The translations under genes and the position numbers were made by a program. A model generated the notes under the pieces. It made no database searches and had not been told where the DNA came from. It saw nothing but the letters and a program-made list of their open reading frames with translations. Positions 1 to 64,000 of a stretch of DNA of 64,000 nucleotides are shown here, in pieces; within the stretch, counting starts at the first letter, position 1; every line of letters begins with the position of its first letter. Source of the DNA: Podospora anserina (Eukaryota); NCBI GenBank assembly GCA_017654855.1, contig CM030336.1, positions 2,542,001-2,606,000 of the forward strand, in the 5' to 3' direction.

Positions 1-540
1 CTTAATTTACTTCCCTCCTTAATTCTTTATTAACTTTAATTATTATTATTAAAGGAAATAAGTACGTCGTAGGTTTTCCTTTTAATTATAAAAGGTTTAA
101 ACTAAGTAACGTATTAAATAATTTTTAATAATTAAATAAAATAGTAACCTCTTTTAGGTTCCGTACTCTTATAATAATAAATTCGCTACTCCTCTTTAGA
201 CCTATAATTACCTATCCCCTTACTTATAATTATTTAAGATTATTAATAATATATTTTTCGCTTAATTATATATTTAGTTTTATAGGATAGGAGTAAGCTC
301 CTAGAATTCTTTAAAAACGAAGGGAGGAAATCGTTAGGTTACTAATTATAATAATTCGATAGGGATAGAAATATACTTTAAGATCCGAAAAGTGAGGGTA
401 CTTTTCTCTTTAATTAAAGGAGAATAGATAAAGGAATAGTAAAATTATATCGTTTTCCTTTCTTTTTATTAAATAATATTTTTTTTTTTTTTTTTAATTT
501 ATAAAGGATTTTTTTCTTATATACGTATTTACTTACTAGT
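1..540. mobile_element. RIP-degraded repeat relic, family not identified
   Basis: Extremely AT-rich, TpA-rich, CpA/TpG-depleted and without ORFs, as expected after RIP. Confidence 0.5.
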
Positions 541-589
541 TTATAATAATTAAATGCGAAGGGAGGTTTGGTTTGGGGTGCGGCTATAG

Positions 590-933
590 GCCTAAAAATA
601 TAAGTAAGGAAGCAGGGCTTTTAGAGGACTTAGGGGTTCAGGGGTTATATATATAAACGGTCTACTTCGGACATTCTATTTTAAATAGGACATCGACTTT
701 TATTCTTTTCTTCGTATTTTGTGCCTTACACGCGTGCAGGCAATTCTGGCCCTCTGATCAGGCCAATCCGGTGCTTATTATATGGCCTGCGAGCCCATAG
801 TGTCTTTTCTTTATCCTACGTGAAGTGCGGCCTGCGAGCGAGTCACTGTCACGCAGGTGTGTTTATTCTGAGACTTGTTGAGGGTATATTTGTGGTGTTG
901 TGGTTGTTTTATGTGTTTTCTCACCATTTCAAT
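590..933. repeat. Possible LTR of a third family (boundaries uncertain)
   Basis: GC-richer island inside RIP'd DNA with a TATATATA box (~645-655), ending TTTCAATA (possible RIP'd TTTCAACA). No partner copy seen in the window. Confidence 0.3.
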
Positions 934-1187
934 ACTTAGGATAGAGTTATACCGTATTTCTTTTATAAAATATATATTATAAAAATATAGGTATATCTTT
1001 TAGTAACTTCGCGATTTTAATATTAACGACTTTCTTATTTTTCTAATATTTTTTTAATTTTTATATATAAGTTTTATAAATAATAATATTTTTTACGAAA
1101 TAGCGATCCTATACTTACCGTACTACCTCTTTAATATCGTTTACTTAATAGGTCCTTCCTATTATATAATATTATTATCTTTAGCGA

Positions 1188-1571
1188 TGTGACGAACCCC
1201 TATACAGAACCTCTAAAAGGGATACTGGTTAAAGGTAACTTCTGACAATTGGTTCGGTGCAGCTAAACAGTGCACAACAAGATGTCTTAATGTAAACACT
1301 AGATACCGTGAATACAAGCTTGAATTGCATACTGCGGAACTGTCTATCTACACCAGCTAGTTCCTCCGTATATATAGACCCTGTGCCAAGCCTGGCACTG
1401 TCCTGGATCGATTGACTCGACTATCGATCCTATCGATACTGTCCCTTTTGGGATTGACTCTTCTGGATCGATCCTCGATCCCAATGATCCTGCTCTAATT
1501 GGTCCTCGCTCCTGTATTAATGATTGGCCCGTGGTGCGCCCCGCGCCCCACTAAAGTGTTAAGCCGTGACA
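1188..1571 (-). repeat. Solo LTR (384 bp), crapaud-type, with 5-bp TSD AGCGA
   Basis: TGTGAC...GTGACA termini; AGCGA at 1183-1187 and 1572-1576; same subfamily as 62603-62986. Confidence 0.93.
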
Positions 1572-2863
1572 AGCGACCTCCGTAAGGATTTCTATAGTAA
1601 TTTATATTAATCGATCCTAAAATACCTATATTTAAAGGTCTCTTTTTTTATACTTTACTTTTAGCCTTTTTATTATTTCCCGTAGCCCTTAAAACTTTAC
1701 TTCCTTTTATTCGGCGTATTAATTAAAGTTTTTTTCGAAATTTATTATTTTACTTTACTAGTACCCGATAACTACGACTTCCATAACCTTCGGTCCCCTT
1801 AATATAATAATTATTATAATAACCTTTTTTTTTTTAAATTATTTAGGTATCCGGTAATCTTTTTTAAAGTATTTTACTTTACTATAATTATAATATTTAT
1901 AATTATTTTTACCCTAGCTTTAACCATACGGCTTTTATTACTATATAGCGTCGATATTTATAAGTCTCGAGTATATAGTACTAAAGTAGTTAATAGTTAG
2001 GTATTATTATTTATATTTATTATTAAAGCGGTAATTTCCGTAGTAACCCTGATTATTATAATTTCTCTTTTTTATACGATATTAAAATTATTTATTATTA
2101 ATTTATATAACTATAGTAATATATTTATTAATAGTATTAGGCTTTTCCTCTCTATATAATTCGTCCTTTATTTTTTCTTTAAAGCTATTATAAAAAGTCT
2201 ATATTAACCCTTTATCGTTAATTTCGTTATGTAAACTATCGATTTTAAATTAAGTAATGTCTTTCGTTATTAAATATATTTACCGTAAGTTCGCGAGTCT
2301 CTTTTATACGCACTTACCTTTATTATATTCTTTAAATATTTCCCTAAACTTTACCTCGAAAATTCGGTAGTTCCGAAAATACTAAATAATAATTTCCTTT
2401 TAATCCTCCGCTACTATTTCGTAATAATTATTAAAAATAGGTTTAAATTAAATAAAAGTTTTATCTTTAAGCCGGTAGTTATATATATTACTTTCGATTT
2501 TTTTATATTAAACTATTCTGGGTAGTAACGAAAGTAGGTTTTAAATTAAATTAAGAAACTTCTAAACTCTACCTTTCCGCCTCTATAGCGCTCCGGTACC
2601 GGAAACTTAATTACGTGTGTAGGCCTAGCCGCCGAAAAAGTAAGAACCTGCTCCTTAGTCTATTAAGCTTCGGCCTTAAGCTCTTTAACGCGATTAATAA
2701 ACTGTTAAGCTATAGTGACTTTAGACTTAGCGTTTACCGTAGAAGGTCCCTCGATAGTTAGGTTAGGCGGAACGCTTCCTATCTAAATATTTTTAGGTTA
2801 GGCTATAGTAATAAAAAAACGCTTTTAATTTATTTATAATAAAGTTAAAGTAAGTATGTAATG

Positions 2864-3258
2864 TATAACGAACCTCTATATAGAACTTCTAAAAGGGATA
2901 TTAATTAAAGGTTATTTTTAATAATTAGTTCGGTATAGTTAAATAATATATAATAAAATATTTTAATATAAATATAAAATATTATAAATATAAGCTTGAA
3001 TTATATATTGCGGAACTATTTATCTATACTAGTTAGTTTCTCTGTATATATAAACCTAGTGCTAAGTTTAGTACTGTCCTAGATCGATAGACTCGATTAT
3101 CGATCCTATCGATACCATCCCTTTTAGGATTAACTCCCCTAGATCGATCCTCGATTCTATTAATCCTATTTTAATTGGTCCGTGGTACGCCCCTCGCCCC
3201 ACCAAGTGTTATTGGTCCGTGGTGCGCCCCGCGCCCTACTAAGTGTCAAGCTGTAACA
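2864..3258 (-). repeat. 5' LTR of the truncated element, with an internal ~37-bp tandem duplication
   Basis: RIP'd homologue of 1188-1571; ATTGGTCCGTGGTRCGCCCC... occurs twice (~3174-3246). Confidence 0.85.
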
Positions 3259-3512
3259 CACTTACTTAATACTTTATTAGCCTTACGAAGCAAAGAGACT
3301 TCTATACGAAGGAGAGCCACTTAATATATTATAACCGTTATACTTTTAGTAAATTAGTTTACCGTAATTAATATTAAAGTTAGGGAATTATTTTAATAAT
3401 TAGTAATACGAGTTTTAATTAACGTTAATTATAAATTAATTTTTCGAAAGTTATATAGTATTTAGGAAACTTAAAATTATATAATACCGGGCCGTAAATT
3501 TAAAGGTATTAA
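3259..3512 (-). mobile_element. pogo/Fot1 transposase C-terminal fragment (RIP'd)
   Basis: Colinear homologue of ~61221-61475, which lies within a recognisable Fot1-type C-terminus. Confidence 0.75.
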
Positions 3513-3958
3513 TGTGACGAACCCCTGTACAGAACCTCTGAAAGGGATACTGGTTGAAGGTAACTTCTGACAATTAGTTCGGTGCAGCTAAATAGTGCAC
3601 AATAAGATATCTCGATATAAACATATAATACCGTAAATATAAGCTTAAATTATATACTACGGAACTATCTATCTACACTAGCTAGTTCCTCCGTATATAT
3701 AATCCTTATACCAAACCGTAATTAGTCTCCTAAGGCTACTAATCACTTCGGCTTAATCTATTTAATACCTTAATTACACTAATTACTTCTACTTAATCTA
3801 TTTAATACCCTAATTATATTAATTACTTTACTTAGTTTACTTAGTACCTTAATTATATTAATTACTTTACTTTTACTATAATTAATTCCCCTATACGTTC
3901 TCCCAATTAGCCTTTTATTCCCGTAGCCCTATAACCGTCTTATATTAAGATTATAATA
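3513..3958 (-). repeat. 3' LTR (446 bp), subfamily with TTAGTGCCCTRATTACACTRATYACT repeats
   Basis: Same length as and homologous to 9645-10090. Confidence 0.88.
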
Positions 3959-4061
3959 TAATATTTTTCCTTTTAGGCTAACGCCCCGATAGTTTAACTT
4001 ACTTATTTTTTTTATTAATAACCTTAAATAAGTTTTCCTCCTTTATTACTATCCTTCCGTA

Positions 4062-4660
4062 ATATTTAACCGCGTTAAAAAATCTACGCCGAAAGGTCCC
4101 TTAAATACCTTTCGCCGTTAGAATTTTATAGCTACTATTTTTATTTTCGGTAACGAAATACTTCCCTATTCTTCTTATAAGGCTTTTAATATCCCCGATT
4201 ACCGCACTTCCGAGCGCTCTTTTAAATATAATTACTATATATATTCCGGTCGCTTTAATTATAATATCCTAAGCTTTACTCCCGCGTTAATAGCCTTTTT
4301 ACGTTACTAAAAAAAGAAATTAAACGCCGATGAATAATAGGCTCGCATAGTTATATTATAAGCTATTTCGAAACTTTCGCGAATAAATACCTAGCGCCGT
4401 ACTTTAATTATTAAATTCCGTTACTTAGCCGTTTACGAGGAGCGGGTAATTAAGGATCTAAAGCGGGAAAAAGCGTAAGCTTTTTCCACCGTTAATCCTT
4501 TTTTAATTTTTTTCCCTTAATTAGGCTTCCGATATACTAGACTAGCCTAGTTAGTCTTTACCGGACGACTTATCTTTTAATCCTAGCGTAGCCGGTCCTT
4601 CCTTCCTCGCTATTTAAAATACCGTTAGCGGCGCGCCTTTCCTTTCTTAAAGTAATTAAG
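4062..4660 (+). pseudogene. RIP-erased antisense accessory ORF (six-Cys Zn-cluster-like motif plus coiled coil) in the Gypsy 3' region; end approximate
   Basis: One frame from 4062 to ~4520 has only TAA/TAG stops (possible CAA/CAG) and Tyr codons at C-x2-C-x7-C-x8-C-x2-C-x7-C spacing from 4167. Confidence 0.65.
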
Positions 4661-4749
4661 GCATATAGTATTACTTATATTTAATTTCCTTTATACTTTC
4701 TAACTTTATAATATAATATATAATACGTTAATTATTATATTAAAAACGT

Positions 4750-7700
4750 AGGTTCGATTCCTATTAAAGTTTTTAAGTTTCTATATTATCGTTATTTAAT
4801 AGTAATCCAGAGACTCGTTTCTTTTATTTAGATTTTAATCGGTTTAAATATCGTTAATGGCATTCCTTTTATTTATTTAAATAATTAAAATTTATTTTTA
4901 ATTTTTATAAATTATTTATAATTAAATACTTTAATTAATTAATTAAATATTTTAATTAATTTTTATTAAACTATAAATTTAATATTTTTTTTATATTATA
5001 CTTTTTTTTTTCGTTCTCCGTTACGGCCTATATATTTATTTTATTTATATATAATACGGGTTTTAAAAGTAAAATATAAAAAGTATATAATTATAAATAT
5101 ATTATATTAAATAACTTTAATTCGAATATCGTTTTTAAGATTTTCCTTTTAACCTTAAATAGGCTTACTTTTTTATAGTCTAGTTTTTTACTAAGTCTTT
5201 TAGTATGTAAATTACATATAGAAAGGAATATTATATCCCTCCCTTTAAAGTAAGGTCCCTCGAGCCTTTTAATATTATAGTATTTCCGTATCCTTTCCCT
5301 TATAAACTTTAATTTTTATTTAAATTTATTATAAAGTATATATAATTTATTTACTTTAATCTTAACTTTAAGTACTTTTATATTTAATTTTTACCGTAAA
5401 TTTACTTTATATTTAAAGTTTACGAAAAATAATATAACTTTAATCGTTTTAATTAATAATATATTATATATTAATTATATTATAAATAATAATTTAACTT
5501 AATCGTCTTACTCGAAATTAATATAATTCCGTAAATATTATTTTATAATTTAGTTAAGCCGTTCCGTTTAACCGTCCGTCTAAGGGTAGTAAGCCGAAGA
5601 TACTTTACTTATTACTCCGAGTTTTCGTTATTAATGCTTTTTAAAATTTAAATATAAATTAAATATTACGGTCCGTAATAATTTCTTTTAATTATATATA
5701 TATTAATATAATATACCGTAGTACTATATTTACTAATTATTTTACCGATTAAATTTATTTATAAAATAAAAAATATATTTATTTAATAAGTTTATTAACT
5801 ACCGTTAATATACTATTATATTTAACGCCGGTTACTATATTTTTTAATTTTAATAATTTAATAATAAAATTTATTATAATTAAACTTTATAATTATTTTA
5901 CTATTAATAATAACTTTAAAAATCCGTATAATTTATACTTTATAACCCTTAATTTTTTTATATATATAATATAATTAAATAATTTCTTTAACGTTATCCT
6001 TAATCTTTAATTAATTAAAGTATTATTTAATTTTTTTTATAGTTTTTACGATACCTATATATCCTCCGAACTTCGATCCGTAAATCTCTATTATTAATAT
6101 CGTTCTATTACCTAGCCTTACGTATACTCGATTTTTATACTATAATTTTCTTTAATTATTTTTTTAAATATTTTATAACTCTAATTTTTCCTATTAATAT
6201 TACTCCGTAATATCGTTACTTAACCTTCCTTAATATTTATTATTAAAAATAATTTATTTATAATATACTATATAATATTCTATCTATAACTAAAGTAAAT
6301 ACTTAAAAATACTTTTTAACATCTCTTTAAATAATAATAGCAACTCCCTAAATATATCCTTATAGTAGTCGGCTCGCCGGTTAAATACATTTACTTTAAC
6401 ATTTTCCGAACCCTTCTTATAATTAATTTAAAAATTAAATTCCGAAAAAAACTTTAATTATTATATTTACCGTACGTTAAAGACCTTTATAGTAATAAAG
6501 TATTATAGATTTTCATAATCTATATAAATCTATATTTTATAATTAATATTATTAAAATATAATTTCTATTCCTCGAATATTTTAATAATAATAAATAACT
6601 TTTTATTATAAATTAAATAATTTTAATATATTCCTTTTAATTTTTTCGAAAAGAAAATTATTAAATATAGTTTCCTATTATCGTTTTGCTATCCTAATTA
6701 GTTACCGATCGTATAGTTTAATATATTAACCTTAACCTTAAATAATTAATTAGGGTTTAATAATTTAAATACCGGATCCTTTAAAATAATTTCTTTTAGT
6801 TTTTAAAAGGCCTACTCTTTTTCCTACCCCTACCGGAACTCTACGTCCTTCTTAATTAAATAATTAAATAATCGTATAATTTTTATATATTTATAAATTT
6901 TAAAAATTATTTAACGTATATTTATAATTACGGTATAAATTAATCTTTAATTACCGTAATTTTCCTAAATTCTATACGAACCTTATTTAATAATATTAAA
7001 TATTTTAAATATATTATTTTTTATATACGGAACTCGCTTTTTTCTTTATTAATTAAAAATCTAACTTCGTATAGCGCGTCGAATATCTTTTATACGTATT
7101 ACTTATATTCCTTTAAAGTACGTAAGTAAATAAAAATATTATTAAAATAATATATTACTGTTTTATCGAGGTACTTCCGGATTATATAATTAACGAAAAA
7201 TTAAAATATTATAAATATATTAATTAGTTTAAATAGTATTATAAGATATTCGAAATAATTATAAAGTATATAAAATATTATTTTTTCTTTAATTTATATA
7301 TAAATATACCCGATAGGTATATTTAAATATATAAAGTATTATGCCCCTATTAATTAATTTTATAATTTAAATATTAATAATAATAAATAATTATTTTTTA
7401 TTATTTTATTATTTAATTAACGGTAATCTATATATAATTATAAATTACCGTCCTTCTTCGGTATAAAAAATATAAGGTATCCTATTAACGATATAAACTC
7501 CTTAATATATTTTTTTTTAAATTCTTATTTAAATACTTTTATAACTCTTTACTTTATTTATTATTAATATAATAAACTTTAAATAATTATAGTTTAATTC
7601 CTTTTTTTAATTTAATTTCGTAATCTTACGGTCCTTACTTTAGAAATCCCTTTAAATATTTAGCTATAAAGGTTAAATATCCTCGATATTTTACCGGTAT

Positions 7701-9590
7701 TACTTTTTTCTTACCTTTTTTTATATTATTATAATAAATATATTTATTAATCTCCGATATTTTTATTAACGTCGTTAATTTTATTTCTTCGATTTTACCG
7801 TTTATATTAATAAAATATATTATTATTTTTTAAGCTCCTTACGGTAGTACCGTAGAGGGTATTTATTCTATACTTTACTCTATACATACGCCTAATTTTT
7901 TATCGTTAATTAAATATTTCTAAAATTCTTTTAATTATAAATAATTATTATCCCTTTAATCAATATCTAAATTATAATCTTTATACTATAATTACTTTAA
8001 AATTATATCTTTCGAGGGTTCCATATTTATAATATCGAATATAATTAAAGTTATTTTTCCTTCGATTATAATATCTAGAAGTAATATTTCTCTATAAACC
8101 TTTTACGTCGGAAATAGTTTTTATATAACGATCTATTCCTTTTTTTTCTTTTATAATATCCTAACCTAATATACGAACTATAATAAAATTAGATTTATTT
8201 CTATACTTTTATTTATTAATATTATTATTTAAATATTTTTTTAATATATTATAATTTAAAAATATTTATTTTTCTTACCTCTTCCCTATATAATAGCGAC
8301 TTCGCTAACGAATATTAAATTATTATTCTATACCTTTATTTTATACCGATACTTTTAATAATATTATTTATAGTCCGTTAAAGATTACCGGCCCCCGCGA
8401 AAGGCCGTAAATTATTTCCTAAATAATTATATTATTTAAAAGCGTTTTCTTACTCCGGGTTATTTAATAATATAAAGTCTTTTAATTATACCCGCTTAAC
8501 CTCCTTTTATTTTCCGTTTTTAATATATTTAATATTTTTTATATATATATTTAATAATAGTTCTTTGCTTTACCTTATTAATACCTAATAATTATAACCT
8601 TTATAACTTTCGGTCCTTTTAATATAATAATTACTATAATCTTTTTTTTTATCCGAATTACTTAAGTACCTTATAATCCTTCTTAAAATATCTTACTTTA
8701 CTATAATCAAAATATTTAAAATTATTTTTACTTTAATTTTACGGCCTTTATTATTAAATAATATTAATTTTTATAGGCCTTACGTATATAGTTCCCGAAA
8801 CGTAAATCCTATACGGCCGTTTTTTCCTTTTATTATTAAGGTAGTAAGGTCTTTATACGTATATACCTTTACGCTTTTTACGGCATTAATATTATCGATC
8901 GTTAATATAAATTACTATTATAATATATTTATTAATAATTTCCGGTCGCTCTATTCGATATAGTTTATCCTTAACTTCTTCCTTAAGCCCGTTATAAAAT
9001 AACTATATTAATCCTTTATCGTTAATTATATTACGGAATATATTTATTTTAAATACTATAGTATAGTTAGTAATAAATCGAATTTATTTAAAATTAATTA
9101 ATCGCTTTTAAATACACTTACCCTCGTTATACTCTCTAAATATTAATTTAATTTTCTTTTTAAAGTTTTTATACGACTTAAAATACTTCTTTATAATATC
9201 TTCCCTTTCGTCGTACTTATTATCGAAGTAATTTCTTAAAATCGGCTCGAATTAAGTAAATACTTTATTTTTAAGCCGGAATATAATATATATAACTTTA
9301 AATTCCTCGTTTAAGAAACGAAAAAAGTAGTACCGAAAATAAGCCTTAAGTTAGATTAGGAACCTTCTTAATTTTCCTTTTACACCTCTATAGTAATCGG
9401 GTACCTCAAGCTTAATACGCTCTCCCTCCCTACGTAAGGTACTAATTTTCTAATAAAGTATAGTGTTTTTTTATATAAGGGTATTATAAAAAAGGTATAA
9501 TTTATTTTTAAGCTTTTAAATATAAGCGAGAAGCTAGTCGATAGTAAACTAGGTCGAGCCTCCCTAAATATTAACGTTTCTGGCTATAGC
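4750..9590 (-). pseudogene. gag-pol (PR-RT-RH-IN) destroyed by RIP
   Basis: Motif order RT-RH-IN is Ty3/Gypsy type; many RIP stop codons. Confidence 0.85.
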
Positions 9591-9644
9591 GTTATTTTAA
9601 TACTTTTAGTTTATCCGTAATAGAGTTAAAGTAAGTATATAACG

Positions 9645-10090
9645 TGTGACGAACCCTTATACAAAACCTCTAAAAAGGATACGGATTAAAAATAATTTCT
9701 AATAATTAATTCGGTGTAATTAAATAGTATATAATAAAATATCTCAATATAAACATAAAATACTATAAATACAAGTTTAAATTATATACTACGGAACTAT
9801 TTATTTATATTAGCTAGTTCCTCCGTATATATAGTCCTTATGCTAAGCCGTGATTAGTCTCCTAAGGCCATTGATCACCTCGGCTTAGTCTACTTAGTGC
9901 CCTGATTACACTGATTACCTCTGCTTAGTTTGCTCAGTGCCCTAATTACACTGATCACTCTGCTTAGTCTGCTTAGTGCCCTAATCACACTAATTACTCT
10001 GCCTTTACTGTGATTGGCTCCCCTATACGTTCTCCCGATTAGCCCCTTATTTCCGTGGCCCCACAACCGTCTTGTACTAGGGTTATAACA
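9645..10090 (-). repeat. 5' LTR (446 bp)
   Basis: TGTGAC...TATAACA; the leader next to it is shared with 62987-63030. Confidence 0.9.
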
Positions 10091-10524
10091 TTTTGCCCTT
10101 AAGGAAAGAAAAAAAACTATTTTACAGGAGAGAGGAGAGGTCTATATATAAGCCTTCGTAGGCCTACTGTGGGTCCTGTAGGCCCTGGAAGCCCCTATAC
10201 TACTTTGAGGTATTTGGTAGGCTTAGGTGGGTCTAGTGTAGACTCACGGAAATCTATAGAACCTTCGGTAGCAGAGGTGCCCTGTAAATCACACTATTGT
10301 AGCAACTTACTACGTAAGCCTGTAGCCACTTTGGAAGGTTCTAGTATCCATTGACTAAGCCTTAAGCTACAGTAGCCCTGTAAGCCTTTAAGGGTCTCTT
10401 GTAAAGAATATTCTAAAGGGATCCAAGCCGGGAAGTTCCATTACTGCTTATAGCAGTACTGCCCACTGTAATATCAATCTGTAGGGCAATAAGTAGGGCA
10501 CTTAGTAGTACCCACACATTAATA
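10091..10524 (-). repeat. Truncated LTR of a second family
   Basis: Near-identical reverse complement of 61553-~61986; cut by the crapaud LTR at 10090. Confidence 0.85.
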
Positions 10525-11233
10525 TATCTATTTACGGTTATCAAGTTAAACTAATTTTACTTTATTAAAGTCGTCCGAAGTTATAACTATTATACCTATA
10601 AAAATAATATTTATTATAAACTTAATTCCGTTAAAATTATAAATATTATTATTTATAATACTATATTTAACTTTAATATTCTATATAAACATAAATCACT
10701 TAGTAATAACCTTTAAATCTTTACACTTAGTTTTCTAATAATCGTATTTATATATATAATATATACTGAATTATAGCTAGCGTTTAATAAAGTTATATAC
10801 CTAAAGCTTACTAATAGAAGGCGCGTTACGTACGTATAATAGTTAATTAACTATATCTCTTATACTACGTAATTTTAGTGGAAAAACTTACGTATATAGC
10901 TTAATAACGTATTAAATAATAGCCTCCTCTTCGGATTAAGTAAGCTTCTTTAATTTAGGCGTAGTATCGCGTCGTGCAGGCCGGCTAGCGCGCCGACGCC
11001 CTAGAGTCTTACGATCGACTCTATAGATCTTAACTGCGGCTTGTTCGCTTAGATTCTTCTTGTTTTAAAGTACTTGGAGGGCTAAAATTATATGGGCTTC
11101 ATTTGAATTAGAAGGCATCTTGGATGGTTAAGGAAATTATTGTTGAGTGCGAAGGTGTTATGTTACGAAGGAAGTGGGTCACTCGCTTATATGGGTCACT
11201 CGCTTATATGGGTCACTCGCTTATAATATACGT
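10525..11233 (-). mobile_element. 5' part of a pogo/Fot1 (Tc1-mariner superfamily) DNA transposon
   Basis: ATG at 11118 gives MPSNSNEAHIILALQ...KIYRVDRKTLGRRR...KKLT (HTH-psq/CENP-B type). End reads TA|ACGTAT with TA target at 11234-11235. Confidence 0.85.
11175..11233 (-). repeat. Transposon terminus with 3 x 17-bp subrepeats TGGGTCACTCGCTTATA
   Basis: Three perfect tandem copies at 11175-11225, then ATATACGT|TA. Confidence 0.85.
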
Positions 11234-11319
11234 TATCACGGAAAGAAAGTGTAGTACATTTTATTATATTTAAGTCGACAGCATCCCATAGCTCACTACC
11301 GCGTCCATCTTTGCGAAGC

Positions 11320-12880
11320 TTCCGCTGCCACTGCTTACTGCTTCTAGATTTCATAACCCAAGTGCGCCTTCAAAACCTCTTTTTCGTATCCCAACAACTC
11401 GATCCTTATATTCTGTTCTTCTTCCACGACTGCGGCGCTTCAACCATCAGGACGTCATCAGCCCTTCCTGATAGCCAGATTCTTTCACGCAAGACACTCC
11501 ATATCTTCTGGTCTTGCCCGTCATCATTCTCCACGCATTCTATCATCAAAAATCCATCTGATTGGCCCACTGGAATTATACCCCTGACCGAAGTCGTACT
11601 GGGGTCTTCCCCCTCGTCTTGAAAGACGTGCCCAAGATTCTGACAAGCCTCGCGTAGAGAGATTCCGCTTATCACGGCATTGCCCAGCGATGGCAGTGAC
11701 GGGTATGTTGCTGAGATCCACCCCATCAATGTAGCCTGCACGTTGGAGGTCTCACCCCATCTCAGTTTGATAAGGCGTTCGATTTGAAGAACGGACAATG
11801 CAGTCTGAAGTCTCGAAAACTGGATGTTCTCTTGTGCCACACACTGCAGAGCAAGGTTCTTGATGATTTTCATGACGACCCAAATCTTGGCAGACACAGC
11901 TCTGTCAAGCCGTTCCGTCAAACTCTGCGAGCAAGAAATGGCAAAGGCTGGAGGCTGAGAGACTTGCTGTGCAAGAAACTCCATAGATGGATAAAGGAAG
12001 AGCATCATCGTTTTCGAAATTGGGAGCGTCATTGGCAACTCCTGGCTTTCCCAGTTCCTGTTCTGTTGGCCAAGCAGGCTGGATGGACCAATAGCCGTCA
12101 GCCAAAAGGCCATCCGTCGCGCGGAGCTGTGAGCAATAGTCTTTCTCGCCCAGAATATTCAACCATTGTCTTCCCGAAACATCGATCTCTGTCAGAAACG
12201 TACAAAGCTCTTTAGCCAAAAAGCATAGCGTGAGATCCTTTGACTCCGAGACTCGTTCGAGCTCGGCTTTGATCTTCTAGATAGTGTCGTTTGCTTGCTT
12301 GATGTCGTTGTCCTTTTCGTGGGTCAGGACTGCTATCTGTCGTTCTTGGCTAGCTATGGTACCCTCTGCCGCTGTCAATTGCTGATCTTTGGTACTCGAC
12401 TCTTGTTGGAACTGCTTCTCCATGCTTGTGATTTTGTCGTTCATCCGTCCCAACTCTTGTTGATGATCGTCCTTGACCTTTGCGAGTTCAGCTGTTAGGG
12501 TAGTAACGGTGGTGCCGACAACAGCCAGCTCTTCGACCTTGGTGGTCAGTTCGTGCTTGATAATCCCGATCTCTTGTTTCTTATTGTTCAAATCCTGGGA
12601 TTTCTTTTCGATTTCGTTGACCTTTGGGGCGAGCTCTTCATCTTTCGCCACGAGTGCATTCTTCCGTATACCCAAACTCGATGCAAATATCTTCGTACCT
12701 TACATCAGTCTCTTCCTTCATCTCAAAAAGTCGATTTTGCGTTGAATTGAGCTCATCTCTCTTCGCCACAAGTTCATTTCGCAACACTACTAGCTCCTCC
12801 AACTTTGTCCCAAGCTCTCTGTCTTTCTCGAAGAGCTGGTATTTCAGACGCTGGAGCTCATTGCTCAGCTGCTTAGAATA
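11320..12880 (-). pseudogene. Disrupted coiled-coil protein gene
   Basis: Heptad-rich segments spread over several frames (12880-12680, 12675-12277, 12219-11905, 12113-11406), with an in-frame TAG at 12277 and frameshifts. Confidence 0.6.
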
Positions 12881-13764
12881 AAGAGTTGAATGTTTTCTGC
12901 CCAGCCAAAGAGATTATGCAAATTGGGCGCAGGGGGCAGCTTGCTCCTTCCTTTACAGCAAGGGAAGGCACCTTAGGAAGGCACGCGTGGTCTGGTGCTA
13001 GTGTACCGAAAGCTAGAGGCCTCAAAAGATTTCAGTCCCCCGCCGTTAAGGCAGCCGTCCGGTGAGAAAGGAGGAACCCACCCACCTTCAGTACTTTGCA
13101 TATTCGAGCCCTTTTGGGATCTGCTGTCTCGGACAGGTAGGAGAACCATTACCTTGGTAAAGCTGGCTTCTTAACTGACTGGCATCATGGATCATGTACT
13201 TCAGCGTGGTCTCTGACACTCGACGGGTCTTACATGCTCTCGATGATTCAGGGCCTTAGCCCTGTCCCAAATTAACCATGCGAGAGCATTGCACCAACTT
13301 CTGCCGACTTTATTTCCTCAAGGATTGCGACACAAGTGACAGCCACGTACCTCATGGATGAGAGCGGGCTAAATCGACCCCTGTCGACCTTTGAGAACAG
13401 TTCGTGGCTAACATCCTACCATCATCGCCGCTGCGCATTCAGTCACTACCCCTTCTAGGTTGAGATATCTTAGGCTTTCATCCCGGGCAGTAAATCCAGG
13501 AAGCTTAGGATTCATTCACGTTCTTCAGCAGGTCGTCTGTGCGCCCGAGATGTGGTGGTGGTGCGAGTGTCAGTGCCCTCGCACAGAACGTTACCTCACT
13601 CAGGGGTAATCTTTGACATTGACGTCACCTCTAGACGACTTTTCAATGTCCCCAACTGTGATCATTCACTGTCAGCTAATCTGATACACTCTGACTCGTG
13701 GTTTGAGGGCATCTGACTATACCATCAACATCAGTAAACATACCCCTGACCTCGACAGGCCAAA

Positions 13765-14901
13765 ATGTGCTACGCCCACGACCTCAACCCTACCCCTCAA
13801 GACATGGGCTCAACCCCATCACCTTCAACATCCTTCGGCTACCCTACCTCACCGCCATCCCTCCTCGTCAACACCCCATCCAGCCTTCAACAACCTGTAC
13901 CGCCCCATCACATCTCCCCCTTGTTACCTAGGTAGTCACTAACCCCCACCTAGTCCAACCTAACAACCCCCTACCGCCCCCCCTCCGCCTACCCAGGCCT
14001 AATCCCCACACCCCCAGTCGACATCCCCCTCTGCTCCATCTTCCTCTTCCTCCTCCTCCTCCCCATCCCCCTCAACCTAACCCTCCACCACCTCTCTCTC
14101 TACCGCCACCGCCACCCCGGCATCTCCACCCGCCCCCTCATCCCAATCCTCCTCTCCGTCTTCTGCCTCCTCCGGATCCTAGCCCTCTCCTTAAGAATAG
14201 CCTGGTCCGTCCATCCCTCCAACCTCCGCCTCGAAATTGCCGCCGTGGTCCTCTCCATGGCCGGTATCATCCTCCTCTATATCGCCAACCTAATCATAAC
14301 CCGTCGCTGGGTGCGCGATTACGCCATTTTCGGTTATCGCACCCTGGTCAAGGGTTTTTTCCGGTTCTGGGCAGCGGTTGTTATTATTTGTCTCGTCATG
14401 GCGGTGGTGGTGAGCGTTAATTGTTATTTTACTCACGATGGGGTTATACTTCGGGAATGTAGGAACGTGCTTCTTGTTGCGGTTGCGGTGTTGACTTTTG
14501 TAGCTTTTATACCTGTTTTGACGGTCGGGGTGGTGATGGTGGGGGATTTTGAGGATCATGAGGTGATTGATGGGGAGTACTCCCGTTTTAGGTCGAGGAG
14601 TGGGTTGCTTGCGGTGACGGCATTGTTGTTGACGTTGGAGGCGGGGTTTAGGTTGGGGGTGATGTTTGATTCGAGGCCGTGGGGGGAGGAGAGGTGGTAT
14701 CATTCGAGGGCGGCGTATTATTGCTTGGGGTATGTGCTTGAGGTGGTGGTGGTTTGGTTGTTGACTGGGGGGAGGGTTTGGGGCGGGTTTAGGACGGGGG
14801 AGGTGTATAAGGGGCATTGGCCGGGGGGTGGGAGGCCGAGGGTGGAGAGGTGGGCTGAGTGGGTTAATACTGAGGGGGAGGTTTATGGGGAGAGGGGGTA
14901 G
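13765..14901 (+). CDS. Multi-pass membrane protein, DUF3112/RTA1-like
   Basis: ...VDIPLCSIF...FCLLRILALSLRIAW...AGIILLYIANL...W.HSRAAYY..GYVLE; about 7 hydrophobic segments; probable intron ~13897-13953. Confidence 0.7.
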
Positions 14902-14999
14902 GAAGAGGGGGGGTAGATCGCTTTTGTTGATAGGTACTGTTGGAAAAAGGAATTTTGTTGATCGGATTCATGGAATGAGTGTGATCGATTTGTCTATTC

Positions 15000-15482
15000 T
15001 CAAAGATCCTCCGGTCCATTCAACCCAAACGTCTCAAACACCTTGAGATAATGATGTCTTGGGTCCTCAGAGAGAGGATACCACCCCTTATTACTCATAT
15101 CCAACACCATCCCCTGCACCGAGGCGAGTATTAACTCGATGATATCAAAACAATCGTTCCGCCAGTCTTTGTATGCCTTGCTGGAGGGATCGTTGTTGGG
15201 AGGCGGCACCCCGTCATGAGTCAAATAATGACCGAGTCGATGCCGAGAGAGAGAGGCACGAAGACACAGATTCCAGCGGCGAAGGATGCTGTTGGTTGTT
15301 ACATTGTCCTTGAAGTAGGCGTAGTCGAGGGCGATTTGAGGAAGGGCGACGTAGAATCGCTTTGGTGGGATGTAATCCGCTTCGCTTTTCTTCGTCTGAG
15401 AAGAGCCTTCGTATCTGATGTTTGGATTGTTGCTGGCGGTGGAGTTGGAGGTCATCTTGGGAATGTTGAGGGAGAGGGACAT
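15000..15482 (-). CDS. Hypothetical protein resembling a Copia-type gag N-terminal domain
   Basis: Pattern W...LRA.L.RH.L..YL...VPPP......Y..W..D....ELIL.SV; non-RIP'd composition. Confidence 0.5.
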   Translation of the reverse strand: MSLSLNIPKMTSNSTASNNPNIRYEGSSQTKKSEADYIPPKRFYVALPQIALDYAYFKDNVTTNSILRRWNLCLRASLSRHRLGHYLTHDGVPPPNNDPSSKAYKDWRNDCFDIIELILASVQGMVLDMSNKGWYPLSEDPRHHYLKVFETFGLNGPEDL

Positions 15483-16315
15483 GCTGATAGGTGTTAGCGG
15501 TTGACTTGCAGAGAATGAAGGGCAGGAAGCATACACTTCAAATGAAAAAGTTACAAGCAATCAAAATCGTGGAAAACGGTTTGACGGAACCGCACCTTTG
15601 GCATTATGGGCTGAAAAGCAGACCACGCAATGTTTTGCGACCTCCCACTCAACTGGGCTTCAAAAGCTTGGTACAACAGAGGACAAAGCAACAGGTCTCT
15701 TTTGTGGCTATTATGTAACCGTTCGTCTGATGTGTCCATAAGTGAAAAGGGCCGCTCAGACGCAATTCTTTGTTCATGGATCACTGAAGTCAGGGTTCGG
15801 GATACAAGAGGCCGGCTGTCACCTCCTACAACAATGAATCTCGTGTTGGCATCGTGTCTCAGTCATGGTTGGAAGATGAATTTGAGAAGGAAGCAGGGGA
15901 AAAAAAGCACCAAAATATGTGCCTGATTGACCCTCCCTCAGAGGAACTATCCCCCGATCCCACCAGACTATGTGACCATCCCACAGATGTGTACGCCCTG
16001 TCGGTGGCCGTAGGCACGCTCATGTATGTAGCTAATATTGCATGGACGATGATCACGCTCCGGGAGTCGAACCCAGAACGCGTTGAATCAGTGGTGGCAG
16101 CTTGAGCATGCTCTCAAGTCCCAACCACTGGGCCAATCAAAGCATATACTCACTCCGATTTATGAAATGTGGTCCTTGCTCGGCGCCTATAAGGCAAGGA
16201 AGTTGTTCCCTCCTTGTCACATGGTCAATAGAGTGTTTAGATGATCGAGTCTGTCTTTTTATTTCGACTTTGTATTGCTCCGATCGGTATCACATTCTGC
16301 TTCGTTTACTTTTCC

Positions 16316-18566
16316 TCAGTTACCCTTTCCCTTGCCCTTGCCCTTTCCCTTGCCACCCTTGACCGCGTCGGCCGTCTCCAACACAGCAACACTCAAGCCC
16401 GGCAGGGTGAAGGTGAACTTGCCGCCCTTTCCGGCCTTGATGAAGGTGGTCTTCTCCTTGACAACATTGATACCAGTGAAGGGGTCGTTGTATCCATACG
16501 GATCCTCCGGCCCAGTAAGCACCGTCAAGTTGGCAACCGCTCCCTCGTTGAGACCATCAAACTTCAACGACACCGGGATCGATTCAGTCGAGTTGTAGAC
16601 GGCAGCCTTGAAGATACCGGTGCCACTCTCGCTCTTTCCGGCAACGTAGAACAGAGGGTCAAAGTTGGGCTTGCCGGCCGGGGCATCGACCGGGAGCGTC
16701 TCACGGATGATGTGGTGGGCGAGGATTCTCCAGACATACCAACTGGTCGAGCGAGTGGTGAGGGCCGGGTCGGCGGCATGCTGCACCCAGGTCATGCTCC
16801 ATTGCCAGCGGTCCAAGCTGCGAAGACCAGGCGCGTAAGTAGCACCGATGATCTTGTCACCGTTTCTCTCAGTGCTGATCAAGAAGATAGCCTCAGCAAC
16901 ACTGCCGCCCCACCAAGGCAAGGGCATGAGATCTCCCTCCCAAGCGATACCACCGTTAGGATGCGTCGACGCAGCCTCGCCGATGAGCGTCACGTTATCC
17001 TTGCTCAAGTTATCGAACTTGGCGAATCGCTCAACGAACTCATCGGGAGTCAGGTACGGGTGGTGATCACCGGCAGCACCCGCGGGGATTGTCATGTTGT
17101 CGAAGATGGAGGGCGAGGCGATGATCTTGATGTCGGGGTACTTCTCGTTGAAGGCCTTCATCATCATGGGGAAGCGGTAGTTGATGTACGACTCGAAGCC
17201 AGCAGGGCGTCCGGCAAGCCAATCCTCGTTACCGATCTCAACCCACTTGACCTTCCAAGGCTTGGGGTGACCAAGCTTCGCGCGGACGGCACCCCATTTG
17301 GTGGTCTTAGCATCGCCAGTGAGGAACTCGATTTCGTCGAGAGCCTGTTGGATGACCCATCCCATCTCGGATTCGGGAACGAACGAGCCATCGAGGGCAA
17401 GACCAGCGAAGACACCGACAACTGTGGATACGTTAGCAAGAGAAGTCACTCCAGAAAATGGGATCACATACTGGGCTCCAAGTTCATGTCATCGGCCCAC
17501 TCCATGTACTCGACCAGACCCAAGCCAAGGGTTTGCTGGTACTCCCAGACACCAGCCATGCCCGGGCGATCCTTCAGAGGGCCAATGGTCTCGTACCACT
17601 TCCACCAAGTGTCCAAGGTGTTACCCTCGAGCATGTTGCCACCGGGGAAGCGCAAGAAGGTCTGTCAAGCGTTAACAAAGGCTCTACTTTTCTGACTAGA
17701 GAGGACTTACCGGCTTGAGCTCAACCATCGTCTGCGCAAGATCAATTCTCAGCCCATTCTTCCTTCCCTTGAATGTCGGAGGGAACAAGCTGATCAAGTT
17801 GAGATCCAAAGATCCGTCCTTTGCGCCCTGCACCACATCATGTCAACCCAACTTCTATCTCAGCCAATATCAAAGAAGCACATACCTCGGCATCCCACTG
17901 CACAACAAAGGTGTTGTTGCTGTTGGGCGCATCCTTGAAAGGCACCAACTCAAACTCCTTCTCGGTCCACTTCCCCTTCTTACTCCCACCCTTCACCACC
18001 TTCTTGCCAAAGGTCTCCCCGGTAATCGCGCTGCGCAAGCTAACCTCAAAGTCACCCTTGTACTCACCAGTAACGTGGAAGCTACCAGTGTACTTCTGCC
18101 TCTTGACATCCATACCCCAAAACCCAGCATTGGCCAAGCCAACCTTCTTCCCCTTGGTGTCCTTGCCCTTGCCCTTGCCCTCCTTGGGGTTGGCAACATT
18201 GACGGAGTAAGGCAACGCAGAGGAAAGGGGCTTGGCAAGCTTCTGAAGGGTAAGGGTAGCGCCACCGACGGGGCTCCAGTTGTCGAGGTTGGAGGGGAAC
18301 TTCTCACTCCCTTGGAACGCGCGGTTGGAGATTAGCTCGGCGTAGATGCCGCCGTCGCCGGAGTTGTTGATATCCTGTTTGCAGTCTCCATGTCAGCAGT
18401 GCGCAAAAACAAAAGGGAGATCTCGCAAAACACATACCTCGTGCATAAGACCATACATGATATCAGTCGTCTTATTCCCCCCCGAAGACTTGACAAACAA
18501 ATCAATAGCCACACATTGCGTCGACAGCGCCAACAACGCCGCGAGGGCTGGCTTGAGGTGGATCAT
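16316..18566 (-). CDS. abf51A: Secreted GH51 alpha-L-arabinofuranosidase (multi-exon)
   Basis: Signal peptide [51 protein letters not shown] and LIGEAA motifs; GT-AG introns. Confidence 0.93.
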
Positions 18567-19575
18567 CCTGCCGGTTTTACTTTGCACCACCACCAAGAAA
18601 TGGTAATAAGCGCAAAAGCAGAATTGACACTGACAAGAGTGAAGAGGAAGAAGAAGAAGCCATGAGTTCTCGGAGGTCGGTCAACGACGATGGTTTTAAG
18701 CATCCCCTTCTTCCCCTCACACACCGAGAAATCCATCGAGTTACAACAACCGCGGCCTTGCCACCCGATGATCCGCCAGACCGTGATCTAAACAAAACAT
18801 GCTGAATCCAGGTTCCCGGGATGCTTCAATATAGGCAAATATCTGGCGGGTGGGTATTTGGGTTGATGTGGTGGGTTGATCTTGGGAGGCGTTTGGTAGA
18901 AGCGCTCCAATGCTGTGGTGGGTAAGGTTTGTGGGTGGCTGTTTTGGTGCGACGCTACGCAGGGGGGCGACGGGTATTTAGAAAGATCGTGGGAATAGCT
19001 CTTCGCCGTTGGGTGATGTGGTTGCAGTTGAGGGTGCCAATGCCGAACCGAACCGATCACCAAGCCGGGGACTCGGGAGCGGGGGAGGATGAGCCATTGC
19101 CGGGAGATCGAGACAACCAAGGTAAAGAGCGGAGAAAGGTTCTGGGGATTGTGCAGTCGGTGGAGAATGCAGTGACATACCGAGCGGCGAATACCGTCAA
19201 CATCCATTCCACGTTACATTGCTGTTCTAGCATGCGCACCAATAGAAAGGTCACACCTAGGCTCCATCTGAGTCAAACTTTGTTCGGAAAATATGAAAGT
19301 AAAGTTATACAAAAGTCTTGAGCATAGCTCCAAATAGGGACGGCCGTCATCCTCATCCCATTAGCGGTACCTACTCTGATAATCCTCATGAGAGCATGGG
19401 AATGGATTCATGCATTTAGACTAGCTACGATGCACCTACCGACCTAGTTCCCCTGGATGATGTAGGGTAATTTGAGGATATATGATGGATCTGACGGGCC
19501 CGTTTTCTGGTAAAGGTTCACCTTGTGTATCTTACGCGGATGTGTCAAAGTGTTAAACTTGAATACAAGTTGTTA

Positions 19576-22560
19576 TTAACCAAGGTACTCTTCCTGTTGT
19601 CCATCTTCTTCACCACAATACGGTCTCCCTTCATCATTTTCTTCAGAAAAGGCTTGAATCGTTGTCGGAAAATGAATCGTCGTCGGAAAATGAATCATCG
19701 TCGGAAAATGAATCGTCGTCGGAAAATGAATCGTCGTCGGAAAATGAATCTTCTTCAAAAAATTCCAGTTGATTGTGCAAGGTCTTTGACTGTCTGGACA
19801 CATCTTCAAGTGGCTCCCGACGATCCACATACTTTGTGGTCGACGAGTCCTTTCATCACTCCAACTCCAGGCAATGTCTTCAGCAATAAATTCTTTGACC
19901 AAATCCCTTCGCTTCCGACGTTCCAGGTTGTTTTGCATAGATTCCATCAGCTTATCAATTTCCATAAGATAGAATTTCGCGTCTTCAATCATAACTATGC
20001 GCTTGAGACTATGAGCCAGAGAATCTGTGTACGTGGAGTCGGTGGTGTCGAAGCAGTTATAATCCCGAGGAATATAGATAATGCGAGTTACCCGAAACTT
20101 CGTTTTCCGGAGCCTCCTGACAAAATCCTTTTCGGAGTCGGACAGATCATCTTGATGATAAAACGTACGGCGGGCGAGTGCGAGCAGGGTTGCAGTGTCG
20201 GTCTCGACGAAAAGCCCACCACCATGGATTGCGTCGACAATCTCTGCATATGCAATGGACGACCATCCATGAGAGCTGAACTCAAATATCCCTTTCATTT
20301 CATGTTGGTAGACAGGGCAGATAGTGAACCCTGTGCGCTTAGACAAATCGGCACCCAGATCCAAGAGCTTGTTGATCACGGGGGCTATGAGGCCTCGGAT
20401 ACAGTGTGTTACACTGGCGGCTAGCAACAGTCTTGCGGCTGCCTCTGTCGGACTGACGTGGAATGCTGCAGGTGTGTCGCCGTTTATCGTATAGCCGTTG
20501 TAGGAGAATGTCCGGAGGTTCGGGTTGATTTCTCGAGTTCGCAAAACCTCCAAGGTCATCTCCAAGCTCCCGATCACAACCTCTTTCAAATCACACTTGG
20601 GGTTGTGAAACAATGCCGCATCTTCCTCATCCGACTCGTCAAAGAGTCTTGGATCCATATCATTCACTATTTCGAAGAATTTGCCATCGATCCCAAAAAG
20701 GTCATCTGATAGGGCGGCCGTGAGCAGATAGGTGTTGTACTCCACAGAAACCTGCCCAGCTTCATCCAAAGTTCTTAACCTGTCGAGCAAAAAATCATGT
20801 GCGTATTCACTTGAGGCGACGCCGAGAATATCGATCCATGGCACCATGAGCCATGGGCTGGTGCGACTGGACGGCCATGCCTCAAGAATGCCCTCGGCAG
20901 CGGAAAGAATCCCCAACACTTGCACCCGAGAGATCCCGTACCTCCTCCAATTATGCTGAATCTCGCGGAAGAAGGAAGCAGGGTTGTCGCACATTGTCCG
21001 CACGTTACTGTGTTCGAGGGAACCTTCGGGAAACAGTAGTACAGCAACAAGCACAGCCTGTGTAATTTTGACAAGCCTTTGCACTTTGCTGAGACGATCA
21101 CACTGCAACAGCTTCTGTCCCTCTTCGGACCCCTCAAAGAAACTCTTTGGCCGATCGATGAATAAAGAGAACCCTGTTAAACAGGGGCGTGTTGGCGTTT
21201 TCTGTGACCTCCAGGAGCCCTACGCAACGGACTTCTATTCGGCGCGCAAGTTGATCCGATGTCTTCGTGAGAGTTCGCTCCAGGCCCTCGGTTTCTAACC
21301 TTCCATGGCAAAACTGATCCATGAGGCTCAAGTCAGTTGCCAAAAGCAATTCACCGATGGCTAATGGCTTGCGATTATCGATGAGCTGGCAGGCCAAAAC
21401 TGTGTTGAGATACATTGCAGCATCTCGTCGATACAGAGGCTCGTCATCCCCAAGTCGCTTCCACATCGCCGCATATAGATCTTTCAAATCTCTCGGCAAA
21501 GCTCTCAGGCGCTTGCCTAGTTCCCAAACACTGTCGCCTTGGGCTAAACCATTTCTTAGCGACTGAAGGGCCAGTGCAACCCACAAAAACACTCCATCAG
21601 CCATCTCACAAATACTTTTCAGGAGTGGTGTTTGGTCAGAGCCAGCAAGCTGCTTGAAACGTGTGTCCAAGACACTGGAGGCATATTTCCAAATGTCTCA
21701 CTGTGTGAGTTCGTGAATTTTGAACATTGGCGCATGGGATAGACCGCTTTTTAGAAGGGGTTCAGGACGACTTGCGACGCATATTTTGACATTGTTTAGA
21801 GTTTGGAGCTCCTTAACGAGGTTCAGAAGTCGCCGTTGTCCTTCTGATAGACCGGCATCGATCTCGTCAAGCCCGTCCAAAAATATACAGACGTCGGTGC
21901 CCAGATGCTCTAGAGCGAATTTGAGAACCTTCTTGAGCTCCTTCTCGTTCCAGTCAGGAGCCTCCCCTTTCTTGACCGTCCAGGGATATTGGGTGCTGAT
22001 TCTGGTGGTCATCTCGGCAACGGAGTCGAGCAATTGATGGAGCAACGAACACAAAACTCCCTTGATCCTTCTCTCCATGGGTTGACCAGCAGTCCAGATG
22101 AAGTGCTCAGGATGACAGTCTGTTTCCCCGCCGCATTGACAAGTCGTATAGTTCTGGGATTATTGGCGACATACTTCATAAGAGTACTTTTGCCGGAGCC
22201 TGGCTTCCCGCATATCCAGAAAAGAGGCTCGTCAGTCGACTGCAGCCACGACAGGAACTGAATTGAAGCCTCCTGACGTCTTGCAGCGTCTCCGAGAAGC
22301 TTATGAATATCTTCATGTTCCTCGTCTATTCTGCTCTCGTCCGGTTCGTTGCTATCCTCATCGTCGTCGTCGTCGTCGTTGTCGTCGTCGCTATCATCGT
22401 CGTTTTCAGAATGCCCAAATATCCATCTTAAGGTGTTGGCAGCGGGCGTTCTGATCTGTTGCGCCGTTCGTTCAGGCTGCCGTACTTGACACTCTTCAAA
22501 AGCCTACGGTGCTTGGCTTCATCGAATATGGCGGTTTTCAGATTCGTCACCCCGGTCGTA
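19576..22560 (-). pseudogene. NACHT-domain NLR-like pseudogene lacking its N-terminal domain
   Basis: P-loop FWICGKPGSGKSTLMK (~22200), Walker B CIFLDGLDE, ADGVFLWV and FIHRSA. In-frame TGA at 21698; frameshifts near 22450 and 21134. Confidence 0.85.
19656..19763. repeat. 18-bp coding minisatellite GAATCGTCGTCGGAAAAT x~6
   Basis: Seen directly; reads (IHFPTT)n or (SFSDDD)n on the minus strand. Confidence 0.9.
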
Positions 22561-22889
22561 ACGTGAGTGAGAATATATCGGAGGGATGGGTCGAGAAGAC
22601 ACACAACAGGCGGGTGGGACCTTCCAGAAATAGCGTTTAAGATGTATGAAGATGCATGCGTCCATTGGAACGAATGAACAAATCATGTGAAGGAGATATC
22701 CTATTACCTAGTTGAGTGGACTGTCTGTCAAGCCCGTGTCTGCTGGCTGCCTCGAGAGCAGGTCGTCACTGTTCCACAAAGTTGGCCCAACTGAAGTGCC
22801 TATTCTGTATGCTGCCGTAAAAAGGACCGCACATTTTATGGTTGATATGGAGGGTTTCCAGTCTTGAGACTACCGATGGCGGATGACTA

Positions 22890-25800
22890 TCATACAGCCA
22901 ACCCAACCGGCACCCCACCCAATCCCTCCCCAACCCCAGGCGAATCCAGCATCAACTTCCCGGGCAACTCGAACCTCTGTTCTTTCACAGGCTTCCACTC
23001 CTTCTTCCTCCCAACCCCCCTTCCCAAGCCAGGTGCCGGCAAAATAGGTGTAACGGGCGACATAATCCCCTTTCCCACCCAGCCACTCCTCCTTCTTTCC
23101 TTCCTCCCTTTCCCCAACCTCTGCTCCTCCTCCTTCACCCTCAAAGCAGCAGCAGACAACCCCCCCAACTTCCTCAACACCCTCTCAAGCCTAAACCTAG
23201 CTCCATAAACAGGACTCATCAATCCTTTTGTCTTGGTCCCTGCCTTTGTATGCAAAGTGATAATCTCATCTGCATCATGAGTCCCGAGAAGTGAAGTCCA
23301 TCGTTTCCATAGGCGGAACTTCTTCGCGGAGAGGGCAAGGAAGAGCTCATTTTGAGGTAGGAAATAGCGGAAGTGTTGTGGTGACAACAGATGGAAGATA
23401 AGGTTGGAGACGGCGTATTGAAGGAAGGGGTAGGATGACGTGATTAGCTGGCGTTGGTTGGCAGTCGTCGAGAGGGGCCGCAGCGGAATGTTGAGGCTGA
23501 GAAAAGGGGCTGACTTGACGTTCGGGCTTGGTTTGGGATTTTGACTTAGACTCTCAAAGTCACGCATATTGAGGTAGGTCAGACAAGCTCGGAGGAAGGA
23601 GTAATGTGAGATATTGAGGAAGTCGGTCGTGGTTAGGTTGGCCGGGATGGTACTGTTGCCAGACGTGAGGCAAGTCAAGCCTCGGCCCGAGAGGAAGAAA
23701 GAGCGGACGGAGCAGTGCCGTGCCTGTACTCGTTGAAGGCCAAGAGAGTCGTTTCCATCCGACTTGACTTCAAGGAGACCAATGGAGCGGGTTCGTACCC
23801 ATCTGTGGAATTGACAGGGTGTGTCGGATGTTATCAGAGAATTCCGAAGTTGCCGGAGGTCCCGCGTCGAAAATGGGGCCCCGACATCGAGAGCCATCAA
23901 CGGCCCGAGACGCTTATAGTGCTCGAACTGGTTTGGGTCGGTGAGTCTGATTGCAATGAAGAGATCATTCAGACGCATCGGCTCGGAGGCAAGTATTACC
24001 CACTGAAAGAGGATCAATGCCTCAGCCCTTTCTTTCTCGTTCAGGGTGCTTAACATCCACTCATACAGCCCGTGCAAATCACCAGGAACCTCTTGCAGGG
24101 TGCACTCGATGAGCTCCTGAGTAGCGCCTTCTAGAATAGCCGCATTGACGATATTAACCACAATCTCAGCCCATAAAAAGACGCCTCCTGCTTTTCGACC
24201 AATCATCATGACTGTACGGTTGCGTTCCTCCCATTCTGCCATCAAGTTGAGACTGACAAAACGAAGGATATCGTCGGTGTTTCGGATGTGCATTGGGATG
24301 CCGATGGTATTATAAAGCTCGGTTTCGGGGTGGTAAGCACTGGTGACGCATATGCTGAAGTTGGAGTTATGTGCGAGACGGGACAGACGACTGATCACCT
24401 CTCCGACATACATCGACCCAGCCTCATCCGGTATCTCGACGAGGATGAAGGTTCGTCTTGTGGGGGTCTTGATTGGTTGGTCGATGTAAAAATCGGAAAA
24501 GAATGACAGAACTTGGGCGTCGTCGAAGGCCTCCGGGTCAGCTCGAGGTTGCCTGTAGAGTTCGAGTAATGCCGTCCGAAGACGCGGGTCCTGCAGAAAT
24601 AGCTGTCCCAAAAGACTACGACAGACACTCGCTGGGATGCTTGTATGGTGTGCTGTAATGCCGATAATGGATGCTCCAGCAGGGCCCCACTGTCGTCCAA
24701 GCCTCCTGCGTAGAGACGTGAGAAGGATGTTCTTGCCACACCCAGATTCGCCTCGTATCCAGAAGACCTTGTTCTTGTTTGGGCCACTTCGGTTGTGCCA
24801 TGTCTGAAAGTCGTACAGATCGTATAGCCAAAGGCAGGTTCCAGGATAGGATGCGGCCGGGAGGGTCTCGGCGTGAAAAATTGGGGGTGGAACGAGTGCC
24901 GCCAGGCAGTCGGTTTCTTCGCTATTTAGGACATGACGCTCCTTCAGGTTAGCTGGCAATAACTTGACATCAATCTGGAGGTGACTTACTCTTTCCTCTT
25001 CGTCCCGAACAAACTCAGCCAAGCAAGTTATCAAAGCTTGGTATCCCACATCTTCCATCGACCAAAACTTAGCAACGTCGTTATGCAAAGCCCCGATCGT
25101 TGTTGCCTTTTCTCGAGGGTCTCCGATGAAGCTTGCAAGTCGATGTACGGTCTGTGTGCATTTTTCAGGTCTCTGTCCTTCTTCGCCGGGAATTGGCGGT
25201 CACTTACTGCGGCAGCCCGCTCATCAGCATCTGCAAAGCTTGGAATAACAGACTCCTGGAATGTCTTGACCCTGAAGTTGAACTCGTTCCATTGCCTGAT
25301 AAACGATTGTCGTCCAAGCTCAATCTCAGCGCTGCTGCCACCACAAAGCTGTGGCAAAACAAGATCGTCCGGGTCAACAGAGAGGGTCACACTGCCCATA
25401 CTTGTCACAGCGTCTCCAAGTGATGCATGTTCCGTGGCGCGGTGAGGGCTAGCGAGGAAAACCACGGCGGATGTCGAGAAAAGGACATCTTTCAGAGGTC
25501 CGTCGCGTTCGATGTCGGCAAGGCGAAGGATCTACAGGAGTTAGCCAATAAAACATGACAAGCCAGAGAGACCCTTACTTCTTTTAGGATGATACCGCCA
25601 GTGGAATGAGCAACGAAGACAAGAGGACGCGCTTGCGCCCCAAACGCTGCCCGCGCAGTAGCCAGTTCAAACAAAAACTCGCTGGCATGCGCAAATATGT
25701 CGCCTTGTAGCCGGAGGGGCTTCTTGTCCACAACCAGGGTGTGGTAGCCCCACGTAAATATCCTGGCGTTTGGGCAGGATTGCGGTAAAAAGTCCAACGG

Positions 25801-26245
25801 CCAGAACACGTCGTTCCTTGGGGCCTCGTTAAGCTGATCCGCAAAGTCGGCAAGACGTAATCGGGAAGATGACTTGAACGAGGCTTTTCTCAGCAAAGTT
25901 CGCGATCTGCTAACAAAGCCTTCCTCTTTGGCAAGTAACGGCTCCGAGTTCGTTCGCCTGAGTTGCGCTGTAGGAGGCGGCTTTCTCAGTCTCTTCCCTC
26001 GTGTTGATGAGGGATGTGTTGGCGTGATGGGTGTTGGCGTTTGCCCTTCGTCAAAGCACTTCCATGACCTGACAGGATGGCCGCCCATGCCATGGACCAA
26101 GATAATACTGCGCATGATGATCAGACAGTGCTCTCATTCAGCCGAAAGGGTGGTCTACTCACTCAACGGCTGAATCGATTGGTCCGTCAGGCTCATATAG
26201 CAGCGTAAGCCCAACTGACTTGATCTGGTCTTCTTGGATCTTCAT
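22890..26245 (-). CDS. NLR-like protein: N-terminal SesB-like a/b-hydrolase plus degenerate NACHT, no C-terminal repeats
   Basis: Spliced MKIQEDQIKSVGLTLLYEP...D|IILVHGMGGHP, WPLDFLP, AHSTGG, FWIRGESGCGKN and AGGVFLWA; three GT-AG introns restore a continuous frame. Confidence 0.85.
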
Positions 26246-50505: not shown

Positions 50506-51175
50506 GGGGAATCGTGCGATCGGTTAGAGGGTTTGGTGGCGTCGTCGAAGGGTGTCAAAGTGGTGATGGAGGGGGTTTGGACGCCGGTCGATGGGCGCGC
50601 TCGTGTCTTTTGAGGGTGTTGGTCTTTACTGACGATGCCTTGCCAGTTTTCCTTGTTGCTTTCTCGCCAAAAGAATATGCCCCAAAAATTCTTAAAGATG
50701 CGACAAAACCCGGTGAATATAGCGGTATCTCAGCGAGGAGAGAGAGGAGCAACTGTGGACAGGTATGTAAGGTAAAGTTCAATTGCTCCGAGAGGCAGTG
50801 AATGAAGGAAGGCGTGAGACGGAAATAGAAGCATGGAAGCCGCGTTGCGCCTCGTGGTCTTCACTATCTCCGTGGTCAGCGGCCATGGTGAATATCTCGG
50901 TTCCACTTTGGCGTTGCGATATGGTATAGTTGTCAGTTGCGGGAAATCTTGGTAGTTGTGGACAGGTATGTATATAAATAAGGCCGAAGGCCGGTGCTTC
51001 GAATTTCATCCGATATCTCCTCAACAATTGGATCAACTCGGGCCACGTCGTTCAACGGAAAAAGAAGCGCCTGGCGTGACATGGCAAACTTGCGGCTCGA
51101 AGTGTGTCAAAATGTGCAAGCGCTGCAATTCATCGCTGTCATTACTGGGTATAGACGCCTCAAAATACTCACCAT

Positions 51176-52754
<1,579 letters not shown>

Positions 52755-53910
52755 GGTTGGTTTGACTGGAAAAGCGAAGATATCGCGTAAAATGTGTCGG
52801 TGGTGATGTTTTGGAGCCGCGTGGCATTATGTATGTCTGCCACCTAGCCGTCCGGCCGTGTGGGTCGGGGTGTGATCCGGGCCAAGCCGGGGGTGGTTCG
52901 GGAACGACCCACCCTGGCGTATTGTGTTATATCACGCCATCGCTGCGATGGGGAGGTGAAGGACGCTTTTCCACAGTGACGGGGGACGAAGCTGACCGGA
53001 AAAAAATCCGAACTAATTTTTGGCTAGGGCAGAAGTATTTTGAAAGAAAAACGCCAAAGACGAAGTCGGCACCGGTGGTGGTGATTTGGTAGCGCCTGTG
53101 GCTGGCAAACAGAAAAAACAAAAATGTTGGTGTGCTAACAAACAACTACCGGTGACGTTTGGTGTTCGGTGAGCCAGGCTGCAGCGTTCCTGCCAAGACC
53201 TTCCCGATTCGCCCAGGCGTGGTCTGGGCCCTGTCAAATCGTCCCCCGTTTCCCAACTGCCTTCCATCTCCCCGACACCAGTTTCTTTTTCGTTAGACTA
53301 ATGGCACATTGCGAACCAGTCATTGTTACAAGCTTCAAATTTTGACATTACGCAGCTATCCAGTTTCTTGGTATCGCCAGGACTCGATACCTGTTCCTGG
53401 ATGCAGTAGTCGATTCTACCACAAACTTGACTTGGACGAGTTCAATGCCACAGAGGCAGTATGCTTTCTCGACAAGGCCGGAAATGAACAGCAACTCTGG
53501 CATTCCTTGAGAACTCTCCTCCTATTAGGCCCCAACATGATCCACTTACACCACACCACATCTCATCCCATCCCACAATGAATGCCGACTGGGCACCAGC
53601 ACTACTTATCAGCCCTCTCCGAGCCCGGTCTCCGGGACGCCTTGCAGCGACTGGTCCCCGAGAATGCGGGTGGCCCGCCTATACCACCCAACTAGCGGGT
53701 CCGCACGTGGGAACTGCATCTCGATGCCATCCACGGCCTGGATCACGTCAACGCTGGCAACAAAGGGTTCCGACCGTTGGCTCCCGCGCCCCGAGCTGAT
53801 CTTTGATCGGCAGTCGCTGCCGATAAAAGCAATGCCGCGTCTCCCTGTTTGTGTCACCGATTCCTCGGTGTCATCTAGCTCTTCAACCACACCGCCAAGC
53901 CTCGGACAAC

Positions 53911-55716
53911 ATGGCTCAACCATCCGTCGAAAAGGACACCAAGAAGAGCGGGAACGATGTGGACTCTGGGACATCCTCTTCTGTTGAAGAAGGATGGACA
54001 GAGTGGGATGAGGCCAAGGCCCGGAGGAAGTCCGTTTGTCTTAGCTTCCGTCTACTACGAAGCGCGGCGCTGACATCGTGCGTAGGGTTGACTTTTCCGT
54101 TTTGCCATTGTTGTTCCTTGGGCTTCTAGTCTTTCAGCTTGACCGGATGAACATTGCTAGCGCCTTGACTGGTGGCTTTGCAGAGGATATTGGTGTCTCG
54201 TTGGATACCGTCAATGCTGGCAACCAGATGATGTTTGCTGGTATTGTGCTGTTGGAAATTCCATCCAACCTTGCCCTTCAAAAGGTATGATCAAAGATGA
54301 CGCTCAACGATAAGCATTTGCTGACCCCGTATTGCTAGCTCGGACCAAGGAAATGGATCGCAGGTCAAGTCCTGGCGTTTGGTACTGTGGCCTCACTGCA
54401 AATCTTCATCCATAACAAGGCCGGGTTCCTGGCCTCTCGGCTCATACTCGGCTTCTGCGAATCTGGCTACATCCCCGGTGCCATCTACACCCTCTCAACA
54501 TGGTATGCCAAGCGAGAATTGGCCAAGCGGGTTGCTATTCTGTTCTTTGGCATGTTTGGCGCGAATGCAATTAGCCCATTGTTGGCCACCGGCATCCTGA
54601 AATTGGACGGTGCTGGGGGCTTGCATGGATGGCAATGGCTCTTTCTTCGTATGTTTTTCATCCCGACCTTGCCTCCGATTCGATGCTGACTGATCTTAGT
54701 TGAGGGCCTCTTTACCATTGTGGTCTCGTTCATTCTCATCTTCTTCCTCCCCGGATCCCCTGACATGCCAAGGCCGCTTCTCAGCCCAGGCCTGATCAGG
54801 TTTGATTCGAACGACCGCGATATTCTCCAGAAGAGGCTCGAAAGGGGCGATAATGAAAAGAAGGGAGGTGCGCAGGGAATGGAAATTCCCCTGCAGCTGG
54901 TGTGGAAGACTGTCACCCATTATCGGCGGTGGCCACATTTCATTTCTACCTTTTGCCTGTTCTCAACATGGAGTTCGTTGACCACCTACACACCTTCCAT
55001 CTTGAAGTAAGTTATCCCCGCATATCCGTCTTTTAGCTTGGCTAAATATCTGACTGCAAACAGATCCCTGGGCTGGGACACTATTGCTGCGAATGCTTTG
55101 GCTGCCGTTGGTGCTTCCCTTTCGCTGGTCTTTGTCTTCATCTTTGCATACATCAGTGACAAAACCAACCTCCGCGGTGGCACTGTCATCCTTGCACAGG
55201 TCTGCTTTCTGATCACGCTGATCGTGGCAAGAGAAGTCCATCCACATGTCGGCCAATGGTCCCGATGGGCTTTGTGGACAGCTGTCAACGCGCTGGCCGT
55301 GGGGTATCACCCTGTCCACAACACATGGCTCCAACTCAACTGCAGAAGTCCAGGTGAACGGAGTATAAGTATTGCGTGAGTTCTTCTAGACCGAAAACGA
55401 ACTTGCGGGGTTTTGTTGACAGGTGCAGGATGTGGGTCATGTCTGCCATTAGCGGGCTGATGGTTGGCACACAGTATTATCAGGCCGAGGATAGACCATT
55501 GTAAGCTGTGCTGCTCACTGCTGCACCTTGATCTATGCTAACGTTGTGTGCCTTAGTTACTCCAACGGTCTCCGCATTCAGATCATCATGGTGTCTGTTG
55601 GTATCGTCTTTGCCATCCTGCAGGTTGGGATTTACAAGGTGCATAATAAGAGAGTGGCTGAGGGGAAACATGAAGCTGATGAGGATGGTCAGGAGCCACA
55701 GATTTATGTCCCCTGA
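53911..55716 (+). CDS. MFS transporter, allantoate permease/ACS family (multi-exon)
   Basis: QLDRMNIASA, LEIPSN, RLILGFCESGYIPG, WYAKRELAKR and GWQWLF motifs. Confidence 0.92.
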
Positions 55717-55867
55717 GTGGTGGATTGGCTCATGTTGTAAGAGGGATGCATTCGTATGGGAGAAGCGTGCAGTTTTCGTTTCATTTCACTCGTGGTTTAA
55801 GTGACAAAATCTGGTGGTGGACCTTCATGACCCTGGCGCGGAATGAATAAGCTTCGTCGATCCAATC

Positions 55868-56374
55868 TCATCGAAGTGAAACAGAGTTCTCGTATGTCTT
55901 GCAACGTGCTAGTGGTTCAGATAAAGTTTCGGTGCGTCCAAACCCAAAGATTAATGTGTCAGCCGACTTGCCGTGGCCAAGCAATGCAAGGACTATTCTT
56001 TCTTTCCAGGTCTCGAAGTCAGGATGCTGGTTCCTTACATCGTTGCGCGAGATAGCATCCTCCTTTCTTCTATCCCACCCCTTGGAGCTCTTGGAAAAGT
56101 CACCAACGACGCGCACTTGTTTAAAGACAAAACCATCCAGTTCGCAGATGCTGATTTGAGAAATCTTACCATCCTGCCCCAATTGGTCTTCAAGAGGCAA
56201 ATTCCATCCACGCCATCGCATTATCGCAATGATATCAACCACAGCCAACAGAGAAACAATTGTACCAACTGCAGACTTGGCATCAGGTGTTGCCAGAAAG
56301 CGCACCATAGAACGAAGAGTCCCAAGTACAAAGACCCAGGATATGCCCCTCCGGTTAAGGTTGTGTAACATCTC
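55868..56374 (-). CDS. Possible hypothetical membrane protein
   Basis: ORF with two hydrophobic segments; no family recognised. Confidence 0.3.
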   Translation of the reverse strand, partial: EMLHNLNRRGISWVFVLGTLRSMVRFLATPDAKSAVGTIVSLLAVVDIIAIMRWRGWNLPLEDQLGQDGKISQISICELDGFVFKQVRVVGDFSKSSKGWDRRKEDAISRNDVRNQHPDFETWKERIVLALLGHGKSADTLIFGFGRTETLSEPLARCKTYENSVSLR

Positions 56375-56525
56375 ACTTTTCCCGGGCTCCGGATAGAGCC
56401 AATAAGCTGTTCTGAATCGTCCAAGACCCAGCGAGCGGCGGACTATGGATATTTTGCGTGCCGGCAGATATGCGTAACTCTCCTTGTGTAACCAAGCATA
56501 ACCTATCCTATCATCCCCCCAACCC

Positions 56526-57068
56526 CTAAGGATCCCCCTGCCACCCATCCCACTCCTCCGTCCAGCTCTCCTCCAAACCCGTCTTCTCATAGTACTCACT
56601 CCCAAACCGCAACGGCAAGCAAACCCCGTACGGATTTTTTTCTCCCTGCACACTCACCGGCGGGTGAATAAAACACGCTAACCCCTCCCTACACTCCCGT
56701 TTGTCCTCCCCCCCGCACCAATCGTCATTAGGTTGGCAAATCCCAGGGCCATCACAGGAAGGACCGCAGCCGCTATTGCGGGGATCGTCAGTGCAGTATT
56801 CTACTCTCTCGTCGCAGTTGTCGTAGAGGCCCCATCCGGCGCATTTGGTGTAGATTTTTTGCGTGGAGAGGTCGATTAGTTGGCAGGTGCCTGGGCAGCC
56901 GGGCCAGGAGGGGTCTTTGAGGGTTGTCCAGCGGGTGCAGGTTGGGAAGAGGGGGATGCATGTTAGGGGCGGAGCGCAGTCGCCGAGGTCGTAGTTGCAG
57001 GGAGCGTTGATCTCGGAAGGGGGAGTGGTTGGGAGGAGGGGGAGGAGGAGGATGGTTGGGAGCTTCAT
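56526..57068 (-). CDS. Small Cys-rich, probably secreted protein
   Basis: Hydrophobic N-terminus, ~15 Cys and a DDPRNSGCGPSCDGPGIC motif. Confidence 0.75.
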   Translation of the reverse strand: MKLPTILLLPLLPTTPPSEINAPCNYDLGDCAPPLTCIPLFPTCTRWTTLKDPSWPGCPGTCQLIDLSTQKIYTKCAGWGLYDNCDERVEYCTDDPRNSGCGPSCDGPGICQPNDDWCGGEDKRECREGLACFIHPPVSVQGEKNPYGVCLPLRFGSEYYEKTGLEESWTEEWDGWQGDP

Positions 57069-57714
57069 TTTGGGTGGCGGTGGGAGGGGAGGTGAGGTTG
57101 AAGGTTAGCTGCCTAGGCAAAGGTCGCATGGTGGTGTTAAATACTTGGTTGGAGGCGTGGGAGGAATGTGGATTGATGTAATGATGTGGTGGGTATGCAA
57201 TATCTTCATTGCTCGTCTATGGCTTTAACCGGACTGACTTGATGAAAAATGCAACTGTTGGTCGCGGAGGGTGAATCCTTTTTGCGGAGTTGTTGCCTCC
57301 TTTGTGCGGCATGAAGGAAGTCAGTACCAAGCATAAACGGAAGAGAGTTGCTGCACTGCACCTGTTCAAATACTGGACGCCTTTCTCAAGGGAATTCATC
57401 GATGAGTTGCTGTCAGAGCGTTTGGATCAAATGTCTGGTCGCGCCACAAACCACGTCTGTGTGGCGGTTGTTGGAACCAACCCAATTCTTTCCCCAGGCA
57501 GCAGCCTAGTGGGGCCTCTGCTGCCTCAGAGCTTCCAGGTTGCGTTGGAAGATTGTGGCAGGTATCAACGTCCACCTAGGGAAGCCATCTGATGGCGGAA
57601 AAGCTAGACATAATATCGGGGACTCAAATGATAAAAAGGCTTGGTGAACACTGCAACTCGTTTTCATTTCTTTTTCTTTTCCATTACCAAACAATTCAAC
57701 CAACAACCGAGAAG

Positions 57715-60020
57715 ATGAGTGCCTACATCATCTGCTGTCCTATCTGCGGATGGAGAATATACGACATAAGTGCCGGCTGGAGAAACGAATTTCGTGGTCG
57801 TGAGTCTATCTGTGTGCTCAACAGAGTACATCTCTGCTAACTCCCGTAGTTTGCATCACACCAAAGAAGGGAAAGATTTACCTGACTGGACTTGGCGTCT
57901 ATGACGACCCTAGCAGCGGCGGCTTTATTGCGCCACGAAATACAGCTGCCAGATATGACGACGATGGATACACCAGGCCTCAGAAGGATCAATTCGCTAC
58001 CCATAGGCTGGGTACTGGCAAGCGCGGCTTCGCAATTCACGATGCTTGTTGACTCCTCCTCCAGCAAGCCATGTCACCAGCCGCGGTCCCCCTTGACCGG
58101 GTTTTCTATTCTCTTGACTCAGCCAAAGACTCGTATAGGCCCCCTAGGTCCGAATGGGCCTAAGAGCAACACGGAGAAGAGGACAGCCTGTTTCCTTGGG
58201 AGATCAATGGACGCAATGATGAAGCAGAGGATGCGCCTTGGGCCGCTGACCCACGTGAGGTGAATGTTCAAACGATACTAGACGTAACCAGACTCGCCGA
58301 GAGATGTCCAGACGACGCCAAAGCCAAAAACCTGACCACCGAGCTATCAGACCTGGTCGGAGAGTTTTCTTGGTTTTTTGAGGCCTTTCTGGATGACAAT
58401 CGGTGCCCAAGGGACTGGAAATTGATGTCCCAACTGCTCGCCGACAAAAAAAGCACCATCATCACTCCGTTTACTCGAAGGGGGCTTGAGATCAGGAGGC
58501 ATATCTGGTCCCGCAATGTCAAGCTCTTGCCACTCATTAGACTTCATAGTCATGAGATTCCGAAACCACTGATGCCGCCTTGGGCAATTGATGACGACGA
58601 ATTTCCTGCTGATCGCTGGGAAATCGTGGCAGGCAATCTCGGAGGTGCTTGTAGAGAGCTCTTCAGTTACCAATTCCGCCTTCCCAATGACGTGGAGAGT
58701 CTTAGCATATCAACCATCGTCGTTGGGTATTTCACATATGTCTGTGGTCTTTCATTTTTGACCTTGTCAGGCCAGAACTTGAAGGTTCGTTACAATAACA
58801 CCGACCAGGCGGAGTCGTGGACTTATTTGGAGCCGGCAGGGCTGACAGGCTTGAATGTTGCGGTTGGAGAGAGCGGTATTCATGCACTGCAGTGTGTTAA
58901 CCCAACAGGGCCGGTGGGTGATTGGCTTGGTCAACACCACAGGATTGCAAAGACGAAGCGGATAGGGGGGGCAAATGCAATTTCGGCACCGAAAGTTGGT
59001 TTCGATGTAAATGGGATCCCCTCAACAGCGAAGACTTGTTGGATGATTGGCTGACTCTAGTTTTGCAGGGATTTAGACTTGTCAGCATAGCTGCTGTCGT
59101 AGAGAATGGCCAATCACAGGATGATGAGGGGCTAAACGACTTTCAGCTAAGAACCTCCGCCGTGTGGTTTCCTGACATGCCTCCCACCCATGTCAACCTG
59201 AACGTGGGTTTCTTCCCCCATGTGGCATCGTTTACCCATGGTTTTAAGCCTCTTCTCTGGAATCATTTTGGTGGGGCCGGGGGATCTTACTTGACAAATC
59301 TGACCAAGATATCATTTGATGGCGAAAGATTCAATTTTGGGTACGACAGAGAGGATGTTCCGGCAGAGTCAAGGCTGTTTGGTCGACCAGTGCTACCAGC
59401 CAACAGTGAAGCTGAAGAGGAGAGGGGAGTTAATAAAACCGGCGATACCGGCATCGATGAAGAGAGGCCGCAACGAGGTCCCCATACACCTGACAGGCAG
59501 ACGGAGGAGGAATGCGACGAGGAAAGCGACGAGGAGATTGATGGATACGACCCAATGGGGGTTGATGAGTTTGACGAACCTGAAGACGAAGACGAAGACA
59601 AGCAAGACATCAAAACCTTTGACATCGATGGCCCAAGGGGAGAGCGCATTACTGAGGTCAAGGTGAGCCCGCACTGCACTCTGTTTGCTAGGAGAAGGGG
59701 GCACGGAATATATGATGGTCGCGTGGGTTATATCAAGGTACGTCAACCTTGCACATGAATAACGCTCGATCCCAACGCTACGAGGAGTCTACACAATGCA
59801 CACTGTAAAGCTAACATGCCACTCATAGCTTGTCACGAACCATGGACGGTCAGAATCATTTGTGATGGAAAGATATATTGGCCGGAATTGGGTTGACAAG
59901 AAGAGATCTTTTTCGGCAGAGCCTGGCACTGCTATCACTGGGTCTTATGGCGCCCTCGATTCCATCATACCGGTTGCAATTGGGGTTATCACTGAGACTG
60001 TTAATATTTAACTGGGTACC
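57715..60020 (+). pseudogene. Disrupted fungal F-box-associated (DUF7600-like) gene
   Basis: CPICG...W..EFR, LTGLG and HDAC*; TGA at 58050 replaces the expected HDACW Trp. Downstream YVCGL, HFGGAGG.YL..L and F.IDG..GE.I motifs; the 3' end abuts an LTR. Confidence 0.7.
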
Positions 60021-60796
60021 TAATAACGAACCCCTATCCAGAGCCTCTGAAGGGATACTGGTTGAAGGCACTTCTGAACAATCCTGGTTCGGTACAGCTA
60101 AACAGTGTACGACAAATGGCTTGTCTCAATCACAACAGTCTAGATACCAACGATTATAACTTATATTATATATTGCGGAACTCTCTATCTATACCAGCTA
60201 GTTCCTCCGTATATATAGATCTAGGGACCGTAGATCGTTAACTTACAGATTGTCCTGGGTCCTCTCCTTATTGGCCAATACTGGACCGTGGGCCGTAAGT
60301 CGCGCCGCGGTCCCCGGTTGTCACAATCGTTGGTGGGAACCCAACGCACGGGGCGCGGGGCGCCCCTGGCCAGTCATTACGGACCAGTCGGAAGAGGAAC
60401 GAAAGGCTCATGGTGATCCCGGTGAGCGGAGCGACAGGATCACGGTGATCATGGTGAGCCTCAGGTGGAGGATGTGATCCGGATCACCGCTAGGGAACGC
60501 GATCCAGGTGATCCACAGGTACGGAGGAACTAGATAGCTTGTAGATAGTTCCGCAGTATGCAATTCACAGTTGTATTCACGGCATCTTGTGTTTACATCG
60601 AGACATCTTGTTGTGCACTGTTTAGCTGCACCGAACCAATTGTCAGAAGTTACCTTCAACCAGTATCCCTTTCAGAGGTTCTGTACAGGGGTTCGTCACA
60701 CCGGTCCTAATCGTATTGGTCCATTCTATCCATCTAGACCGTAAGCCCCGCTTAATGGTCCGGTCCAGTCCTAATTAATTCCTTACGTGGCCACTA
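60021..60796 (-). repeat. Older, diverged crapaud-related LTR split by a younger solo LTR (end uncertain)
   Basis: 60021-60215 matches the conserved LTR half, including GTTCCTCCGTATATATAG; the variable half is interrupted at CCGGT. Confidence 0.7.
60319..60700 (+). repeat. Un-RIP'd solo LTR (382 bp) with 5-bp TSD CCGGT
   Basis: TGTCACA...GTCACA; CCGGT at 60314-60318 and 60701-60705; CpA/TpG retained. Confidence 0.93.
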
Positions 60797-60873
60797 TTTT
60801 TTAAAACCGTAATATAATACTCCCTCTCTAGGCCGAAATCTCTATAGTTTAGTCTCTTTTACTATTAACGATA

Positions 60874-61552
60874 ACGTATTTAATAAACGAGCGGATCGGA
60901 CAAGCAAGTAGATCGATTTCTACTACCCTGTTACAACTATCCTCAATTGCAAAACAATAATACTACTAACCTACTACAATTATATTAGAAACAGCTAAAT
61001 CAGACTCTTCTGCAACCTCCTAGTACGTATGGATATTATAGCCAGGCTTACCGCACACACCACAGCACCGAATTTTCGTACGAGGCCCCCCTACATTACC
61101 GCTATCCGGCTATATTTCTTTTACTACCTCCCTACTTACGGCCTTTTAGTTTAGTAGATCCTATGTATCTTGCATAGTAAGTAATTCTCTAAGCTACACA
61201 CGTATTCCTTTAGCTTTTCGGCGCTTACTTAAGGCCTTGTTAGCTTTACGGAGTGAAGCGTTCTCTGCACGAAAGAAAGCTACCTAGTATATTATAATTA
61301 TTATACTTTTAATAAGCTAGTTTACTATAGTTAATATTAAAGTCGGGGAATTATTTTAATAATTAATAATAAAAATCTTAGTAAACGTTAACTACAAATT
61401 AATTTCTTAAGGGTTTTATAGTATTTAGAATACTTAAGGTTATAAAGTGCCGGGCCGTAAAGTCGAGGGTATTAATGTACGAAGCTTTATATTTAATTTA
61501 AAAAATATCCTTTCTAAATCGTATAGTATAAGGCTAGTACTTATAAAGCTAC
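60874..61552 (-). mobile_element. 3' part of a pogo/Fot1 transposon
   Basis: TA|ACGTATT terminus with two subrepeats; minus strand reads ...ENASLRKANKALSKRRKAK... and RCCGVCGKPG (Zn knuckle). Confidence 0.85.
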
Positions 61553-62131
61553 TGTTAATGTGTGGGTACTACTAAGTGCCCTACTTACTGCCCTACAGAT
61601 TAATATTACAGTGGGCAGTACTGCTATAAGCAGTAATGGAACTTCCCGGCTTGGATCCCTTTAGAATATTCTTTACAAGGGACCCTTAAAGGCTTACAGG
61701 GCTACTGTGGCCTGAGGCTTAGTCAATGGATACTAAAACCTTCCAAAGTGGCTACAGGCTTACGTAGTAAGTTGCCACAATAGTGTGATTTACAAGGCAC
61801 CTCTGCTACCGAAGGTTCTATGGATTTCCGTAAGTCTACACTAGACCCACCTAAGCTCACCGAATACCCCAAAGTGGTATAGGGGCTTCCAGGGCCTACA
61901 GGACCCACAGTAGGCCTACGAAGGCCTATATATAGACCTCTCCTCTCTCCTATAGAATAGTTCTCTTTCTTTCCTTAAGGGCAAAAGCTTAAGGCTAAGG
62001 CCAAAGGCCAAGGCCAAGGGTAATAAAAGCAATTCTTATTCCTTATACCTCACTGTATTACAGTGCTTTACCTTCCTTCGGCACTGCCGTCGTATCCTCC
62101 CGCTTCCGCTTACGCACTGCTATATTTTACA
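61553..62131 (+). repeat. Solo LTR of the second family (~579 bp)
   Basis: TGTTAATG...TTTTACA with TATA box; flanks GCTAC/GCAAC (TSD with one mismatch); homologous to 10091-10524. Confidence 0.75.
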
Positions 62132-62179
62132 GCAACCCTATATAGGTTCTATATTATAGGCCTATTAGGGCTTACCAGC

Positions 62180-62602
62180 TAATAATTATTTATAATATAA
62201 TTAATATATAATATATTATTAATAGAAACGATTAAAATTATATTATTTTTTATAAACTTTAAATATAAGGTAGACCTATAGTAAGGATTTAGCGTTAAGG
62301 TACTTAAGGCTAGGGTTAAAGTAAATAAACTATATATACTTTATAATAAACATAAATAAAAACTAAAGTTTATAAAGGAAAAAATACAAAAATATTATAA
62401 TATTAAAAGGCTCGAGGGACCTCGCTTTAAGGGGGGAAATATAATATTCCTTTCCATACGCAATTTATATACTAAAAGACCTAATAAAAAGCTGAATTAT
62501 AGGAGAGTAAGCCTATTTAAGGTTAAAAAGAAAATCTTAAAGATAGTATTTACATTAAAACTATTTAATATAATATATTTAAAGTTATATACTTTATATA
62601 TT
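62180..62602 (+). mobile_element. Fragment of the crapaud-type integrase 3' region
   Basis: Reverse-complement homologue of ~5075-5490. Confidence 0.8.
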
Positions 62603-64000
62603 TGTCACGGCTTAACACTTTGGTGGGGCGCGGGGCGCACTACGGGCCAATCATTAGTACAGGAGCGAGGACCAATTAAAGCAAGATCATTGGGATCGAG
62701 GATCGATCCAGAAGAGTTAATCCCAAAAGGGATAGTATCGATAGGATCGATGGTCGAGTCAATTGATCCAGGATAGTGCCAGGCTTGGTACAGGGTCTAT
62801 ATATACGGAGGAACTGGCTAGTATAAATAAATAGTTCTATAGTATATAATTTAAGTTTATATTTATAGTATTTAGTATTTATATTAAAATATTTTATTAT
62901 ACACTATTTAATTATACCGAATTAATTATTAAAAATTACCTTTAACCAGTATCCCTTTTAAAGGTTCTGTATAGAGGTTCGTTATACGTTATATACTTAC
63001 TTTAACTCTATTACGGATAAATTAAAAACGTTTTTTTATTACTATAGCCTAACCCAAAAACGTTTAGATAAGAGGCGTCCCGCTTAGCCTAATTATCGAG
63101 GGACTTTCTACGGTAGACGCTAGGTCTAGGGTCACTACGGCTTAATAGTTTATTAATCGCGTTAAGGAGTTTAAAGCCGAAGCCTAATAAACTAGGGAGT
63201 AGGTTTTTACTCTCTTAGCGGCTAGGCCCACGTATATAACTAAGTTCCCGGCACCGGAGCGCTATAGAAGTAGAAAAGTAAAGCTTAAAGGTTTTTTAAT
63301 TTAGTTTAAAACCTATTTTCGTTATTACCCGGAATAGTTTAATATAGAGGAGTCGAAGGTAATATATATAATTACTTAGCTTAAGGATAAAACTTTTATT
63401 TAATTCAAACTTATTTTTAATAATTATTATAAAGTAATAACGGAGGATTAGAAGGAAATTATTATTTAATATTTTTAGAGCTACCGAACTTTTAAAGTAA
63501 AACTTAAAGAAATATTTAAGGAATATAATAAAGATAGACGCGCGTAAAAGAGGTTTGTAAACTTATAGTAAATATATTTAATAATAAAATACGTTATTTA
63601 GTTTAAAATTAATAATCTATATAACGAAATTAACGATAAAAGATTAATATAAACCTTTTATAATAACTTTAAGGAAAAAGTAAAAGACGAGTTATATAAG
63701 GAAGAGAGGTTTAATATTATTAATAAATATATTACTATAGTTATACGGATCGATAATAAATAATTTTAGCGTTATACGGAAAAGAGAAACTATAATAATT
63801 AAGGTTATTACGGAAATTATTACTTTAACGATAAACGTAAATAGTAATACCCGATTATTAATTATTCCGATATTATATATTCGGGACCTATAAATATTAA
63901 CGTTATATAGTAATAAAAACTATAAAGCTAGGGTTAAAGTAAAAATAATTATAAATATTTTAATTATAGTAAAGTAAAATATTTTAAAAAAAATTATTAA
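62603..64000 (+). mobile_element. Crapaud-type Gypsy element: 5' LTR (62603-62986) plus RIP'd gag, running off the window
   Basis: 384-bp LTR of the same subfamily as 1188-1571; internal sequence homologous to 2863-1860. Confidence 0.88.

Follow-up and report, generated by a model that had tools for sequence, protein, structure and literature searches.

The window analysed here is a 64,000-nucleotide (64-kb) stretch of Podospora anserina DNA, and it contains a Ty3/Gypsy element whose pol gene is read on the minus strand. In the interval bounded by the inner edge of the adjoining LTR at 3956 and by the last pol domains that can be recognised, at 4860 or beyond, the plus strand carries the remains of a further open reading frame (ORF). 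In coordinates of the window, the element is composed as follows.

3513..3956, minus strand: 3' LTR (in the orientation of the element), 444 bp, aligned with the 5' LTR
3957..4061, no strand: 105-bp spacer from the LTR to the start of the ORF, read from the sequence
4062..4659, plus strand: RIP-inactivated antisense accessory pseudogene (phmmer, tblastn and RIP-direction test; C-terminal tail in the next frame)
4860..5000, minus strand: chromodomain-like end of pol, a motif recognised by eye
5054..5237, minus strand: weak integrase C-terminal SH3 domain, Tf2-1-like (PF24626, E 0.0025, below the curated cut-off)
6436..6823, minus strand: RT-associated RNase H domain of pol (PF17919, E 1.9e-12; PF17917, E 6.1e-08)
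6901..7641, minus strand: reverse transcriptase (RT) region of pol (translation matches polyproteins; tblastn)
9645..10090, minus strand: 5' LTR, 446 bp, aligned with the 3' LTR

The two LTRs are identical in 356 of 446 alignment columns, and C/T or G/A transitions make up 86 of the 88 mismatches between them. A polypurine-tract-like run (about 3963-3977, minus strand) is situated directly upstream of the 3' LTR, within the spacer, and no target-site duplication is recognisable at the element ends. Two distant RT-bearing polyproteins, P0001 (E 3.5e-18) and P0002, were retrieved by a word-indexed search with the RT translation, and a Pfam search of the RIP-damaged pol translation returned no Chromo match. 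The coding strands are opposed, with RT, RNase H and SH3 domains on the minus strand and the protein homology described below on the plus strand. This copy confirms the original placement of the frame as antisense and situated between pol and the 3' LTR.

Four LTR copies in the window have about 200 bp in common up to a TATATATA run, beyond which they fall into two unlike types. The LTRs of the published crapaud family are given as 339-443 bp long, and their copies are described as sharing the 3' half while differing in the U3 (5') half before the TATA box (PMC10787394). At 444 and 446 bp, the LTRs examined here lie at the upper edge of that range, within 1-3 bp, in a copy that has indels. Judged by LTR length and U3 pattern, the element appears to be a crapaud-like Ty3/Gypsy chromovirus of the same family. 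Crapaud has been drawn with two ORFs only, gag and pol, and some of its copies are described as putatively active (PMC10787394). The main text of that paper mentions neither ‘antisense’ nor ‘zinc’, and the words ‘ORF’, ‘antisense’ and ‘domain’ do not occur in two of its supplement files.

The plus-strand translation starting at 4062 agrees letter for letter with the one quoted in the original prediction. Across the 139 codons of 4062-4478, the frame is interrupted by seven stops (TAG 4119, TAA 4308, TAA 4335, TAG 4338, TAA 4359, TAG 4392 and TAA 4476), all of them TAA or TAG as had been noted, with no TGA. It contains 11 Tyr codons, no Cys codon and no ATG, and begins with ATA at 4062. The other five frames over this interval hold 9-16 stops each, and every frame is rich in Tyr (6-15) and nearly devoid of Cys (0-2). 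Sixteen open runs of at least 62 codons occur in 1-10500, that of the antisense ORF among them, and between 6.5% and 20.5% of all 139-codon stretches, depending on the frame, hold seven stops or fewer. When 3961-4800 is shuffled with dinucleotides preserved, 625 of 2000 shuffles yield a run of at least 62 codons. The openness of the antisense frame here does not exceed chance expectation, and since the Tyr/Cys bias is likewise common to all frames, the frame alone proves nothing. RIP is saturated around the ORF, leaving 0-2 CpA and 0-1 TpG per 250 bp throughout 3751-4750, and a Pfam search of the RIP-damaged ORF translation gave no match. Loss of RIP has been reported within Podospora (bioRxiv 10.64898/2025.12.02.690432).

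It is homology to intact proteins that places the antisense ORF far above chance. With the stop-masked translation of the frame as query, phmmer was run exhaustively against 1.84 billion representative proteins and returned five matches at E<=1e-3 (best 4.1e-21, next 2.2e-15), and the intact proteins matched in this way are 83-200 amino acids (aa) long. A profile search of 6257 candidates identified 11 family proteins at E<=0.01. In tblastn comparisons with the window, 11 of 12 family proteins match it, all in the frame of the antisense ORF and between 4035 and 4517, and the 64 kb hold no match outside that interval. Closest of all is P0011 (211 aa), whose ungapped alignment to 4068-4499 has 81 of 144 residues identical (tblastn, E 2e-40). 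Named members come from three species, Podospora pseudopauciseta, Triangularia verruculosa and T. setosa, and several further variants that are 72-84% identical reside on short contigs. The family divides into two subgroups that are approximately 51-57% identical to each other. Searches for the relatives' DNA in metagenome, viral and genome contigs produced pattern matches, none of which was confirmed by tblastn. The ancestral product of the ORF belonged to this small family, which is known from Podospora and Triangularia and whose proteins are 133-222 aa long.

Intact relatives also reveal the direction of the damage in this copy. Changes in the C>T/G>A direction alone account for 52 of the 63 mismatches to P0011, and changes in the reverse direction for 3 of 63. 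Shuffled pairings, employed as a control, give a mean of 10.9 and a maximum of 23, and none of 5000 reaches 52. All six Cys residues of P0011 stand opposite TAT or TAC, Gln of P0011 stands opposite six of the seven stops, and Met1 of the relatives is opposite the ATA at 4062. In this copy, RIP has converted every Cys codon to Tyr, Gln or Trp codons to stops, and the ATG to ATA. The resulting pseudogene (4062-4659) carries 12 premature stops, one +1 frameshift near 4500-4512 and a terminal TAA at 4657-4659, and its ancestral product was about 200-211 aa long.

These findings bear directly on the ancestral protein that had been reconstructed from the letters of the locus. The predicted motif, EMLPCSSC-x7-C-x8-C-x2-C-x7-C, is borne by P0011 and nine other intact members, each with the spacing C-x2-C-x7-C-x8-C-x2-C-x7-C, and the relatives are open in this frame with Cys rather than Tyr at all six predicted positions. 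Both the proposed ATG start and the reading of the stops as former Gln codons (six of seven) agree with the relatives, and only the proposed N-terminus, MSDRV, needs correction, given that the relatives read MSNRV. The reconstruction was right because intact relatives in other fungi show a protein composed of six Cys and a long helix.

Family members share a layout with a basic N-terminus, six Cys, a helix of approximately 70 residues and an acidic Ser/Pro-rich tail, which maps onto the pseudogene as follows.

4062..4166, plus strand: N-terminal basic segment, with net charge +4 over 35 residues in P0011 and P0008
4167..4262, plus strand: six-Cys module, C-x2-C-x7-C-x8-C-x2-C-x7-C, from the family alignment
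4278..4475, plus strand: long helix/coiled-coil segment, the best conserved region in the family (alignment, AlphaFold2, heptads)
4476..4659, plus strand: acidic Ser/Pro-rich C-terminal tail, with the frameshift inside

The former Cys codons, now TAT or TAC, are found at 4167, 4176, 4200, 4227, 4236 and 4260, and the helix segment of this copy is broken by the stops at 4308, 4335, 4338, 4359 and 4392. Relative to the Triangularia homologues, the tail (4476-4659) has a gap of nine codons. In the family alignment the six Cys show almost no variation, 32 columns, mostly within the helix, show none at all, and the termini are variable. The long coiled coil that had been foreseen corresponds to a predicted helix of 71 residues (110-180 of P0004) with AlphaFold2 pLDDT values of 91-98, all above 90, and with hydrophobic residues at the heptad d positions (L, L, A, A, V, L, I, L). 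Mean pLDDT for the model is 61.9, with the long helix as its one confident part, and the Cys module is modelled at 43-59. A predicted homodimer built from two copies of P0004 residues 70-180 together with zinc scored 0.23, against a mark of 0.32, a value that speaks neither for pairing nor against it.

The six-Cys module resembles the Zn(2)-Cys(6) clusters of Gal4-type factors, which follow the pattern C-x2-C-x6-C-x5-12-C-x2-C-x6-8-C and in which basic residues between the second and third Cys make the DNA contacts. Like those factors (PF00172), the family is fungal and has six Cys in a 2+1+2+1 arrangement, joined through a short linker to a long predicted helix. Two differences set it apart. 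First, the whole family protein is only about 200 aa long and lacks the large regulatory domain. Second, the spacing departs from the textbook pattern by one extra residue in the C2-C3 loop, with the rest in agreement. This loop has seven residues (EANDLKD or EALNISD) and is acidic, whereas the textbook loop has six and is basic, and the family carries its basic residues in the C3-C4 loop instead.

Database comparisons give a divided answer to the same question. PF00172 is seen in one of ten members, with an E value of 2.3 that falls short of the gathering score, and P0003-P0007 do not match it at E<=10. When the family profile and the Cys module were each compared with PDB sequences, no zinc-cluster chain emerged at E<=10. 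A Foldseek structure search of the PDB, run with a model whose Cys module reaches a pLDDT of only 43-59, gave no match at E<=0.001. In the ESM Atlas, eight of ten neighbours of residues 28-140 among the matches listed belong to Zn(2)-C6/C6-factor or PF00172-rich clusters. Their TM scores by query extend to 0.66, and none of the neighbours passes the threshold set by the tool. The UniRef automatic name of P0003 is ‘Zn(2)-C6 fungal-type domain-containing protein’. A regular-expression scan of the 64-kb window for Zn(2)Cys(6) genes detected none. By sequence, the family falls outside Pfam Zn_clus. The original description of the product as ‘Zn-cluster-like’ may hold in view of the Cys pattern, the automatic name and the weak structural neighbours.

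Taken together, we consider the best overall explanation, and a probable one, to be that 4062-4659 is a dead, RIP-saturated copy of an antisense retrotransposon gene whose product would have served as a regulator. That Gypsy elements in other genomes also carry the gene antisense is supported indirectly. First, P0005 derives from a lightly RIP-mutated copy, since 13 of its 15 mismatches to P0010 are RIP-type, versus two in the reverse direction, and this damage indicates that at least one further source carries the gene as a repeat. Second, two other sources preserve the polypurine-tract side of the spacer upstream of the ORF. In RIP-aware comparisons, 3961-4008 agrees with the upstream in-frame extension of P0009 at 14 of 16 positions (0 of 1000 shuffles) and with that of P0004 at 11 of 16 (13 of 1000 shuffles).

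The alternative that survives best is that all or part of a host gene, for instance the N-terminal DNA-binding and dimerisation part of a host zinc-cluster factor, came by chance to lie inside a single element copy, entering by transduction or nested rearrangement without forming a standard part of the retrotransposon. In NCBI annotation the relatives appear as ordinary hypothetical genes, with a single gene in each of three species, the crapaud paper presents only gag and pol (PMC10787394), and self-BLAST reveals no second copy of 3961-4800 in the 64-kb window. Several other pieces of the element do recur there, but none of these fragments covers the ORF part. Against a stray host gene stand the RIP-type damage of P0005 and the upstream conservation of the spacer. 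The annotation is also patchy, confined to three named species rather than providing one orthologue per genome, and several diverged variants are found on short contigs. Moreover, RIP is as saturated at the ORF as in the rest of the element, and, as weak evidence, no longer fused relative was encountered among 8000 scored candidates of 390-2000 aa. We therefore regard a host origin as unlikely.

Less likely by a clear step is the possibility that the antisense RNA acts rather than the protein. A transcript from the 3' LTR would pair with the genomic RNA of the element, feeding silencing or controlling copy number, and the open frame would be secondary. The gene is indeed convergent with pol and overlaps the 3' untranslated region of the element, and in Botrytis, engineered sense and antisense retrotransposon RNA is reported to feed small-RNA production (PMC8365987). 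Yet the conservation is that of a protein, with nearly invariant Cys, 32 invariant columns centred on the helix and variable termini. An RNA function is also compatible with a protein role, such that both could hold. Finally, that there is no gene at all, but only a stretch left open by chance in RIP-mutated, AT-rich DNA or a shadow of the pol-strand frame, accords with the chance-level openness and with a fairly open in-register minus-strand frame (9 stops in 139 codons, with a 55-codon run at 4268-4104), but we rejected both versions as almost certainly wrong because they are contradicted by phmmer (E 4e-21 against 1.84 billion proteins), tblastn (E 2e-40) and the RIP-direction test (0 of 5000 shuffles), and intact relatives of 133-222 aa bear invariant Cys and the heptad pattern in the antisense-ORF frame.

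If the ORF is the relic of an antisense retrotransposon gene, as we favour, its architecture suggests how active copies might have worked. The gene would be transcribed backwards from the 3' LTR or from the 105-bp spacer, and the protein would enter the nucleus, bind zinc through its Cys module and pair through its long helix. Once there, it could regulate transcription as a small Gal4-like factor, with the LTR of its own element or host genes as targets, in a manner that we liken to the antisense bZIP protein HBZ of HTLV-1. The copy in this window would itself do nothing. The stretch has been found in sequencing runs (20 rows from six studies, with no RNA run listed), a record that says nothing about expression.

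A more specific proposal, which we put forward as speculation with the odds well against it, is that crapaud encodes on its antisense strand a minimal Gal4-like factor that binds the variable U3, tying the expression of each LTR subfamily to its own factor. The assignment of parts that belongs to this proposal, with a nuclear signal, a zinc module, a dimer helix and an acidic activation tail, is taken as a whole equally doubtful. If true, a U3-binding factor of this kind would be a fungal counterpart of retroviral HBZ/Tax logic, and would represent a driver of the unexplained U3 diversification in crapaud, the most abundant retrotransposon family of Podospora.

Even apart from its exact function, the gene is instructive in how it was concealed. 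Saturated RIP had masked it entirely, with 12 stops introduced and neither ATG nor Cys left, and it was recovered by direction-aware reading in combination with an exhaustive protein search, an approach that is applicable to RIP-mutated repeats generally. Its readable architecture suggests a testable role as a nuclear regulator that binds zinc and forms dimers, and it occurs in a model group that is amenable to genetics. Full-text literature searches yielded no relevant report of an antisense zinc-cluster gene carried by an LTR retrotransposon of fungi.

Several known systems place extra genes in the same position. One of these is brtn, reportedly described by Zhao et al. (2011, Virology 417:248). 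It is an extra antisense gene of the Boty-like Ty3/Gypsy elements of Botrytis cinerea and Sclerotinia (PMC8365987, PMC7264820, PMC4227169, PMC5987419), and in the accounts given there it resembles the present gene as a small additional ORF of a fungal chromodomain Gypsy element, lying antisense to gag-pol in the interval from pol to the 3' LTR. The hosts differ, being Leotiomycetes for brtn and Sordariales for the antisense family described here, and the likeness is one of position and orientation. Among the family members found, none is named brtn and none comes from Botrytis. The plant aORF-3R genes of maize Grande1, rice RIRE2, Silene Retand and Phaseolus PvRetro13 (PMC7264820) likewise share the position and orientation within Ty3/Gypsy elements, and are described as conserved among copies. 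They belong to plant and partly non-chromovirus lineages, whereas for the gene described here a layout of Cys module and long helix can be proposed. Among the antisense extra genes at LTR-retrotransposon 3' ends that are treated in the relevant passages of PMC7264820, none has an assigned function.

The HBZ gene of HTLV-1 is also a minus-strand gene that adjoins the 3' LTR of a reverse-transcribing element, and is described as being transcribed from that LTR to yield a small, dimerising, helix-based regulator that modulates LTR-driven transcription (PMC3736048, PMC6950816). The two proteins share no homology, HBZ being a bZIP protein of a human retrovirus and the present family combining six Cys with a helix in a fungal retrotransposon. 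As an analogy, in which transcription from the LTR is inferred for the fungal element, HBZ may nevertheless offer the best available picture of how this gene could have worked.

Read again, the plus-strand frame from 4062 matches exactly the translation quoted in the original prediction, which proposed that repeat-induced point mutation (RIP; C to T or G to A) conceals an antisense gene for a six-cysteine, coiled-coil protein within a Gypsy element. Over its 139 codons (4062-4478, +), this frame contains seven stops, all TAA or TAG (4119, 4308, 4335, 4338, 4359, 4392 and 4476), eleven Tyr codons, no Cys codon and no ATG, with ATA at 4062. The other five frames of the same span carry 9-16 stops each, and Tyr codons are common throughout (6-15). 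The window's first 10.5 kb contain sixteen open runs of at least 62 codons, and when 3961-4800 is shuffled with its dinucleotides preserved, 625 shuffles in 2000 yield a run of that length. Taken alone, the openness of the frame is a true observation that is statistically empty; since it stands at chance level, the case rests on checking the de-RIP inference against intact sequences. These 10.5 kb form an AT-rich block from which CpA and TpG have nearly disappeared (0-2 and 0-1, respectively, per 250 bp in 3751-4750), which amounts to saturated RIP.

Intact sequences were found with phmmer, the query being the stop-masked translation of 3963-4661 and the target a set of 1.84 billion representative proteins. 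At E<=1e-3 there were five matches, the top two at 4.1e-21 and 2.2e-15, and these are not RIP debris. A profile search (6257 candidates) yielded 11 proteins at E<=0.01, with family members that include P0011 (211 aa, Triangularia verruculosa), P0014 (T. setosa) and records from ENA, JGI and Logan. When 12 family proteins were compared with the whole window by tblastn, 11 matched, all within 4035-4517 and in the frame of 4062, and one, P0009, had no match at E<=1e-3. The P0011 match is ungapped over 4068-4499 (81/144 identities, E 2e-40). In the intact relatives the reading frame is open and the six positions hold Cys instead of Tyr; in the alignments their cysteines stand opposite window Tyr codons, and Gln residues stand opposite window stops.

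The direction of the differences is that of RIP. Among 63 mismatches between P0011 and the window, 52 can be reached from a codon for the P0011 residue by C-to-T or G-to-A changes alone and three by changes in the reverse direction, whereas shuffled pairings explain 10.9 on average and never more than 23 (0/5000 reach 52). All six P0011 cysteines fall on TAT or TAC (4167, 4176, 4200, 4227, 4236 and 4260), as expected if RIP had turned Cys into Tyr, and the ATA at 4062, predicted to be a former start, aligns with Met1. The proposal that the stops were once Gln holds for six of the seven, which face Gln in P0011, but not for 4338, which faces Lys. Beyond about 4500, the homology carries on in the following frame, where alignment to the Triangularia proteins opens a 9-codon gap. 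In this tail three P0011 residues (two Trp, one Gln) lie opposite stops, and the pseudogene frame terminates at TAA 4657-4659. We therefore place the pseudogene at 4062-4659 and count one frameshift and 12 premature stops in it. The intact homologues bear out both the coordinates and the reconstructed motif (..EMLPCSSC-x7-C-x8-C-x2-C-x7-C, then a long helix), so that the original observation is confirmed and its interpretation supported. The window copy is completely inactivated, a fossil without present function.

Two direct repeats, the LTRs, bound the surrounding element: 3513-3956 and 9645-10090 agree at 356/446 positions, and C/T or G/A transitions, the signature of RIP, account for 86 of their 88 mismatches. 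No target-site duplication is recognisable for the element. Its internal features are as follows.

7641-6901, minus strand: RT stretch (translation matches RT-bearing polyproteins)
6823-6436, minus strand: RT-associated RNase H (Pfam, stops read as X, E 1.9e-12)
5237-5054, minus strand: weak integrase SH3 (Pfam, stops read as X, E 0.0025, below the cut-off)
About 5000-4860, minus strand: chromodomain-like stretch (by eye only; no chromodomain detected there by Pfam)
Directly adjoining the 3513-3956 LTR, minus strand: purine-rich run resembling a polypurine tract (PPT)

Because the pol domains lie on the minus strand, gag-pol is on that strand and 3513-3956 is the 3' LTR; the pseudogene consequently sits, on the plus strand, in the roughly 900 bp that separate pol from this LTR, the antisense position that had been proposed. 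A 55-codon open run at 4104-4268 (-) lies in exact codon register with the pseudogene and shares its frame with the SH3/chromodomain-like part of pol; we interpret this run as the plus-strand gene's shadow.

Four LTR copies in the window have about 200 bp in common (the 3' half) up to a TATATATA run and then diverge into two types with different U3 sequences. In the published description of crapaud, from the Podospora anserina species complex, LTR length ranges over 339-443 bp and only the U3 preceding the TATA box varies (PMC10787394). Our element fits this description in LTR length and two-type U3 pattern, from which we infer the assignment. The U3 half of both LTRs (3747-3865 and 9879-9997) holds at least three tandem copies of a unit of about 40 nt (repeat family D2), and the right LTR, less mutated, retains one CGG-containing copy; these repeats could be candidate binding sites for a regulator. 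More fragments and solo LTRs of the element family (1188-3081, 60026-60218, 60520-60701, 62181-62603 and 62782-63997) flank a gene-rich island on both sides, 62181-62603 being an integrase-region piece, 84% identical and in reverse orientation. Other genes noticed in the window are listed here; the NPHP3_N and HET-domain ORFs, close together and with the next three genes nearby, are typical of fungal allorecognition-type genes.

22893-25199, minus strand: NPHP3_N (NACHT-type NTPase N-terminal) ORF
30668-32596, minus strand: HET-domain ORF
28645-30138: P450
34268-35338: terpene-synthase-like ORF
39421-40683: zinc-type dehydrogenase
41261-45964, minus strand: uninterrupted 1568-codon open frame in GC-normal DNA, with no Pfam match at E<=0.01

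Three indirect lines favour the view that the antisense gene is a regular gene of the element and not a passenger of the window copy. First, P0005 (83 aa, predicted from another source) and its nearest intact relative, P0010, disagree at 15 residues (13 RIP-type in the forward direction, two in reverse), and P0005 has Tyr at three Cys positions; such damage implies that the P0005 copy was repeated DNA. Second, in a RIP-aware comparison, in-frame upstream extensions of P0009 and of another member, P0004, match window 3961-4008, just inside the LTR and including the PPT complement, at 14/16 and 11/16 positions (reached by 0/1000 and 13/1000 shuffled peptides, respectively), suggesting the same neighbour beside the ORF elsewhere. 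Third, annotation of the family is patchy (three named species) and several variants, 72-84% identical, lie on short contigs, as is usual for repeats in genome assemblies and in annotations made with repeat masking. On the other side stands PMC10787394, where the legend to Fig. 2A has crapaud drawn with gag and pol only; 'antisense' and 'zinc' are absent from the main text of that paper, as are 'ORF', 'antisense' and 'domain' from two of its supplements. Four pattern scans of contig collections for the relatives' DNA gave no confirmed match, and no other element fragment within the 64-kb window covers the pseudogene part.

Across ten aligned intact members, the six cysteines are nearly invariant, and 32 columns are invariant, mostly past the Cys module, with both termini variable. 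Subgroups are only 51-57% identical to each other, and this domain-wise conservation looks like purifying selection on a protein. The layout is, in order:

N-terminus: basic, net +4 over 35 residues
Cys module: near-neutral; C2-C3 loop acidic, C3-C4 loop basic
Linker: short
Helix: first 50 residues basic
Tail: acidic, net -4 to -12; longer tails rich in Ser, Pro, Gly and Thr

Given the 10-sequence alignment, AlphaFold2 models residues 110-180 of P0004 as one helix (pLDDT 91-98), in the segment originally proposed as a long coiled coil, and gives the Cys module a pLDDT of 43-59. Along about nine heptads of the helix, one position reads L, L, A, A, V, L, I and L; the a/d heptad score is equalled by 18-159 of 2000 shuffles.

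Whether the module is a zinc cluster is less straightforward. The description 'Zn-cluster-like' agrees with the six-Cys pattern and with the UniRef name ('Zn(2)-C6 fungal-type domain-containing protein') of P0003, 178 aa long and predicted in Podospora pseudopauciseta, but Pfam PF00172 is found in one of ten members at E 2.3, and two PDB sequence searches returned no zinc-cluster chain at E<=10. Foldseek returned no PDB match at E<=0.001 for the predicted P0004 model, and the C2-C3 loop has one residue more than the Zn(2)Cys(6) textbook spacing. For residues 28-140, eight of the ten structural neighbours listed by ESM Atlas are Zn(2)-C6/C6-factor or PF00172-rich clusters (TM by query <=0.66, all below the threshold that the tool sets); in the ranking by features, clusters from Ascomycota come first (192-214 aa, 62-122 members, 0.92-0.93). 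The UniRef name and these neighbours are leads, not tests, and we file the family as zinc-cluster-like, not as a Zn(2)Cys(6) member.

Where the element has escaped mutation, the gene might be transcribed from an antisense promoter, located in the 3' LTR or in the 105-bp spacer beside it, as a short mRNA convergent with pol. Its product would be nuclear and zinc-binding, would pair through the long helix, and with its acidic tail could serve as a minimal Gal4-style regulator of LTR or host promoters. This specific mechanism is tentative when taken whole, and we lean modestly against its holding in every part. What makes the window fossil of interest is the family it brings to light, together with the proof that a relic can be decoded even where RIP is saturated. 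The searched literature contained no description of the protein family, its zinc-cluster-like plus helix architecture or its crapaud-like link; searches on zinc-cluster antisense genes in fungal LTR retrotransposons turned up no paper that brings these together, and 'Zn2Cys6' does not occur in the hits listed.

Additional antisense ORFs located after pol and before the 3' LTR are a kind of feature already known. For the proposed regulator, the closest working analogy would be HBZ of HTLV-1, a transcription factor that dimerises, is encoded antisense and is expressed from the 3' LTR (PMC3736048, PMC6950816). The closest structural precedents are the plant aORF-3R genes and brtn, from Boty-like Gypsy elements of Botrytis and Sclerotinia, which are likewise antisense and of unknown function (PMC8365987, PMC7264820), and which we liken to the window gene by arrangement, not by sequence.
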